From Kiritimatiellia bacterium (GTDB taxonomy: Bacteria > Verrucomicrobiota > Kiritimatiellia > RFP12 > UBA1067): 64,000 bases of DNA. The position numbers and the translations under genes are program-made. Positions 1-64,000 of the stretch are shown in pieces; within the stretch, counting starts at the first letter, position 1; each line of letters starts with the position of its first letter. The stretch lies in the NCBI GenBank assembly GCA_050949565.1, contig JBMNFY010000008.1:224001-288000 (forward strand), written 5' to 3'. Below the pieces are notes generated by a model. The model worked only from the letters and a program-made list of their open reading frames with translations, had not been told where the DNA came from and did not search any database.

Positions 1-85
1 CAGCATCAGGAGGAGCCATGATCTCTGATTGTAGAGGAAACTTCATGAAAAAAAGTGTGTTGAAAACTATTACCGCAACGTTGAC

Positions 86-205
86 TGGGAGAAATGGGGT
101 CGTAGTTTGACATTAGACATTCAAGTGGGAGAAATGGGGTCGTAGTTTGACATTAGACATTCAAGTGGGAGAAATGGGGTCGTAGTTTGACATTAGACAT
201 TCAAG
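86..205 (+). repeat. Three perfect tandem copies of a 40-bp unit containing the left inverted repeat of the Y1/RAYT-like element
   Basis: TGGGAGAAATGGGGTCGTAGTTTGACATTAGACATTCAAG at 86-125, 126-165 and 166-205, with no spacers. Confidence 0.97.
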
Positions 206-375
206 GGTTGTTCAGCGTTTTCGCGGTGTGGTCATGTGTTGCCGTGGCAAGGCAACTGAGGCACCTCCGAAGGGATGGTGGTGCGGTTGAAAACCGACAA
301 CGCCTTGCACCGGTCGACCGTGTACGTATCAAGGCTACTGGGGAAACGAAAAGTCTAATGTCAAACTACGACCCC
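176..375 (+). mobile_element. Non-autonomous internally deleted derivative (MITE-1) of the 18458-19598 element
   Basis: Left IR 176-201 and right IR 350-375 (AAAGTCTAATGTCAAACTACGACCCC). The interior fuses the transposase 5' end (GCAAGGCAACTGAGGCACC) to its 3' end (GGATGG..GCCTTGCA..ACTGG..AAACGAA). Confidence 0.92.
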
Positions 376-395
376 GACAGACGCCAACAGACGTA

Positions 396-450
396 TTTAA
401 CTCAGAACACTGAACGTCGAACTCTGAACTCTGAAGGTGAAAACTCCTTG
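396..450 (+). repeat. Heptamer-tract module (GAACTCT-type), near-identical to 54842-54896
   Basis: TTTAACTCAGAACACTGAACGTCGAACTCTGAACTCTGAAGGTGAAAACTCCTTG; an opposite-orientation GTTGAAC tract lies at ~537-561. Confidence 0.85.
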
Positions 451-600
451 CCTATAACTTACAGCGATCAAGGTTATCTTCATTTAAATGCCAGTGTGAA
501 GCGTGGGCGGCGGGCTAACCAATTACCCGAGATAGAAGTTGAACGTTGAGCGCTGGGCGTTCTTTTGTTACGGTACCCCAAACGCTTTTCACAGGAGAAG

Positions 601-3600
601 ATGCAAATGCGGAAAGTTTATGGGGGAATCGGTCTGCTGCTCGCAACTACGGCGTTATTCGCGTACGCGCAGCAGACTCCGGTCGCAGTATGGCAGGCCT
701 ACGCGGATGACATGGCGCGCCGACCGGGCATGGTGCGTTTCTACACCTTGTTCGACGATGCCACGCAGCAACCCGACCGCGCCGGTTCGGAAAACGTACT
801 GGCCTACCGTCCGTACAAAGGTGCGCCTCTCGCTACCGAACCCGGACGTATCGCCGACCGGACGGCGGTGGTGCTCGACAGTGATTATTTTGAGACCGCG
901 TCCGTTCTCTTCCCCAGCAATGCCTTCACCGTGACCCTCTGGGTGCGTCCGCTCGGTACCGGCACGCAGACCGGCAACGGCGGCAGCGCCAATGGCATGC
1001 TGGCGTGCAGCGGCAGCGGATACACGGACGGCTGGCGTTTGGTCGTTTACGATTGGAAGACGCGTCTGGTCTCTTTTCAAATCGGACGCGAGAAGGGCGC
1101 GATCACGCTCTGCGCCAACGATCCGCTGAGCGCCGGTTTCTGGAACCACCTCGCCGCCACGTGGGACGGCGCTCACATGCGTCTCTACATCAACGGCACC
1201 CTCTCCGCCGAAAGCCCCTATAACGGCACCCTTATCCCGTCGAAATCTTCGCTGAAGATCGGTTTCGCCAACCATGGCGTGGGCTCGTTACGCATGGCGG
1301 TTGACGAATGCGCGCTTTTTGACCGCGCCCTCCCCGCCCCGGCCCTCGCGGCACTTTCGCTGAACGGTGCCCCGCTGAGCGACACGTTGGCTGAGCAGGT
1401 GTGCGCCCTCCAAATGGTCGCCCTTGATTCGGAACGCGCCGCCGACTTCACCCGCGCCGCGCAGAAAATCGCGTCTGACACGCACGCCTCCGCCGCATGG
1501 CGGCATTGGGCCGCGCTGGCTGTCGCGCGTCGAAACGCCGACACCGCAGCATGTGTCGCTTTGGTCGATGACCTTTCTGCGCCGTCCCATCTGCGCGGCA
1601 TGGCGCTCGAAGCACTGACCCAAGCCGCGCGCAAGGGCACAGAATTGCCGAGCCGCGTGCTGGTCAAACTGCCCGAGTATCTGGAGCTTGACGCTGATGA
1701 TCAACGCCTCTTCGCCTTGGCGCTCGCCGACGCCCATGCGCGCGAAGGCAACGTCGATGCCGCCTCGGCCGTTTTCGATCAGCTCCTCTCTTTCCCCGAC
1801 ATGCTGCCGATCGACGCCGCTGAAGTTCGTCAGCGTTGTGCCCGGATCCTGCGGCAAGCCGACCGCTTCGATGCCGCGCGCGACCACTATGCGGCTGTAC
1901 GCGACGACGCGCGTCTGCCCGCGTACGTCCGCGCCATCGCCGCACTCGGTCTGGCGCAGACGTGGCGTCAGGCCGGATGTCTGGAGCAGGCCGAAGCCGC
2001 CTTCCATGACGCAGCCGGTGTGACCAACGCCCCGCCCCATCTGACCGAAGAAGCGCGCGCCTGCGCCGAGGCCTGCGCCAACCTGCGCGCGGGACGCCCG
2101 GCCCGCGACCCGGAGGCTCCCCGCCAACGCCTGCCCGCCCTGCCGCAACCCGCACTCGCCTTCTATGTCTCGCCCAAAGGCGACGATCAAGGCGCGGGAA
2201 CGTTTGAGCAGCCCTTCGCCACACTGGAACGGGCGCGCGACGCGATCCGCGCACAGCGCAAAAATGGCGTCCTGCCGCGCGGTGGCGTCACCGTCTATCT
2301 GCGCGGCGGCACCTATCCGGTCACCAATACCTTCACGCTGACTGAGATCGATTCCGGCAGCAGCGGTGCGCCTGTCGTCTACCGCGCCTGGCGTGATGAA
2401 CGGCCGGTTTTCGACGGCGGTTTCCGCGTGCGCCAACTGCGAACCGTGCGCGACAAAGACGTGCTCGCACGGCTGCCAGCCGAAGCACGCGGCAAGGTGA
2501 AGGTGGCCGACCTCAAGGCGCAGGGTTATCCGTCGTTCGCGCCCCAGCAGAGTTTCGGCTACGGCATCAACAATAAGACGATGCGCGAACTGTTCGAGGA
2601 CGGCCAGCCCCTGACCGTCGCGCGCTGGCCGAACAGCGGCACGGTCATGACCGGCCCGGTGCTTGATTCGACCAACCACGTCTTCACCTTCACCTCTGAG
2701 CGCCTGGCGCGTTGGTCGCAAGCCAAGGACGTTATGGCCAACGGCTACTGGTACCACCTCTGGGCGGTCTGCGCCGTCCCGCTCGGCGTCGACACCGCCG
2801 CCCGCACTTTGACGCTCAGGGAGCGTCCGGGCGGATACGGCGTGCGCGCCGAGCGTCCGTTTTACGTCTTCAACCTGCTGGAGGAGATCGACCAGCCCGG
2901 CGAGTGGTACATGGACAGCGAAACCGGCAATCTGTATGTCTGGCCGAACCGCCACCCTTGGTTCAGCACGCTCGTGCTTTCACGTTGGGACAAGCCCTTC
3001 ATCCAAGCGGATCAGGTGCGCGACGTCGTCTTCCAAGGGTTGACCTTTGAATACGGCCAGCAGCACGGCCTTGTGCTCAATGCCTGCGTCAACACCATCG
3101 TCGCCGGTTGCGTGATCCGCCGCTTGGGCGGCAGCGCGATCATTGCACCCAACAGCGCAAACCTGAAACTGTACGGCAACCGGCTGCACACGTTGGGGCA
3201 CACCGGCATACATGTCGGCGGCGGTAATCGCCGCAACCTCACCTCCGGTCAGGTGCAGATCGAGAACAACGAGGTCCACCACTTCGGCCGCTGCTCCCGC
3301 ACCTACAACCCCGCCGTGCTGCTGGAGGGCTGCGGCGCGCGCGTCGCGTACAACCACTTCCATCACGCGCCGTCCAGCGCCATGCGCATCGAGGGCAACG
3401 ACCACCTGATCGAATACAACGACGTCCACCATGTGGTTCAGGAATCGGACGATCAGGGCGGTATCGACATGTGGTGCAATCCCTCATACCGCGGCGTGGT
3501 GATCCGCTTCAACCGCTGGCGCGACATCGGCGGCGGCGAGCATGTGCCGTGCGGCCAGGCCGGCATTCGCTTTGATGACGCGATCAGCGGCATGTTGGTC

Positions 3601-4059
3601 TACGGCAACCTCTTCGAGCGGACGTCGAACGGCAATTTCGGCGGCGTCCAGATCCACGGTGGCCACAACAACATCATCGATAACAATCTCTTTATCGACT
3701 GCCGCTACGGCGTCAGCTTTTCGCCGTGGGGCCAGAAGCGCTGGACGGAGTTTTTGGGACGCGACCACATCAAGCGGTTGATCTTTACCGATGTTGATGT
3801 CCGCCGCCTCCCCTATTCGCGGCGTTATCCGGAATTGGCCGAACTCGGCACACGCGCCGACCTTAACAGTATCTGGCGCAACGTGTTTGTGAATGCAGAA
3901 GCACCCTACCGTAGAAAGCCGAAAGGTACCGACACATGGGATAATCTGGCGCTTGCCGCAGTACCGGCAAGCGATACCGGCGCGGCGTCGGTTTTCCGTG
4001 CGCTACCGCTCGACGAAATCGGAACGTACGATGACCCATGCGCCGCAGTTGATGAATGA
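601..4059 (+). CDS. Secreted LamG/ConA-like + TPR-like + right-handed parallel beta-helix protein (putative polysaccharide-active)
   Basis: Signal peptide after MQMRK; LamG motif WNHLAATWDG..LYING; FYVSPKGDD..GTFEQPFATLERARDAIR..VYLRGGTY beta-helix entry; start chosen at ATG 601. Confidence 0.85.
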   Translation: MQMRKVYGGIGLLLATTALFAYAQQTPVAVWQAYADDMARRPGMVRFYTLFDDATQQPDRAGSENVLAYRPYKGAPLATEPGRIADRTAVVLDSDYFETASVLFPSNAFTVTLWVRPLGTGTQTGNGGSANGMLACSGSGYTDGWRLVVYDWKTRLVSFQIGREKGAITLCANDPLSAGFWNHLAATWDGAHMRLYINGTLSAESPYNGTLIPSKSSLKIGFANHGVGSLRMAVDECALFDRALPAPALAALSLNGAPLSDTLAEQVCALQMVALDSERAADFTRAAQKIASDTHASAAWRHWAALAVARRNADTAACVALVDDLSAPSHLRGMALEALTQAARKGTELPSRVLVKLPEYLELDADDQRLFALALADAHAREGNVDAASAVFDQLLSFPDMLPIDAAEVRQRCARILRQADRFDAARDHYAAVRDDARLPAYVRAIAALGLAQTWRQAGCLEQAEAAFHDAAGVTNAPPHLTEEARACAEACANLRAGRPARDPEAPRQRLPALPQPALAFYVSPKGDDQGAGTFEQPFATLERARDAIRAQRKNGVLPRGGVTVYLRGGTYPVTNTFTLTEIDSGSSGAPVVYRAWRDERPVFDGGFRVRQLRTVRDKDVLARLPAEARGKVKVADLKAQGYPSFAPQQSFGYGINNKTMRELFEDGQPLTVARWPNSGTVMTGPVLDSTNHVFTFTSERLARWSQAKDVMANGYWYHLWAVCAVPLGVDTAARTLTLRERPGGYGVRAERPFYVFNLLEEIDQPGEWYMDSETGNLYVWPNRHPWFSTLVLSRWDKPFIQADQVRDVVFQGLTFEYGQQHGLVLNACVNTIVAGCVIRRLGGSAIIAPNSANLKLYGNRLHTLGHTGIHVGGGNRRNLTSGQVQIENNEVHHFGRCSRTYNPAVLLEGCGARVAYNHFHHAPSSAMRIEGNDHLIEYNDVHHVVQESDDQGGIDMWCNPSYRGVVIRFNRWRDIGGGEHVPCGQAGIRFDDAISGMLVYGNLFERTSNGNFGGVQIHGGHNNIIDNNLFIDCRYGVSFSPWGQKRWTEFLGRDHIKRLIFTDVDVRRLPYSRRYPELAELGTRADLNSIWRNVFVNAEAPYRRKPKGTDTWDNLALAAVPASDTGAASVFRALPLDEIGTYDDPCAAVDE

Positions 4060-4073
4060 ACGCTCAACCTATT

Positions 4074-4175
4074 GAAAATCTTGCAAAACCCCTTGCGTTC
4101 GGGTGTGGCACGGGCATCTTGCCCGTGTTTCATGGGCGGGACGCCCATGCCACGAGGAGGTTTTGCAAGAGCCTC
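4074..4175 (+). mobile_element. 101-bp-family MITE, intergenic copy (102 bp, eroded left end)
   Basis: TCTTGCAAAACCCC...GTGGCACGGGCATCTTGCCCGTG TTT CATGGGCGGGACGCCCATGCCAC...GGTTTTGCAAGAGCCTC. Confidence 0.9.
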
Positions 4176-4183
4176 AACCCATT

Positions 4184-6949
4184 ATGAAAACATCCATCCG
4201 CCTCATCGCCCTGCTGCCCGTCCTCGCCACTTTGGCAGGACGCGCAGCCGAAGAAGCGCCCCTCACCGCGCTACCGCCGCAACCGACTGAAGACCGGTCG
4301 CCAGCCGAACGCTTCGCCAATCCGCCCGCGTCGGCCCGTTTCCTGCGTATCATCCACGCCCAGCGCGACAAACCGCAAGAGCAGGACAAGCACCTGCTCA
4401 AACTGGCCGAACAGGGGTTCGGCGGTTTCGCGAGCAACGTCGCCTTTGACGGCTACGTCGAGGATGAAACCAAGTGGCCGCCTTTTATACGCGGCGTGAA
4501 GATGGCCCAAGCATCCGGCATGTCGCTCTGGCTCTACGACGAACGCGGCTATCCCTCGGGCAGCGCGGGTGACCTCACCTTGCGCGGTCACCCGGAATGG
4601 GCCGCGCGCGGTCTGCTGATCGCCGAGACAAACGTCACGGGCGGCGCGACAGCATCGCTCGCATTGCCGCCCGGCCGCCTCGTAGCGGCGGTGGCCGTGC
4701 CGCGACACGACGGCGTGATCGCGCTCGACCGTGCGGTTGATCTCACCGCATCGGTCGCGGACGGACGCCTCTCATGGCAGGCACCGGACGGCGAGTGGTT
4801 CGTGACGGTCATGACCGACGACCTGATCTATGAAGGCACCCATGCCGCTATCAGCCTGGCCTACAAGAAACCGTGCATCGACCTGCTGACGCCCGAGCCG
4901 ACCGCGCGCTTCTTGGAAGTCACGCACGACCGCTATGCGGCCAAGCTAGGCAAGGACCTTGGCCGTTATTTCGTCTCGACCTTCACGGACGAACCATCGC
5001 TGCAAAACCTCTGGTTCCGTCCCATGCCCTACCGCGTATTGCCGTGGTCGCTCACGTTCGAGAGCGAATTCCAAAAACGTCGCGGCCGCGCACTGCGCCC
5101 GTTGCTGCCGGCACTGGTCACCGACGCGGGGCCGATCGGTGCCCGCGCCCGTTACGATTTCTGGAACACGGTCGGCGAGTTGGTCTCTGAAAACTTCTTC
5201 GGCCAGATTCAAACGTGGTGCGCCCGCCACAACATCCTCTCGGGCGGCCACCTGCTGGCCGAAGAGAGTCTGGTGGGCCACGTGCCGCTTTACGGCGACT
5301 TCTTCCGCTGCGCCCGTCGGCTCGATGCGCCCAGCATCGACTGCCTCACCAGTCTACCGCCCGGCGTGCCGTGGTACATCGCGCGCATGATCGGCAGTAT
5401 CGCCGATCTGGAGGGCTACACCTACACGATGTGCGAGGTCTCCGACCACAGCCAGCGCTATCGTCCCAAAGGCGACACGCGACCGATTCAAGTCGTGACC
5501 GAGGACGAGATCCGCGGCACCTGCAACCGGCTCATCTGGGGCGGCATCAACACCCTCACCAGTTACTACTCCTTCAAAGACCTCAGCGACGACCAGTTGC
5601 GTCGGCTCAATACGCATGTCGGGCGCTGCCAGACCCTGCTGCGCGGCGGTCACCAAGTGACCGACATCGCCGTGCTCTACCCGATCGAGAGCATCTGGAC
5701 CGTCTTCACGCCGGCCTATCGCGGCGCAAGTTCTGAACCGGCGGCGCACCGGATCGAGAGCACCTTCGACGGCGTAAGCACAGCGCTCTACTCCGCGAAC
5801 CGCGACTTCCGCTATGTGGACGCGCGCGCCCTGTGCGAGGCGTCGGTCGATGGCGACACCATGCGCCACGGCGACCTGCGCTGGCGCGTGCTGGTGCTGC
5901 CGGCGGCCAGCACCCTACCGATGGCCGCTTGGCAGAAAGTCCAGCGCTTCTGGCAGAACGGCGGCACCGTCATCGCCATCGGCACCTTACCGGCCAACAG
6001 CGAATCGGACTTCCCCTCGTCTGCCGTGCAGACGATCGCGCGCGAGATGTTCGGCACGGAGACGCTACCGAATATCGTCACGAACCGCGCCGGTGGCGCA
6101 GGTATCGCGCTGCCGTTCAGCATGCTTGCGCTGACGCCGAAGATGATCGACGCCGTTTTGGAGCGCGACGCCACCTGTGATAATGTGCACGACCCCATCA
6201 AGATCACGCGCCGCCGCGTCGACGGCCATGACCTCTATTTCGCGATCAACGACAGCGCCACCGCATGGGATGGCACCGTACGCTTCTGCGGTGACGGCGT
6301 ACGCGAACAGTGGGACCCGGCGACCGGCACCAGCAGCGCAGTCGCGGAAGCGACGCGCGTCCCCCTGCACCTCGGACCGTACGGCGCGATGTTTTTCCGC
6401 ACGCCGCAGGCTGGCGTTCCGCGCCGCCTCACGAAAACCGCCTCGGTCGCGCTCAAGATGACGTGCAAGCCCCTGCCGGAGGCCGGTCAGCCCACAGCCG
6501 GCAAAGGCACCTACGTGCGCAGCGAACTGAACAAAGACCCGACTGGTGGTTGGCGCGCATTAGCCACGTTGACCCGTGGGCAGGTCGACACCTTCCTTTT
6601 TGTCAACTTCCCCTACGCGCAACCGCTCGATCTCTCCGGTTATGCAGGGCTGGTCCTCGACACCGCCGTCCCGACGGGCCAGCGCACGCCCGCCGAGCTT
6701 CTGGTCTTCATTCAAACGGTCGACGGCGGCACCTATCTCGGACATTCGGGACGCTTCCTGAACGAAGCAGGAACGGCACGCGCCTATGCGCTCTTCGGCC
6801 AGTTCTCCGCCTTCGGCAACACCAAGAAAGCACTGGACCTCACCCAAGTCACCGCCATCCGCATCGGCTGGGGCGGTTACTTCGGCAGCGAAGGCGAAGT
6901 GATCGACCTCACCGTCCACCCACCGCAAGCGCTATCGCTTTCAAACTAG
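4184..6949 (+). CDS. Secreted glycoside hydrolase, GH106/alpha-L-rhamnosidase-like
   Basis: Signal peptide MKTSIRLIALL; RFANPPASAR, WLYDERGYPSGSAG, FTDEPSL and WCARHN..SGGHLLAEE motifs. The ORF-track extension upstream of 4184 is MITE sequence. Confidence 0.75.
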   Translation: MKTSIRLIALLPVLATLAGRAAEEAPLTALPPQPTEDRSPAERFANPPASARFLRIIHAQRDKPQEQDKHLLKLAEQGFGGFASNVAFDGYVEDETKWPPFIRGVKMAQASGMSLWLYDERGYPSGSAGDLTLRGHPEWAARGLLIAETNVTGGATASLALPPGRLVAAVAVPRHDGVIALDRAVDLTASVADGRLSWQAPDGEWFVTVMTDDLIYEGTHAAISLAYKKPCIDLLTPEPTARFLEVTHDRYAAKLGKDLGRYFVSTFTDEPSLQNLWFRPMPYRVLPWSLTFESEFQKRRGRALRPLLPALVTDAGPIGARARYDFWNTVGELVSENFFGQIQTWCARHNILSGGHLLAEESLVGHVPLYGDFFRCARRLDAPSIDCLTSLPPGVPWYIARMIGSIADLEGYTYTMCEVSDHSQRYRPKGDTRPIQVVTEDEIRGTCNRLIWGGINTLTSYYSFKDLSDDQLRRLNTHVGRCQTLLRGGHQVTDIAVLYPIESIWTVFTPAYRGASSEPAAHRIESTFDGVSTALYSANRDFRYVDARALCEASVDGDTMRHGDLRWRVLVLPAASTLPMAAWQKVQRFWQNGGTVIAIGTLPANSESDFPSSAVQTIAREMFGTETLPNIVTNRAGGAGIALPFSMLALTPKMIDAVLERDATCDNVHDPIKITRRRVDGHDLYFAINDSATAWDGTVRFCGDGVREQWDPATGTSSAVAEATRVPLHLGPYGAMFFRTPQAGVPRRLTKTASVALKMTCKPLPEAGQPTAGKGTYVRSELNKDPTGGWRALATLTRGQVDTFLFVNFPYAQPLDLSGYAGLVLDTAVPTGQRTPAELLVFIQTVDGGTYLGHSGRFLNEAGTARAYALFGQFSAFGNTKKALDLTQVTAIRIGWGGYFGSEGEVIDLTVHPPQALSLSN

Positions 6950-6959
6950 ACTGAAATCG

Positions 6960-7065
6960 CCTTGAGCCGGTCAAAAAAACGAATATAGCGGAACACATAG
7001 CCGCCGTCGACCTTTTCGAGGACGCCGGCCGGCGTGTCGCGATAATAGACTGTGCCCTTTTTCAT
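6960..7065 (-). pseudogene. Frameshifted, truncated HipA N-terminal (Couple_hipA) remnant
   Basis: ATG overlaps the stop of the upstream HTH gene (ATATGA); reads MKKGTVYYRDTPAGV then, in another frame, LEKVDGGYVFRY; no kinase domain follows. Confidence 0.6.
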
Positions 7066-7259
7066 ATGCCGACCGTCACTTTGTAGCCGAGGGTTTTAGC
7101 CACTTTGAGAAGCACATCGAGGGTGACGTTGCCACGCGCTGTTTCCAAATTGGAAAGCGTGTGCACTGATACACCGCTCAACTTCGCCAGCCGTGCTTGC
7201 GTAATATCGAGGGTCTCGCGCCTCACGGCAAACGCCTTTCCTATCTCCTCTTTGTTCAT
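7062..7259 (-). CDS. XRE-family HTH regulator / HipB-like antitoxin
   Basis: MNKEEIGKAFAVRRETLDITQARLAKLSGVSVHTLSNLETARGNVTLDVLLKVAKTLG. Confidence 0.85.
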   Translation of the reverse strand: MNKEEIGKAFAVRRETLDITQARLAKLSGVSVHTLSNLETARGNVTLDVLLKVAKTLGYKVTVGI

Positions 7260-7339
7260 CAGAATGAATAACACCTTCTCATTACGACAAAGCAAGCCCG
7301 AAAATCAGCAGATTTTTCATTATGATGAATGACCGATTA

Positions 7340-7681
7340 TAGGCTGGAGGGCGAGCCGCAACCGCGCTGCGCGCGGATTGTGGCACGGGCATCTTGCCCG
7401 TGTGGCGGCGTGAAACGCCGCCGGTCAAGCAGACGCTTGACCCTCCCGGCGCTTCGCGAGCCCGGTCATAGGCTGGAGGGCGAGCGTCCCCGCGAGCCGC
7501 AGCCGCGCTGCGCGCGGATTTAGGATTTAGCCCGCCGCGCGGCTTCGCCGCGAAAAAACCACGGGGTAACTATGACAAAATGTCCAAGTTATAGGTAAGG
7601 ATTTAGGATTTAGGAGCCGCGCCCGCCCGTTTTTACACTCATCCCAGAAAAACCTCTGCGTCTCTGCGCCTCTGCGTTAAA
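7340..7681. repeat. Mosaic intergenic repeat cluster (REP composite, TTAGGAT heptamers, CGCAGAG triad)
   Basis: GTGG-REP 7380-7402, GTGGCGGCG hairpin, inverted GGAG-REP 7423-7446, GGAG-REP 7475-7498; triad at 7652-7681 overlaps the permease stop. Confidence 0.85.
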
Positions 7682-10535
7682 ACCTAATCCGCTCCCGCCT
7701 TCTCACAAGCCACACAATCGGCAGAGCCGCCATCACGACACACAGCGCGAGGGCGAAGCAGACGCCCCGCAGAATGATCCGCCACGGCACGCTCAGCGAA
7801 ACCGGCAGACCGCCGAAGATGAACCAGGCGCGTGTCCAGCCGGTGAAGGTCCAACCGATGCAAAAGCCTGAAAGCAGGCTCAGCACGATGCCGCACAGAC
7901 CGACCAGCAACGCCTCCCCGAGCAACATGCGCCCCAGTTGGCTGCACGTCATGCCAACCGCGCGCATCACGGCGATCTCTTTGGCCGAGGCTTGAAAAGA
8001 GGCGATCAACAGCGTAATGAAACCGGTCGAGAGCACGAGCAACGACCAGAACGGCGCGCGCGCCATGTCGCCGATCAGTTGCGCACCATGCGCGATCGTA
8101 CCGTCTTCGATCTCATCGCGGTGATGCACGCAGACCGTGTTCGCTTCGTCGATATCCAGCGCGTTGCGGATATCCGCCTCCAGCAACTGGCTCCCCTGCA
8201 ACGCCCCCATGCTGCGGTACTCCTTGCTGAGGTTGAGCCACAAAAAATACGTCGTGTCGGTGTTGCCGGTCAGACGACGCGCATCGCGCTCGCTCACGAA
8301 CACAGGCCCCATTGTCATGCCCGACATGCCGTTGCGCCCGCGAAGCCGGGCGCGCGCCGTGACCAAGTGCCAGTTCAAATCCGTCACGCCCACGATCTTG
8401 AAGGCCATCTCCTGAGCCGCTCCGTCCGCCCCGTCCGCGCCGCGCCCGCTCTGCGCCGGCGGACATTTGAGGGTCTTGTCCCCCCCCTTGCTTACAGGTG
8501 TGGCACGGGCATCTTGCCCGTGTTTCATGGGCGGGACGCCCATGCCACGAGGGGCTTTGCAAGAACCTCGCTTGACAATCGTCAGCGTGTCCCCCGCATG
8601 CAGACCGGTTTCGCGTGAAAACATCTTCGTGATTACGCACACCCCACCCTCCGCCATCGCCGCTGCCGCCGCCTGCCGGTCGCCTTCCACAAACCGGAAC
8701 GGTGCCAGCGGTCGCTCCCCGCCGAACGCCGCTTGCGGATCGGTGCCCATCAGCAGCACGTTGGGGCTCTCCGGCAACCGACCCGACACACGCACGACCT
8801 GTGCGGTCAAAGCCTCGGAGAGGTCGAACTGCGCAGCTTCCAGCGCGAGACAGCGACCGCCCTCGACCCCCTTCAACCGCGACACGCCATGGGCCGCTGA
8901 GGCCGGTACGCCATTCGGCAGGATCGAAACAATCGCATCCGGAAATTCATGACTGGGGATAAACGGCGCCATCATCGAACCGCCCCAGATATGGATCGAC
9001 ACAAAGGCACCCAGCCCGACCGCCAACGTGAGCACCATGCCTGCCGTCCGCGAGAAGTGCCGACTGATGCGCCGTCGCAGCAAGTGCGGATCAAGCGCCA
9101 GCATCGCACTCACCGCAGGCGCGGCCGCCCGTTCCATGAGAGAGACAAAACTCGGCAGCACCAGCAACAACCCGAGCACATGCAACGGCAACCCCAGCGC
9201 GAGCAGCAGCACACTGCGCGTCATCGCCGTGATGGGCATCGGCAGCACAAGAACCAGCATCGGAAAGAGCAGGATGAAACCGAGAAGCGATCGTCGCCAC
9301 GAGATCGGTTTGGGCTCATCCTCCTGCTCGGCCAGCGCGTCCAACGGCTTGATGCGCACCGCATGTCGGCACGGCCAAATCAGACTGACCGCAGCCACCA
9401 GCGCCACACCGATCAACGACGAGACCGGCGTCACCCATCCCACGATCACGCCCGCCGGAAACGCATCCGGTGTCCGGGCGACAAATGCCGCGAGAATCAT
9501 CCATCCCGCCGCGAGTCCGACAATCCAGCCCGCGAACGCAACAACCGCGCCCTCCAGCATCACCACCTGCGACACCTGTTTCGCCGTCATACCGGCCGCG
9601 CGCAGCAAGGCCAATACACGCCGCTTCTGCTCGACGCCAATGGTCAGGGCATTGACCAACATGCAGAGCGCCGTCAGGATCGAGAGCGTGAGCAGCAGCG
9701 GTGCCTGCCGCTTGAAGTTCTGTAGCTTGTCACTGGAATACCCCGCCTCCACATCCTTCCGCTCCAGCACCTTATATACCGGCTCCGCCACCGCCTTCAC
9801 ACCCTTGGTATCCGCTCCGTCGCGCAACTTGCAGAGCAGCAGATCGGGCGCCGGATCATAGGTGCCGCCGGACGCCTGCCGCATCGCGCCCAGCGTCACA
9901 AAGGATGTCGGGAACCCCGGCAACGCTTCCTTGAAATCAACGTACGCCGTGATCTTCACCTCCACCGTGCCGGACGGCGTGATCAGCGTCAGCATCGATC
10001 CCAACGGCGGCGGCGTCAGACGGCGCGGCGTGAACACCGCCGTGCAGACCGCCGCTTCCAACGCTTCGCTGGCCGGATCGGGCCAACGCCCCGTGACGGT
10101 GGCCTCGGCATACGGACACCCCGATGTCGCGGCCAAGGTCAGAACCGACACCAGCGGCGGCCCCTGCAGGATGCGTCCGCCGGGACGGTAATCCAGCACC
10201 GTGCGGATCGTCTTGTAGGGGGTCGCCACTTCGACCTCCGGCAGCGCCTGAACGGCCGACACCAGATCCGGCGGCAACGGCTGCGCGACCGACGACCGTC
10301 CCACTTGCCGCATCATCGTTTTGCGGTCCGGCCGGACACCCACATGGCCGGCCGACACCCAGCAGGTGTAGGGCGCCGTCATGCGCCGCACCCGCTCCCG
10401 GCTCTGTCCCGCCGAGGTCACGACAAGCCCCAGCGACCAGACAAAGAGCCCCGTCGCCGCCGCCACGCCGAGCGCGGCGGTGCCCAGCCGTATCTTCTCG
10501 TACCGCAGGCTCTTGAGCACCAGTTTGAGGATCAT
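7677..10535 (-). CDS. ABC transporter permease, FtsX/MacB type (duplicated), carrying an in-frame MITE
   Basis: Two FtsX-like TM blocks (LALLRAAGMT..QV; IAVMRAVGMT..QL); coupled to the upstream ATPase. Confidence 0.9.
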   Translation of the reverse strand: MILKLVLKSLRYEKIRLGTAALGVAAATGLFVWSLGLVVTSAGQSRERVRRMTAPYTCWVSAGHVGVRPDRKTMMRQVGRSSVAQPLPPDLVSAVQALPEVEVATPYKTIRTVLDYRPGGRILQGPPLVSVLTLAATSGCPYAEATVTGRWPDPASEALEAAVCTAVFTPRRLTPPPLGSMLTLITPSGTVEVKITAYVDFKEALPGFPTSFVTLGAMRQASGGTYDPAPDLLLCKLRDGADTKGVKAVAEPVYKVLERKDVEAGYSSDKLQNFKRQAPLLLTLSILTALCMLVNALTIGVEQKRRVLALLRAAGMTAKQVSQVVMLEGAVVAFAGWIVGLAAGWMILAAFVARTPDAFPAGVIVGWVTPVSSLIGVALVAAVSLIWPCRHAVRIKPLDALAEQEDEPKPISWRRSLLGFILLFPMLVLVLPMPITAMTRSVLLLALGLPLHVLGLLLVLPSFVSLMERAAAPAVSAMLALDPHLLRRRISRHFSRTAGMVLTLAVGLGAFVSIHIWGGSMMAPFIPSHEFPDAIVSILPNGVPASAAHGVSRLKGVEGGRCLALEAAQFDLSEALTAQVVRVSGRLPESPNVLLMGTDPQAAFGGERPLAPFRFVEGDRQAAAAAMAEGGVCVITKMFSRETGLHAGDTLTIVKRGSCKAPRGMGVPPMKHGQDARATPVSKGGDKTLKCPPAQSGRGADGADGAAQEMAFKIVGVTDLNWHLVTARARLRGRNGMSGMTMGPVFVSERDARRLTGNTDTTYFLWLNLSKEYRSMGALQGSQLLEADIRNALDIDEANTVCVHHRDEIEDGTIAHGAQLIGDMARAPFWSLLVLSTGFITLLIASFQASAKEIAVMRAVGMTCSQLGRMLLGEALLVGLCGIVLSLLSGFCIGWTFTGWTRAWFIFGGLPVSLSVPWRIILRGVCFALALCVVMAALPIVWLVRRRERIRF
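8469..8569 (+). mobile_element. 101-bp MITE read in frame (antisense) inside the permease
   Basis: GAGGGTCTTG...GCAAGAACCTC; translated as RGSCKAPRGMGVPPMKHGQDARATPVSKGGDKTL. Confidence 0.92.
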
Positions 10536-11284
10536 GGGCGCATCGTCTCCAGATAGCGGTCAGAGACACGCGCCGCATCATGTCCCGTTTCAAAGGTATC
10601 GACAAAGCGTCCGTCCTTCAACAGGTGGACGCGCTTTGCCGCCGCCGCCACCACCGGATCATGGCTCACCATCAAGATGGTACACCCCACCTCGTCATTC
10701 ATCTCGCGCAGCAACTCGCAGAACGCCCGACCTGCCGGCGAATCCAGATTGCCGGTCGGCTCGTCGGCCAAAACGATGTCCGGCTTCATCACCAGTGCGC
10801 GCGCGATCGCCACGCGCTGCCGTTCGCCGCCGCTTAGTTTCGACGGGATATGCGAGCGGCGTTGCGTCAAGCCGAATCGCGCAAGCAGCGCATCGATATG
10901 CGCGGCATCCGGGCGTTGACGGTCGAGCAACAGCGGCAGGGCGATATTCTCCTCGGCTGTCAGCGTCGGAATCAGATTAAAGTCCTGGAACACCAGACCG
11001 ATGCGGCGGCGGCGAAAACAGGTCACATCGTGATCATTCATTGTGCTGATCGACACCCCGCCCACGCGGATATCGCCGTCATCCGCCGCGACCAGTCCCG
11101 CCAGCAGATGTAGCAGCGTACTCTTCCCCGAGCCGCTGGGCCCCATCACAGCGTCAAACGCCCCGCGCGCCAGCGTCAGGTCCACCTCGCTAAGCACCTG
11201 CACCCGATTGGCACCGTCGCCAAAACTCTTACTAAGCCCCTTGACCTGGAGCGCCGCTTCCTGTCCATCCGCCATCACACCCAC
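10532..11284 (-). CDS. ABC transporter ATP-binding protein (LolD/MacB-like)
   Basis: Walker [33 protein letters not shown]; start may be a few codons downstream. Confidence 0.95.
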
Positions 11285-11364
11285 CTGCCGTTTTCAATCC
11301 TGCGAGCCTCAGCTCGCACTTGTATACAGTGTAAACGATCCAGTAACGCGCCCGGTTCAGAGTG

Positions 11365-11730
11365 ATCCTCACACAAAGGCACAAAGTCCACAAAGGTTTT
11401 TTTGGGGGGAGCGGTGCTCGGTTTTTTATCCACAGATGGGCACAGATGACGCAGATTTTTGGGGGAAGGCAGTGCTGACCGCGAGTCGCAAGTCGCGGGT
11501 CGCGAGTCAACCTCTCTTATTGCGACCACCCAGTGGTCGCAATGATGAGTGTAAAAGCACACTGCTCGGCTGTTTCACGCGAAGGCGCGAAGACGCGAAG
11601 ATTGGAGGGCGAGTGTCCCCACGAGCCGCCTTCCGCCATGCGGAAGGATAAGGATAGTTTCAGGTCTCATTGCGACGCGCCGGGAGGGACAAGTGTCACT
11701 TGTCCGGGCGGCGGTCACGCCGCCACTTCT
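11365..11730. repeat. Mosaic array: triads (CACAAAG, CACAGAT, CGCGAAG), GTCGCGA heptamers, TTGCGACCAC..GTGGTCGCAA hairpin, GGAG-REPs
   Basis: Modules at ~11368, ~11428, ~11480, ~11519, ~11574, 11604-11627 and 11683-11727. Confidence 0.85.
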
Positions 11731-11849
11731 GGCGTGAGTAGAGAGTGAATCGTACATAAAACCCAAGGAGATGCTGCTGTGAAAAAACGTCGAACTCCGA
11801 ACAGGCGAAACAGTCGCAGCTAGTGCCTCTCGATTCAAAAAACGGGTGC

Positions 11850-11878
11850 TTGACCATCGCCGTCCGAGCGGCTAACAT
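11850..11878 (+). promoter_or_regulatory. Putative sigma70 promoter for the R-M operon
   Basis: TTGACC-N17-TAACAT. Confidence 0.45.
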
Positions 11879-11978
11879 GACCACGTAACTAGGGGCTTCT
11901 TGTCTTCGTGGGGCAGGTTTATAGCCCGTTGGACGCAAAGGGACTCGGAACGGCACTCGTAGAATACTACAGTGTGGC

Positions 11979-13322
11979 TTGATGATGATGAACGATATAT
12001 CCATGTCAAGAAGCTTGATTTATGATCGTAGCCGACACGCAGCAGTGCGTACTACCGACTTCGTCTTTAACCAGTTGATCCCATACATTGGGAACAAGCG
12101 TAAGTTGCTTGACCTTATCATACGGGCACTGAAGCACACCACGAAGTCCGAGGCTCCGACTTTCCTGGACATCTTCGCGGGCAGTGGTGTCGTCTCACGC
12201 CTTGCCAAAACCTTGGGGTACCGTGTCATAGCAAACGACTGGGAGCCCTATGCAAAAGTGATAAACGGCTGCTATATCAGAAACAACACCGCCCCCGCTT
12301 TCAAGGCACTTGGGGGATACGAGAAGGCTCTGACCCGCCTCAATAGCTTGCCTCCCCGTGTTGACTGGATCACCGATCACCTCTGCCCGCGAGATGATGA
12401 AAACTACGACATCAAGGTTGATCGCATGTTCTATATGCGCAAGAACGGTATGCGGATTGATGCAATCCGCCACCAGATTCTTGAGTGGTACGCCTCCGGT
12501 GTCATCGACGATAGGGAGCAGGACTGCCTGCTCGCCCCCTTGCTCTATCAGGCATGTTATACGAGTAACACCAGCGGAGTGTTCAAGGGCTTCCACAATG
12601 GATGGGGGGGACAGACTAAGACGGCTCTTTACCGCATAGCAGGTGACCTGTACCTTACTCCGGCAATGTTCTTCGACAATGGCTACAACAACCAAGTGCT
12701 TTGCGACGACGCGCAACGTGTCGCCGAAAACATGCGTTCCAACGAACTTGATGTCGTGTATCTTGATCCGCCGTACAACCAACATCCCTACGGCAGCAAC
12801 TACCATGTGTTAAATACCGTTGCTCTGTGGGACAAACCTGAACTGAGCAAGACGATCACCCCCGGCACAAAGTCAGCAATACGATTGGACTGGAGAACCG
12901 AACGGCGCAGCGCGTACAACCACGTTGACGAGGCGGCAAAAGCCTATGCAAAGCTTATGCAGACACTCAACGCACGCTTCATTCTGACTAGCTACAGCAC
13001 GGATGGCTTCATTCCTCTGGAGAAGTTGTTGGAAGCCAACATCAATCGCGGGCACGTCCGCATCGAGATGAAGGGTTACAAGCGATATCGCGTAAGTTCG
13101 CAACGGTTCTCCAATAAGCCAATGAACGTCGAGTTTGTGGTGGTGCTGGACACACACAGGGCATCCGACGTCTCGGTTGATGCACTCCATCACTCGATCA
13201 CAGCGAAGGAAAAATCTGTGCTGTGCGGGCACAGGGAATATGCGATCTACAAGCAGGAACAGCTTAACCTTTTTGAAGGGGTAAGGGAGGAATATGTCGC
13301 GCAAACATCAACTCAGAACTGA
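11979..13322 (+). CDS. N6-adenine DNA methyltransferase, D12/alpha-class motif order
   Basis: YIGNKRKLL, motif I DIFAGSGVVS near the N-terminus, motif IV YLDPPYNQHPY downstream; start uncertain (11979-12003). Confidence 0.9.
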   Translation: MMMMNDISMSRSLIYDRSRHAAVRTTDFVFNQLIPYIGNKRKLLDLIIRALKHTTKSEAPTFLDIFAGSGVVSRLAKTLGYRVIANDWEPYAKVINGCYIRNNTAPAFKALGGYEKALTRLNSLPPRVDWITDHLCPRDDENYDIKVDRMFYMRKNGMRIDAIRHQILEWYASGVIDDREQDCLLAPLLYQACYTSNTSGVFKGFHNGWGGQTKTALYRIAGDLYLTPAMFFDNGYNNQVLCDDAQRVAENMRSNELDVVYLDPPYNQHPYGSNYHVLNTVALWDKPELSKTITPGTKSAIRLDWRTERRSAYNHVDEAAKAYAKLMQTLNARFILTSYSTDGFIPLEKLLEANINRGHVRIEMKGYKRYRVSSQRFSNKPMNVEFVVVLDTHRASDVSVDALHHSITAKEKSVLCGHREYAIYKQEQLNLFEGVREEYVAQTSTQN

Positions 13323-14016
13323 TCGAGCGATCAAGTCGCCTGTCATCAACGTAACCTCCAAGCGACAGGAAAAGGAAATCGTTAGCGCTCTTACCCGCTT
13401 GATTCAACACCTTCAGAACAAATACGGGAAGCAAATAGACTTCGTCCACTCGTGGGAATGGAAACTCAAAGACATCACAAGGGAACTGAGAGAGTCCTAT
13501 CCCGGCGTTGACTTTCACCACCACTTCGATTCTTCGTCAATGGCTCCCGATGGCGGAATTCTTTGTTTGAAGGGAAAGCCTGAGGACAAGTTTATTTACC
13601 CGATTGTTATATCGGAGGTTAAAAATCAGGGTACAAATGACCTACGGCTCAAAGAAGGTAAAAAGAAGCAGGCCAAGGGTAACGCCATTGAACGACTCGG
13701 TAAAAACGTCATCGGTTTTCGTACCGCCCTCATGCGAGAGAGTATTTTCCCGTTCGTATGCTTCGGCTATGGCTGCGACTTTGCCCCTGACTCATCGATA
13801 CTTGATCGCGTTACGACAATCGCAATGTTTGGAAAGCTGAATAAGACATACCTTTACAACGAGGAGCAGGGCAAGTTTAATCGCGGCAGTTTCTATTTTC
13901 GCGAGAAGAAATGGTCTGTTGACGAAATGTTCGAGATCATGAAAGACATCGCCGAACGCTCTGTGCTCTACTATTTCTCAAAATACACGGAAGCGCACTT
14001 CTTAGAACCCGACTAA
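13294..14016 (+). CDS. EcoRI-family type II restriction endonuclease
   Basis: PDGG..EVKNQG..GNAIERLGKN matches the EcoRI PDGG/EAKHQG/GNAIERSHKN motifs; overlaps the MTase end; RBS GGGAGG. Confidence 0.88.
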   Translation: MSRKHQLRTDRAIKSPVINVTSKRQEKEIVSALTRLIQHLQNKYGKQIDFVHSWEWKLKDITRELRESYPGVDFHHHFDSSSMAPDGGILCLKGKPEDKFIYPIVISEVKNQGTNDLRLKEGKKKQAKGNAIERLGKNVIGFRTALMRESIFPFVCFGYGCDFAPDSSILDRVTTIAMFGKLNKTYLYNEEQGKFNRGSFYFREKKWSVDEMFEIMKDIAERSVLYYFSKYTEAHFLEPD

Positions 14017-14138
14017 TCCTCCAATAACGGGAGCCATTTTTTAATGACAAATCAAATATCGATCAGCCTGTTAGGAGAAATAGGACAATGCACATCCATT
14101 TTGATCAAACTTGCGAAGCACCGGAAAGGAGCAAGACC

Positions 14139-14348
14139 ATGGCAGCCTATGGAACATTCAGAGTGACGGACAAGAAGTGCGCGACGTGCAACTACTACCA
14201 GGGTGCGCGGCGGTTCGGCATGCAGGCCAACAAGCCGTATTACGTCTATGCCGCCGCCGGCACCACGCCCTGCCTTGCCAATCCCAACCGCAAGGTGACG
14301 GCGAACAGCCGGTGCCTGTCATGGCAGAAATGGGTCAGCATCCCGTGA
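14139..14348 (+). CDS. Small Cys-containing hypothetical protein (CxxC..C..C)
   Basis: RBS AAGGAG; MAAYGTFRVTDKKCATCNYYQG...PCLAN...RCLSWQKW. Confidence 0.65.
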   Translation: MAAYGTFRVTDKKCATCNYYQGARRFGMQANKPYYVYAAAGTTPCLANPNRKVTANSRCLSWQKWVSIP

Positions 14349-14620
14349 TTGAACGTCGAACACAGAACATCGAACGCCCAACTCAGAACGTGAAACCATG
14401 AAACACATGAAACTTCATGAAAATCATGGCGATCTTGGCGTCTTGGCGGTTTAAAAAGCCGAGCCCTGCCTTTCCGTGTGTTCAGTGTATTCCGTGGTTA
14501 AACAAACCCGATCCATGCCCCCCAAAAAAACTCCGTGTCCTCTGTGCCTCTGTGAGAGCAGCGCAAATCTCAAATCCCAAATCTCAAATCCTTAGTGCCC
14601 TTGGTGCCTTTGTGTGAGAA
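14349..14620. repeat. Mosaic array of heptamer tracts and five triad modules
   Basis: GAAC heptamers 14350-14392; CATGAAA triad (+); CGCCAAG, CACGGAA, CACAGAG and CACAAAG triads (-); CAAATCT tract ~14563-14591. Confidence 0.85.
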
Positions 14621-14638
14621 AAACTACGAGGAAAAACG

Positions 14639-14830
14639 ATGGACTCAGTTGTACCGACACCCGAAGAACTGAAGCGGCAAGAAAAACTTATGCGGCGCAT
14701 TCGCGTCGCGGATGATGATGAAATCCACGAAAAGGAACCGCCGACACCACTCCAACAGAAGAAGATCGACAAGGCGTTGCGGGAGATCATCAATGAGACC
14801 ATGGACGATGGAAGTCCAGTGAAGTATTGA
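14639..14830 (+). CDS. Small hypothetical protein between repeat tracts
   Basis: 63-aa ORF with GAGG RBS; the stop runs into a (GTTCAAC)n tract at 14828-14856. Confidence 0.45.
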   Translation: MDSVVPTPEELKRQEKLMRRIRVADDDEIHEKEPPTPLQQKKIDKALREIINETMDDGSPVKY

Positions 14831-14860
14831 ACGTTCAACGTTCAACGTTCAACGCCTATC

Positions 14861-15300
14861 ATGGCACTCACACCCGAACAGATCGAGTCGAAAATCAGGG
14901 ATGTCTGCTATCAGACCGTGAGCCCGCCCTGCAGGGCACCGTCAAAAAGAACCGTAACCGCCGCACGTGGAAGGACGGCAGCGTCTACGTCTCGCCGGAG
15001 CACTACACTTTCGTGTGCCGGGGCGTGAACGGCAAGGAGCGCTGGAAGCGGGTCAACGCAAAGCATCTGCCCGCCGTCTTCGGCGAATACGGCTGGATGG
15101 GAAGCGGGGGCGGCCCGTCCCGTGGCCCGAGTCGTTTTCCTACATCGTCTCCGGCGGGACCATCGATGAGATGACGCCGCTAACCAGGAAGCACGGCGTG
15201 ACGCGCGGCAACGGCACTGCGGAGCGCATGCTCTGCCTCGCCGACGGGGAGTCCGCGCCACCGCAAGACCGCTTAACCTTCAACAAAATAAAATCACGCC
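14861..15300 (+). pseudogene. Decayed ISKra4-like element (small accessory ORF fragment plus DDE transposase fragment)
   Basis: MALTPEQIESKI../PALQGTVKKNRNRR..HYTF..GKERWKRV, then SFSYIVSG..RKHGVTRGNGTAERMLCLADG, resembling the ISKra4 RRG..A...V.LGDGA segment; frameshifted and internally deleted. Confidence 0.55.
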
Positions 15301-15394
15301 CAACGGCATGAAAAAGCGAAAAGCGCCCTTCCCTTGGGGCATCGGTCTTGCTAAACTTGGGCCTCGTAAGTACTTATTTGATGCGAACCTCGCC

Positions 15395-17287
15395 GTGAAT
15401 CTCGACTTCATAGAGCAGCAAGGCTTCGACCTCGTCGAAGCCGTCGACGAAACCAGTCAGACCGTCGTGTGGAAGGCCGTGCAGCGGACCTTGGAACGGA
15501 CGGTCATCCTGCGGATTCTCAAGCCCGAGGCAGCCTCTGATCCTGCCGCCGTTGCGCACTTCCTAAACATCGCCCGGATCGTTTCGCGTATCAAAAGCGA
15601 ATCGCTCGCGGCGATTTTCGATATTGTCAGTAACAAAGGCTTGTACTACATCGTCATGGAACACGTCAACGGGCCGACGCTGGAAGAGGAGGTGAGTGCG
15701 GACGGCCCCCTGCCGTTGGAACGCATCCTGCGCATCGCGGCGTCGCTCATCGTAAGCCTCGATCAGTTGTGGGGGGCGTCGTATATCGTACACCGCAACC
15801 TGAAAAGCTCGACCATCCGGACCTCGCGGCGTGGCGTGTCCAAGATCACCGATTTCAGCCTGGCCATCCAAGCCTCACCCGGCGTCAACGCGACCGCCAT
15901 GGACGAGGGCAACATTGTCGGCACGCCCTGTTTCCTCTCGCCCGAACAAGCTCAAGGCTCACACACACTCACCACGCAGTCGGATATGTATGCGTTGGGA
16001 ATTGTGCTCTACCATCTATCCACCGGCACAGTGCCGTTCGAAAATGAGGATGTGGTCTCCATCCTCGCCGCGCACGTCAAGCGGCAGATCCCGCCGCCGC
16101 ATCATCTGAACCCGGCCCTATCGCCTTCTTTCTCGTGGTTGCTTCACCGCTTGATGATGAAGCACCCGGGCAACCGCTATCCCGACTGGAAGAGTGTCCT
16201 GCAGGACATCCGCCTCTTGCTCGCCGGTAGCCAGCCGAGTTGCGCCCATCCCAACGATGGGTTTCTCAGCACAATTGAGACCTTTGAAGACAACGCCCCC
16301 TCCGCACCAACCGATCAAGAGGACGAGCCGCAGTTCCGGTTCAAGCCTGTCCGCCGCGCCAACCGCCGTCTGGCCACCTACCGCTCCCAAAACATTGAGG
16401 AAGAGCACGCCAGCGACATCCGGCGCGAAACACTGATCAAAGAGTCCCTCTGTTGGCTGGCGCTCCTGCTCTGGCTAGCCACCATCTTTTGGTTTCGTGC
16501 AGTCCGGCAGGCCCCCCCGCAATCCGAAGGTAACACCCGCTCGTCGCAACCCTTGGCACAGGCCCCCGCCGTTCCATCCCAGGCTGCGTCCAATCCGGCG
16601 GACAGTTCCGACGCCGCATCAACGGGCCAGCCGAGGGAGGTGGAGACGCCGGCCGCCGATCCGACCGAACAAGTCGCTTCGGCAACGCCGTCACCCGCGC
16701 CGATCCCGAAAGATCCCGCGCCTGCACCCGCCGACACACCGGCACCTGCGCCCGCGTCCCCTGAGCCCGCAAAGGCAACCGTCCTGCCTTCCGGCATTCC
16801 CGACGCACTCGCGGCCCGGCTGGCTGACGCCTTGGCCGCCGGCTCGCCTGCCGCCGCCCTGCGTGTGCTGCAAGCCGACCCCGCGCGCTTTCAGGAAAAA
16901 GCCCGGCTGGCCGAGTTTCTCGGCGGCGTACCGGAGGTCGATGATCTGGTCACTGAGTTTCTGCGTACGCGGATCGGCAGACCGCTGATCTTAGAGCACA
17001 ATGGCAAGCAACGCACCGTTATCCCGCGCAGCGTCCGGGACGGCGTCATCGGCGTCGAAACCAACGGACGCGGCATCGACATCGCAATCAGTGACCTTAC
17101 AGCCGACGAGAAACTGCGCTGGATAGAGCGCCCCAAAGACACGGCGCGGATCGCAGCCTACTGCTTGGTGCTCATGCACTCATCACGACGCGGAGAGGTC
17201 TCCGCTTATGCGACTGCCTGTCCGCCGTTTGTCGCGCCGCTGATCACCGAAGCGGCGAAGCGCGCAGCGGCTACTGCGCGGCCGTAG
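15395..17287 (+). CDS. Hanks-type Ser/Thr kinase-fold membrane protein, probable pseudokinase
   Basis: YIVMEHVNG, GTPCFLSPEQ and SDMYALG retained; VAIK->VILR, HRD->HRN, DFG->DFS; one TM helix then a Pro/Ala-rich linker; start GTG 15395 (or 15308). Confidence 0.85.
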   Translation: MNLDFIEQQGFDLVEAVDETSQTVVWKAVQRTLERTVILRILKPEAASDPAAVAHFLNIARIVSRIKSESLAAIFDIVSNKGLYYIVMEHVNGPTLEEEVSADGPLPLERILRIAASLIVSLDQLWGASYIVHRNLKSSTIRTSRRGVSKITDFSLAIQASPGVNATAMDEGNIVGTPCFLSPEQAQGSHTLTTQSDMYALGIVLYHLSTGTVPFENEDVVSILAAHVKRQIPPPHHLNPALSPSFSWLLHRLMMKHPGNRYPDWKSVLQDIRLLLAGSQPSCAHPNDGFLSTIETFEDNAPSAPTDQEDEPQFRFKPVRRANRRLATYRSQNIEEEHASDIRRETLIKESLCWLALLLWLATIFWFRAVRQAPPQSEGNTRSSQPLAQAPAVPSQAASNPADSSDAASTGQPREVETPAADPTEQVASATPSPAPIPKDPAPAPADTPAPAPASPEPAKATVLPSGIPDALAARLADALAAGSPAAALRVLQADPARFQEKARLAEFLGGVPEVDDLVTEFLRTRIGRPLILEHNGKQRTVIPRSVRDGVIGVETNGRGIDIAISDLTADEKLRWIERPKDTARIAAYCLVLMHSSRRGEVSAYATACPPFVAPLITEAAKRAAATARP

Positions 17288-18140
17288 GTTCCTTCTTTTC
17301 CGGCAGCGACCAGCCCTCTATCACCGCTGTCGCCTTCAGGGCATCCAGATGCGCGTCTAACGTCTCCTGGTACGCCCGCTCGAACAGCACGGTCTTGAGG
17401 TCTGCCGCAATTTCATCGTGCGACACTTGACGCGGCTCCTCTTTGTGCAGCAACCTAAAGAGATGCAGCGTCTGTATGTCGAGATCAATCACATCACTGA
17501 TTGCGCCCGGCTCCAGCGCGAACAGAGCCTCCTCCACCGCTTCAGGCAACTCGCCACGCCTCACCGTGCTAAAGTCAAAATATCCGAGGTCACGCTCTAC
17601 CGTGTCTGAGTAAGCTCTCACCGCCTCAAACCACCCGATTTGGCCCTGTTCGATTTCAGACTTGATGCGCAACAACTCCAAAAACTCATTCGCTCTCGTG
17701 GCGGGGGTGACCAAACGGCAGATATGGCTGAGTTGTACGCCTTCGCCGAGCATCAAGGAACTGGCGTTCTCCGTGTAAAACGCGCGCACCTCCTCATCAC
17801 TCGGCGGCTTCACACGCTTGCGCATTTCCCGCAGTAGCCTGCGCTGCTGCAGAGCGACGCGCGCTTCTTCCGCCCGTTGCTCTTCAGGAAAAGCCGAATA
17901 GTCTGCCGACTCCAGTTCCTTGCGCACCCGCTCGTCGTTCGGCACAGGCTGAGTCTTGATCGCCTCATTCCGCAGCAGCACCCCCTCGACCAGATTCTCC
18001 ACCGCCCAATCACGAAGTTGCTCCTCACTCGGCTCGCCGCCGTGCTTCTGCACGTACTCGACATACGCCGGGCGCAGCGCATCAATCTCGGACAGAATCT
18101 TTTGCTCTGTGATCTCTACCCCGTCTACTTTTACAGCCAT
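17271..18140 (-). CDS. PpiC/parvulin-type peptidyl-prolyl isomerase, SurA/PrsA-like foldase
   Basis: VKVDGVEITE, VQLSHIC, AVRAYSD, GELPEAVEEALFALEPGAISDVI..LHLFRL. Confidence 0.85.
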   Translation of the reverse strand: MAVKVDGVEITEQKILSEIDALRPAYVEYVQKHGGEPSEEQLRDWAVENLVEGVLLRNEAIKTQPVPNDERVRKELESADYSAFPEEQRAEEARVALQQRRLLREMRKRVKPPSDEEVRAFYTENASSLMLGEGVQLSHICRLVTPATRANEFLELLRIKSEIEQGQIGWFEAVRAYSDTVERDLGYFDFSTVRRGELPEAVEEALFALEPGAISDVIDLDIQTLHLFRLLHKEEPRQVSHDEIAADLKTVLFERAYQETLDAHLDALKATAVIEGWSLPEKKEPTAAQ

Positions 18141-18457
18141 CTTACCATCCCCATTTCAACCGAACCGCTCCGCGCACACCACCGCGCGCCCAAACAAATG
18201 TGGCGAGTTTCTCACACCCTTTACTCCCGCGTCAAGCGCCGTTCGCCTCCGATTCGTCGATTCGCCGTAATCGGTTAGTGACAGGAAGTATGTGAGTTTA
18301 GTGCGTGGTTGGTGCTCATTTCGGCACTCACAAGTCAGGTGAAAAGATTTGGAGACAAGCTATAACCATCACAAGTCGAAAATTCTGAAGTTATCAACAC
18401 GGTTTCACCTTGGTTTTCGGGGGTACGAAGTCAGTGTTGGTCTTGTACACGAGTACT

Positions 18458-19598
18458 GGGGTCGTAGTTTGACATTAGACATTCGAGAGTTGCGGAGCGT
18501 TTTCTCGATGTGGTAATGTATCGCCATGGCAAGACAACTGAGGCACCACTATGCGGGGGGATGGTATCACATCACCAGCCGGGGCATGGGGCGGATGGCG
18601 ATCTTTATCGATGACCGCGACCGCGAGCACTTCGTGGAGTTGCTGTCCGAGATGGTCGAGCGTTACGGGGTCGTGCTACACGCCTACGTGCTGATGGATA
18701 ATCACTACCATCTGCTGATCGAGACACCTACCGCTAATGCGAGCCGGGCACTGCAATGGCTGAACCTGAGCCACAGCATGTGGTTCAAAACTCGGCATGG
18801 CCACGCGGGGTCTGTTTTTCAGGCGCGTTTCAAGAGCATCCCCGTCGAGGATGCTGGCTCGTGGGCGCTGACGTGCAGCGTGTACATCCACCTGAACCCC
18901 GTGCGGATCAAAGCGCTGGGGCTCGGCAAAGAGGATCGTGCGATGGAGAAGGCGGCACTCCCGCCTGAAGGGCCACCCAAAGAGCTGGTGCGCGCGCGGC
19001 TGGCCAAACTGCGGGGCTATCGGTGGAGTTCTTACCGAGCGTACGCGGGTTATGCGCCGTCTCCGGAATGGCTGACCTGCGCGACGCTCTGGGAGCGTTG
19101 TTGTCCGGCGGCCGAAGACCCAAAAATGGAATACCGCCGGCATCTGGAGGACTATCTGCGACAGGGTGTCGGGGAGGACCTGTTCGCCAGAATCAGTGCT
19201 GCAGTCGCCATCGGCGGGGCGGCTTTCGTCGAAAACCTGCGCAAGAGAGTACCGAGGCGGGCGCGCGGCGAGACGAACGCGCGCGCATGGCGCAGGATGT
19301 TGCCGTTCGACGAGGTCGTGCGCGCGGTCGAGTCGGTCAAGGGCATGGGATGGGCTGACTTTGCTGAACGCAGGGGCGACTGGGGCCGTGACTTGGCTCT
19401 GTACATCGGGAGGATGCGGTGCGGACTGACGTTGAAGGAACTCGGAGCACAGGCTGGCGGGTTGAGCGTGCCCGCAGTTGCCAAGGCAGTCGAACGGATG
19501 GCGGCGCGGCTGAAAAACGACAAAGCCTTGCATCGGTCGGCGGCACACGTATTAAAGTTACTGGAAAAACGAAATGTCTAATGTCAAACTACGACCCC
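18458..19598 (+). mobile_element. Autonomous Y1-HUH (RAYT-like) element bounded by perfect 26-bp inverted repeats
   Basis: GGGGTCGTAGTTTGACATTAGACATT at 18458-18483 and its exact reverse complement at 19573-19598, overlapping the transposase stop. Confidence 0.92.
18526..19581 (+). CDS. IS200-like Y1 HUH transposase (RAYT-related) with C-terminal DnaA_C/TrpR-like HTH
   Basis: YHITSRG, HUH motif MDNHYHLL, catalytic Tyr in YIHLNPVR, WSSYRAY, C-terminal GLTLKELGAQAGGLSVPAVAKAVERM. Confidence 0.92.
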   Translation: MARQLRHHYAGGWYHITSRGMGRMAIFIDDRDREHFVELLSEMVERYGVVLHAYVLMDNHYHLLIETPTANASRALQWLNLSHSMWFKTRHGHAGSVFQARFKSIPVEDAGSWALTCSVYIHLNPVRIKALGLGKEDRAMEKAALPPEGPPKELVRARLAKLRGYRWSSYRAYAGYAPSPEWLTCATLWERCCPAAEDPKMEYRRHLEDYLRQGVGEDLFARISAAVAIGGAAFVENLRKRVPRRARGETNARAWRRMLPFDEVVRAVESVKGMGWADFAERRGDWGRDLALYIGRMRCGLTLKELGAQAGGLSVPAVAKAVERMAARLKNDKALHRSAAHVLKLLEKRNV

Positions 19599-19620
19599 GC
19601 ACTGCTTCTAGGAGGAGTTC

Positions 19621-20583
19621 ATGATGCGCGGCAAAGACATATTCTTTCTGTGTGGCATTATCATTACGGTTGCGATGATCGTGCTGATTTTCCGAAACGG
19701 AACCAATGATCCGCTTGCACCGGGAATGCCTTCCTCTGAACGACGGGCGACAAACGTTGCCAAGGCACCCCAACAAGACGCTGTCCCAATTTCAGAAAAG
19801 GCCGTGTTTGTCCTCACACAGCAGACAGAGATTGCGCCTCCCAACACTGTAGAGCCGAGTGACGAATCGGTGAAATCTGAAACGATTTTAATCAAGGTGG
19901 CAGGCCGCGAATTTCCATTGCTGTTTGAAGATCCAGATATATCCGATACCCTAAAGAGTGTGATAGGCCGTGATATTACCCTGAATCTCGCTCATTTTAA
20001 GCATGTCACTCTAAGGGATGTCTCTGGCGAACGCTCGGATTCTGAACACAGATCATCACTGAAGGCGACCCATCTTTTGGATGAAGGGTGTCAGGAGCGT
20101 CTGTTCCCAGAAGTGTTCGAGAATAATTTCGGAGGTGTCATCGTGAGTAATTCGACACCCCATATTGTTGTTTGCAAAAAGTTGATTGAAGAGTACGAGC
20201 GAGCGCTAGATTACAAAACACGGCATCCTGTCATGTTTAAGCGCTTGGAAGAATTTCTTGCCCGACTGCGAAGCGCTCAGTTTCTCAAAACAATCGAGGA
20301 CAATCCCGAAAAAGCACAAAATGCTTTCTTCTTGGAAAGAGGTCCTAACGAAGGTGTTGACTACTCGCAACAACTCTCCGGACTATTGAGAAATGCCACG
20401 ATACGAGACCCCAGCATTCTTGATTTTTATCCATCAGATAACTACGGCATAAAGCAAGGAACGGTCTGTATGCCGTTACTGATATGGCCAGATGACATGA
20501 ACAGTGAACCTGTCTTGAAAGGGATTCCCTTGTTTATCTACATCGATGGAGAATGGCGCATATACGTGCCGCGTTTGCTTTGA
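19621..20583 (+). CDS. Hypothetical membrane-anchored protein, AT-rich orphan between the Y1 element and MITE-2
   Basis: RBS AGGAGG; N-terminal hydrophobic helix; visibly lower GC than host genes. Confidence 0.8.
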   Translation: MMRGKDIFFLCGIIITVAMIVLIFRNGTNDPLAPGMPSSERRATNVAKAPQQDAVPISEKAVFVLTQQTEIAPPNTVEPSDESVKSETILIKVAGREFPLLFEDPDISDTLKSVIGRDITLNLAHFKHVTLRDVSGERSDSEHRSSLKATHLLDEGCQERLFPEVFENNFGGVIVSNSTPHIVVCKKLIEEYERALDYKTRHPVMFKRLEEFLARLRSAQFLKTIEDNPEKAQNAFFLERGPNEGVDYSQQLSGLLRNATIRDPSILDFYPSDNYGIKQGTVCMPLLIWPDDMNSEPVLKGIPLFIYIDGEWRIYVPRLL

Positions 20584-20621
20584 ATAGTGAGTTGTGCGGT
20601 CGTGTGTCTCCAGAGAGTAGT

Positions 20622-20875
20622 GGGGTCGTAGTTTGACATTAGACATTCGAGAGTTGCGGAGCGTTTTTGTGGTATGGTAATGCATCGTCATGGCAAGGCA
20701 ACTGAGGCACCACCGAAAGGATGGCGGCGTGTCTGGAAAAACGAAATGTCTAATGAGGGTCTTGCAAAACCCCTTGCTTGCAGGTGTGGCACGGGCATCT
20801 TGCCCGTGTCTCATGGGCGGGACGCCCATGCCACGAGGGGTTTTGCAAGAGCCTCTAATGTCAAACTACGACCCC
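20622..20875 (+). mobile_element. MITE-2 of the Y1 element; right IR interrupted by a 101-bp MITE
   Basis: Left IR 20622-20647; ATGGCAAGGCAACTGAGGCACCAC fused to the transposase 3' end; right IR split as AATGTCTAAT[insert]GTCAAACTACGACCCC. Confidence 0.92.
20755..20855 (+). mobile_element. 101-bp MITE with 19-bp TIRs and TAAT target duplication
   Basis: GAGGGTCTTGCAAAACCCC ... GGGGTTTTGCAAGAGCCTC; TAAT at 20751-20754 and 20856-20859. Confidence 0.95.
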
Positions 20876-20884
20876 CACTGCTTG

Positions 20885-21088
20885 GTCGATCGCGGCACTC
20901 TTGGCCTTCTTGCTCTTCAGTTTTGAATAGGCGCGCCGCTTCGCGCCGACGTATTCCATCGTGGCTTTCCGTGACATCTCGTTTCTCATGCGAGCCGATT
21001 CTAGCACGGTGTCCAGTATTTGACGAATGCGCTTGATTTCCGGACACCGCGATTTTGGCTACGGTGTCCATGACTATGACATACCGCG
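20885..21088 (-). mobile_element. Truncated 204-bp end fragment of the IS at 46562-48026
   Basis: Near-identical to 47823-48026. Confidence 0.92.
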
Positions 21089-21114
21089 CGCAATTCCCTT
21101 CTCTCGATGATCGT

Positions 21115-21144
21115 TTGACAAAACCGGCACCGGTGCGTTACCCT
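21115..21144 (+). promoter_or_regulatory. Putative sigma70 promoter for nagB
   Basis: TTGACA-N18-TACCCT. Confidence 0.4.
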
Positions 21145-21193
21145 TCTTTCTCAATTTCACTGTATTCTGTATCTGTAAAGCAAAGGACATCGT

Positions 21194-21961
21194 ATGAACA
21201 TCATTATTTGCCCGACCGCCGAAGCGGCCAGCCTGCGGGCTGCTGATATGATTACTGAAGCCGTGCGCAAACGCCCTGAGACCGTGCTCGGCCTCGCCAC
21301 CGGCAGCACGCCCACGCTCCTTTACAAGGCGCTGATCCAAGCCCACCGTGACGGACTCGACTTCAGCCGGGTGCGCACCTTCAACCTCGATGAGTACCAC
21401 GGGCTCGCCCCCGACCATCCGCAATCCTACCGCCGGTTCATGGAAGAACAACTCTTCAACCACCTGAATCTGGATCTGGCCAACACGCATGTGCCCGATG
21501 GCTTGGCAAAGGATGTTGCGGCGCACTGCGCGGCGTATGAGGCGGAGATCAAAGCAGCCGGCGGCATCGACATCCAGGTGCTCGGCATCGGCTCCAACGG
21601 CCACATCGGCTTCAACGAGCCCGCCTCTTCGCTGGTCTCGCGCACTCGGCTTGTGGCGCTTACCCAGCAGACCATCAGCGACAACGCGCGCTTTTTCGAT
21701 GCAGCCGACGAAGTGCCGCGCCACGCCATTTCGATGGGCATCGGTACGATCCTCGAAGCCAAGCGCTGCATCATGCTCTGCTTCGGCGAACACAAGGCCA
21801 AGGCCGTGCGCGCCGCGATCGAAGGCGGCGTCTCGCAGTTCACGCCGGCCTCGGCGTTGCAGATGCACCCTGACACCACGGTCTTCCTGGACGAGGCCGC
21901 AGCGGCCGATCTCGAGTTGAAAGAGTACTATCGCTGGAGCGCTGCCAACCAGCCAGCTTGA
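21194..21961 (+). CDS. nagB: Glucosamine-6-phosphate deaminase
   Basis: VLGLATGSTP, TFNLDEY, GIGSNGHIGFNEP, ISMGIGTI, PASALQMHP. Confidence 0.97.
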   Translation: MNIIICPTAEAASLRAADMITEAVRKRPETVLGLATGSTPTLLYKALIQAHRDGLDFSRVRTFNLDEYHGLAPDHPQSYRRFMEEQLFNHLNLDLANTHVPDGLAKDVAAHCAAYEAEIKAAGGIDIQVLGIGSNGHIGFNEPASSLVSRTRLVALTQQTISDNARFFDAADEVPRHAISMGIGTILEAKRCIMLCFGEHKAKAVRAAIEGGVSQFTPASALQMHPDTTVFLDEAAAADLELKEYYRWSAANQPA

Positions 21962-21971
21962 GCTGGAGCCA

Positions 21972-22895
21972 ATGTCCGCCACCCCGACTCTTGCGCCTTG
22001 GTTCCGGCTGCTGCGTCTGCCCAACCTGCTGACCGTGCCGGGCGACCCCGTCGCCGGCGCCTTGTTGGCCGCCGCAGCCGTGTCGCGTGCACCTAGTGCT
22101 CCGGCGCTGGCTGCCGCAGCGGGTGCCTCGCTTTGCCTGTACGCCTTCGGTCTGATCCTGAACGACCTGATGGATATCGAGACCGACCGCGCCGAACGGC
22201 CGGACAGGCCGCTGCCGTCGGGCGAAATCCCGGTGTCACAGGCGCGCATGGCGGCCGTTGTCGTAGCGCTCGCCGGGCTCAATCTGGCGCTGATTGCCGG
22301 ACGTCCGGCACTGCACGCCGCAGCAGTGCTGGCCGCTCTGATCATCCTCTACAACGGCGGTGCGAAGCGCATTCCCGTAGTGGGCGCGCTGACGATGGGT
22401 CTCTGTCGCGGCATGAACTTGATGCTCGGCGCGCTGGCTCTCGGAGCGCCTGCCTCAATCGGCCAGTGGTTGCCCGTCTTGCTTGCCGCTGTCGGCCTAA
22501 CGCTCTACGTGGCCGCCTTCTCAGCGTTAGCCGCGCGTGAGATGGCGACCGAAAAACCGCAAGGTTCGCTACGCTGGCTGCCGTTCGCCGCGTTGCTCAT
22601 TGTGCTGCCCGCTGTGCTCGTGGCAAGCACCGTGCAACATCCACCACAAACGCTGCTCCCTGTGGCCTACGTGTTCCTGATGGTCATGACCCTGATGCGC
22701 GCGTGGTTGTTGGGCGGCGTCATGTACCAACTGCAACCGGTGCCCGTGACTATCGGCGGTCACATCCGCAATCTCTTGATGGTACAGGCCTGTTTTTGCT
22801 TGGCGGCTGGTTTGCGCGGGTTGCTGCCAGCGCTCTTCTTCGTCCTGCTTGCGTGCATCTTTCCGCGCCTCGCCGCCCGTTTTTACAGCAGTTGA
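21972..22895 (+). CDS. UbiA-family prenyltransferase (EboC-like)
   Basis: LLRLPNLLTVPGD, NDLMDIETDRAERPDRPLPSG, MGLCRGMN; multiple TM helices. Confidence 0.88.
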   Translation: MSATPTLAPWFRLLRLPNLLTVPGDPVAGALLAAAAVSRAPSAPALAAAAGASLCLYAFGLILNDLMDIETDRAERPDRPLPSGEIPVSQARMAAVVVALAGLNLALIAGRPALHAAAVLAALIILYNGGAKRIPVVGALTMGLCRGMNLMLGALALGAPASIGQWLPVLLAAVGLTLYVAAFSALAAREMATEKPQGSLRWLPFAALLIVLPAVLVASTVQHPPQTLLPVAYVFLMVMTLMRAWLLGGVMYQLQPVPVTIGGHIRNLLMVQACFCLAAGLRGLLPALFFVLLACIFPRLAARFYSS

Positions 22896-22904
22896 CTCAC
22901 GCCG

Positions 22905-25900
22905 TTACGGTTGCTGCACCCTCAGCCTGAAAAAGCGCACCGGCGCGGACGGACCGGGGATGATTTCGAGCCGCGTGATCGCGATCGCCGGATCTTCCGT
23001 GGCTTGCGGGTCAAGCAGACGTACCGTGAGTCCCGTGTCTTGCTGCGCGTCCAGCCAAGATGCGGCGGACGCGGTCAGATCGTCGGTGCAGACCACTAGG
23101 TATGACAGCCCCGCCTGTTCGTCCACGCGCGTGCGATACGCGTAAACCAGTGCACCTGCGACGCGGTCGAGGCGCGGCAGATACGGCGTGATCGGTTCTG
23201 TACGACCGGCTCCCAACGCATACCGCAACAGATTGGCTACGCCGTCCGCACCAACCGCCAGCGGACCGCTCACGGCAACATCCGTACGTTCAGCCAGCGT
23301 GAACCACTCGGCACACCATGCCGCGTAGCCGTGCGTAGGGCGGGATATTTTGAGCATGCGGCCCGAACCTGCCGCAACCGTTGACAGATTGAGCGCCACC
23401 GGGCACGGGGCGTAGGTCTGCCCTTCAAACACTTCGGTGCCGTACGGATCGAGTACAAAAAAGTGCCACGATGCCAACGCGATCCACCGCGTGAAATCCA
23501 CGGAAGACGCCGTCGCGAAACCACCCAGTACGTAACCGTCTTCTGGCGGCAACACGTCGAGATAGACATAAATACGATTATCGGCGTCCAGTATCTTCGA
23601 GAAAGGTGCTGCGCTGAACCGCAACTCCAGCGTGTCGTTGCCCGCGCTGTTATCCCCCGCCGTAGTGAAGCGGAACGCGAAATCCACTCCGCCACCCACA
23701 GATTGCGCTTGAAGGCGACCCGCTCCCCCTGCCCCAGGCGAGATCCAGCCGCCGCCCGTCACGCTACCCACGCAGCCAGTGCCGCACAGCCAAGCGTTAT
23801 CGCCGATTGCGATATCCGCGCCGCGCATCGCCGTGTCCACCTGCAAGCCGCCCCCCGCAACCGTGACCACGCCTTCATAATCCGCCGCATCACGCGCGAC
23901 CACGAGCCGTCCACCGCCCTGCTTCATCAACGGCGACACCCCCCAGAGCCCGCCATCCAACACGAGTGTATTGCACAGCAGACGGTCGCCGGAAACATCC
24001 TCCACAGCGATACATGCATCACCCGCCGTCAGCACGACCGGCACCGGCACAGCGGCCCAGTTCGCGACACCGCCCGGCGCATAACGCAGGCCGCCCGTTC
24101 CGGCCGCGCCCGCCGCTCCGGCACTTGCCAGCGTCACCGCGCCGCCGAACGCATACGTGCGCGGCGGTCCGCTCAGCGGATCGCCCGATGTCAAACAAAG
24201 CTGGCCGCCGGACTCAATCGTGACACCGGCTGCGGCGGACGGCGCGGCCGGTTGCGTCATACTCAACACGCCCTCTCGAATGACCGTGCTCCCGCTATAC
24301 GTCTTGCCGCCACCGGTCATCGTGCAGCGTCCCGGCCCCTCTTTGATCAAGCCGCCCGAACCGCTCCACCCCGCCTGTACGCGCAAGCCGCCGTATTCCG
24401 CATCACCCACCGTGTTGCTCACCACCACTCGCAGGTCGGTGGCCAGCACCACACCGCGCGTCACCTCCACCGCCGTGAACCCCACGTCATCGCCAACCAC
24501 CGTCAACGAGGCCGCCTCCGCCCCGCCATCGAACGTTAACGTAGCTCCCGCCGGCGCATCCTTCTTGTTGCGGATACGGTTACTGAACGTCCCGTTGTCG
24601 ACCGTCACATGGCCGACCGTCACCGGCTGCGTGGCGATGCGCACATTGCGGCGCGGCAATCCGTCCTCGTCCGGCACGGTCGGCGGCGGGATGACCACGC
24701 GCGCGCCCGGCCAATTCGGGAAGAGCCCGCTGTCCCAGCAAGCATCCTTATCCCAGTTCTCTTCACCGGCGGGCAGAAAGACCGCAGGCGCTTGCGCATT
24801 GGGATCAGGCTCGAAACGGGCAGTGAACGTCTGTTGCGCGGACACCGGCAACACGGAGAGGCAAGCGTTGGTGCTACCGGGCTCGATCCAGCCGGCGAAC
24901 CGATAGCCCGGACGCGGCAGCGCGCGCAGAGTCACCGGCACTTCGCGGAAATACCAGCCGCGCCACGGATAGGGCGTCGCAGGATCGGGAATGCCCAGCG
25001 TGTCGCCATCCACGAGGATGTCGTTGACCTGCACACGTCCGTGCGCCGGATCGGACGTTGCCACGCATACCTCGGCCGTACTCAAGTTGAAGCGCGTACA
25101 CATGTGCCGCCACTCCCACGCATGACGGTCACGCGCGTACGCCCAAATACTGGCCACCTGATTGGACCACGTCGCTGTGCTAAAAATCGCGCCGGGCCAG
25201 CGCGCGATGTGCCGCGGCATCTCAGGCGCCACGGCATCGCGGAACTGTTCGGTCAGCGCGCGCGTGCGACGCGGCTGATAGGCAGTATTGAGTTGATCGG
25301 CGTAGCGCGTCAACATCCGCGTGCGGAAATCCGCGTTTTCCAGCAGCCTTCGGAACAGCCGCGTGGCAGCCTCGCAGACGCGGCCGCTGCCGGTTGTCGA
25401 CGTGGCCCAGGCCCACATGTCGGTGTCGGGCGGATCGGGGTCCCAACCCGCGAATGCGAAATCGACGTCAAACATCAACCAGCGCCAGCGCGCGTCGTGG
25501 GCGTACGGTGCGTCGGGCGCAGTGTTCGCGGTGCGCGTGCGCCAGAACTTGATGTTGTTGCCGGGCCAATCCTTGTTTACCACAAACATGTTGGCCAGCA
25601 TGTAATCCATGAAGTTCGCCACATCCACCTGACTGGTCACGGTGGCGTACGCGGCGGCATTGACGAGCGAGTTGGTCGAGAGCCATGTCAACAGCGCGTT
25701 GAAATCGGACGCCGAGCCTTCATCCGCCACCGTCACGGAAGAGCCGTACGGAAAACCGATGATGTCCACCTGCTCAGGATCAGCACCGTACACGCGTTCC
25801 AGATAACGCGCATCGTAGCGCTCGCGCAGATTGTGGACGCCCCAGTATTCGCCGTTCAGGAACACGACCGACGGCCGGTATGCCTGCGTGTCATGCCGCA

Positions 25901-27683
25901 GATGCTTGCACAACTCCTGCGCCACAGCGTCGCGCATCATGGACTTCGTCCAGTCGTTGCCGCCATTGCGCAGCAGCACACGCTTATAGGCGCCAAACTG
26001 CGGCTGGTCGGGAAAAACCGGATAGGCAAGGGTCGATGCGCCATATTCCGACCGCGCGTAAAGGCGCAACGTTTTCTGCGCCATGGCCCTCGAGTAACCG
26101 CCATGAATACGGAACCCCATGGTCTGACCCACCACGCGCGCCTGATCCACGAACATCTCCACATTCAGCGGATACTCCCAGTCATACCTGTCGGCCGCAT
26201 CAGGATTACCGTAGATACCGGTCTCGCCGAAGATGTTCGTGTGGTCCGACGCAAGGGCAAGCACCGGCACCGTAAACGACGCGGTCTGCGGTCCCACGAA
26301 CCACGTACCGCCGAAAAGCGGCGACGCCATCCAACCGGGGCGTACCGCCACCGCACGCACAATGCACGCCTTGGGTTGCAGGGTTGTCGGCGTGACGTAA
26401 AAAGAGCCGGTATTGATCAAGCAGAGGGCGTTGGTCTCAAGACTGCGGTTGTTGAGGGTAAAGGGGTGGGTGTAACGCAGCGAATTGGTAGTCGGTGTGG
26501 AGCCGTCAGTCGTGTAGTAGATTTCCGCGTCCGGCGTCGCCGTACTCAACGCGAGCAGTGTCGGCCCCGCATAAAAGCCGGGGGGAACCGACGCCGTGAC
26601 CGCGCTGACCACGCCCTCATAGACTTGGTTGGTGTTGTTCGCGAATCCCGGCGTAGGAACCGGCAACACGTGCCAAGCGCCGACGCCATCCGGTGCGCGG
26701 CCAACCGCACAGTCCGACGGCATCACCGGCACCGCTACATGGTCCGCCGTCGTGCCGTTCGGTTGCGTGAGAAAGAGGTCGCAACCGCTGGCACTGATTT
26801 TGAAATTGGTGTGCAGTTCCTTGTCGGTCCCGGCCAAGAAACGGAGGCCCAAGTCAAAAATCGCGTCGCTGGTGGTCGGCTTCGACTGATGCAGACTCAC
26901 CGCGCACACATTGTCGCCCGGTTGCAACAGCGCGAGCACCTGTGCTTTATTGAGCGTGTTGGTCAGCCAACTGCCGTTGTAGTCCACATTGTAACCGTCA
27001 CCCGTATAGGCCGTATAATCGACCGCGCCGGGCGGCATCTTATAGCGGTAAATCTCCTCGCCGTTCAGCCACACCACCGCGCCGTCATCAAAGTGGTGGC
27101 GGATGTTGAGCACACCGACCTCCTCGGCCGAGGGCACGGCATTCAGCGTGAAGGTCCGGCGGAAAAAATAGGCCGGATAAAACTGGGAAGCCGGGCTTCT
27201 GGCCAGCGGCGTGCCATCCGGTACCGACGGATGGCCGAAGCGGGCATTCCCCTGCGGCCAGGCCGAATCGTCGAACGCGAGCGTCTGCCACGCGCCGGCC
27301 GGCACGCTACCGGCGTCCCAATACCGCCATGCGCTGCTCTCCGGGATCAAGATCAGTTCCCCGCCGGCCACCACGTCCGGGCGACGATCTTTCTTGGAGG
27401 CCCACACCAGCAGATGCGCACCCGGACCGAGGCTCACCGACGGGAAGGTCCATAAGAAAGGAGCGGCGGCATCATTCGACATCCCCCATCCAGTCAGCGC
27501 CACCGGGAGGGTGCCGGTATTGACCAGTTCGAACCAATCCGAACTCTCGCCGTCTTCATCCACCAGGCCGGCGTGATTCGAGGCGACAACCTCGTTGATG
27601 CGCACGTCACTCAGCGCAACCCCTGCAATCAGCAACGCCGCCACGAGGCAACCGAGTGTCGTTAAAAGATCGTTCCCCTGCAT
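22905..27683 (-). CDS. CotH kinase-family secreted protein with lamin-tail, Fn3-like and autotransporter-associated beta-strand domains
   Basis: VRINEVVASN..SSDWFELVN; IYYTTDGSTP; FLNGEYWGVHNLRE, NKDWPGNN, WRWLMFDVDFAF; GGLIKEGPG..TYSGSTVIREGVL; ends FFRLRV. Confidence 0.88.
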   Translation of the reverse strand: MQGNDLLTTLGCLVAALLIAGVALSDVRINEVVASNHAGLVDEDGESSDWFELVNTGTLPVALTGWGMSNDAAAPFLWTFPSVSLGPGAHLLVWASKKDRRPDVVAGGELILIPESSAWRYWDAGSVPAGAWQTLAFDDSAWPQGNARFGHPSVPDGTPLARSPASQFYPAYFFRRTFTLNAVPSAEEVGVLNIRHHFDDGAVVWLNGEEIYRYKMPPGAVDYTAYTGDGYNVDYNGSWLTNTLNKAQVLALLQPGDNVCAVSLHQSKPTTSDAIFDLGLRFLAGTDKELHTNFKISASGCDLFLTQPNGTTADHVAVPVMPSDCAVGRAPDGVGAWHVLPVPTPGFANNTNQVYEGVVSAVTASVPPGFYAGPTLLALSTATPDAEIYYTTDGSTPTTNSLRYTHPFTLNNRSLETNALCLINTGSFYVTPTTLQPKACIVRAVAVRPGWMASPLFGGTWFVGPQTASFTVPVLALASDHTNIFGETGIYGNPDAADRYDWEYPLNVEMFVDQARVVGQTMGFRIHGGYSRAMAQKTLRLYARSEYGASTLAYPVFPDQPQFGAYKRVLLRNGGNDWTKSMMRDAVAQELCKHLRHDTQAYRPSVVFLNGEYWGVHNLRERYDARYLERVYGADPEQVDIIGFPYGSSVTVADEGSASDFNALLTWLSTNSLVNAAAYATVTSQVDVANFMDYMLANMFVVNKDWPGNNIKFWRTRTANTAPDAPYAHDARWRWLMFDVDFAFAGWDPDPPDTDMWAWATSTTGSGRVCEAATRLFRRLLENADFRTRMLTRYADQLNTAYQPRRTRALTEQFRDAVAPEMPRHIARWPGAIFSTATWSNQVASIWAYARDRHAWEWRHMCTRFNLSTAEVCVATSDPAHGRVQVNDILVDGDTLGIPDPATPYPWRGWYFREVPVTLRALPRPGYRFAGWIEPGSTNACLSVLPVSAQQTFTARFEPDPNAQAPAVFLPAGEENWDKDACWDSGLFPNWPGARVVIPPPTVPDEDGLPRRNVRIATQPVTVGHVTVDNGTFSNRIRNKKDAPAGATLTFDGGAEAASLTVVGDDVGFTAVEVTRGVVLATDLRVVVSNTVGDAEYGGLRVQAGWSGSGGLIKEGPGRCTMTGGGKTYSGSTVIREGVLSMTQPAAPSAAAGVTIESGGQLCLTSGDPLSGPPRTYAFGGAVTLASAGAAGAAGTGGLRYAPGGVANWAAVPVPVVLTAGDACIAVEDVSGDRLLCNTLVLDGGLWGVSPLMKQGGGRLVVARDAADYEGVVTVAGGGLQVDTAMRGADIAIGDNAWLCGTGCVGSVTGGGWISPGAGGAGRLQAQSVGGGVDFAFRFTTAGDNSAGNDTLELRFSAAPFSKILDADNRIYVYLDVLPPEDGYVLGGFATASSVDFTRWIALASWHFFVLDPYGTEVFEGQTYAPCPVALNLSTVAAGSGRMLKISRPTHGYAAWCAEWFTLAERTDVAVSGPLAVGADGVANLLRYALGAGRTEPITPYLPRLDRVAGALVYAYRTRVDEQAGLSYLVVCTDDLTASAASWLDAQQDTGLTVRLLDPQATEDPAIAITRLEIIPGPSAPVRFFRLRVQQP

Positions 27684-27732
27684 GATGGCTCATCTCACCC
27701 CCTCTCTTCCCCGGGAACGCATGGGGCGCGTA

Positions 27733-28863
27733 TCACGGAGCCTTAAGCGTGAAGCTGAATGTGCTGCCACAACCGGGCTGGCTCTGCGCATCGACCGTAC
27801 CGTCCAGCTTGTCCACGATGCGTTGCACGATAGACAGTCCGAGCCCGTACCCTGCCAAAGAAGTCCCATTGACTTGGTAAAGTGGAGCGAAGATTTTGGG
27901 GAGTTTTTCCTGCGGAATACCGGCACCATTGTCCGAAACCCAGAACCGAACCTCGCCTGCTTCCGTAGACTCGCCCCCAAGGACAAGGCGCGGCGGATTG
28001 CCGCCATACTTGAGTCCGTTGCTGATGTAGTTATACCAAACCTCTTCGACCCAAGCCGCTACGCCGAGCGCACGCGGGAAATGCTCCGGCACCACCACTT
28101 CCGCCTCCCGCTCTTGAATCACATAGTGGAGGCGGTGCAGTACCTCTTTAACGATCGCGCCCATATCCAATTCACTGACCACAACATCTTCCTTGCGGAT
28201 GCTGGCGAACAACAACAAGCTCTTAATGATGTCGCCCATCTTCAGGCCCGCCTTCGCGATCGACAGCAGGTCATTCTTTATCTCCTGCGGCGAAAGGGTC
28301 TCGTAGCTATCCGCCAACGACTCGCTCAATCCGACTATCGGCGTAAGCGCCCCGCTAAGATCATGCGCGACCGTATGCGCGAACGCATCCAGTTCTGCAT
28401 TGCGGGCCTTCAGCTCCATCTCCATCTTTTTTCTGACCGAGATATCGGCCACGATGGCGATACTCAACTCGCAGTGCCCGACGTTGAACGCACACAATCC
28501 GACCTCAACCGGAAACGTCTCCCCGTTCTTCCGCTTGGCGACGAGATCTCTTCCGTGCCCCATCGAACGGGCACGGGGGTTTTTAAAAAAGCTCTCTATG
28601 GCCAGCGCATGGCTCCTATGGAACTTTTCCGGCAGCAGAATATCCAACGGGCGGCCCAACATCTCATCCGCACCGTAGCCGAATATCTCTTTGACGCGGC
28701 GATTCACGAGCACGATACGTCCGCTATGGTCAACAACAACCACGCCCTCGCTCAGCAGTCCAAAAATTGCCTTCGCGTCCACACCACACAGCACTAGCCC
28801 TTTCAGATGGGCGTACTTGTCCGTTTTAACGATCGCTTGCTCAGTCATGTCCACAGCCGTCAT
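27733..28863 (-). CDS. Cytoplasmic PAS-domain sensor histidine kinase (orphan)
   Basis: PAS (RKNGETFPVEVGL), H-box FAHTVAHDL, N-box NYISNGLKY, DNGAGI, GLGLSIV. Confidence 0.93.
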   Translation of the reverse strand: MTAVDMTEQAIVKTDKYAHLKGLVLCGVDAKAIFGLLSEGVVVVDHSGRIVLVNRRVKEIFGYGADEMLGRPLDILLPEKFHRSHALAIESFFKNPRARSMGHGRDLVAKRKNGETFPVEVGLCAFNVGHCELSIAIVADISVRKKMEMELKARNAELDAFAHTVAHDLSGALTPIVGLSESLADSYETLSPQEIKNDLLSIAKAGLKMGDIIKSLLLFASIRKEDVVVSELDMGAIVKEVLHRLHYVIQEREAEVVVPEHFPRALGVAAWVEEVWYNYISNGLKYGGNPPRLVLGGESTEAGEVRFWVSDNGAGIPQEKLPKIFAPLYQVNGTSLAGYGLGLSIVQRIVDKLDGTVDAQSQPGCGSTFSFTLKAP

Positions 28864-29035
28864 TTCATCCCCTCAAGTGCGTAAATCATATCGCATCTTA
28901 TAAGCAAACGTCAACAAGACGGGGCTTGCGAAACACTTGGGAAAAGAGTACTGTTGAGACGATGTGAAGTCTGCCGTGCGTTTGGTTGGCGTAACGGAGA
29001 TCTCTCACAAGTTTACTTTAAGTAAGGAGTCACGC

Positions 29036-32000
29036 ATGACGCCCCGATATAACGCTTTGACGCTCGTTTTCGGTTTCGTTCTATTCACCGGGTTCGTGAC
29101 AGCCCAGCCAACACCGATCCGCATCATGCCGCTTGGTGACTCCATCACCCACGGCACGCCGGTCGCCGGCGGATACCGGCTCCCGCTTTACCACATGCTC
29201 ACGAATGCGTCTTATATCGTCGACTATGTCGGAACCTCGACCGCCAACCCTTCACCCGACCTGCCGGAAATCAACCACGAAGGACATGGCGGCTGGAGAA
29301 TTTCCGACCCATCGCTCGGCCTTTACGAGAACATCTTCGGCTGGTTCGAGACCATCGAAGACCCGCACGCGGTCCTCCTGCACATCGGCACCAATGACTC
29401 AGGCGGCGGCACGCGGTTCACGAATGCCGTCGACCGCCTTGACGCTCTCATCACGCGCATCGCGCTCTGCCAGCCGAGCGCGCATATCATCGTCACCACC
29501 CTCATGAAGCGCGGCGAGCCGAACTACACCGCCATCACCAACTGGTTCAACCCGTTCGTTCCGACTAAGGTCGCCGCCCAGCAGGCTCTGGGACGCCGCG
29601 TCCATTTTCTCGACATGCACGCCTATCTCGAGTTGAGCGACATGGCGGACAATCTGCATCCCAACGCTGTCGGCTACCAGAAAATGGCCAACGCCTGGTT
29701 CCCGGCCATCACCAACATCATCGGCACCTCGCCCGCACCCAATCAGCCCGCACCCATCCGCGCCCTCGGCACCGTGGCCAACAGGGGCGCAGCGACCATT
29801 ACCTTCAACAAGCCCCTCTCGCTCGACAGCGCCACCAACACGGCGAACTACGCCATCGACCAAGGTCTGACCGTCACGTCCGCGACGCTGGACGCCAACC
29901 TGCGGACGGTCACGCTCGCCACCTCACAGCAGGCTCCGCAGACCACCTACACCGTCACGCTCAATAACATCCAGGACCGAACCGAGCCCGCCGCACTGAC
30001 AATCCCGGCCAACAGCCAAGTGACTTTCACCTCGCCCGCGCCCCCCGCCCTGCTCAGTGCGTCCGGTCGCTCCAACCGGACGCAGATCGATGTCGTGTTC
30101 AGCAAACCGATGTCCCCCAGCAGTGCCACCAACATCGCTCACTACACGCTCAGTGGCGGCCTCACGCTCCACTCAGCCACAATCAGTGGCGATCATCTGA
30201 CCGTCACCCTAGTCACCTCGAAACAGACGGAAGGCGCGTCTTACACCGTCACCGCCAGCGACATCGACGACGAGAGCACGCCGACGCCGTTCACGATCCC
30301 GGCCAACAGCCAAGTCACGTTCACCGCATACAAGCCACCCATGCCCCGCGGCTACTGGAACTACGTGCCTTAATCCGCCGCCTACGCGCTGGTCTACAAG
30401 CTCGATCTCGCCACCCAACCGAACTACAGTTCCATCGTCCCCTATGCATTCGATTACAGCGCGGATGTCGGCAGTTTTGATCGCGTGGCCTATTACCTCG
30501 AACTCCAGCGGCAGCCCGAGGACGACCTCCAGTACGTGTGGGTCTCCATGGATGCCTTCACCAATCGCGCCGACAAACTCGGCATCCCGAACCTCGCCTC
30601 CGGCGTGGTGTATCAGCAGTTTGTAAGCAATCTGCACGTTGTCTGCAATGTGGACGGCGTCGTAACCGGCGACATCTCCTCCGGTAACATCGAGTTCTGG
30701 CCCTACAATTACACCTCGGGCAATAAGCTCGGCCTCCCCGGCGCAAACTCCAGCAAATATGATTTCGATGACACCTGTTCGTTCAGTGCCAACTACAGTT
30801 GCATGCAGGTGCACAACTACAATGCGCGCCAGACCCTCTTCGCGATCAACCACTGGAGTTCAGGCGACGTGATTGATATCGGCATCGGCAACCGTCCGAC
30901 AGACCATCCCGACTGGACCTTCAGCGGTAACGGCGGCGATTTCACCGTCAAGACGCTCTACGTGCTGGTCCGCCGCGACGCGAGCGACACCACCCCGCCG
31001 GTGCCGTTATCGGCGCAGGCCGACTTCTCGCGCCGACTCGTGACCGTCAGCTTCTCCGAACTGCTGGCCCCATCTTCCGCTGACCCGCGCCTCTTCACGC
31101 TCGATCACGGTGTCGCGATATTCGACGCCACCCTTGAGGCTGACTTCCGGACAATCAGACTGCTGACTTCGCAACAGCCCGCCGATGTCGCGCTGACACT
31201 TACGATCACCGGTGTCCGTGACGCATCGCCCAACGCCAATGCGGTGGCCCCCGGCACTGCGCTCCCAGTAGCGGCCCCCGCCCTGCCCCCGGAGATCATC
31301 ACGAACATCGGCACCAACGCCGGCGACTTTGCGAGCGGCTACGAATGCGTCTACACGCTCGATATTCCCGTCATCGGCAACTTCAATGCCGCCGCTGACC
31401 CGTACCGCGTCAACCGCGCGCGTACAGCACCGGTGATTGATACGTTCGACCGTATCGCCTATTACCTTGAACTGGCCAAAAAGGACGGTACCGTCCAATA
31501 CCTCTGGGCGTCGATGGACGCCTTCACGACCGACCGCACAAAAATCGCCGTGCCGACCCTGGCCTCCGGCGCGATCTTCCAGCAGCCGGTCTCCAACCTC
31601 GACGTCAAGTCCAACGTTGACGGCATCGTCAACGGCAGCGGTATGGCCGGCGGCAACCTTGAGTTCTGGCCCCATAACTACAGCGCCACCAACGCGGCCG
31701 CTGTCCCCGGTGCCAGTGACACCACCTACGACTTCGGCGACCGCCGTGACCCCGGCGGACACGGCTCCATGCAGCTTCACAATTCAGCCGCCGCGCAGAC
31801 GCTCTTCGCCATGAACAATTGGGGCGTCGACGGTAACACGCTTGCGCTCGGCATCGGCAACCGCCCCACCAGCCACCCCGACTGGACCTTCGCGAGCAAC
31901 GCTGGTAGCGACTACACGCGCCGCACCATGCATGTGCTGGTGCGTCCCACTGCCGCTCCGCCCCTGCCGCAACCTGTCGCGGAAAATGTGCCCGATGCTC

Positions 32001-33901
32001 AAGGATATCGGCACGTGTACACCTTTGACCTGCCGGTCTGCGGCAGCTTCTTCACTTCGGCATCGACTTACACCGTGTTCGCCGACACCAACAACCTTCC
32101 GCCCTACTCGCGCGTGGCCTATTACCTCGAACTCCAAGCCGGCACCGCGCCGACACAGTGGATCTGGACCGCCATGGATGCCTTCACCGACGACCCCTCA
32201 AAGATCGGACTCCCCGGCACCAACTGCTTCTTCCAGACGCGTGTCACGCGTCTGGATGTGCGCTCCAACGTGGGCGGCATCGTCACCGGCACCGATATCG
32301 ACACCGGCAACATCGAGTTCTGGCCCAGCAATTACGGAAAAGGAAACTCGATCGGCATTCCGAGCGCCAGCAACTCGACTTACGATTTCGGCGACGGCAG
32401 TGCCAACGGCAGCCAGAACGGTCATGGCTCCATGCAGGTCCACAATCACGGCGCAGGTGCCGCCCAGACACTCTTTGCCCTCAGCAATTTCAACAATAAC
32501 AACCTGCTCAGCATCGGCATCGGCAACCGACCGACCGGCGACCCCGACTGGACCTTCGCCTACAACGCGGAATCGTACAACCACCGCCGACTCTACGTGT
32601 TTGTGCTGTGCGCGGGCAGCACCGCCGACCTGACGCGCCCGACCCTGCTCAACGCCACAGCTTCGCTCACGCTCGACCAGATCGCGCTCGGCTTCAACGA
32701 GCCGCTGGCCGACAGTTCAGCCACGCCAACGTTCTTCACCGTTTCACCCGACGTGACGGTGCTCGATGCCTGGCTGAGTCCCAACAAGAGGGATGTGATC
32801 CTGCGAACCTCGCCGCTGACCGCCGGCCAGCTCTACTCAGTCTCCGTCACCGGCGTGCGCGACCGCTCCTTCAACGCCAATCCGGTCGCCCCCGGCACCG
32901 CCCTCTCGTTCCGCGCACCCGTCCCCTATCCGATCGGCCCGCTCGCCGACATCCCCGAGTATGGCGACTACGAACTTGTCTCCTACCTTCCCGTCAGCAA
33001 CACGGTCAGTTACGTCAACGGCGCGAACTACTTGGTTGACGAGAGTCGTTTCCAGCAGATCCAGCCCTTCGACCGCGTCGCTTATTGCATGAACCTAGTC
33101 GATACAAACGGGGTCCACAAATGGGTCTGGGTCTCCATGGATGCCTACACCAACGACCTGTCGATGATCGGTGTGCCAACCGCCGACCGTGGTGCCCGCC
33201 TGCAACAGTACGTCAGCAACCTCACGGTCTACGCGTCCGCCAATGTCGCCGACATCAGTGTCAGTACCGGCACAGGCATCCTCGCCGGCAACATCGAGTT
33301 CTGGCCGAACAACTACGGGGCGGGCAACGCCCTCAATATCCCGGGCGCAAGCGGCAGTCGCTATGATTGGGGCGACACCATCGACGCCATCACGACGGTC
33401 GGCCACGGCTCCATGCAGGTCCACAATTTCGCTCAAGGCCAGACGATCTTCTCGATGGTCAGCTTCGGCTCGAACAACCGGACGCCCGGCCTCGGTATCG
33501 GCAACAAGCCGAATGCCTCAAACGATCCCGACTGGACCTTCACCTACAACGCGCGCGAGTTCACCACCAAGGACATCTACATCCTTGCCCGTCGCGGTGT
33601 GCCAGCCACCCCGACCGGAACGCGCCCGGGTATCTGGAACCAGCCGCGTTCCCTAAAAATACGTATAGGTGAAGATGCCCTGTTCAGCGTTTTCTCCCCG
33701 AATGCCACGGGCTTCCAATGGCGGCACAATGGCACGGCCATCCCCGGCGCCACAGCCTCTTGGCTGTTACTCAACGATGTGAAAAAAGCCACTGCGGGCA
33801 GTTATGACGTGGTAGTCTACGGCACCGGCTCGCAAGCGATCCTCAGCCAAAGCGCCACATTGACCGTCATCCACGGCGGCACAGTCATGTGGCTCAAGTA
33901 A
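29036..33901 (+). pseudogene. Secreted SGNH/GDSL esterase + Ig-like + four ~190-aa repeat domains, interrupted by in-frame TAA at 30371-30373
   Basis: IMPLGDSIT, HEGHGG, IGTND, DNLHPN; ORFs 28964..30373 and 30485..33901 share a frame and the domain continues across the stop (NYVP*SAAYALVYKLD). Confidence 0.8.
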
Positions 33902-33964
33902 CGGTTGGCGACGATAAGCGGTACTCCGCGCGATGTCGCTTTAACGCGGGATTAGCGGTTAGGA

Positions 33965-34088
33965 GTTGAGCGTTCTGCGTTCGACGTTCGGCGTTCATGG
34001 GGCGCGGCGTAACCGCTACCGGGCAAGTGACACTTGCCCCTCCCGGTGCTCCGCAAACTTATTACATCTTACCTATTACTTATTACCT
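33965..34088. repeat. Repeat cluster between convergent genes (GCGTTC heptamers, GGAG-REP, TTATTAC heptamers)
   Basis: TTGAGCGTTCTGCGTTCGACGTTCGGCGTTCA; GGGCAAGTGACACTTGCCCCTCC; ACTTATTACATCTTACCTATTACTTATTACC. Confidence 0.75.
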
Positions 34089-35883
34089 CCATGCGCGCCA
34101 GGCTGTCAGACAGCCCGCCTTCGCGGTTGCGCAGGCGCCAGACCGCCGCATGCGCCGCCATCAGCGTCTCCTGTTCCGCCGCGAGCGACGCCTGCGTCGT
34201 GGGTGTGTCGATCGTGCCGTCCAGCAGCGCAATCCCACGGTGACACGCGGCACGCAGCAGCCGGATCACGTGACGGACCTCCTGCCCGACGACCGATGTC
34301 CGCTCCGCAGGCAGTCCGCGCTCAATACCGTCAATCGCGCCGAGGACATCCCGCAGCGTTTCTGTCGTGATCCCGGCAGGCAAGGCGCGCCCGCGCGGCT
34401 TGGCAAGCAGCAGGAACAGCTCGCTGGCGTTGCCGCGTAACGCGCCGCACCGCAAGTAGAGATCGCCCAGCCGCAGCAGCGCATCGCCATACCCCTGCGC
34501 ACCGCCGAAACGATCCATCGCCTGCGCGAGATCCAGATCCCGGTTGCGCGCGCCGCCCCACGCCAGCGCCGCGCCATACGTATAGCCGGCGAAGCTCACC
34601 GCCAGCGGCTGCCAGTGACCGCCGTCGCCCCAGTCTGTGATCAGATAGCCGCAGGCACCGTGGCGCAACCCGTTCTCGGCCGCGACCGCGAGATTCGCGC
34701 GCATGTTGGTCATGCGACCGGCCAGACTGTTCCATGACGACGTGCCGGGACACACGTAAAACGACAGCCCCGACGCAGCGAACAGCGCCCCGTGCTCGTC
34801 AAACGGATGATCGGCCTCATACCCCCACTCCAGCGCTAGCGCGTCGCGCGGCACCTCGCGCACCAGCTCAGGATGACGCATGATGATGTCGCCCCAAAAG
34901 GCCATGCGCCGCCCGCGTGCGGTGACTCGCGCGTGAATCTCCTTGAGAAAGTCCAGATACACGCGCCCCTCGCCGTGCTCACGTACTTGCGCCGCCGAAC
35001 GGCCTTCACCGCGCAAGTCGAAGGTCTCGTCGCAGCCGACATTGAACAGCCGTGAGGTGAAGTTCGGCAGCAGTTGGTCATACAGATTCTCAAGCAGGGC
35101 GAGACTGCGCGGGTCGGTCGGACAGAGCGATGTTGGCCGTTCGTGTACGCCGCCCCACGGCAGCGGCGCGCCGCCCTGCGGCAGTTCGGCCAGCGGCGCG
35201 TAACGCGGCAACGCAAGCCAGCGCTCCAGATGCCCGAACGAATTCTGATTCGGCACCAGCTCCACACACCGCTCAATGCAATAGGCATCCAACTCGCGGA
35301 TCTCCTCTGGCGTCATCGGACTCGCGTCGCGCCAGACCTCCTCGTGACCGCGATAGGCGAACGTGTGTTCGGTGTAGAGTTGAAGCTGATTGATCTTGAG
35401 CGTAGCCAGCCGATCCACAAGTTCAAACAGCGTCGCCATCGTCGGCACCTTGTCGCGACTGATGTCGAGCATCACGCCGCGCGCCTCAAAGTCCGGTGCG
35501 TCCTCAATCTCACAAACCGGCAGCGCACCACCCGACAACGCGACAAGCTGTGCCAAGGTCACGGCCGCATAAAAAAGACCCGCGCAATCCTGCGCTTCGG
35601 CTTCAACGCCTGCGGGCGTGACGCATAACCGATAGGACTGCGCCCCGGCCACATGCGGCACCAGATTAAATCGGATGCAGGCACACTCAGCGGGCGGGGA
35701 CGTCTGCGCTCCCGACTCCCGCCAGCCCGACCCCAAGGTGCGCCGGAGCACACGCGACGCAGGACGCGCGACATCCGCCGCCGCATCAACCGAGAACATG
35801 CCCGCCCCATCAACGCGCAATTCCCCCTCACCCAGAACGACCCGCCTTGGACGCGGCACCAATCTTTCTATCTGAACATGCAC
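34069..35883 (-). CDS. GH20-family beta-N-acetylhexosaminidase-like protein
   Basis: IEDAPDFEARGVMLDISRDKVP, NQLQLYTEHTF, catalytic FNVGCDETFDL; start GTG with AGGTG RBS. Confidence 0.88.
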   Translation of the reverse strand: MHVQIERLVPRPRRVVLGEGELRVDGAGMFSVDAAADVARPASRVLRRTLGSGWRESGAQTSPPAECACIRFNLVPHVAGAQSYRLCVTPAGVEAEAQDCAGLFYAAVTLAQLVALSGGALPVCEIEDAPDFEARGVMLDISRDKVPTMATLFELVDRLATLKINQLQLYTEHTFAYRGHEEVWRDASPMTPEEIRELDAYCIERCVELVPNQNSFGHLERWLALPRYAPLAELPQGGAPLPWGGVHERPTSLCPTDPRSLALLENLYDQLLPNFTSRLFNVGCDETFDLRGEGRSAAQVREHGEGRVYLDFLKEIHARVTARGRRMAFWGDIIMRHPELVREVPRDALALEWGYEADHPFDEHGALFAASGLSFYVCPGTSSWNSLAGRMTNMRANLAVAAENGLRHGACGYLITDWGDGGHWQPLAVSFAGYTYGAALAWGGARNRDLDLAQAMDRFGGAQGYGDALLRLGDLYLRCGALRGNASELFLLLAKPRGRALPAGITTETLRDVLGAIDGIERGLPAERTSVVGQEVRHVIRLLRAACHRGIALLDGTIDTPTTQASLAAEQETLMAAHAAVWRLRNREGGLSDSLARMEVISNR

Positions 35884-35898
35884 GTTATCACCTATTTC

Positions 35899-35940
35899 TT
35901 CCGCGCAGCGGAAGGCGGCTCGTGGGGACACTCGCCCTCC
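35899..35940 (-). repeat. GGAG-REP plus TTCCGC..GCGGAA hairpin, same module as ~11603-11647
   Basis: GGCTCGTGGGGACACTCGCCCTCC at 35917-35940. Confidence 0.8.
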
Positions 35941-36020
35941 ATTGCTTCGCTCCGACGGCTCTCGCTCTCCACTACCGCCCCCACTCATGTCAATCATGTC
36001 AGAAAAACTCAACCGGGCTA

Positions 36021-36049
36021 TTGACCCGCCACACAGAAATCGATACATT
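36021..36049 (+). promoter_or_regulatory. Putative sigma70 promoter of the tRNA pair
   Basis: TTGACC-N17-TACATT, 14 nt upstream of tRNA-Gly. Confidence 0.6.
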
Positions 36050-36063
36050 AGCTTAATACATCT

Positions 36064-36137
36064 GCGGGCGTAGCTCAATGGTAGAGCCCCAGCCTTCCAA
36101 GCTGGTTACGAGGGTTCGATTCCCTTCGCCCGCTCCA
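36064..36137 (+). tRNA. tRNA-Gly (TCC)
   Basis: GCGGGCG acceptor stem, anticodon arm CCAGC-CTTCCAA-GCTGG, GGTTCGATTCC, CCA end. Confidence 0.97.
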
Positions 36138-36142
36138 TCCGT

Positions 36143-36228
36143 GCCAGGGTGGCGAAATGGCATACGCAGCAGACTCAAAATCTGCCGGTGGCGACACCGT
36201 GAGGGTTCGACTCCCTCTCCTGGCACCA
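36143..36228 (+). tRNA. tRNA-Leu (CAA)
   Basis: GCAGA-CTCAAAA-TCTGC anticodon arm, long variable arm, GGTTCGACTCC, CCA end. Confidence 0.97.
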
Positions 36229-36244
36229 TCTACACTCCACTGCC

Positions 36245-37501
36245 CTATCGCGCACACGCGGCCAACACGACCGCGACGATCGTGGAGGTAAGACCGACCG
36301 CAGCTTCGTAGGGAATCAATTTCAGGCGGTCCTTTACCGACATCCCGACCGCGCCGCCAGTCGCATGGAAGAAACTGCCGTGCGGCAGGGAATCGATGAT
36401 CGTCGCGCCGGCATGGATCATCGCCGCAGAAGCGAGCGCGGGCACCCCGGCTGAAACCAGCGTGCCGGAAAAAGTCTGCGAGGCGATCGTCGCGCCAGCG
36501 GTGGTCGAAGCCGTCGCCCCGGCCATCAAAAAGCCGGAAACCGGCGCGAGCGCCATCGTCGGCAGATGCAGGGCGCCGAGCAACGCGATCATATCTTGGT
36601 TGAGCCCCGAATCCTTGACAATGCCGGCAATGGTACCGGTACCAATCAGGAGAATGGAGACCCCGATCACCTTCGAAAGGCCGAACTCGGAGTTGGCGAC
36701 GGTATCACGCCACTTGCCGGTCACCAGATTACAGACGAGGCCGCCCACAGGCAGTGCGACGAGCGGATCGACCGCAATGCCGCAGAGCGGGCGAAGCGCG
36801 AGCAGAACGACGACGGTCAGGGGACCTATCACCGCTTGCATGAACGAGGGCAGATCTGTTGCGGAAGCCGCGTCGTCTTCGGCAACCTCCGTCGTCACAT
36901 CCCCCGCCCGTCTGGCCATGATCGTCGAAATCAGAATCGTCACCACGAGCGCCGCGATCGCCGGAATGATATTTGCACCCATCAGCGAGGTCAGTTCGAT
37001 TTTGAAGGCATCGGCCGCAGCAATCGTGTTAGGGTTCGGCGAGATGATGTTGCCCGCCTTACCACCGCCGATCATCGCCACAAGAAGCGCACTCACCGGC
37101 AGCTTCGCCTTGCGTCCGACCGCAAGTGCCACCGGCGCGACCGTGATCACCGCAATATCGATGAACACCCCGACGGCGCAGACGATCATCGTCGACAGGG
37201 CGACCGCCGTCAGCGCGAACCGCGCCCCCAGCGCACCGACGATCGCATCCGCGATCTTCGCCGCACTCCCGGTCTTCACCAACGCGCCGACAAGGACACC
37301 GGAGGCGAGAATCCGAAGGACCGACGGCATCATCGCCTTGGTGCCATCGATCATCGCGGCGACAGTATCGGTGAGTCCGCCGCCACCGATCAAACCGCCG
37401 GCGAGCGCCCCGAAGATCAGGGCATAGGCCGGGGTCGCCTTGCGGATGATGAGGAAGATCGCAATCGCAAGCCCGATCAAGGCACCGTAAGTCGTAAACA
37501 T
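36245..37501 (-). CDS. GntP-family permease (glycerate/sugar-acid transporter-like)
   Basis: GGGKAGNIISPNPNTIA, IIDSLPHGSFFHATGGAV; many TM helices. Confidence 0.9.
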   Translation of the reverse strand: MFTTYGALIGLAIAIFLIIRKATPAYALIFGALAGGLIGGGGLTDTVAAMIDGTKAMMPSVLRILASGVLVGALVKTGSAAKIADAIVGALGARFALTAVALSTMIVCAVGVFIDIAVITVAPVALAVGRKAKLPVSALLVAMIGGGKAGNIISPNPNTIAAADAFKIELTSLMGANIIPAIAALVVTILISTIMARRAGDVTTEVAEDDAASATDLPSFMQAVIGPLTVVVLLALRPLCGIAVDPLVALPVGGLVCNLVTGKWRDTVANSEFGLSKVIGVSILLIGTGTIAGIVKDSGLNQDMIALLGALHLPTMALAPVSGFLMAGATASTTAGATIASQTFSGTLVSAGVPALASAAMIHAGATIIDSLPHGSFFHATGGAVGMSVKDRLKLIPYEAAVGLTSTIVAVVLAACAR

Positions 37502-37643
37502 AAGGATCTGAAAGGTTAAAGGTCGCGCACACGCCCCAATCGTCTGGGTTCCCGTCCCAGAACCAACGGAGACAATGTACACCGTGCTACGGCAACCCGT
37601 CCAATGGATTTCTCCGCGCCTTCAAAATCCGCAGTCGCGCAAC

Positions 37644-37673
37644 TTGACAGATAGCCGTGCCCCTCTGTAACAT
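37644..37673 (+). promoter_or_regulatory. Putative sigma70 promoter for efp
   Basis: TTGACA-N18-TAACAT. Confidence 0.55.
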
Positions 37674-37706
37674 GAATCCCTACTTCAAACGCGAAAGAGG
37701 GCGATT

Positions 37707-38276
37707 ATGCTTACCGTATCTGATCTGCGCAAGGGCGCAAAAATCCAGTTGGAAGACGGCCAGCCGTGGCTGGTCACTGAGTTTGACTTCAGCAAGCCCG
37801 GCAAGGGACAGGCGATCTATAACTGCAAGCTGAAGAATATGCTGACCGGCACGACCATGAGCAAAAGTTTCCGCTCGAATGACAGGTTCGAGAAACCGGA
37901 GTTGGTTCAGAAACAGGTGCGCTTCTCATACGAAAACGATGGCCACTATGTGTTTCTGAACGAGAATTACGAAGAGTTGGTGATCGAGGAGGAGGTGCTC
38001 GGACGTAACAAGTATTTCCTGATGGACGACATGCCCGTCGACGCCCTCTTCTTCAACGACAAGGTGATTGACGTCGAACTGCCGAATATGGTCGAGCGCA
38101 CCGTGATTAGCTGCGAGGTCGGCGTCAAAGGCAACACCGCTTCCGGCAAGGTTACCAAGCCCGCCACCGTCGAAGGCGGCTACGAACTGGCCGTCCCGCT
38201 CTTCATCAACGAAGGCGACGTGATCCGTATCGACACGCGGACCGGCGAATACAACGACCGCGCCCGCACGGCGTAA
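37707..38276 (+). CDS. efp: Elongation factor P
   Basis: SDLRKG, KPGKGQA, VPLFINEGDVIRIDTRTGEY. Confidence 0.97.
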   Translation: MLTVSDLRKGAKIQLEDGQPWLVTEFDFSKPGKGQAIYNCKLKNMLTGTTMSKSFRSNDRFEKPELVQKQVRFSYENDGHYVFLNENYEELVIEEEVLGRNKYFLMDDMPVDALFFNDKVIDVELPNMVERTVISCEVGVKGNTASGKVTKPATVEGGYELAVPLFINEGDVIRIDTRTGEYNDRARTA

Positions 38277-38314
38277 CACTGAATGCCTGTAAGCAGACCT
38301 GTTGGAGGAGTCTT

Positions 38315-39646
38315 ATGACCGCTGAGAAAATCGCCGCGCTGGACAGCTTTTCACCTGAAACGCGCGCTGCCGCGCTCAACGCGCTCGCCGCCGGGACCTT
38401 TCCCGAGCCCGGCGCGAACTTCAACATGCACTGCCATTCGTTCTTTTCGTACAACGCCGACGGCTGGTCGCCCTCACGCGTGGCGTACGAATGCCGCGCG
38501 CGCGGCCTGTGCGCTGCGGCACTGTGCGACTTTGACGTGCTCGACGGCCTTGAGGAGTTTCTCGCCGCCGGCCGCCTGCTGGCGCTACGTACCGCCGTCC
38601 ACTTGGAGACCCGCGCCTACGTTCCGGAACTGGCGTCCTGCGATATCAGCTCGCCGGGCGAACCGGGCGTGACCTACATCATGGGCTGCGGCTTCGCCCG
38701 CGAACCGGAAGCCGATACGCCGCAAGCCACAACGCTGGCGGCACTCCGCCAAGGCGCGCAGGAACGCAATCTCGCGCTGATCGCCCGCGTCAACGCCGCG
38801 TTGCCCGCGATTGCGATTGACTACGCGCGCGACGTGCTGCCGCTGACTCCGAAAGGTGTCGCTACCGAGCGCCACATCGTGCGTGCCTACCGTGTCCAAG
38901 CGGAGAAGGCACTTGCCGACGCCGTAGCGCGCGCGGCCTTCTGGGCGCCGCTGCTCGCCTGCAACGAGACCGATTACCCCGCGCTCGAAGCGACACTGCC
39001 GAAACTCGAGGATCGGATCCGCAACGCGCTCGCCAAGCGCGGCGGCATCGGCTACATCCAGCCGGATGAAACGACCTTCCCGCTGGCAGACGACTTTACG
39101 CGCTGGGTGAAGGCGTGCGACGCCATCCCCACCATCGCCTGGCTGGACGGCACCAGCGACGGCGAGGCCGACGCCGACCGGCTGCTGGACCTGATGACCG
39201 CCAAAGGCTGCGCCGCGCTCAACATCATTCCGGACCGCAACTGGAACCTCAAGTCACCTGACGAGGCGGCCACCAAGCAGGCCAAGCTCGCCGAGATTGT
39301 GGCCGGTTGCGTCGCGCGCGACCTGCCGGTCAACATCGGCACCGAGATGAACAAGGGCGGCTTGCCTTTTGTCGATGATCTGGCCGGTCCGGTGCTGAGC
39401 CGCTACGCCTCTGTCTTTGTGCAGGGCATGCAGATCATGGTCGGCCAGAGCGTGCTGGCCCGGTATGCGGATGCGCCTTACCTCGGCGCGCGTGCCGTGG
39501 CGGAGTTCCCGGACCGTGCGCAGCGTAACGCCTTTTATGCGGCGGTCGGAGCCCTACCGGCCTTGACCGACCAAACTGCCGCACGACTGCAAGACGCAGG
39601 CCCCGATAAAGCCTTCAGCCTACTGGCCGACGCCGCACGGAACTAG
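38315..39646 (+). CDS. PHP-domain (metal-dependent phosphoesterase-like) protein
   Basis: NMHCHSFFSYN (HxH), ALCDFDVLDG. Confidence 0.7.
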   Translation: MTAEKIAALDSFSPETRAAALNALAAGTFPEPGANFNMHCHSFFSYNADGWSPSRVAYECRARGLCAAALCDFDVLDGLEEFLAAGRLLALRTAVHLETRAYVPELASCDISSPGEPGVTYIMGCGFAREPEADTPQATTLAALRQGAQERNLALIARVNAALPAIAIDYARDVLPLTPKGVATERHIVRAYRVQAEKALADAVARAAFWAPLLACNETDYPALEATLPKLEDRIRNALAKRGGIGYIQPDETTFPLADDFTRWVKACDAIPTIAWLDGTSDGEADADRLLDLMTAKGCAALNIIPDRNWNLKSPDEAATKQAKLAEIVAGCVARDLPVNIGTEMNKGGLPFVDDLAGPVLSRYASVFVQGMQIMVGQSVLARYADAPYLGARAVAEFPDRAQRNAFYAAVGALPALTDQTAARLQDAGPDKAFSLLADAARN

Positions 39647-42116
39647 CCCATCCCAGAACAATTAGCGCGGCGCATATGCTGATGACCAGAGCGACCGGCT
39701 GCTTGGAAGTACGCAACACAACCTCGTGATCGCCAGCAGGGATGAGTGCGGCGGGCCAGATGCCATCAACGGTGTAGAGCTGCACGGGAGCGCCGTCCAC
39801 CAGAAGTTGCTGGCGGTCGCGAAGCCGCTCATCGAATACCAACAGGCCGGGAGCCTGTGCAGAAACCCGCACACGCGTCGCTAGCACTCCTGGCCGTCCG
39901 CGCGTGGTCAGCACCTCCACCTTCGCCGCACCGCCGGTCTGCCCCTCCACGCGCGGCGCATCAGAAACGGGCAGATCGGAAGTCGCCGCCGTCTCAGCAT
40001 GGCGCGCCACCGGTATGTCTCCCATCCACTCCGTAACAAAATAGGGTGCGACCACCGGCTGCACCACAGCCGCCAAGGTCAAGGTCTGTTCGCCGGGCTG
40101 TTGCACCGAGCGTACGGTCCCGGCCCCCAGTTCAAAATCCAGCAGCGGACGCAACACGCCGGCGCGGATCAGACCCTCGGCATTTTTGCGCGGCACAATC
40201 ACCGCCTGCGCATGCAGCCGCCGCCACAGCTTGAGCGCGTCCTTCTGCAGCGCGGTGAAAAGTTGGCCGTACGCGCCACTCATATCGTCTTGACTGGGCG
40301 CTAAATTGCGGATGCCGTTGAAGGCTAGCGAAGAACTGAACCATTCGTGCCCCGGCACATTCTGTGTGGCGTAGCTAACGACATTCGGCGTGCGATCACC
40401 GGCTTGCGACCTGAGCGCTTTTACCACCGCATTCTCGCGATAGAGTGGCCCCAACTCCATCGGCCGCACATAACGCCGGGCGACAGTCGCCTGATCAAGG
40501 CAGAGCAGTGCGATCAGGCACGCTGCCAGCACCCAAGGGGCGCGATCATCGCGGATGCGGTAGACCACAGCCCACAGGGCACCCGCGACCACCAGCGCCA
40601 GCCCTGCGGCACGGACGGTATTGCGCAGCGTGTAACCGCCTAGCGCATCGGCCACCTGCCCCAGTCCGAGGGCGGTGATGTGCCGAACAATCGCCGGACG
40701 GGCCGTCAGCGCCACCAACACGCCGAGCAGCAACACGCCAGCCATGCCGCACGCCAGCTTGACCAATCTGCGCCGCAACTTATCATCCTGTTCGCCGCGC
40801 AGAAACAGCTCCATGCCGAACCCCGCCAGAAACGCAGTGGCGATTTCTACCAGATGCAGGAACTTTACCGGCGCGCGGATGTAGTCCATATAGGGAAGCG
40901 CATAGAATAGGCGGTAAAGCGGCGTGTAGCGTCCCATCGCCAACAGCAGACAGACCAGCCAGACACCACACCAGAAGGGGACGTCGGAAAATTTAGGATT
41001 TAGGAAGGAGGATTTAGGAGTTGGGAGTTGGGAGTTGGGAGTTTTGTTTTCTGGGGAGGGACGAGCGTCTGCTCGTCCGGGACGGGAGAAAGCCGCGAAG
41101 ATCGCAAAGAGCAGCGGGATGAGACCAAGATAGACGGTATGTTGCCGGTAGTTGGGCATCATGCGGCCCTTTTGGAACAGGCTGTCGTGGGGGCGTCCAA
41201 GGCGCCCCCAGTAGGGATACGGCGGCTGCGCGGAGTCGTTGCCGAAGACACCGGGCACAAGGAACTCCAGAACGTCCTCGGGCGGCAGGCTCCAATTCGT
41301 CGCGAACAGCCAGCGTTCGCGCCGTTCGGCGGCACTTTTTTCGGGCATGTCTGCGGTACTCTCCTCGGACGACGACCGACCGCTTGCCCCGGCGATCTGC
41401 GCATCGCGGTTGGCAATCTGCGTGGTCACCGCCGACCGAACACCGGCAAAACCGGCCAGCACAAGTATGACGAGCGAGATCGCAAAACGCGGCCAGATGG
41501 TGAGGATTTTGGATTTTAGATTTTGGATTTTAGATTTGGAGAACGTCAGCCAGAGCACATAGGCGGCGGCCAGCGCACCGACAAGCAGCAAGACATCGGG
41601 CTGATACGACACGCCCCATGCGAGAACCAGTCCCAGCAAGGCAAACGGAGTCAATCGCCGTGTCGCGAATCCGCTGGCGATCAGGCCAAAGGCCCAGATC
41701 GCGCAAGAGAACATGTGAAAGTACCCGCGATGTCCAGCACTGAAAAGTGTGAAGGTGTAACCGCAGAAGCCGAGCGCCAAACCGCCGAACCATGCAGACA
41801 GCGGGTGCAGGCGTTGCGTGTGCAGATAGTAGACCGCGCCGAGTGTCAGCACCAAGGTGTCAATGATGTAGGTCAGTTCGTGTGCGTAAAGCGGGTGCAG
41901 AATCAACCAGTACAGGTTATGCGGTGAAAAAGTTCCGCCAGCCAACAGATTCTCAATGTGTGGCGTCCGCCACGGCCACGCGAAAAATGGCATCGAGTCC
42001 GGCGCGACCAGCCCGGCGTATTTGGGCAACACCGGAAGAAAGACGATCAACATGCCAATTGCAAAGATGCAAAGGCAATACAACGTGCAACGCCATTTTT
42101 GAACATAATCGGCCAT
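39615..42116 (-). CDS. YfhO-like polytopic membrane protein (GT-C-like) with in-frame repeat insertions
   Basis: ATNWSLPPED, YLGLIPLLFA, LPYMDYIRAPVKF, C-terminal GLLVFDE..IPAGDHEVVL. Confidence 0.78.
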   Translation of the reverse strand: MADYVQKWRCTLYCLCIFAIGMLIVFLPVLPKYAGLVAPDSMPFFAWPWRTPHIENLLAGGTFSPHNLYWLILHPLYAHELTYIIDTLVLTLGAVYYLHTQRLHPLSAWFGGLALGFCGYTFTLFSAGHRGYFHMFSCAIWAFGLIASGFATRRLTPFALLGLVLAWGVSYQPDVLLLVGALAAAYVLWLTFSKSKIQNLKSKILTIWPRFAISLVILVLAGFAGVRSAVTTQIANRDAQIAGASGRSSSEESTADMPEKSAAERRERWLFATNWSLPPEDVLEFLVPGVFGNDSAQPPYPYWGRLGRPHDSLFQKGRMMPNYRQHTVYLGLIPLLFAIFAAFSRPGRADARPSPENKTPNSQLPTPKSSFLNPKFSDVPFWCGVWLVCLLLAMGRYTPLYRLFYALPYMDYIRAPVKFLHLVEIATAFLAGFGMELFLRGEQDDKLRRRLVKLACGMAGVLLLGVLVALTARPAIVRHITALGLGQVADALGGYTLRNTVRAAGLALVVAGALWAVVYRIRDDRAPWVLAACLIALLCLDQATVARRYVRPMELGPLYRENAVVKALRSQAGDRTPNVVSYATQNVPGHEWFSSSLAFNGIRNLAPSQDDMSGAYGQLFTALQKDALKLWRRLHAQAVIVPRKNAEGLIRAGVLRPLLDFELGAGTVRSVQQPGEQTLTLAAVVQPVVAPYFVTEWMGDIPVARHAETAATSDLPVSDAPRVEGQTGGAAKVEVLTTRGRPGVLATRVRVSAQAPGLLVFDERLRDRQQLLVDGAPVQLYTVDGIWPAALIPAGDHEVVLRTSKQPVALVISICAALIVLGWASSVRRRPVG
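40991..41078. repeat. Heptamer tracts plus GGAG-REP translated inside the YfhO-like CDS
   Basis: (TTAGGAT)n and (GGAGTTG)n followed by GGAGGGACGAGCGTCTGCTCGTCC, read as GRADARPSPENKTPNSQLPTPKSSFLNPK. Confidence 0.85.
41504..41540. repeat. (RGATTTT)n heptamer tract translated inside the YfhO-like CDS
   Basis: Read as SKSKIQNLKSKIL. Confidence 0.8.
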
Positions 42117-42345
42117 CTTCAACCTTTGGTTTCTGGTTTCAGGGTTTCGGGGGTTCAGGTTTCATCCTAATCTGGATCGTTTGTTGCGACCACGCAGTGG
42201 CTCGCAACGACGAGGGTAAAAGCGGCGGCGTGACCGCCGCCGGACGAGCAGACGCTCGTCCCTCCCGTCTTTTGACTGGGCTCGCAAGGCGCTTCACACG
42301 TCAAAACTCCTAAATCCTAAATCCCAAATCCTAAATTCAAAATGC
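42116..42345. repeat. Mosaic repeat cluster (GGTTTC tract, TTGCGACCAC hairpin, REPs, CCTAAAT heptamers)
   Basis: Shares modules with 49902-50180, 11519, 54434 and 48037-48069. Confidence 0.8.
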
Positions 42346-42378
42346 GTCTGCCCCACCGTCGCGTCTTTTGCCAGACGA

Positions 42379-43216
42379 TCAATCAATCTCTCCGCTCATA
42401 TCGAGCTCGTCCAGCTCGACTTCGCCAGTGTAGACGAATTTGACCGGTCCGGAGAGCGTAAGGCCAGTACATTTGTTGTGCCGCCAGTCGCCGTCGATGA
42501 TCAAATCACAGCCGGACGGCATTTTGACCTGAGTCGGCAACGTGAAGCCGGCGGTCTCGACCGCCACCACCGCGCAAGCGACCGCGCCGGTACCGCAGGC
42601 ACCGGATTCGGCCTCGACCCCGCGCTCGTAGGTACGCATCGTCATGCGGTTGGGCGCACGGAACGTCACGAAGTCCACGTTGGTGCCGTCCGGCGCAAAT
42701 GCGGGATGGAGGCGCAACGCCCGGCCCAACCCCTGCACATCGACCGTGCTGACATTCGGCACCTGCACCACAAAGTGCGGCACCCCCATTACCAGAAAGT
42801 CGCCGCGTACCGTTTCCTCGCCGACCTTCAGTTCCAATCCATAATTCTTTTTGACGGGTTCCGGCATCCAGACACACGCGCCTTTGTCATTCAACTGCGC
42901 GTCCACCAGCCCGCACATCGTCTCCATGGTCAGCGCAGTGCCGCTGGCACCGATCCGGTTGGCAAAGGCCGCCGCGCAGCGCGCGCCGTTACCGCACATC
43001 TCCACTTCCGTCCCGTCCGGATTCAGAAAGCGCATGCGGAAATCTGCCTTGTCCGAGTGCTGGACCAGAGATGACCCCCTCACACCCGATTCCGGTGCGG
43101 CGGCTGGCCAGCGCAGCCATCAGCAAGTGATCCTCCCACGGCACATGCCCATCGCGGTCGTCTATCAGGACAAAGTCGTTGCCCGCACCGTGCATTTTCG
43201 TAAATTTCAGCTTCAT
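42379..43216 (-). pseudogene. dapF: Diaminopimelate epimerase with a +1 frameshift near 43069
   Basis: FTKMHGAGNDF...GIGCEGVI in one frame; LVQHSD..NPDGTEVEMCGNGARC..YERGVEAESGACGTGA in another. Confidence 0.9.
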
Positions 43217-43274
43217 CTTTTTACTCCTCCCTGCCCAAACAACCAACGCGAGCAGTTCCCGCAACCCAACTCAA

Positions 43275-43580
43275 TCTCACACAAAGGCCACGAAGGCCAC
43301 AAAGTTTTCCGTCTTTGTGCGCCACCCAGATGCCGCTCCTCCAACTCTTGTCATCGGGCTTGCGAAGCGCAGGGAGGGGCAAGCGTCTGCTTGCCCGCGG
43401 ACGAGCGACGCTCGTCCCTCCCGATGCTCTGCGAGAAAACCCGAAACCTATTCCTAACCATAAAACACATGAAACTTCATGAAAACCAGAGCCCCTCTTG
43501 ACGTTCTCGGCGCCTTGGCGGTTCCAAAAATCCGAGCAGTGCCAAAACAAACTAATGCACTAATGAACTCATGCACTAAC
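43275..43580. repeat. Mosaic array: triads, inverted GGAG-REP doublet, 8-mer tract
   Basis: CACAAAG triad ~43276; REP doublet 43372-43421; CATGAAA triad ~43456; CGCCAAG triad (-) ~43496-43525; ACTAATGC tract ~43550-43580. Confidence 0.82.
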
Positions 43581-45741
43581 GAATATCCTGTCCAAAGATG
43601 CGCATCATGCGCGTACGCAGATCGCCCTCCGTCTCCATCGGAATATCGGCTCCGCCCGTCAGCGTCACGAGATCGGACAGAATGTTGAGCGCTTCATCGA
43701 GCACCACATCATCTTCCTTACCCTCTTTCGAGGCGTCCTGTACATCGTCCTGCAACTTACGCATTTCGTTTTCAGCTTTCATGAGCTTGCGGCGAGCGTT
43801 GATCTCCAGCGGAACTTCTTTCCGCTCATTGACCTCCTGCACATGCCGGACCAGCGTGCAGTAGCGCACGTAGCGGGCATTGTCCGCCAAGCGCTTGGCG
43901 GACTGCTCTTTCAACTGCGGCACGAACTTCGAGACATCGGCGACGGGGATGTAAAGCGCCTGTTCAATCTGGGTCCACGGCAACGAACCCGGCAGTTTGT
44001 CTTCGCCGATGTCGAGTCCGTCCAATGTCGAGGGAATCACGATGTCCGCGCCCACGCCCTTACGCTGCGTGGAAGCGCCGTTGATGCGGTAGAAACTCGC
44101 GGTCGTCACCTTCATCGAACCGAACTTCTCCGATCCGAGCGGCATCACAGTCTGCACCGTGCCTTTGCCGTGCGACTGCGTATCGCCCACCAGCACAGCG
44201 CGTCCGTAGTCCTGCAACGCGCCGGCCACGATTTCTGAGGCCGAAGCCGAGGCACGGTTGATCAGCACGAGCATCGGCTTGCGGAAGGCCATCGCCGGAT
44301 CCATGTTGGGCACCGGCAGCACGACGATCTGTCGCGCCTCACGCACCTGCACGACCGGTCCGCTGCGCACAAACAGGCCGGTCAGGCTGACCGCCTCGCG
44401 CAACGAACCGCCGCCGTTATCGCGCAGATCAAGAATCAGCCCCGAAACATTCTCGCTGTTGAACGCGGCCAGCCGCTTGGCCACGTCGACAGTCGCACTG
44501 CGGAAGCCGGGCTGATTCGGGCGCTTGTCCATGGTGCCGTAAAAGGTCGGCAGCTTGACGACGCCCAGCTTGCGCACGGTGCCATCCGGCAACGTCACGC
44601 GCGCCACATGGCCGGTTGCGGCCTGCTCTTCCAACTTGACCTCGTCGCGGATAAGATCGACGATCTTGGTCGAGGTGCCGGAAGGGTCGGAGGCCGGGAT
44701 CACGCTCAACACCACCTTGGTGCCCTTCTCACCGCGGATTTTACGCACCGCTTTATTGAGCGGCAAGTGGACGATGTCCTCGATGGCGCCATCGCCCTGC
44801 CCCACGCCGATAATCTTGTCACCCTTGGTCAGCCGGATGGCGCGTTTATCGCGATCGGCGGGACCGCCCGGGATCACCTCCATGATCATCGCAGTTCCGT
44901 CCTCTGAGCGGAGCTGCGCACCGATACCGCAGAGCGAGAGGTTCATGTCGATGTCGAAATCCTCTTTGCGCATCGGCGACATGTAGTCGGAGTGGGGATC
45001 GTACGCCATCGCCACGGCACTGAGGTAGCGTTGCAAAATCGCCTCTTCATCCATGTCCTGAATGACGATCATGAACTGCTTATAGCGTTTGGCGACATTC
45101 TCCTGCGGCGTCAACACAGGCGGCGTGTTGGTCACCGTGCCGCCTGTCGCGGCATCGGGCGTGTCATTCGTCACGGCAGCAGCGGTGTTGGTTACTGCGG
45201 CGCGATCCAGTTCGCGGCTGATAAGCTGCGCCAGCACTTCGTTTTTGATGCGCTTGCGCCACAACTCATCCTGTTCCTCCTGTGTCGCCGGCCAAGGCGC
45301 GTCCTTACGTTTCCAGGTGTACGTCTCGTCTTCGGTGAACGTAAAACCGGTTTCAAGCAGGTTGGTCACATAGGCATAACGGTCTTCAAGCCGCGCGCGG
45401 AACACGCGGTAGACCTCAAACGGAAACGAGACATCCCCCGCCTTAACGGCATCGTCGATGCGCGTCTGCATGTTTGTGAACGCGGCGATATCGCTCTGTA
45501 AAAAGTAGCTACGGTCGAAATCGAACGCGGTGATCAGATTGGTCCACGCCTTTTGCGAAATCTCGTCGCCCAGCGGATATTGCAACAGGTGCGCAGCCGG
45601 CAACACGCGCGCCACCTTCTGCGCCACATCACCATAATGAGGTTGCGGCACCGGCTGCCCGTTGCCCCTGTCCGCCGCCCATATGGCGATCATCGGCGCG
45701 AGCGCCACCATCAAAAACATCCCTGCTCGCCGATTCATCAT
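43576..45741 (-). CDS. prc: Tail-specific (C-terminal processing) protease, S41A
   Basis: YDPHSDY, GIGAQL PDZ domain, DLRDNGGGSL, SASASEIVAGALQDYGRA, HGKGTVQ. Confidence 0.95.
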   Translation of the reverse strand: MMNRRAGMFLMVALAPMIAIWAADRGNGQPVPQPHYGDVAQKVARVLPAAHLLQYPLGDEISQKAWTNLITAFDFDRSYFLQSDIAAFTNMQTRIDDAVKAGDVSFPFEVYRVFRARLEDRYAYVTNLLETGFTFTEDETYTWKRKDAPWPATQEEQDELWRKRIKNEVLAQLISRELDRAAVTNTAAAVTNDTPDAATGGTVTNTPPVLTPQENVAKRYKQFMIVIQDMDEEAILQRYLSAVAMAYDPHSDYMSPMRKEDFDIDMNLSLCGIGAQLRSEDGTAMIMEVIPGGPADRDKRAIRLTKGDKIIGVGQGDGAIEDIVHLPLNKAVRKIRGEKGTKVVLSVIPASDPSGTSTKIVDLIRDEVKLEEQAATGHVARVTLPDGTVRKLGVVKLPTFYGTMDKRPNQPGFRSATVDVAKRLAAFNSENVSGLILDLRDNGGGSLREAVSLTGLFVRSGPVVQVREARQIVVLPVPNMDPAMAFRKPMLVLINRASASASEIVAGALQDYGRAVLVGDTQSHGKGTVQTVMPLGSEKFGSMKVTTASFYRINGASTQRKGVGADIVIPSTLDGLDIGEDKLPGSLPWTQIEQALYIPVADVSKFVPQLKEQSAKRLADNARYVRYCTLVRHVQEVNERKEVPLEINARRKLMKAENEMRKLQDDVQDASKEGKEDDVVLDEALNILSDLVTLTGGADIPMETEGDLRTRMMRIFGQDIR

Positions 45742-46445
45742 GAGTCTTTCTGCTCCATCACCTTAACGATCCGTTCACATTCATCCGCCGTCAAATGACC
45801 CGCATGCGTCACCAGCAACGAGTGAAGCTCCGACGCATTGCAAACCACCGCATTGTCCACCATCAACTGGTCCGGTTCAAAGGTGTCGCTTGCAAAGCAG
45901 ACCACCGGCGTACAAGGCGGCGCACTCCCCAGCCGCTCGCTCAGGAAGCGTGTCAGCGCCTGGGCTGAGCTACGCGCCTGCCGCAACGGTGGGCGGCTCG
46001 GCTCGACACCGTTCACCCGTAAACCAGAATCCTCATACGTGACACGTCCGGACCAGCACTTGGTCTCGACGGCAAAAAGTCCGTTCGGCCCGACCACCAC
46101 ATGATCGATGGCGCCTGGAGCGCCGCAGTCAAAGTCATGAAAGACATGGTAGCCGCGCGGCAACGCGGCCAGCAGCACTGCCACGCTCTCCTCGCCACGT
46201 GCACCCTTGAAAAACGCATTGACGCCTCGGAGACCGTCGCGCACCGCCCAGACCAGAAACGCCGCCGCCGCCAAAAAACCGGTGCCCGCCACACCCAGCG
46301 TCACCTGCGGCAGCGCCGCCCCCGCAAAGAGACCACACGCGAATAACGCCGCCAACAAGGGCCAGAGCGCGCGCACCACACCCGTCGCGCGCGCCCGCTC
46401 ACCCGGCACACCGTGGATCTCCGCTTTTTGAGTTCCATTCATCAC
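45738..46445 (-). CDS. NERD nuclease-related domain membrane protein
   Basis: KGARGEE, IDHVVVGPNGLFAVETKCWSG. Confidence 0.88.
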   Translation of the reverse strand: MMNGTQKAEIHGVPGERARATGVVRALWPLLAALFACGLFAGAALPQVTLGVAGTGFLAAAAFLVWAVRDGLRGVNAFFKGARGEESVAVLLAALPRGYHVFHDFDCGAPGAIDHVVVGPNGLFAVETKCWSGRVTYEDSGLRVNGVEPSRPPLRQARSSAQALTRFLSERLGSAPPCTPVVCFASDTFEPDQLMVDNAVVCNASELHSLLVTHAGHLTADECERIVKVMEQKDS

Positions 46446-46561
46446 ACGGCTTCTGATTTTCGCTTATTCCCGCGCCAGATGCAACCCTGATGTTTTCACG
46501 GTGCGGTTCAACTTTGTTGAAAACGCACCTGAAGGAGAAGTTAGGATTTAGGATTTAGGAG

Positions 46562-48026
46562 TGTTCTTGCACGGTCCGTCAAATAGAAAAGACACCGTAG
46601 GTTTTTTTGAGGCGGTGACGATCCGTCAAATACTGGACACCGAGGGGGTCAAGGGACGAGGGGCTGGTCAACGGCGTGAAGGGTGGCCGAGTTCCGCGCC
46701 CTGTCCCGCCGGTATTCCGGCGGGACAGGGCGCGGAACCCGGGGTGGTCATCCCTTGCGCTTCGCGTTTGGCGAGCTTGTTCTGCTTGCGCAGGATCAGC
46801 GCGTATCGGCGGCGGATGTCCTCAAGGAGGCGGATCGGATTGGTCTTTTCGCGGAGCGCGGTAAGACGCCGGATCACGGCGGGGTCCGCGTATCCCGACG
46901 CAATCACCCTGTCGAGGGGCGTGGCGGGCTTGTCGTAACGCTTGGAGAAGCCGTGCGAGTCCGGCCTTTTGGTTTTGGAGATGAGCCGCTTGCAGGGGCG
47001 GAAGAGGTTGTTGTACAGCGATATCTTCGCGCACAGGACGTCCATGTCCTTCTTGAGCTCGATGCGGTCGATGCGCTCGTAGCCGAAATACTCGCGGACG
47101 ACGGAGGCGTTCTTCTGCTCCACGCGGGCGTTGTCGTTCTTGTTCCCGGGGCGGGAACGGGTGAAGGCGAGGGGGCGGGGGCGGTCCCGCGCGTAGCCGA
47201 GCACGTGGGCGTTGAGGAACTCCAGCCCGCTGTCCGAGTGCATGGCCGTGAGCGGGAACGGGAACGCGGCCTCGGCGTCGGCGAGGCCTTCCTTGGTCGC
47301 GGCCGCGCCGCGGTTCCAGACGCAGCGCAGCTCCGTCCACTGCGTCAGGCGGTCCGTGAGCGTGAGGATCCAGAAGAAGTTGCCGCTCATGTCGCCCCCG
47401 CAGAGCGCGACCGTGTCGACCTGCGTGTCGCCGGGGGCGGCGGGCGGCAGCGCCTCGCCCGGGACGCAGGGGACGCTCGACGCCAGCGCGTTCGCCCCGC
47501 TGCGGCGGTTGCGGCGGCGCGGGGCCTCGCGCGGGTGCTTGCGGAGGATGCGCTCCATCGTCGACGCGCTCATGCGCAGAACCTGCGCCGCGGCCGCCTC
47601 GTCGACATGCTCGAGCTCGCGCAGCGCGGCCATCTGGCGGCCCGTCACGGTCACAAGGTACTGGGGCGTCATGCGTCCCGAGGCGCGCCAGAGACGCAGG
47701 AACAGGGCTTCCGCCCCGGGCGTGTACGTCTTCCCGCGCCCGGCGTGATCGCGGTACTTCCGGTTGCCGGTCAGCAGCCGGATGGCGTATTTGCGCTCGG
47801 CCCCCGTGACCTGGCAGAAGTCGTCGATCGCGGCACTCTTGGCCTTCTTGCTCTTCAGTTTTGAATAGGCGCGACGCTTCGCGCCGACGTATTCCATCGT
47901 GGCTTTCCGTGACATCTCGTTTCTCATGCGAGCCGATTCTAGCACGGTGTCCAGTATTTGACGGATGCGCTTGATTTCCGGACACCGCGATTTTGGCTAC
48001 GGTGTCCATGACTATGACATACCGCG
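46562..48026 (-). mobile_element. Insertion sequence with rve-type DDE transposase (ISNCY/IS481-like)
   Basis: 20-bp perfect IR CCGTCAAATACTGGACACCG at 46623-46642 / 47945-47964, plus extra GACACCG repeats; a second partial copy at 20885-21088; exact ends uncertain. Confidence 0.85.
46668..47945 (-). CDS. DDE integrase-like transposase
   Basis: QVDTVALCGG, LTDRLTQWTE, HSDSGLEFLN, FTRSRPGNKNDNARVEQKN..VREYFGYERID. Confidence 0.9.
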   Translation of the reverse strand: MLESARMRNEMSRKATMEYVGAKRRAYSKLKSKKAKSAAIDDFCQVTGAERKYAIRLLTGNRKYRDHAGRGKTYTPGAEALFLRLWRASGRMTPQYLVTVTGRQMAALRELEHVDEAAAAQVLRMSASTMERILRKHPREAPRRRNRRSGANALASSVPCVPGEALPPAAPGDTQVDTVALCGGDMSGNFFWILTLTDRLTQWTELRCVWNRGAAATKEGLADAEAAFPFPLTAMHSDSGLEFLNAHVLGYARDRPRPLAFTRSRPGNKNDNARVEQKNASVVREYFGYERIDRIELKKDMDVLCAKISLYNNLFRPCKRLISKTKRPDSHGFSKRYDKPATPLDRVIASGYADPAVIRRLTALREKTNPIRLLEDIRRRYALILRKQNKLAKREAQGMTTPGSAPCPAGIPAGQGAELGHPSRR

Positions 48027-48111
48027 TCTTGTCCTCAACTCCTAAATCCTAATTCCTAAATCCTCCTTCTTTTGGTAAAGTAACACCCGTTTTTTTTCGA
48101 GGATAAAGATT

Positions 48112-49902
48112 ATGCACCCTTACCGTACGCACACTTGCAACCAACTCCGGGCTTCCGACGCGGGCACCACCGCCAAACTCTCTGGCTGGATCTTCCGCGT
48201 CCGCGACCACGGCGGCATCCTGTTCATCGACCTTCGCGACCACTATGGCATCACTCAGGTCGTGATTCATCCCAGCCGCTCCTTTTTCGAAACGCTGAGC
48301 CGGGCTAGACTTGAGACCATCATCACGGTCACCGGTGAAGTCACGCCGCGCGATGCCTCGACCATCAACCCGGATATCCCGACCGGCGAGGTCGAGCTCG
48401 TGGCGAACGACTGTATCGTGGAGTCGGCTGCAGAGGCGACCCCGCTCTATCTGCCGGGCGATGAGGACGGCCCAGAGGACCTGCGCCTCAAATACCGCTT
48501 CTTGGACCTGCGCCGCCAGCGCATCCACACCAACATCTTGCTGCGGTCGCAGATCATCTCTTTCCTACGGAAAGCGATGGAAGCGCACGGTTTCAATGAG
48601 TACCAGACCCCGATCCTGACATGTAGCTCGCCCGAAGGCGCGCGCGATTATCTGGTGCCGAGCCGCATACACCACGGCAAGTTCTATGCGTTGCCGCAGG
48701 CCCCGCAGCTCTTCAAGCAGTTGCTGATGGTCGCGGGCTTTGACCGTTATTTCCAGATCGCGCCGTGTTTCCGCGACGAAGATGCGCGCGCCGACCGTTC
48801 GCCGGGCGAGTTTTATCAGCTCGATATCGAGATGTCGTTCGTCACACAGGATGATGTTTTTGCCGTTGTCGAGGATGTGCTTTACAAGACCTTCACACAC
48901 TTCTCGCAAAAGGCGGTGGACACCACGCCGTGGATACGCATCCCCTACCGCGAGGCGATGCTCAAATACGGCAGCGACAAGCCGGATCTGCGTATCCCGA
49001 TCGAGATGTTCGACTGCTCGGAACTTTTCAAGGGCTCGGGCTTTAACGCCTTTGCCGGAGCAGTTAAGGCGGGCGCGGCCGTGCGCGCGATTCCGGTCAA
49101 GGGCATCAAGGACAAACCGCGCAGCTTTTTCGACAAGCTGGTGGAATACGCCAAAACGCTGGGATCAAAGGGGCTCGCCTACCTGATCTGGGACGGCGAT
49201 GCGGTCAAGGGGCCGATCCAAAAGTTCCTGACGCCGGACGAGTTGGCTGAACTGGCGCGGATGGGCGGCATGCAGGATGGTGACGTGCTCTTCTTCCTGT
49301 GCGACGAGCCGGACAAGGCGGCCAGGATGGGTGGCGACATCCGCAACAAGCTCGGACACGATCTCGATCTGATCGAGAAAGATGTCTTCCGTTTTTGCTG
49401 GATCGTGGACTTCCCGATGTTCGAAAAAGACCCCGAAACTGGCGAGATCGGCTTCTCGCACAATCCGTTCTCCATGCCGCAGGGCGGCATGGATGCCCTG
49501 CTGAACAAGCATCCGCTTGAGATTCTCGCCTTCCAGTACGACGTGGTCTGCAACGGCATCGAACTCTCCAGCGGCGCCATCCGTAACCACCAGCCCGAGA
49601 TCATGTACAAGGCGTTTGAGATCGCGGGTTACGACCCGTCGGTGGTGGAGGAAAAATTCTCCTGCCTGCTCAATGCCTTCAAGTACGGCGCACCGCCGCA
49701 CGGCGGCATCGCACCGGGCGTCGACCGCATGGTCATGTTGTTGGCCGACGAAGACAACATCCGCGAGGTGATCGCCTTCCCGATGAATCAGAAGGCGCAA
49801 GACCTGATGATGAACGCGCCTTCAGAGGTCACCGAGAAGCAACTGCGCGAGCTGCACATCAAAGTGCGCGGACACAATGTGGCGCAGCCTGGTTTAACCT
49901 AA
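48112..49902 (+). CDS. aspS: Aspartate-tRNA ligase
   Basis: [68 protein letters not shown]. Confidence 0.98.
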
Positions 49903-50180
49903 AAGAGCAAGTTGAACTTTCAACGCTCTTGGGTTTCAGACTTCAAGGTTTCATGGTTTCATCCAAATCGGGATCGGGATCGCTATCGGGATCGATTGTT
50001 TAACCACAGAGGACACAGAGATCACAGAGGTTTTGAGGGAGCCAACTCTGGCTTTATCCGCAACGCGGACGGAAGCCGGTGTTCACAAAGTGGCGGCGTG
50101 ACCGCCGCTCGGACAAGCAGACGCTTGCCCCTCCCGTCCCTACTTGAACGTTGAGCGTTGAACGTTGAGCGTTTGTCCTA
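49900..50180 (+). repeat. Partial AAAGAGCAGTTGA-type miniature element with CACAGAG triad, REPs and GTTGAAC heptamers
   Basis: 49902-50005 aligns to the reverse complement of 61332-61439. Confidence 0.8.
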
Positions 50181-50357
50181 AAGGAGAATTTAGGGGGGCC
50201 TAAGCGAAAGAATCGATGGAGGGATGGACACAACCGAGCCGGTCTTATATTATTCTCAACGTGACAGCGCGGTGTGATCGGGTCGTCTGTGAAGAGCGAA
50301 AAAGGTGTTCGTCGCCCCATGAACTTTCCGAAAACCCGCCACGCTCAAGTTTTTGTT

Positions 50358-53300
50358 ATGGCGACACTTTCTGACATCCGTGTGCATGAAGTCGAGTTCT
50401 GCGCCGATATCAAATCTGCGGCTGACGCTCTCTTTGCCGCGCATCCCGAATGGCCGTTCTCGCACGCCAAAATTGAACAGCGTGGCGTGGGCAATAATAA
50501 ACGCAACGACCTGCGCATCTTCCGCAAAGGTCATAAAGCCCCGCTGCTTTCCGGTGAAGTCAAGATGCCGGGAACCCCTGAAGGCCGTTCGCCCTATAAT
50601 CCGGCCCTTATGAACGATGCGGCATCAAAGGCGGATAACGCCGGCAGTGCCTACTTCTTCACTTGGAACGTCAACCAGTTCGTGCTGTTTGACCGCAGCA
50701 AGTTCAATCTTCCGATCATCGAACGCCGATGCCATGACTGGGACCTCGGTCTCCAACTGCGGCGTTCCGCCGATTGCAGCCGTCCCGAAGTGATGTCTGC
50801 CATCACGACCCGTTTCTTGCCGGAACTCTTTGCATTGCTGGCCCGCATCGTCACGGAGGACTTCACCGAATGGGGCATGCCCCCGGATGAGCTTTTCATC
50901 CGCTCCCTCGAAAGTCATCTTGCCTGGCCCATCATGGGCACCAGCGATTATCTGGAAGCCACATGCCGTACCGACAAAGCCTTTTCCGCAAAGCTCCAGG
51001 CGTGGATGGCCGGCGACATGTCGTGGACCTTCGACCCGGACAATCCCGACAACTGGCGGCAGACTCTCGACCGTGCCGCCAGCACGCTCTGCTATGTTTT
51101 CTGCAACCGCGCTATATTCTACGAAGCCATCCGCGCGCGTTACCCAGACAACCTTGCGCCGCTCACCATGCCGACCGGCAAACGCGGCCACGAAGGTATC
51201 TACGAGTGGTTCCGCATCCAGTTTCTTCACGCCGTCAACGAGAGCGGCGATTACGAGCCCATCTTTTATCCTGATGTTGCCGACAAAGTCGGTTCGCTCG
51301 TTTTCGCAGACCCCATGGCCCGCCAGGGCTGGCGTGGCGTTTTCGAGAACTTGGCCCACTACAATTTCCGGGACATCCCTTACGACATTATCGGCGGTAT
51401 CTTCCAGCGGCTTATTGCTCCCGAGGAACGCCAGAAATTCGGACAGTTTTTCACCGGTGAAGACATCGTCGATATCATCAACTCTTTCTGCATCCACCGT
51501 GCCGCCGACAAGGTTCTCGATCCCGCATGCGGTTCTGGCAGCTTTCTAATTCGTGCCTACCATCGCAAGGCTTGGTTGAGCGCACGACGACACGCGCGTC
51601 AGCGGAATGCGGATTCTCACCTGACACATCAGGAGCTACTGGCTGACATCTACGGTTGCGACATCGCCCTCTTCGCGGCTCATCTGGCCACGCTCAACCT
51701 TGCCGCCCGCCAGATCAACGACGAGGAGAACTACCCCTACATCGCCCGCAGCAACTTCTTTGAAGTCATTGAAAACCGCGACGCCTTCTACCGCGTTCCC
51801 GCCGGCCTGCGCAATCCAGACGGCACACGGGATTACAAGGACGTTCCGCTCCCCAACATGGACGCCATCATCGGCAATCCTCCCTATATCCGTCAGGAAG
51901 CCATCGCGAAGCGTGCGGGACTCAAGCGCCGCCGAGACGAAACGAAAGCCGCCTTCGAATCCCGCGCCAAAAATACCAAGGAACATTTCCAGGAACTTGT
52001 TGCCAGACTTTGGCCCGGTCTCAAAATGAGCGGGCGCAGTGACCTTCATTGCTACTTCTGGCCGGTCGCCGCCTCTCTGCTCAATGATGGCGGCTACTTT
52101 GGCTTCCTGACCTCGTCGAGCTGGCTGGACGTTGAATACGGGTTCGCCCTCCAGCGCTGGTGCCTGCAAAATTTCAAGGTCGTTGCCATCATGGAAAGTC
52201 TGGACGAGCCTTGGTTCCCCGATGCACGCGTCAAAACCGCCATCACGATCCTTCAGCGCACCGACGACCCCGCCGCCCGCGATAGCAACCTCGTCCGTTT
52301 TGTACGTTTCTCAAAACCGGTTACTGAAGTGCTTGGCGAACGGAACAGCACCGACGAATCGGCCCGCCAGTCCGCCGCTGACCGCCTGCGCAAACTCATC
52401 CTTGGCACCGCCGGCCCGAAGCAGAACGAGCCCCTTGCCGTCCACACCACCGCTCAGCTTCGCATCATCACCCTGCGCCAGTCCGACCTTTGGCAGGAAG
52501 GTGTCCGCGCTTGGGACATCCTTAAGAAAGGGACGGACGCTACGGAGTCGCCATTAGAAGAAGACGAAACGACGGAAGAAACACTTGAAGAGGAAGCCGA
52601 AGAGACCGCCTCAACTGACGACACATTTACGAGGGTCTTGCAAAACCCCTTGCCTACAGGTGTGGCACGGGCATCTTGCCCGTGTTTCATGGGCGGGACG
52701 CCCATGCCACAAGGGGGGTTGCAAGCGCCTCTTACGCTCGGCGCTGCCGCGCCCGACTATGCCGCCGGAAAATGGGGCCGTTTTCTGCGCGCCCCCGACA
52801 TCTACTTCAAGCTGATCCACGACTACAGGGACCGCTTTGTCCGTCTCGGCGAGATTGCTGATGTTCGCTTTGGTATCAAAAGCGGCTGTGACGCCTTTTT
52901 CATGCCGCGTGACGTGACCGACGAGATTCTCGCACGTGTTGAGAAGGGCGTCCTTTGGAACGACATCGGTCTGATAACCCATTGTAGCCGTCGCGATGTC
53001 GAAAACGGTAAGGTCCGCATCATTTGTGCCGGCGACAAAACCATCCATCCCATTGAAGCGGAGTTCATCCGTCCCGAAGTCCACAGTCTCATGGAAGTCG
53101 ACCGGCCGATCGTCCGCACCGCCGACTGTAAGCGCGTGGTTCTCTGGGTCAATCAGGAACTTAAGGACATCGCCGATACCTACGCCGCCAAATACATCCG
53201 CTGGGGCGCCAAGCAAACCTTTACCTCGAAGAAATCCAAACCCGTCAAAGTTCCAGAGCGTTCAACATGTGCCGCGCGGGAGCGTTGGTATGATATTACG

Positions 53301-54359
53301 ACGGATAAAATCGGAATCGCGTTCTGGCCCAAAACGCAACAGTACCGGCACATGGCTCCAACAAATCCGGAAGGAATAGTCTGTAATTGCAACTTGTACA
53401 CAGTGGTGCCGACATTTGAAGATGCAACTGCCTGTACTGCCCTGAATGCAGTCCTGAACTGCACCATAGTTGCGCTATTGAAATGCTTTTATGGCAGATA
53501 TGCTGGAACTGAGGGTGCCCTGAAAACCGAGGTTGTGGACGCTCTTATGCTTGAGATTCCTGATCCACGTTCTGCATCTGAACACGTAACAGCAAGGATG
53601 ACTAACGCTTTGCGTCAAATGGGAACACGCCCTGTCACACATCTGGTTCAGGAGTCGATGCTTCAGTGCCATGACGAAACTCACATGCGCGAAATTCTTG
53701 AGCGCCCGGTCGAGTTGTCAAACGAACTCCGCCAGCCAGACCGCCGTGCCTTGGACGATGCGGTATTCGAAATGATTGAGGTCGAGGATCCCAAGGAACG
53801 CGCACACCTTATTGACGAACTGTACGAGCAGACAGCCAGTTATTACCGGCAACAGCGTACGCTTGAAATACAGGGCATGCGCAATCGCTCCAAAGCCGGC
53901 CGCAAGCAAATGTCTCCACGCGACCTTGCAGCCAGCGTCTGGGACTCCCTCAAGCCCGAAGAGCGCGGCGAGCCGGTCATGGAATGGATTAAGAGCCGTT
54001 GGCCCGGCGGCATTGAAGTCAGCATTCCCGACGGCAAACCCACGGCCCGCGGCAGTGACGACATGTTCAGTCCGGCCTCCGTCAACTTCAAGCAGGGCGC
54101 GAAGGCGATTGAAATGGACTATGCCAGTCCCGAACATGCCGCCCTTGTTGTCGCTCTCGCCGAACTCGAAATCCGTGGTTCCGTTACGCTTCCGGACACT
54201 GCTGCGGCGTGCCAGGAGTGTCGCGAACAGCTTGCCGCCCGTCTTGAAGGTGCCCGCGCCCGTTTTACCGAACTCGCCGCCTCCCGCACCGGTCAAGAAT
54301 CCATGCGGGAGCAAGTTGTCTTCATCTTGCTCCAATGGCTCATCCACGGCAATGCGTGA
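50358..54359 (+). CDS. Type IIG-like fused restriction endonuclease/N6-methyltransferase carrying an in-frame MITE
   Basis: N-terminal RNDL..GEVK nuclease motif; ERQKFGQFFT, VLDPACGSGSFL, IIGNPPYIRQE; C-terminal TRD; start ATG 50358 preferred. Confidence 0.9.
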   Translation: MATLSDIRVHEVEFCADIKSAADALFAAHPEWPFSHAKIEQRGVGNNKRNDLRIFRKGHKAPLLSGEVKMPGTPEGRSPYNPALMNDAASKADNAGSAYFFTWNVNQFVLFDRSKFNLPIIERRCHDWDLGLQLRRSADCSRPEVMSAITTRFLPELFALLARIVTEDFTEWGMPPDELFIRSLESHLAWPIMGTSDYLEATCRTDKAFSAKLQAWMAGDMSWTFDPDNPDNWRQTLDRAASTLCYVFCNRAIFYEAIRARYPDNLAPLTMPTGKRGHEGIYEWFRIQFLHAVNESGDYEPIFYPDVADKVGSLVFADPMARQGWRGVFENLAHYNFRDIPYDIIGGIFQRLIAPEERQKFGQFFTGEDIVDIINSFCIHRAADKVLDPACGSGSFLIRAYHRKAWLSARRHARQRNADSHLTHQELLADIYGCDIALFAAHLATLNLAARQINDEENYPYIARSNFFEVIENRDAFYRVPAGLRNPDGTRDYKDVPLPNMDAIIGNPPYIRQEAIAKRAGLKRRRDETKAAFESRAKNTKEHFQELVARLWPGLKMSGRSDLHCYFWPVAASLLNDGGYFGFLTSSSWLDVEYGFALQRWCLQNFKVVAIMESLDEPWFPDARVKTAITILQRTDDPAARDSNLVRFVRFSKPVTEVLGERNSTDESARQSAADRLRKLILGTAGPKQNEPLAVHTTAQLRIITLRQSDLWQEGVRAWDILKKGTDATESPLEEDETTEETLEEEAEETASTDDTFTRVLQNPLPTGVARASCPCFMGGTPMPQGGLQAPLTLGAAAPDYAAGKWGRFLRAPDIYFKLIHDYRDRFVRLGEIADVRFGIKSGCDAFFMPRDVTDEILARVEKGVLWNDIGLITHCSRRDVENGKVRIICAGDKTIHPIEAEFIRPEVHSLMEVDRPIVRTADCKRVVLWVNQELKDIADTYAAKYIRWGAKQTFTSKKSKPVKVPERSTCAARERWYDITTDKIGIAFWPKTQQYRHMAPTNPEGIVCNCNLYTVVPTFEDATACTALNAVLNCTIVALLKCFYGRYAGTEGALKTEVVDALMLEIPDPRSASEHVTARMTNALRQMGTRPVTHLVQESMLQCHDETHMREILERPVELSNELRQPDRRALDDAVFEMIEVEDPKERAHLIDELYEQTASYYRQQRTLEIQGMRNRSKAGRKQMSPRDLAASVWDSLKPEERGEPVMEWIKSRWPGGIEVSIPDGKPTARGSDDMFSPASVNFKQGAKAIEMDYASPEHAALVVALAELEIRGSVTLPDTAAACQECREQLAARLEGARARFTELAASRTGQESMREQVVFILLQWLIHGNA
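52631..52731 (+). mobile_element. 101-bp MITE inserted in frame (sense) with TTAC target duplication
   Basis: TTAC at 52627-52630 and 52732-52735; translated as RVLQNPLPTGVARASCPCFMGGTPMPQGGLQAPLT. Confidence 0.95.
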
Positions 54360-55170
54360 CTGAGGGACAGGTATTTGGAATTTGGGATTTGTGATTTAGG
54401 TGCCGCAAGTCGCAAGTCGCGGGTCAACCTCTCTTGTTGCGACCACGCAGTGGCTCGCAACCGTGAGAATAAAAGCGCTGCTCGGGCTTTTGGAACCGCC
54501 AAGACGCCATGGACGCCAAGGTTTTTTGGGCATGGCTCGGGATTATTTAACGCAGAGGCGCAGAGGCGCAGAGATTTTTTATTGCTCGGGTTTTTAATCA
54601 CGAAACACACGGAATACGCGGAAAGGCACGGCACTGTTTTCTGCTTTCGTGTGGTTCGTGCGTGACTAAGGGACAGGTATTTAGACCGCCGAAAAGTGCA
54701 AGCCAGACACCAGACTTGCGCCGCGCGACGTGGCACGGGCATCTTGCCCGTGTGGCGGCGTAACCGCCGCCCGGACAAGCGACGCTTGTCCCTCCCGTCC
54801 TTACTTGAGCGTTAAAAGTTGAGCGTTGGGCGTTGGACGTTTTTAACTCTGAACTCTGAACGTCGAACTCTGAACTCTGAAGGTGAAAACTCCTTGTCTG
54901 TTGCGTGACTAAGGGACAGGTATTTAGACCGCCGAAAAGTGCAAGCCAGACACCAGACTTGCGCCGCGCGACGTGGCACGGGCATCTTGCCCGTGTGGCG
55001 GCGTATCCGCCGCCCGGACAAGCGACGCTTGTCCCTCCCAGCGCTCCGCAGACCCGACCATGGGCTGGAGGGCGAGCGTCCCCGCGAGCCGCCCTCCGTG
55101 CTGCGCGCGGGGGGAAAGCGGTGCCGCGACCGGCCTATTGCCTGCTGCCCATGCCTATTACCTATTACTT
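54353..55170 (+). repeat. Large mosaic array punctuated by three TGCGTGACTRAGGGACAGGTATTT repeats, including a 137-bp direct duplication
   Basis: 24-mers at 54353, 54659 and 54902; 54660-54796 duplicated at 54903-55039; triads at 54495-54625. Confidence 0.88.
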
Positions 55171-55340
55171 CCCTGTGGCACTAGGAGGTGTTTAGATGAC
55201 CCAGAGAACAGTTTGTTCTTGAACCCCCCGGCCAAGACGTGCAGAATGGTGCGGCATGTTTCAGCGTGCCTTGTCAGTGTGCCGCTGACCGTTTGATTCA
55301 TCCCGATTATCACTGAATGGAGAGAAAAAAAGGACTTATC

Positions 55341-56576
55341 ATGTCAGCAAAGAAATTCGACAAGATTCTTGTTATAAACTCCGGCAGTTCCTCACTCAAG
55401 TTCACCCTGTTCAACGTGTCTTCAAAAACCGTCCTCGCCAAGGGTCTGGTCGAGCGCGTCGGCACGCCCAACGCCAACTTGGTGTACCAGCGTAACAACG
55501 AGCCCAAGACGGAGCGGGGCATCGCGGCGGAAAACCATGGCAAGGCGCTGGCGATGGCCTGTAAGATGCTTGCCGATCCTGAGACGGGTGTCATAAAGTC
55601 ACTGAAGGAGGTCAACGCGATCGGCCACCGCGTGGTCCACGGCGCCGAGGAGTTCTCAGACTCGGTGCTGATCACCGAAGATGTCAAAACCGGCATCAAA
55701 CGCTGCGCGGACCTCGCCCCGTTACATAATCCGGCCAATCTGGACGGCGTGGTGGCCTGTGAAACGGTTTTCCCGAACACACCGAACGTGGCGGTCTTCG
55801 ATACAGCGTTCCACCAGAGCATGCCGCGGCACGCCTACATGTACGCCATCCCGCAAAAGTTCTACGATGAGTACCGCATCCGCAAGTACGGCTTTCACGG
55901 CACGTCGCACAAGTTCGTGATGCTGGCGGCGGCGGAGTTCCTCAAGAAGCCTGTCGAAGAACTGAAACTGATCACCTGCCACCTCGGTAACGGTTCATCG
56001 ATCGCCGCGATCAAGGGCGGCAAGGTGCTCGACACCTCGATGGGCATGACGCCGCTGGCCGGCCTGATCATGGGTACGCGCTGCGGGGACATCGACCCTG
56101 CGATCATCTTCTTCTTGGCGCGTAAGGGAATCTCGGCCGACGAGATCGACAACGCGCTCAACAAGCGCAGCGGCCTGATGGGCATCAACGGTATTGAAAG
56201 TGGCGACATGCGCGACACCGTGAACGCCGCCACACAAGGCAAAGCCGCAGCGGAGAACGCTCTGCACATGTTCGGGCACCGTACCGCCTTTTACATCGGC
56301 GGTTACTACACATTGATGGGAGGTGCCGATGCGATCATCTTCACGGGCGGCATCGGTGAAAACAGCGCACCTGCGCGTCAGATGATCGTTTCGCGTCTGG
56401 AGGCAATCGGCTGCAAACTAGACGACGCCAAGAACAAGGCGACCGCTGGTAAAACCGGCGTCATTACCACCGATGCATCGAAGCTGCCGGCCATCGTGAT
56501 CCCGACCGACGAAGAGTTGATGATCGCGCGTGAGACCCTCCGCGTCCTTTCAGAAACCACAAAAAGCACAAAGTAG
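55341..56576 (+). CDS. ackA: Acetate kinase
   Basis: [49 protein letters not shown]. Confidence 0.98.
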
Positions 56577-56590
56577 AGGTAAACGTTTCC

Positions 56591-57604
56591 ATGAGCATTC
56601 TTGATTCCATGATTCCCCGCGCCCAAGCGGCAAACAAAACCATCGTGCTGCCCGAGGGCCAAGATCCACGCGTCATCACGGCTGCTGTTAAAGCGGCTCA
56701 GACCGGCATCTGCACGCCGATCGTGCTGGGCACGCCCGCCGAAATCGCAGCCGCTGAAGCACAGGCCGGCGTCACGCTGGCTGCATCTGGCGTGCGCGCA
56801 GTCGACTACACGAACACCGACCTGCTGCCGCGCCTGGCCACCGCTCTCTACGAAAAGCGCAAAGCCAAGGGCATGACCGCCGAGGAAGCCGAAGCCATCG
56901 TGAAGGGCAAGCGCCTCTATTTCGGTAGCATGATGGTGGCGCTGGATCTGGCGCAGGGGATGGTGGCCGGTTCGATTGCTTCGACCGGCGACATGCTGCG
57001 CAGCGCCTTCCACTGTGTCGGCACCGCCGCAGGCATCAAACTCGCCTCCTCAACATTCATCATGGACCTTAAGACACCGACCGCGTCCGGCGATACCACG
57101 TTACTTTTCGCGGACTGTGCCGTGATCCCCTGCCCGACGGCCGAGGAGCTGGTTGATATCGCACATGCCACCGCCATCTCCTACCGTAAACTGATTGGAC
57201 GCCAGCCGCGTCTGGCCTTCCTCAGCTTCTCCTCCAAGGGCAGCGCCAAGCATGAGCTGGTGGACAAGGTGCGGACCGCAGCGGAGTTGACCCGTCAGCG
57301 CTTTGAGACGCAGGGCGTGGATGCCATCGTTGACGGAGAGGTCCAGGCCGACACCGCGCTCGTGCCCGCAGTGGCAGCCGCCAAGAACAAGGGCGGCGCG
57401 CTTCAGGGCGATGCCAACGTGCTGATCTTCCCCGACCTTCAGGCCGGAAACATCAGCTACAAGCTGGTGGAGCGGCTGGCCGGCGCAACCGCGCTGGGTC
57501 CCGTGCTCCAAGGCTTGGCCAAGCCGATCAACGACCTCTCGCGTGGTTGCAGCGCCGATGACATTTTCGGCACGCTCTGCATCACCGCGCTTCAGAGTGC
57601 CTAA
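56591..57604 (+). CDS. pta: Phosphate acetyltransferase
   Basis: [46 protein letters not shown]. Confidence 0.97.
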
Positions 57605-60600
57605 CGCCCACCCCTGAATCGACCCGTCCGCTTCGCCATGTACATCATGGTTCCACGCTCGGTCTTCAAGTGATCGTTATCCTGTGTCCTGAAATCGGCT
57701 GTGGCACGGCGACGCGAAGCTAATTCCCGTACGCTGATCTGCCACAGACCGCGCCGATCATTCGGGGCCAGATCAAGCGTGAGTGTGAGTTGTCCATGCT
57801 CGGTACCGTAGTATCCGCTCCCCTCAGCCTGCGCGCCAGCCGGATCGAGGATGTCGACACGCAACGGTACCACGGCATCGATCGGCTCCTCTTCCTGATC
57901 CACCACGGAAATCGTGCAGGACAGACGGCCACCAAGGTGCGCTTCCTGCGCAACGTTGACACGCACCGCATTGATGGCGCGCTCTGTGACCATCAGCACG
58001 CAACCGTCACAAGGACCGAATGTGTGCGCGACGGTCAGCCGCCCATCCCGCACATGCGCGTCCAAAGCGCACCCTTCCACCAGATCGTACACATGGCCCG
58101 AGGAGCGCGCCAGCGATAGCACAGCCGTTGCCGGAACGCCGTTCTCCATCACCAGGCCATACTGCCCGACGTAATCTCCAAACTCGCGCCGATCGTTGAC
58201 GGCAAAGAGATAATCGGTGGAGCCGTACGAACGGCAACGGGGCACCACATCTGGCGTTGAGGCATCGCAATAGCGCTGGTAACGTGTGTCGAGTGCCGCA
58301 CGCAACTCGGCGGATTTGGCGATCAAAGCGGCGCGATCCTCATCCGCCTGGACCGTCCGCGTATAACTCGCGAGCGTGATGTCAGCCTGGATGGCCGGGC
58401 AGAGACGTTCATCCCCCACCACCACCCCGCCCCGCGCCTGAAACGCCTGGACCGTAGCCGCCACGCCAGCCGTCAGTACATCGCAGTCCATCATGACCAG
58501 CACACTGTATCTGTCCAGTCCATTCGTTTTCACCGTTTCATCGTAGATGATCTCGGGCTGGAGATGCGCCCACAACAACATCTGATAGGCGTCGCCGGAC
58601 CACCCTTCGCCCCAGCCGTAGGTTCCGCGCTGCGCGAACATCTGCGATGCGAAGCTCTCCAGAAACGCGACATCACTGGGTCGGTCAGGAACTTGCAGCA
58701 AGGTGGGCCCCAGCGGCTCCACGACCTCTTTGATCAGGCGGCGCAACTCATGCTGGGTCTGCGGATGGGTGTAGCGATAGGCGCTCTCACCGCTCTGAGG
58801 CACCAGCGATTCCCATCCGTGATACATGATGCCGCGCACCGGCCGGGCCAGTTTTGTCCAGAACGTCTCGCGCAGGTGCATGGGCGCAATGGTCAGGAAA
58901 GCCGCGTCGGGATCAGTGTCCATCCACGGCGGGGCGGGTACATTTCCGCCCTCGCCCCCCTCCGTGAGCGGTGCCGTCTGCGAGCGGTACCAGATGATCT
59001 GGGTCATCTTCATGACCTGCTGTGGCTGAGCAGCGCCGCGCGCCATGGCAAACAGCTCGTCGGTCGCCACGCCGATGCGGATCGGGTCGGGATAAGAGTA
59101 GGTCCATTGCGACAGGACATCCACGTTCCCGCCGCTTCCGTAGACGCTCGCCACACGCACTGCCGGATCGTGGAATGTCCAAAGCCCTTCCCGCCCGGTC
59201 GACCGGAGCCCCCGGTGCAATTCGGAGTTCATGCGATTCCAACCGTCGCCCTCCTTCCAATACCAAGAGAGAAAGCGCAAGAGCTGATGGTCATCAGGGA
59301 TCACCCTGTTCGATGGAAAGTCATCCAGTTCGGCATAATCCACACCGTACTTGCTCGGTGCGTTCGTCGGGTAATCCGCGCCGGTCGCGCCTTGACACGC
59401 CGCGCGGTCATGCGCGTGCCAGCAGACGTCCGCTTCGTCACGCACCTCGGTATGTAGCAAAGCCGCCTGCCAGGCCGGGAAAGCGCTGTAGGCCTGCGCC
59501 ACCGATGCGCCTACATTAAAAGCGAACGCCTGCATCTCTGGAAACGCCGCGCAGAGCGCCGGTCTTTGGTCGTCGCTGGCACCCTCACGATTCACACGCC
59601 GGAACTCCGGCTTCTCGACAGCCGCCCAGTGGCCGGGTGAAAGCGTCGCGATGATGCCGACATCACGTGCCAGCGCGGTATCCAGCAGCCGCTTAGCCTC
59701 TGCAAGGTACACAGGTTCCTCGGGCGCGACCGGCTGCCCCGCTTCATAGATGCGCGCATAATCCGCACTTAACCCCAAGCAGTGCGTGAACCCGATTTCC
59801 GTCAGGCGCGGCAATTCGTGCAGAAAAATATAGTCCCACAGCACCACCGGCATGCGCGGCGGACGGCGCGGCACCAGCGTGAACGGCACACTCTCCTCGC
59901 TTACATAGGATGCCGTCCCATCCTCCAAAGAGGCCGCGATACGTAACCGCATCATATAGTTGCCGGGACGCAGCGTCGTATCGACAGGCACCTCGTTCGT
60001 CCGACTCCCGCCCGATGCGAGTTCCGGTATCTGGTAGCGAGCGGTCTCACGTCCCTCGACCGTGCAGAGCAAAGAGACATCGTGCGCGGTCTGCTGACGC
60101 TGGGCATTGGTCAGTATGAAACGCAAGGACGACGCCTCTTCCATGCGCACAAACACGCTCCGGTCGGAGATCAAGGACACTGTTATCGGACGGAACTCCA
60201 GCGCACCTTGACACAGCCGCACCTGCGTCAGGTATCCCGGAAAGCCAAAATAGTAGCTGCCGAGACGGTCACCGATAGAGAGATGATGGTCGCCCGGCGC
60301 GATATACCCGCGTCCCGTCCGGGTGACCGTGCCCTGCGCCGTGCCGTCCCTGAAAAACCGCACGGTCCCGGCGCCGTCGTAGGTGACCGCGAGATGCGTC
60401 CAGATGTTCGTCGCGAACACCGAGGGCTGCGAAACATACTCTTCCGAACCATCGCCGAAACCGAGCCGCAGATAGGCACATCGTTGATCATTTTCGTTGG
60501 CGGCTCCCAGCGTCCATTGGTAATCCGTGTGCGCCACATATTTTTTGTCGATCAGGAACGCTACGGGACAATCGACAAATTCAGGCTTCGGTTTGATCCA

Positions 60601-60930
60601 CATCTCCAGTGTAAACGCGCCCCGGGGCGAAAGCGAGGGGTGATTGGTCACGATGGCCGCGTGGCATTCGTCTTCCACCGGCCAGCCGCAGAACGATTCC
60701 AGACAGGAGCCCCAGCGGTCGTCCGGCACCAGCACGGCCCCGTGCAGTACCGCATCGCGTCCCTTGCCCGACGCATCCTTCAGGTCTGCGAAGGCCCACA
60801 GGCCCACCACTTTCTCGCCGGTCGCGTCCGCGCCCGTGTAGGGTGCCATCCAATTTTCACATGGCTGTCCTGCGTACAAGATCCACGCCGACATCACCAG
60901 CGCACAAGCCAATCCGACACTGGTTTCCAT
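57601..60930 (-). CDS. Secreted LamG + TIM-barrel/beta-galactosidase-trimerization-like putative glycoside hydrolase
   Basis: Signal peptide; [19 protein letters not shown]; [26 protein letters not shown]. Confidence 0.7.
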
Positions 60931-61029
60931 ATATCCCTCCTGTCAATCAATCACGTCCGCTACGCCGACGCACATTATGCGAAAGGGTACGGACGCCTGT
61001 CAATTGGGCTCTGTCTTCCCATAGATTCT

Positions 61030-61152
61030 GCAGGAAGGTCTGGACGAGGCCATCTTTCGTGTGATCGCTCAGGAAGGTGCCAAGCGGATAGACAAGGACA
61101 CGCTTGTAGTTGTCGATCCGACCGACATTCGCAAGCTGTACGTCCGTAATGA
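61030..61152 (+). pseudogene. DDE transposase fragment (IS4/IS701-like first-Asp segment)
   Basis: Reads ILQEGLDEAIFRVIAQEGAKRIDKDTLVVVDPTDIRKLY; no start codon and no downstream domain. Confidence 0.5.
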
Positions 61153-61160
61153 ACTAAACC

Positions 61161-61439
61161 TAAAAAGAGCAGTTGAGCATGCAGATTTTGAGAAAAGCCC
61201 CGTAAACATTGGCTTCCGTTGAGATCCGCGCCGCACCTATTTGGTGCAGAACGCCATTTCTGATTGGAACCACGGAACACACTAAACACACGGAAACAGA
61301 GCCATGCCTTTCCGTGTGTTCGGTGTGTTCCGTGGTTAAACAATCGATCCCGATAGCGATCCCGATCCCGATTTGGATGAAACCATGAAACCTTGAAACC
61401 AGAAACCAAGGAGAGTTGAAGGTTCAACTGCTCTTTTTA
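61161..61439. mobile_element. Miniature element with 16-bp TIRs carrying an inverted pair of CACGGAA triads
   Basis: TAAAAAGAGCAGTTGA at 61161-61176 and TCAACTGCTCTTTTTA at 61424-61439. Confidence 0.8.
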
Positions 61440-61463
61440 AGCCGTCGCGCCGGCGCGGAGGCT

Positions 61464-61492
61464 TTGACACACCGACACGTTTGTGAGAAAAT
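61464..61492 (+). promoter_or_regulatory. Putative sigma70 promoter for tkt
   Basis: TTGACA-N17-GAAAAT with TG extension. Confidence 0.45.
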
Positions 61493-61538
61493 GACGCCTC
61501 TTTATTCCTAGGAACCGCTTACGAGGGAGCTTGATTTT

Positions 61539-63542
61539 ATGAAATTGACGAATGAGTTGCTGGCGCTGACGGCCAATACGATCCGTTGCCTGTCCATCGA
61601 TGGCGTACAGGCTGCAAAATCGGGGCATCCGGGCGCACCGATGGGCCTAGCGGACATCGCTACTGTGTTGTGGCTCAAATATCTGAAGCACTCTTCGGCC
61701 GACTCCAAATGGCCTGACCGCGACCGCTTCGTGCTCTCCGGCGGCCATGGTTCGATGCTGCTGTACAGCCTCCTGCACCTTGCCGGCTATGATCTGCCGA
61801 TGGATGAACTGATGCGTTTCCGTCAGGTGGGCAGCCTCACGCCGGGGCATCCGGAATACGGACACACCGAGGGCGTGGAGACGACAACCGGACCGCTGGG
61901 CCAGGGCCTCGCCACAGCGATCGGCATGGCAATCGCGGAGCGCATGGCGGCGGCGCGCTTCAATGTCGCCGACAGCGATCCGGTGGTGGATCACCGCACT
62001 TGGGTGTTCTGCGGCGACGGCGACTTGGAAGAGGGCATCAGCCATGAGGCCTGCTCGCTCGCCGGGCACTTGAAACTCGACAAGCTGGTACTGTTTTATG
62101 ACAGCAACAATATCACCATCGAGGGCCGCACCGACCTCGCGCTCAGCGACGATGCCAAGAAGCGTTTCCAGGCCTATAACTGGCATGTGCTGGAGATCGA
62201 CGGCCATGACTTTGACCAGATCGACCGCGCGATCCGCAAGGCGCTCAGGCTGACCGGCAAGCCGGTGGTGATTATCTGCAACACGCTGATCGGCAAGGGC
62301 AGCCCCAACAAGCAGGACTCGGCTGCGGCGCATGGTGCGCCGCTCGGCGAAGAAGAGGTTAAGCTCACCAAGGCCGCGCTCGGCTTCGATCCCGAAAAAT
62401 CGTTCTATGTGCCGGAAGAAGTCACAACGCTGTTTAAGGAGCGCGCCGCGAAAACCAAGCGCATGATGGGCAAGTGGAAGCGCGTGTTCAAGGAGTGGAC
62501 CAAAGCCAATCCCGAACTGGCGGCGAAGTGGAAGGCGATGCACGAGGATCTGATTCCCATCGACATTGAGAACGCATTACCGGTCTTCGATCCCGCCAAG
62601 CCGGTGGCAACGCGCAGCGCGTCCGGCATCGTGCTCAACGCGCTGGCCAAGGTGTTGCCGCAGTTGGTCGGTGGCTCGGCCGATCTGGCGCCCAGCAACA
62701 TGACCTGGCTCAAGGATTTCGAGGCGATCGCGCCGGGTAACTTCGCGGGCCGCAATTTCCATTTCGGCGTCCGCGAAATCGCGATGGCCGCGATCATGAA
62801 CGGCATCCAGTTGCATGGCGGATTCCGCATCTTTGGCGGGACGTTCTTCGTGTTCAGCGATTACTGCCGTCCGTCGATGCGTCTCGCGGCATTGATGGGG
62901 CTGCCGGTGATCTATGTCTACACCCATGACAGCTTCTATGTGGGCGAGGACGGCCCGACGCACGAGCCGGTTGAACAGCTTGCGGCGCTGCGTTGCATGC
63001 CGAATGTCACGGTGATTCGTCCGGCTGATCCGACCGAAACCGCCGCCGCCTGGGTGGCCGCTCTGCGCAATAAGAAGGGGCCGACCGCCCTGTTGCTGAC
63101 ACGCCAAAACATGAAGGTGATTGACCGCACCAAGTTCCCGTCCGCCGCAAATGTCGAGAAAGGTGCGTATACCCTGTGGCAGAACGGCGTGGGAACCCCC
63201 GACCTGACCATCATCGCGACCGGCTCCGAGGTCGAACTGGCGCTGGATGCGGCGAAGCAGCTCGAAGGTAAAAACGTGCGCGTTGTAAGTATGCCGTCAT
63301 GGGAGCTGTTTGAGAAGCAGAACCAGACCTACCGTGACCGGATCATCGCCCCCGACTGCAAACGCCGTCTGGTGGTCGAGGCCGGCTGCTCGTTTGGCTG
63401 GGAACGTTACGCAGGAACCAAGTACGAGATGGTGACGCTTGACACCTTCGGCGCTTCGGGACCTTACAAGGAACTGGCCAAACAATTCGGCTTCACGGTC
63501 GAAAATGTCGTCGAAAAGGCGCGCGCGCTGCTGGCGCGTTGA
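61539..63542 (+). CDS. tkt: Transketolase
   Basis: SGHPGAPMG, DRDRFVLSGGHGSMLLY, TTGPLGQG, GDGDLEEG, GEDGPTHEPVE. Confidence 0.98.
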   Translation: MKLTNELLALTANTIRCLSIDGVQAAKSGHPGAPMGLADIATVLWLKYLKHSSADSKWPDRDRFVLSGGHGSMLLYSLLHLAGYDLPMDELMRFRQVGSLTPGHPEYGHTEGVETTTGPLGQGLATAIGMAIAERMAAARFNVADSDPVVDHRTWVFCGDGDLEEGISHEACSLAGHLKLDKLVLFYDSNNITIEGRTDLALSDDAKKRFQAYNWHVLEIDGHDFDQIDRAIRKALRLTGKPVVIICNTLIGKGSPNKQDSAAAHGAPLGEEEVKLTKAALGFDPEKSFYVPEEVTTLFKERAAKTKRMMGKWKRVFKEWTKANPELAAKWKAMHEDLIPIDIENALPVFDPAKPVATRSASGIVLNALAKVLPQLVGGSADLAPSNMTWLKDFEAIAPGNFAGRNFHFGVREIAMAAIMNGIQLHGGFRIFGGTFFVFSDYCRPSMRLAALMGLPVIYVYTHDSFYVGEDGPTHEPVEQLAALRCMPNVTVIRPADPTETAAAWVAALRNKKGPTALLLTRQNMKVIDRTKFPSAANVEKGAYTLWQNGVGTPDLTIIATGSEVELALDAAKQLEGKNVRVVSMPSWELFEKQNQTYRDRIIAPDCKRRLVVEAGCSFGWERYAGTKYEMVTLDTFGASGPYKELAKQFGFTVENVVEKARALLAR

Positions 63543-63562
63543 TCGGACGAAGATTCGGCCCC

Positions 63563-64000
63563 ATGAATGAGCCGCCTGTAAAAACAAAAGGATACGCCTT
63601 TGGCACTTTCAAAGGCGTCTTCACGCCAAGCATCCTCACGATCCTCGGCGTGATCATGTACCTGCGTTTAGGGTGGGTGCTCGGCAATGTCGGACTCGCC
63701 CTGACGCTGGTCATCGTGACCGTCTCCAGTTCGGTCACGTTTCTCACCGGTCTCTCGGTGTCGGCGCTCGCCACCAACATGCACGTCAAGGGCGGCGGCG
63801 CGTATTATATGATTTCGCGCTCGCTCGGCGTCGAGGCCGGCGGCGCGATCGGCATCCCGCTCTTTCTGGCGCAGGCGATCAGCATCTCCTTCTACACCGC
63901 CGGTTTCGCCGAAGCGGTAGTCGCCTTGCTGCCGATGCTGGACGTCAAGATCGTGGGCCTGGTGACGCTCGCGATCCTCGGCCTGATCACCGTCTTCTCG
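63563..64000 (+). CDS. Amino acid permease / SLC12 cation-chloride cotransporter family (runs off the window)
   Basis: FGTFKGVFTPSILTILGVIMYLRLGWVLGNVG...ATNMHVKGGGAYYMISRSLGVEAGGAIG. Confidence 0.92.
   Translation, partial: MNEPPVKTKGYAFGTFKGVFTPSILTILGVIMYLRLGWVLGNVGLALTLVIVTVSSSVTFLTGLSVSALATNMHVKGGGAYYMISRSLGVEAGGAIGIPLFLAQAISISFYTAGFAEAVVALLPMLDVKIVGLVTLAILGLITVFS

What the first reader, a model, noticed from the sequence alone, without database searches (positions are those of the whole stretch)
18451..19607. HUH/Y1 transposase bounded by perfect non-palindromic 26-bp inverted repeats, with its own MITE family
Seen: a 351-aa Y1 protein (NHYHLL, YIHLNP) with an extra C-terminal HTH, flanked by GGGGTCGTAGTTTGACATTAGACATT in exact inverted orientation; the right copy overlaps the stop codon. 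The IR has at most a 3-bp stem (GTC..GAC) and an internal GACATT direct repeat. Similarity extends outward (GAGTA[C/G]T on the left, CACTGCTT on the right) in both this element and MITE-2; no TSD is visible. Deleted derivatives at 176-375 and 20622-20875 keep both ends and join the gene's 5' and 3' ends at about the same junction. Knowledge: IS200/IS605 ends are asymmetric hairpins without TIRs, and classical RAYTs are flanked by palindromic REPs. Inference: a distinct HUH element class in which the HTH may recognise GACATT repeats in dsDNA.
Basis: partly seen in the sequence, partly recalled or inferred. Interest (0 to 1): 0.82.

Follow-up and report, generated by a model that had tools for sequence, protein, structure and literature searches.

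The report
TIRtron transposon with self-copying ends
This is a real, mobile member of a described but never-tested kind of jumping gene (a "TIRtron"); its many copies suggest the enzyme cuts about 8-10 bases outside each end repeat and copies inward for a variable distance, which reshuffles neighbouring genes between strains.

Summary
The class is not new: it is a TIRtron/TIRYT (Di Nocera 2013), matching TnpA-Y1 subclass 2.1.2 (Quentin 2018). This scan has met TIRtrons, their end duplications and variable islands on other DNA many times.

What this locus adds is mechanism-level evidence:
- The element ends 7-11 nt outside the 26-bp repeats.
- All 40 distinct exact tandem duplications at 190 repeat contexts start 7-15 nt outside the repeat and stop at variable inner points (0-658 nt).
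- In this assembly 10 of 38 repeat copies carry one, against 0 of 143 ends of a control MITE.
- Uninterrupted alleles put junctions at the same distance. No target duplication and no clean empty site were found.
- Across 24 divergent homologues the repeat is GGGGTC + 5 nt + two heptamer direct repeats, plausibly bound by the DnaA-domain-IV tail.

Best model (0.6): nick about 9 nt 5' of GGGG, strand displacement, then joining of the tyrosine-held 5' end to a free 3'-OH. In relatives the PPIase-nagB gap is a strain-variable array of element ends and co-oriented cassettes; true gene capture is plausible but unproven.

The parts
18448..18457 (+). Left terminal tail, outside the repeat; the inferred cut zone is at its outer edge
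   Evidence: A contig of run X15 joins 19239 back to 18448, exactly 10 nt outside the repeat; tail information falls to about 0 beyond -9/-10
18458..18483 (+). Left 26-bp subterminal repeat: GGGGTC + 5 nt + two heptamers (TTGACAT, TAGACAT) + T
   Evidence: no hairpin
18490..18519 (+). Putative inward sigma-70 promoter (TTGCGG, 18 nt, TG-n-TAATGT), kept in the MITEs
   Evidence: Read from sequence; left ends score above right ends in 21 of 24 homologues; not listed by the generic scan
18526..19581 (+). TIRYT gene: HUH/Y1 domain (about 1-175) plus DnaA-domain-IV-like HTH (about 255-348)
   Evidence: Pfam Y1_Tnp 1e-11; DnaA by profile E 1.9e-5; Foldseek best hit 4er8, and 1j1v at TM 0.87 of target
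19573..19598 (-). Right 26-bp subterminal repeat, overlapping the stop codon
19599..19606 (-). Right terminal tail (8 nt)
   Evidence: L112 carries the same 8 nt and then a different flank
19621..20583 (+). Cassette ORF, 320 aa, N-terminal membrane anchor, spacer GC 0.47, no family
   Evidence: No Pfam or NCBIfam hit; DNA found in 0 of 120 other family genomes; atlas hits <=0.81, leads only; other cassettes stand at this place in relatives
20612..20884 (+). MITE-2 with tails: 149-bp deletion derivative plus a foreign insertion
   Evidence: right junction 9 nt outside the repeat (f26)
20755..20855 (.). Unrelated 101-bp palindromic MITE inserted in the right repeat of MITE-2, 4-bp target duplication
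   Evidence: 44 full copies in the genome, 27 with a 4-5 bp duplication; fold z -9.9
20885..21075 (.). Truncated 5' piece of an IS481-like element abutting the MITE-2 right tail
   Evidence: Two uninterrupted copies in the genome; IS481 match weak, 25 bits against cut-off 224
86..385 (+). MITE-1 (176-375) with three tandem 40-bp left-end units starting 10 nt outside the repeat
   Evidence: L183 has the same 10-nt tail at an unrelated flank (f94)

Best explanation
A mobile TIRtron. INFERRED: the DnaA-IV-like HTH binds the two heptamers of each repeat in double-stranded DNA, and the Y1 domain nicks the GGGG-bearing strand about 8-10 nt 5' of GGGGTC, by distance rather than by sequence. ESTABLISHED for HUH enzymes: the nick leaves a 5'-phosphotyrosine and a 3'-OH. 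INFERRED: host polymerase extends the 3'-OH into the element and displaces the protein-capped 5' end, which is then joined to any available 3'-OH. Joining to the extended strand gives a tandem duplication with a fixed outer start and variable inner end; joining further out gives an adjacent deletion; joining elsewhere gives relocation or fusion, with passenger DNA if copying ran past the far end. Both ends act alike, on opposite strands, and there is no dedicated terminator. Whole elements probably move through an end-to-end circle or dimer. SHOWN in sequence: the junction geometry, mobility, absence of target duplications, and strain-variable arrays of ends and cassettes.
For: 40 distinct exact duplication units at 190 repeat contexts start 7-15 nt outside (36 of 40 fit a cut at 8-10), inner end 0-658 nt, 23 left and 17 right; 16 of 40 blunt; no preferred dinucleotide at the cut. 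An unbiased scan of -60..+120 found no duplication of another geometry among 32 groups; random anchors 19 of 5000. Same assembly: 10 of 38 repeat copies against 0 of 143 control-MITE ends. Homologues: 16 of 97 ends; also a 28%-identical Legionella plasmid homologue. Independent line: 26 of 43 flanks with an uninterrupted counterpart break 7-10 nt from the repeat. A run contig joins 19239 to 18448. Lone left ends fused to passenger DNA occur at 6 and 4 differing flanks. Copies 95-98% identical lie about 0.77-1.06 Mb apart in complete genome G027. One 9-nt flank is shared between the right side of one copy and the left side of another, as a circle junction predicts. Same logic as the BIME amplification model of PMC3333891.
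Against: No biochemistry; strand polarity is inferred from duplication geometry alone. Microhomology of 2-3 nt is somewhat enriched (13 of 40 against about 16% expected), so pairing may help some joins. 17 of 43 flanks fall outside 7-10 (4 mis-anchored by my script, some rows duplicated, others at 3-6 or 12-27). No clean empty site among 38 two-ended units, so the integration step is unobserved. The circle rests on one case. HTH-repeat covariation is weak (r 0.21, top of 57 windows, kin not independent). Most events come from one species group and are not phylogenetically independent.
Confidence: 0.6

Rival explanations
1. IS608-like peel-and-paste on one strand: a cut 5' of the left repeat and a cut 3' of the right repeat excise a single-stranded circle; duplications are errors that use secondary, relaxed cuts.
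For: Y1 fold closest to TnpA_REP and IS608/ISDra2; no target duplication; left and right tails differ in consensus; whole elements move.
Against: Left and right ends duplicate alike, 23 against 17; the repeats are identical and do not fold; no target or cut-site motif; no clean empty site, which precise paste predicts.
Confidence: 0.2
2. The protein-bound repeat is a replication obstacle or nick site, and host template switching or repair makes the duplications and rearrangements; the Y1 domain does not do the joining.
For: Some excess of 2-3 nt microhomology; junctions are imprecise by a few nucleotides.
Against: 16 of 40 joints are blunt; the duplicated unit always includes the repeat side, never the outer flank; catalytic H60, H62 and Y120 are invariant in 18 aligned sequences.
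Confidence: 0.15
3. The end duplications are assembly artefacts at repeats.
For: Most loci come from short-read metagenome assemblies.
Against: A far more abundant repeat in the same assembly shows 0 of 143; the pattern is in single-contig genome G027, a complete plasmid record and independent runs; distances agree with uninterrupted alleles.
Confidence: 0.03
4. On the arrays only: the PPIase-nagB gap is an ordinary variable island in which element ends pile up and delete or duplicate locally, without importing genes.
For: Several cassettes are truncated versions of neighbours (C01 of C07, C05 of C12); orphan Rhs modules are known to gather in islands (own knowledge); the serpin case lacks its far-left flank and was not found in 5 other genomes; earlier scan notes reached this reading on other DNA.
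Against: The serpin cassette of L116 is a 1.2-kb excerpt of a repeat-free locus of G000, cut in the last codons of the upstream gene, with joins 11 and about 9 nt from the repeats, and its right side is not the native neighbour. The same right tail is joined at 8 nt to different cassettes. 15 of 16 spacers have their longest ORF on the element strand.
Confidence: 0.5

Closest known systems
TIRtron / TIRYT (Di Nocera, De Gregorio and Rocco 2013, PMC3733652; section 16 and passages read)
   Same: Y1/HUH gene flanked by long inverted repeats unrelated to REPs, often overlapping the gene; moderately abundant repeat family in singles, dimers and clusters.
   Different: Repeat starts GGGGTCGT, 6 of 8 of GGGGWSAS. 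The parts read give no element ends, mechanism, heptamer architecture or cassette arrays.
TnpA-Y1 subclass 2.1, subgroup 2.1.2 (Quentin et al. 2018, PMC6006769; Results read) = RAYT group 1 (Bertels et al. 2017, PMC5581495; parts 2-4 of 6 read)
   Same: NH[YF]H, FQ, Y[IV]HLNP and SS motifs; Bac_DnaA_C-like C-terminus; no REP hairpins; the most IS-like RAYT group.
   Different: The paper leaves open whether the HTH binds the repeats and gives no activity; here there are near-identical unlinked copies and mapped junctions.
E. coli TnpA_REP / BIME system (PMC3333891, PMC8266576; passages read; PDB 4er8)
   Same: Best structural hit; 5'-phosphotyrosine chemistry; a proposed nick-extend-rejoin amplification of repeats.
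   Different: Needs GTAG-footed single-stranded hairpins and cuts at C|T; here no hairpin, no dinucleotide preference, an added dsDNA-type HTH, and the gene itself moves.
IS91/ISCR one-ended transposition (PMC13181058; passages read)
   Same: HUH enzyme, no target duplication, one fixed end with variable far end, mobilisation of adjacent DNA, circular intermediates.
   Different: IS91 has distinct ori and ter ends with palindromes and a tetranucleotide target, and (own knowledge) a Y2 transposase; here two equivalent ends and no target motif.
IS200/IS605 (IS608, ISDra2)
   Same: Y1 fold; no target duplication.
   Different: YxxxQ motif, short protein and subterminal hairpins are absent; separate clade.

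Membership tests
TIRtron/TIRYT | Tyrosine (Y1/HUH) transposase gene | tested here: met
TIRtron/TIRYT | Flanked by long inverted repeats unrelated to GTAG REPs | tested here: met
   the GTAG at repeat positions 7-10 is not conserved in homologues and foots no hairpin
TIRtron/TIRYT | GGGGWSAS motif (stated for only some TIRs) | tested here: inconclusive
   GGGGTCGT matches 6 of 8; position 7 is A in 75% of 24 homologue representatives
TIRtron/TIRYT | Repeats form a dispersed family (in some genomes) | tested here: met
   46 hits at <=6 mismatches in G000
TnpA-Y1 subclass 2.1.2 | NH[YF]H, FQ, Y[IV]HLNP and SS motifs | tested here: met
   NHYH, FQ, YIHLNP, WSSY (against Table 1)
TnpA-Y1 subclass 2.1.2 | C-terminal Bac_DnaA_C/HTH domain | tested here: met
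   Profile hit to DnaA E 1.9e-5; 1j1v TM 0.87; the query alone has no Pfam HTH hit and 1 of 18 members hits Bac_DnaA_C
TnpA-Y1 subclass 2.1.2 | Assignment by the authors' clustering, HMMs or reference tree | not testable with these tools
   Their profiles and the 26 TIRYT reference sequences were not in my tree; supplements not read
REP-associated RAYT (REPtron) | NF047646 above cut-off | tested here: not met
   53.7 bits against 80
REP-associated RAYT (REPtron) | Flanking GTAG-footed palindromes | tested here: not met
IS200/IS605 | YxxxQ motif, short TnpA, clade membership | tested here: not met
   17.3 bits against 55; separate clade
IS200/IS605 | Subterminal hairpins and tetra/pentanucleotide target | tested here: not met
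IS91/ISCR | Distinct oriIS/terIS ends and tetranucleotide target | tested here: not met
   Identical ends, both active, no target motif
IS91/ISCR | Rolling-circle transposition shown experimentally | not testable with these tools
   needs an assay
Integron cassette array | attC hairpin sites and an IntI integrase | tested here: inconclusive
   The separators do not fold and no integrase-length ORF lies between PPIase and nagB; no attC model or genome-wide IntI search was run

The most novel reading that the evidence does not exclude
TIRtrons are two-headed, terminator-less rolling-circle-like elements: each end is a dsDNA origin read by a DnaA-IV domain, nicked by a ruler mechanism about 9 nt away, and able alone to copy and relocate adjacent genes. 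Their MITEs supply a portable promoter, so arrays of ends and cassettes work as an integrase-free system for capturing, expressing and shuffling genes such as Rhs toxin/immunity modules.
Probability: 0.3. Interest if true: 0.82.

Novelty: new member of a known kind. Interest (0 to 1): 0.52.

Why it matters
Subclass 2.1 proteins were reported in 14.9% of species sampled (PMC6006769). In the library searched only two works mention TIRYT and one TIRtron, and the parts read give no mechanism. This locus turns that open question into exact, testable predictions: which strand is cut, at what distance, and which bases the HTH reads. If right, it is an HUH transposase that recognises double-stranded repeats instead of hairpins and may move neighbouring genes from a single end.

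Tried and rejected
- Target duplications: none above chance in 38 two-ended units. No long flanking direct repeat at a junction among homologues; the apparent 146-nt overlap at L156 was a dispersed repeat.
- Clean empty sites: none. Relatives G001, G003, G005 and G006 lack the element next to PPIase, but their downstream sequence is unrelated.
- Hairpin or REP character: rejected.
- Cut-site dinucleotide such as C|T: none among 16 blunt events.
- Origin of the window cassette: DNA not found in 120 family genomes; atlas hits under 0.9.
- Generic promoter scan did not list the left-end promoter.
- Covariation of repeat positions 7-11 peaked outside the HTH and tracks phylogeny; not interpreted.
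- Plasmids: only 2 of 72,556 records matched.
- RNA-library contigs cover the gene but cannot show transcription.
- Not run: complex prediction, large protein-database searches, phage collection, strand bias against replication.
- Literature: 7 searches found no biochemical study of this group; subscription papers are not covered and no supplements were read.

Full report
OBSERVATION. The window has a 351-aa ORF at 18526-19581 between exact inverted copies of a 26-mer at 18458-18483 and 19573-19598; 8 copies lie in the window against none expected. The genome (G000, 4.66 Mb, 21 contigs) has 46 hits at <=6 mismatches, one intact gene and one internally deleted copy. The window MITEs and several others share the junction at about 90/1034 of the element. 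The closest relative returned with a title is a Kiritimatiellia MAG (L031, 96% protein identity), and runs holding the stretch are mostly from digesters, landfill and wastewater.

PROTEIN. Pfam gives Y1_Tnp. NCBIfam RAYT and IS200 models stay below cut-off. A profile of 18 homologues hits DnaA domain IV (E 1.9e-5). The AlphaFold model (pLDDT 73.9) matches TnpA_REP 4er8 best, and DnaA domain IV at TM 0.87 of the target. In a 60-row tree the 25 IR-flanked proteins form one clade (100/100) apart from 10 IS200 and 23 RAYT-model proteins and E. coli RayT; published TIRYT references were not in the tree.

WHAT IS KNOWN. Di Nocera 2013 (PMC3733652; section 16 and passages) named such units TIRtrons. 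Quentin 2018 (PMC6006769; Results read) put most in subclass 2.1, with DnaA-like C-termini and no REPs, and left the HTH's role open. Bertels 2017 (PMC5581495; parts 2-4 of 6) found group 1 the most IS-like RAYT group. Searches for TIRYT and TIRtron returned only those first two works. Earlier scan notes report TIRtrons, end duplications and variable islands in other genomes. The class is therefore known.

THE TRUE ENDS. I pooled G000, close relatives and 119 metagenome stretches holding the exact repeat. Among 190 distinct repeat contexts there are 40 distinct exact tandem duplications. The unit starts 7-15 nt outside the repeat (mode 10; 36 of 40 fit 8-10) and ends 0-658 nt inside; 23 are at left ends and 17 at right ends. 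A scan not tied to the repeat start found no other geometry among 32 groups, and 19 of 5000 random anchors carried a duplication. In G000 alone the count is 10 of 38, against 0 of 143 ends of the 101-bp MITE. Separately, of 138 outer flanks 43 had an uninterrupted counterpart; 26 broke 7-10 nt from the repeat, 4 were mis-anchored by my script, and 13 fell at 3-6 or 12-27, with a few rows duplicated. A contig of run X15 joins 19239 back to 18448, 10 nt outside this element's left repeat, and X4 and X15 carry a 14-nt duplication at MITE-2. Sixteen of 40 joints are blunt, 2-3 nt overlaps are somewhat enriched, and no dinucleotide is preferred. Thirty-eight two-ended units show no target duplication and no clean empty site.

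CLASS-WIDE ANATOMY. Of 60 full-length homologues, 48 gave an anchored repeat pair; several of the rest are cut by contig ends. In 24 representatives under 60% identity the repeat is GGGGTC, five variable bases and two heptamers. Identity at period 7 is 0.68 within elements against 0.48 across them (0 of 20,000 permutations; kin not independent). Sixteen of 97 ends carry the same duplication, as does a 28%-identical Legionella plasmid homologue. Heptamer divergence correlates best with residues 313-324, the recognition helix, but weakly (r 0.21). Left ends score as inward promoters above right ends in 21 of 24.

MOBILITY. Forty of 61 genomes searched have a match. Complete genome G027 has 9 full copies in four subfamilies, with pairs 95-98% identical about 0.77-1.06 Mb apart. 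The 97%-identical element of G006 sits at another locus. One G027 copy has on its right the 9 nt that another has on its left, as expected if an end-to-end circle reopened at a shifted position; this is one case. L161 has a right end and a left end 22 nt apart. Lone left ends fused to passengers occur at 6 and at 4 differing flanks.

ARRAYS. The gap between the PPIase and nagB genes differs among relatives. Same-direction elements and MITEs alternate with different cassettes: the window's ORF, an ankyrin gene, Rhs core-end fragments and small membrane proteins. Of 16 non-redundant right-to-left spacers, 15 have their longest ORF on the element strand and 14 have GC <=0.53, against 7.8% of G000 windows (five of the spacers are from G027). 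Some cassettes are truncated copies of neighbours, which local one-ended duplication or deletion explains. The serpin cassette of L116 is an excerpt of a repeat-free G000 locus, cut inside the upstream gene, with joins 11 and about 9 nt from the repeats. Its far-left flank could not be seen, so import is likely but not proven.

MECHANISM. HUH cleavage leaves a 5'-phosphotyrosine and a 3'-OH (PMC8266576, passages), and a nick-extend-rejoin route was proposed for BIME amplification (PMC3333891, passages). The simplest fit here is a nick on the GGGG strand about 9 nt outside the repeat, displacement synthesis inward, and joining of the held 5' end to a free 3'-OH. That yields duplications, adjacent deletions and relocations with one fixed junction (0.6). 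It works like IS91 one-ended transposition (PMC13181058, passages) but fails IS91 membership. Replitrons (PMC10288648, abstract only) are eukaryotic with direct repeats and were set aside. Rivals are one-strand peel-and-paste (0.2), host repair at a bound or nicked site (0.15) and assembly artefact (0.03). Polarity, HTH binding and integration are inferred, not shown.

VERDICT. New member of a known, untested kind. The value lies in the mapped end geometry and repeat architecture, which make the class directly testable, and in a plausible but unproven role in gene capture. Supplements of the 2013 and 2018 papers were not read and may hold repeat sequences that bear on the heptamer claim. Interest 0.52.

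Noticed in passing
window 20755-20855 and genome-wide: A 101-bp palindromic MITE with 4-5 bp target duplications; 44 full copies and many partial ones in G000.
   Followed up: partly
L142:1501-3026 (also L126, L154, L163): A lone left end fused to a vapBC-like pair followed by a large helicase/phospholipase-like ORF (named by eye), at four differing outer flanks.
   Followed up: partly
L113, L131, L132, L139, L173; G000 C10:133631-134495: A lone left end fused to a fragment of an alpha/beta-hydrolase-like gene (DUF900, weak); L139 holds two copies 1078 nt apart.
   Followed up: partly
L038, L039, L041, L044, L047, L112, L121: Many TIRtron ends abut Rhs genes or orphan Rhs C-terminal/immunity modules; in L112 the right end joins just before the DPxGL motif.
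   Followed up: partly
L161, L172 against G000 C17:522-527 kb and 959-964 kb: In other strains the MITE block at 961 kb is joined to DNA that lies about 435 kb away in G000, suggesting end-mediated rearrangement.
   Followed up: no
G000 C7:150643-150917 (L223): Two MITEs fused head to tail within the heptamer repeats, with no spacer.
   Followed up: no
G000 C17:978400-978900, C17:1428150-1428650, C8:345126-345352: A further dispersed intergenic repeat that several right ends are joined to (L110, L137, L156).
   Followed up: no
window 18245-18445: The spacer left of the element differs from that of G004 and pieces of it recur elsewhere (L115, L175); it may be another mobile or repeated module.
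   Followed up: no
G000 C17:1660315-1660845, C10:220531, C17:1007791, C9:28434, C18:1846, C20:22157: Other Y1/RAYT-like genes in the genome, some in long frames; one may serve other repeat families.
   Followed up: no
window 22905-27683 (-): A 1592-aa secreted protein with CotH-kinase-like and autotransporter-repeat-like stretches (by eye).
   Followed up: no

Follow-up and report, generated by a model that had tools for sequence, protein, structure and literature searches.

The in-frame insertion of short repeats into protein-coding genes is a known kind of event, already published for RPE, BRE and ERIC elements. RPEs are attributed to Ogata et al. (2000, 2002) in the excerpted parts of a review (PMC10969869) and of PMC1779305, and the same parts of the review place nearly half of the first-described RPEs within ORFs (PMC10969869). 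The excerpts of Delihas (2011, PMC3184786) report in-frame fusions with ORFs, internal or at the 3' or 5' end, for BRE in beta-proteobacteria, Bordetella among them, and for BOX, RUP and SPRITE in pneumococcus. Intragenic ERIC, YPAL and RU elements are also counted there among the small in-frame repeats.

We analysed a window (the whole stretch of 64,000 nucleotides) from the 4.66-Mb, 60% G+C genome of an uncultured wastewater bacterium, labelled G000. A preliminary description of this DNA had reported four copies of a short repeat, two of them with clean 4-bp target duplications (TSD) and two translated in opposite orientations. All four were found and can be aligned; they lie on the + strand and measure 102, 101, 101 and 101 bp. 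The first (4074..4175) is intergenic, between same-strand ORFs, and starts 15 nt past the stop of the ORF at 565-4059. It has no TSD, and its left-arm variant (GAAAATC...) is similar to the arm of the IS tails described below. The second intergenic copy (20755..20855) is exactly abutted by the TSD TAAT (20751-20754 and 20856-20859). The copy at 52631..52731, abutted just as exactly by TTAC (left 52627..52630, right 52732-52735), lies in the gene of a type IIG/IIL-like restriction-modification (R-M) enzyme of 1361 aa (50274..54359, + strand), with Eco57I, N6_Mtase and MmeI_Mtase domains in residues 373-642. It is read in sense as ~35 residues (TRVLQNPL...QGGLQAPL), starting at residue 786 behind an acidic linker. 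The copy at 8469..8569, which has an altered left arm and no TSD, is read antisense (SCKAPRGMGVPPMKHGQDARATPVSKGGDKTLK) in the gene of a MacB-type ABC permease of 952 aa (7677..10535, - strand; FtsX x2, MacB_PCD). In both host genes the ORF is continuous.

An HMM trained on the four window copies retrieved 249 non-redundant loci genome-wide, far more than chance would give: 76 solo full-length copies, 12 IS tails and 161 partial copies. The family has the attributes of a MITE. It is short, non-coding and multi-copy, with 88 full-length loci, 51 of which have the modal length of 101 bp. Its ~19-bp ends are complementary, as expected of terminal inverted repeats. Exact 4-bp direct repeats abut the nominal ends of 33 of the 76 solo copies, whereas the displaced control, with 35 complete-end copies, gave 0; no target-site consensus was found across the TSDs. 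Since the 4-bp TSD adds to the 101 bp, the modal insertion is 105 nt, exactly 35 codons, and this sum is observed in 53 of the 76 solo copies. The ends, duplications and modal insertion agree with the preliminary description.

We detected a partner IS with the same ends as the element, in 11 copies of 1650-1722 bp (~1.65 kb) in G000. Its 371-aa ORF has DDE_Tnp_1 and DUF772 domains, both passing the Pfam cut-offs. The curated models do not assign it to the IS5 or IS1182 families, as the transposase falls under the cut-off of every NCBIfam IS family model (best matches IS1182, 90.4 bits for a cut-off of 270, and IS5, 69.9 bits for a cut-off of 140). Homologous ISs with identical ends occur in four other genomes (G029, G132, G051 and G034; 72-83% aa identity). 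There is also evidence of movement. Three copies in the related genome G004 correspond to empty or near-empty sites in G000, with GATG and CAGG each present as a single copy at the empty sites, and one copy is filled in G002 and empty in G000. The element is a true MITE: it has inverted ends, a 4-bp TSD and empty sites in related genomes. Judging from the common ends, it is most likely moved in trans by the IS transposase. The TSDs of the IS itself are irregular (of 10 assessable copies, 3 have exactly 4 bp and another 3 have 5-7 bp), and a close homolog of the transposase was found in only 5 of the 16 other genomes with MITE DNA, the assemblies being incomplete. The IS of G000 terminates in a whole MITE-like tail of 102 bp, which is lacking in the ISs of its relatives. 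Hence, the history of the IS and the MITE is not simple.

Between the two ends lies a core of two inverted REP-like hairpins of ~21 nt, near-invariant in all copies (in the R-M gene, A at 52664-52684 and B at 52688-52708, i.e. 52664..52708). Repeats of this kind, the REP/REPIN elements, were reportedly described with their RAYT transposases by Bertels and Rainey in 2011. The element might accordingly be a REPIN, with a Y1 (RAYT-type) transposase moving it in place of the DDE transposase. Searched with a loose pattern for such hairpins, the genome gave 452 matches, and a reversed-genome control 3. Cores also occur alone, in tandem and joined to other arm modules. For example, a solitary hairpin-A unit lies just 3' of the permease gene (7382..7402, + strand), and further solitary units lie 3' of the R-M gene (54732-54752 and 54975-54995). 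The genome has seven Y1_Tnp matches, including a 351-aa ORF with an IS200-like domain in the window (18526..19581, + strand), a candidate REP-associated transposase only. Another match is a segment amid 24 hairpins, yet within a split R-M gene. We find a REPIN origin of the element very improbable, because its full copies have 4-bp TSDs and share identical ends with a DDE-type IS. IS200/IS605-type Y1 transposases are not known to duplicate the target site, which clashes with these TSDs. The solitary cores may nevertheless be of REPIN origin.

We observed in-frame full copies of the MITE in five intact genes, encoding the R-M enzyme, the MacB-type permease, SbcD, a class-I fumarase and an alpha/beta hydrolase. 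All five are 101 bp long, they use three different reading frames, and at least two partial copies are in frame as well. As in RPEs, an in-frame insertion in an intact gene is combined, in these five genes, with its absence from orthologs. We found orthologs without the insert for the R-M enzyme (in G137), the permease (8), the fumarase (12) and the alpha/beta hydrolase (5); for the latter three, the G004 ortholog has the insert. The G004 ortholog of SbcD has it too, and the matches of four more distant orthologs end at residues 308-319, just before the insert. For both host proteins of the window, orthologs show the gap that the preliminary description had predicted where the insert sits. Five genomes of the same genus (56-89% complete) yielded no R-M protein. 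The expectation that genic copies preserve the frame was also borne out: we found zero frame-disrupted genes, three cases of a 'different frame' being adjacent genes. A further classifier match (C17 1422834) was discarded as a genic copy; the ORF spanning it runs antisense to a real gene, whose stop is immediately followed by the element.

If the host genes were dead or mis-called, there would be no read-through. We regard this as extremely improbable, as the reading frames are intact in two species and Pfam domains flank the inserts on both sides or span them. The dN/dS between G000 and G004 is 0.12, 0.23 and 0.10 in the three host genes tested (308-923 codons), which are thus under purifying selection. 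A second R-M-like gene (G000:C10) is indeed split, the one observation in favour of dead genes. Sampled words of the DNA were present at 98% in 17 DNA runs and at 22-26% in two RNA runs. Contigs from the RNA runs cover the flanks of the R-M gene only, at a depth of 2-4; no contig crosses a junction of the element, and none joins the two sides with the element left out. In the structural model of the fumarase (mean pLDDT 79.3), the sole segment below 50 is residues 132-169, i.e. the insert, which is predicted to form a disordered or floppy loop of 35 residues.

Only 5 of the 76 solo copies are internal to genes, against 59% of random positions passed through the same classifier (coding density 84.6%). 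Genic copies are depleted about ten-fold. This bears on the proposal of the preliminary description that selection shaped the length and the stop-poor sequence of the element for colonising coding DNA and donating peptides. Its reading of the stops was accurate: the plus strand is stop-free and the minus-strand stops share one frame (counts per frame of 0,0,0,2,0,0 in copy 52631). The consensus, with five of six frames open, is unusual relative to a palindrome-preserving null (P = 0.014), and five open frames are found in 1.1% of mononucleotide shuffles (P = 0.011). Against dinucleotide shuffles (10.8%, P = 0.108) and random 101-mers of the same genome (10.5%, P = 0.105) the element looks ordinary, which partly matches the refutation set out in the preliminary description. 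Just 38 of the 88 full-length copies have at least five open frames. The prevalence of 105-nt insertions and the use of three frames by the five internal copies are also consistent with such selection. A length of 3n arises by chance one time in three. Given the unremarkable frames and the strong depletion, selection for colonising coding DNA seems improbable to us.

The fate of the peptide points in the same direction, since it does not form a protein family and is disordered in the model. A full HMMER scan against 1.84 billion representatives yielded 40 matches, mostly to ORFs under 125 aa; it is unsuited as a census of hosts, because insert-free cluster heads stand for them. A word-index search with a 40-aa insert peptide returned seven proteins, one of which is the fumarase, while three others have the peptide at the end of the ORF. 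Five other MITE-rich genomes gave 158 peptide matches. The 20 of these whose open frames are longest are mostly located upstream of the real start of the gene. Pfam scans of six of the 20 revealed one plausible internal case, a peptidase U32 (L104), and a combination of GH16 and beta-lactamase (L089) that is possibly a gene fusion.

The orthologous copies have changed very slowly. Between G000 and G004, 14 of 1307 positions differ in the copies and 650 of 10400 in their flanks; between G000 and G002, the counts are 13 of 1216 and 582 of 7135. The copies are thus ~1% divergent and the flanks 6-8%, in a comparison that draws throughout on metagenome bins, two of them related to each other (G002 and G004), and on flanks that contain some fast-changing intergenic DNA. 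At synonymous sites the species differ by 10-23%, and inside three genes we found no synonymous difference in the insert where 10.3 were expected (P = 3e-5). By region, 2 of 765 core positions and 13 of 750 arm positions differ. Homogenisation of the arms is unlikely, because 69 copy-specific variants are common to orthologs and only 12 are not; for the core, gene conversion among ~240 near-identical cores may have operated. A purely selfish, decaying element would not be predicted to change so slowly.

This slow divergence suggests a role of the hairpin core in the cell. Selection could preserve the inserted copies, whether intergenic or genic, as structured DNA or RNA (e.g. as a hairpin that stabilises mRNA or binds a protein), with the peptide as a tolerated by-product. 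Such retention is under discussion for REP and ERIC elements, and it is compatible with the origin as a MITE. It would account for the low divergence of the copies, the missing synonymous changes and the contrast between core and arms. The element also folds strongly (-67.7 kcal/mol, z = -7.4 relative to 200 shuffles), and 51 of 66 intergenic copies lie between same-strand genes, a setting that makes up 60% of the intergenic length. The caveats given above on kinship, bins, flanks and gene conversion weigh against it, and the RNA-run contigs give it no support across the junctions. A Rfam scan of 52400-52950 revealed no match to the element, just a chance snoRNA-like match outside it (E = 0.64). 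Among 71 distinct copies, the 22 pairs are 99.2% canonical with 0 compensatory cells, a test that the near-invariant core makes uninformative. A literature search on the conservation of ERIC copies, with supplementary files outside its scope, returned only unrelated papers. We regard retention as structured DNA or RNA as possible, if on balance unlikely. That the inserted copies, including those in genes, are held near-unchanged by selection on the nucleic acid itself is, in our view, more doubtful still. If true, the genic copies would be structured RNA or DNA modules placed in coding sequence at domain boundaries. The hairpins could then, for instance, cause ribosomes to pause, govern the stability of the mRNA or serve as binding sites for a host protein, at the price of the 35-residue loop.

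Overall, we think it highly probable that this is an IS-derived MITE with a REP-like double hairpin, whose genic copies reflect survivorship and a 3n length due to chance, with no demonstrated adaptation. The element is a non-autonomous DNA transposon, its two 19-bp ends being the terminal inverted repeats of the 1.65-kb IS, which encodes an IS5/IS1182-type DDE transposase. The double hairpin takes the place of a gene between these ends. The IS transposase probably acts on the element in trans, and the 4-bp target duplication is made on insertion. Stop codons are scarce in it, as in many stretches of this 60% G+C genome, and genic insertion would therefore usually keep the frame open. Nearly all genic insertions would nevertheless be lost, and the survivors would lie in variable loops or inter-domain linkers able to tolerate a disordered loop of 35 residues.

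Outside Rickettsia and the proteobacteria, this provides a clean and well-bounded case in which working enzymes gain peptide loops from a transposon. How the element jumps can be identified from the IS-matching ends, the duplication and the empty sites. Selection can be quantified, with about nine-tenths of the genic insertions missing and survivors in variable loops. For annotation, the element accounts for short 'hypothetical proteins' in their dozens and for several ORFs that extend too far. Beyond the known kind of event, inserted DNA that changes far slower than its surroundings is the sole result that could lead further.

Our literature search for miniature inverted-repeat elements in Kiritimatiellia, which left supplementary files outside its scope, returned no papers, and the closest comparisons are with other clades. 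Like RPEs, as presented in the excerpted parts of PMC10969869 and PMC1779305, the element is a palindromic interspersed repeat in the range of 100-150 bp, present in intergenic and protein-coding DNA. In both systems the insertions are in frame, the host protein gains a peptide, and the inserts are judged compatible with the fold. The share of copies within ORFs is far from that given for RPEs in the same excerpts, with only 5 of 76 solo copies here. The element has clear inverted-repeat ends, a 4-bp TSD and an identified IS partner, and it resides in a free-living bacterium of the Kiritimatiellia type (60% G+C) and not in an intracellular one with a reduced genome. The number of genes with BRE inside, ~9 in the excerpts of PMC3184786, is similar to the five full and at least two partial copies found here. 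BRE, BOX, RUP, SPRITE, ERIC, YPAL and RU are other sequence families from other phyla and, for most of them, these excerpts describe no transposase partner with identical ends (PMC3184786).

With REP/REPIN elements, the MITE shares an inverted doublet of short G+C-rich hairpins, occurring hundreds of times, alone and in tandem, in a genome with Y1_Tnp genes. The doublet is here packaged within DDE-type IS ends and inserts with a TSD, the RAYT link being only a candidate one. In ends and enzyme, there is a resemblance to IS5/IS1182 and their MITEs, with DDE_Tnp_1 and DUF772 domains, short inverted ends, a small TSD and a MITE bearing the ends of the IS. The transposase scores under the curated cut-offs (90 bits vs 270 for IS1182, 70 vs 140 for IS5), and the interior of the MITE is an unrelated hairpin module and not the remnant of a deleted IS.

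The element is a true MITE (a miniature transposable element bounded by inverted repeats) with an identified partner insertion sequence (IS). The four copies noticed in the window (at 4074, 8469, 20755 and 52631) align over ~101 bp between unrelated flanks. We measured them at 102, 101, 101 and 101 bp and found that TAAT and TTAC border two of them as 4-bp target duplications. The preliminary description was also accurate on the element's stop-codon pattern and on the two host open reading frames (ORFs), which are uninterrupted: a restriction-modification (R-M) enzyme (50274-54359, plus strand; Eco57I, N6_Mtase and MmeI_Mtase domains) and a MacB-type ABC permease (7677-10535, minus strand; FtsX and MacB_PCD). 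The host genome (G000; 4.66 Mb, 21 contigs, 60% G+C), whose contig C8 contains the window at 224001-288000, was searched on both strands with an HMM built from the four copies. Once redundancy was removed, the 374 hits left 249 loci, of which 161 are partial and 88 full length. Among the full-length loci, 51 measure exactly 101 bp; 76 are solo, and 12 share an identical left flank, being the final 102 bp of a larger repeat. An exact 4-bp direct repeat borders the nominal ends of 33/76 solo copies, and of 19 among the 35 whose model ends are complete; in those 35, a control 4-mer displaced by four bases never matched (0/35). There is no consensus among the 4-mers duplicated around solo copies. 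The window stretch is present in wastewater, digester and bioreactor metagenomes, and MITE DNA occurs in 17 of the 151 genomes sampled from the order; outside G000, its full-length identity is 78-93%.

The larger repeat is an IS of 1650-1722 bp, present in 11 copies in G000, which starts with the left end of the MITE and ends with its right end. Its 371-aa ORF carries DDE_Tnp_1 and DUF772, and its best NCBIfam models, IS1182 and IS5, both score below cut-offs. Four other genomes of the order (G029, G132, G051 and G034; loci L083-L086) encode homologs with 72-83% identity, in ~1.6-kb units with the same ends, which are plain and lack the hairpin core of the MITE. Because these ISs share the ends but not the core, the MITE is a pair of IS ends around a foreign module and not a deletion remnant. 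The IS of G000 has gained a whole MITE-like tail: it (L016 / L082, C6 about 200125-201775) terminates in a complete 102-bp tail of this kind, whose inner left end is degenerate. Movement was checked by comparing twenty element sites of a congener (G004) with G000. Thirteen have filled orthologous sites. For three further copies the G000 site is empty or near-empty, two of these with a single 4-mer (GATG, CAGG), and the site of one copy from another genome (G002) is likewise empty there. One 25.7-kb contig of G004 (C19; L040/L041) matches five G000 contigs in blocks of 0.5-8.5 kb; either the two species are heavily rearranged relative to each other, or this bin contig is chimeric.

We searched for copies inside genes with a dicodon coding score trained on long ORFs, requiring that a frame stay open through the element and that both flanks carry coding signal; 5/88 full-length copies passed. 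One was a false positive, its ORF being antisense and the element sitting just past a gene's stop, and a copy in an alpha/beta hydrolase gene was added after inspection. Three copies scored as having coding sequence on either side, but in different frames, simply lie between adjacent genes; for two of the three, the upstream ORF stops at the element or within it. By a crude gene call (3064 genes, 84.6% coding), 10 solo copies fall within genes: five are internal, three sit at the extreme 3' end and give read-through at the C terminus, and two are at the extreme 5' end, where gene starts are probably over-extended. The internal copies are all 101 bp long and use three reading frames, those of the R-M enzyme and hydrolase being in sense in two different frames, and those of the permease, SbcD and fumarase in one common antisense frame. 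All five are in frame, and we saw no frame-disrupted gene among the G000 copies classified. Partial copies are read through in three more genes, encoding an Exo_endo_phos protein, a second FtsX permease and a split MmeI-like protein, where they form 21-codon tandem arrays. At G000:C11:6409-6511, C7:242791-242890, C2:17609-17709, C13:15119-15219 and C17:347367-347467, the upstream gene ends within the element or shortly past it, so that the element provides its C-terminal residues or its stop codon. In another genome (L089, G064:C30:9970-15470), ORF 1761-3830 joins GH16 and beta-lactamase-fold domains in one frame across a copy of the MITE, which may have mediated a gene fusion; alternatively, these may be two genes with a lost stop.

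Outside G000 and G004, the orthologs compared for the R-M enzyme, permease, fumarase and hydrolase lack the insert. For the R-M enzyme a single ortholog was found, in G137 (57-68% identity), and it lacks a block of 37 residues at the acidic linker. The other four inserts are common to G000 and G004. Eight orthologs of the permease (97% identical between the two) have a variable G/R-rich loop or nothing. In SbcD, the insert separates the Metallophos domain from SbcD_C, and matches to four distant orthologs end at residues 308-319, just before it. The hydrolase (L062 / L018, G000:C4:128441-130330) has ~62 extra residues relative to five orthologs: the MITE, then about 27-30 further residues, which G004 shares and the five orthologs lack. 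For fumarase, the same position is occupied by different low-complexity inserts in two congeners, and by nothing or by short unrelated inserts in another ten genomes. An AlphaFold model of this protein on a 14-sequence alignment has a mean pLDDT of 79.3, and its sole segment below 50 (residues 132-169) is the insert, predicted to lie without secondary structure between two strands; the low value may partly come from the thin alignment at that segment. In at least four other genomes (L022, L023, L024 and L028), unrelated inserts of low complexity occupy this loop, between CHFEQ and EVWLLQKGGG (alignment L020-L033); it is a recurrent site of landing or expansion. For G000 vs G004, the host genes show a dS of 0.10-0.23 and a dN/dS of 0.10-0.23, and are therefore functional. 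Working proteins thus tolerate at least five in-frame MITE copies in their loops and linkers.

Is the element built for coding DNA, as had been suggested? Five of the six frames of the consensus are open, and how frequent this property is depends on the null model: at least five frames are open in 1.1% of mononucleotide and 1.4% of palindrome-preserving shuffles, and in 10.8% of dinucleotide shuffles and 10.5% of random 101-mers of G000. Only 38/88 full-length copies have at least five open frames, and the stop-poorness of the element is ordinary for G000. In 53/76 solo copies, length plus four is a multiple of three; a 3n length has a prior chance of one in three. The classifier used for the genic copies assigns 59% of random positions to genes vs 5/76 solo copies, so selection acts strongly against the element in genes. 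Adaptive design for coding DNA is not upheld.

Beyond the first reading, the core is modular. It spans model positions about 31-81 and consists of two similar hairpins of 21 nt (A and B), arranged as an inverted doublet. A loose hairpin pattern matches 452 times in G000 vs 3 in the reversed genome, and the core is found alone, attached to other arm modules, and in tandem with a period of about 58-63. Just 3' of the permease (window 7382-7402) and R-M (54732-54752, 54975-54995) genes there are solitary hairpin-A units, in a terminator-like position without an obvious T-run. At G000:C17:1052823-1055066, four identical cores spaced by 729 bp, each followed by a T-run, sit within a larger tandem repeat. 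G000 has seven matches to Y1_Tnp, an IS200-like transposase domain, one inside the window and another among 24 hairpins within the split MmeI-like gene; a link of the cores to REP-associated transposases (RAYTs) is possible. This second R-M-type gene (L081, also L075; G000:C10:217000-226000; MmeI_hel, MmeI_Mtase, MmeI_TRD) is split between methyltransferase motifs by 63-bp in-frame hairpin arrays (21-codon units, x3 and x4). The interruption also holds the Y1_Tnp segment, in the same frame, with one stop after it.

Also worth following beyond the first reading is the slow change of inserted DNA. In metagenome bins, with G002 and G004 being kin and flanks including fast intergenic DNA, 13 copies orthologous between G000 and G004 differ at 14/1307 element positions (flanks 650/10400), and 12 copies orthologous between G000 and G002 at 13/1216 (flanks 582/7135). 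Over 15 pairs, with the SbcD and fumarase copies added, arms differ at 13/750 positions and cores at 2/765. The 105 element codons of the three genes tested have no synonymous differences vs 10.3 expected (P = 3e-5). Sixty-nine copy-specific variants are common to orthologs vs 12 that are not, which makes homogenisation among copies an unlikely explanation for the arms. Intergenic copies lie between same-strand genes in 51/66 cases vs 60% of intergenic length by the crude gene call. ERIC copies were reportedly found to be similarly conserved by Wilson and Sharp in 2006.

In-frame insertion of a MITE into genes is a known kind of event. A 2024 review (PMC10969869) calls in-frame repeat insertions 'not unusual', with Rickettsia palindromic elements (RPEs) as the extreme case. 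Delihas (PMC3184786) lists internal fusions for RPE, BOX and BRE, the last in about 9 genes, and another study (PMC1779305) describes RPEs of 100-150 bp as plentiful in both intergenic and coding DNA.
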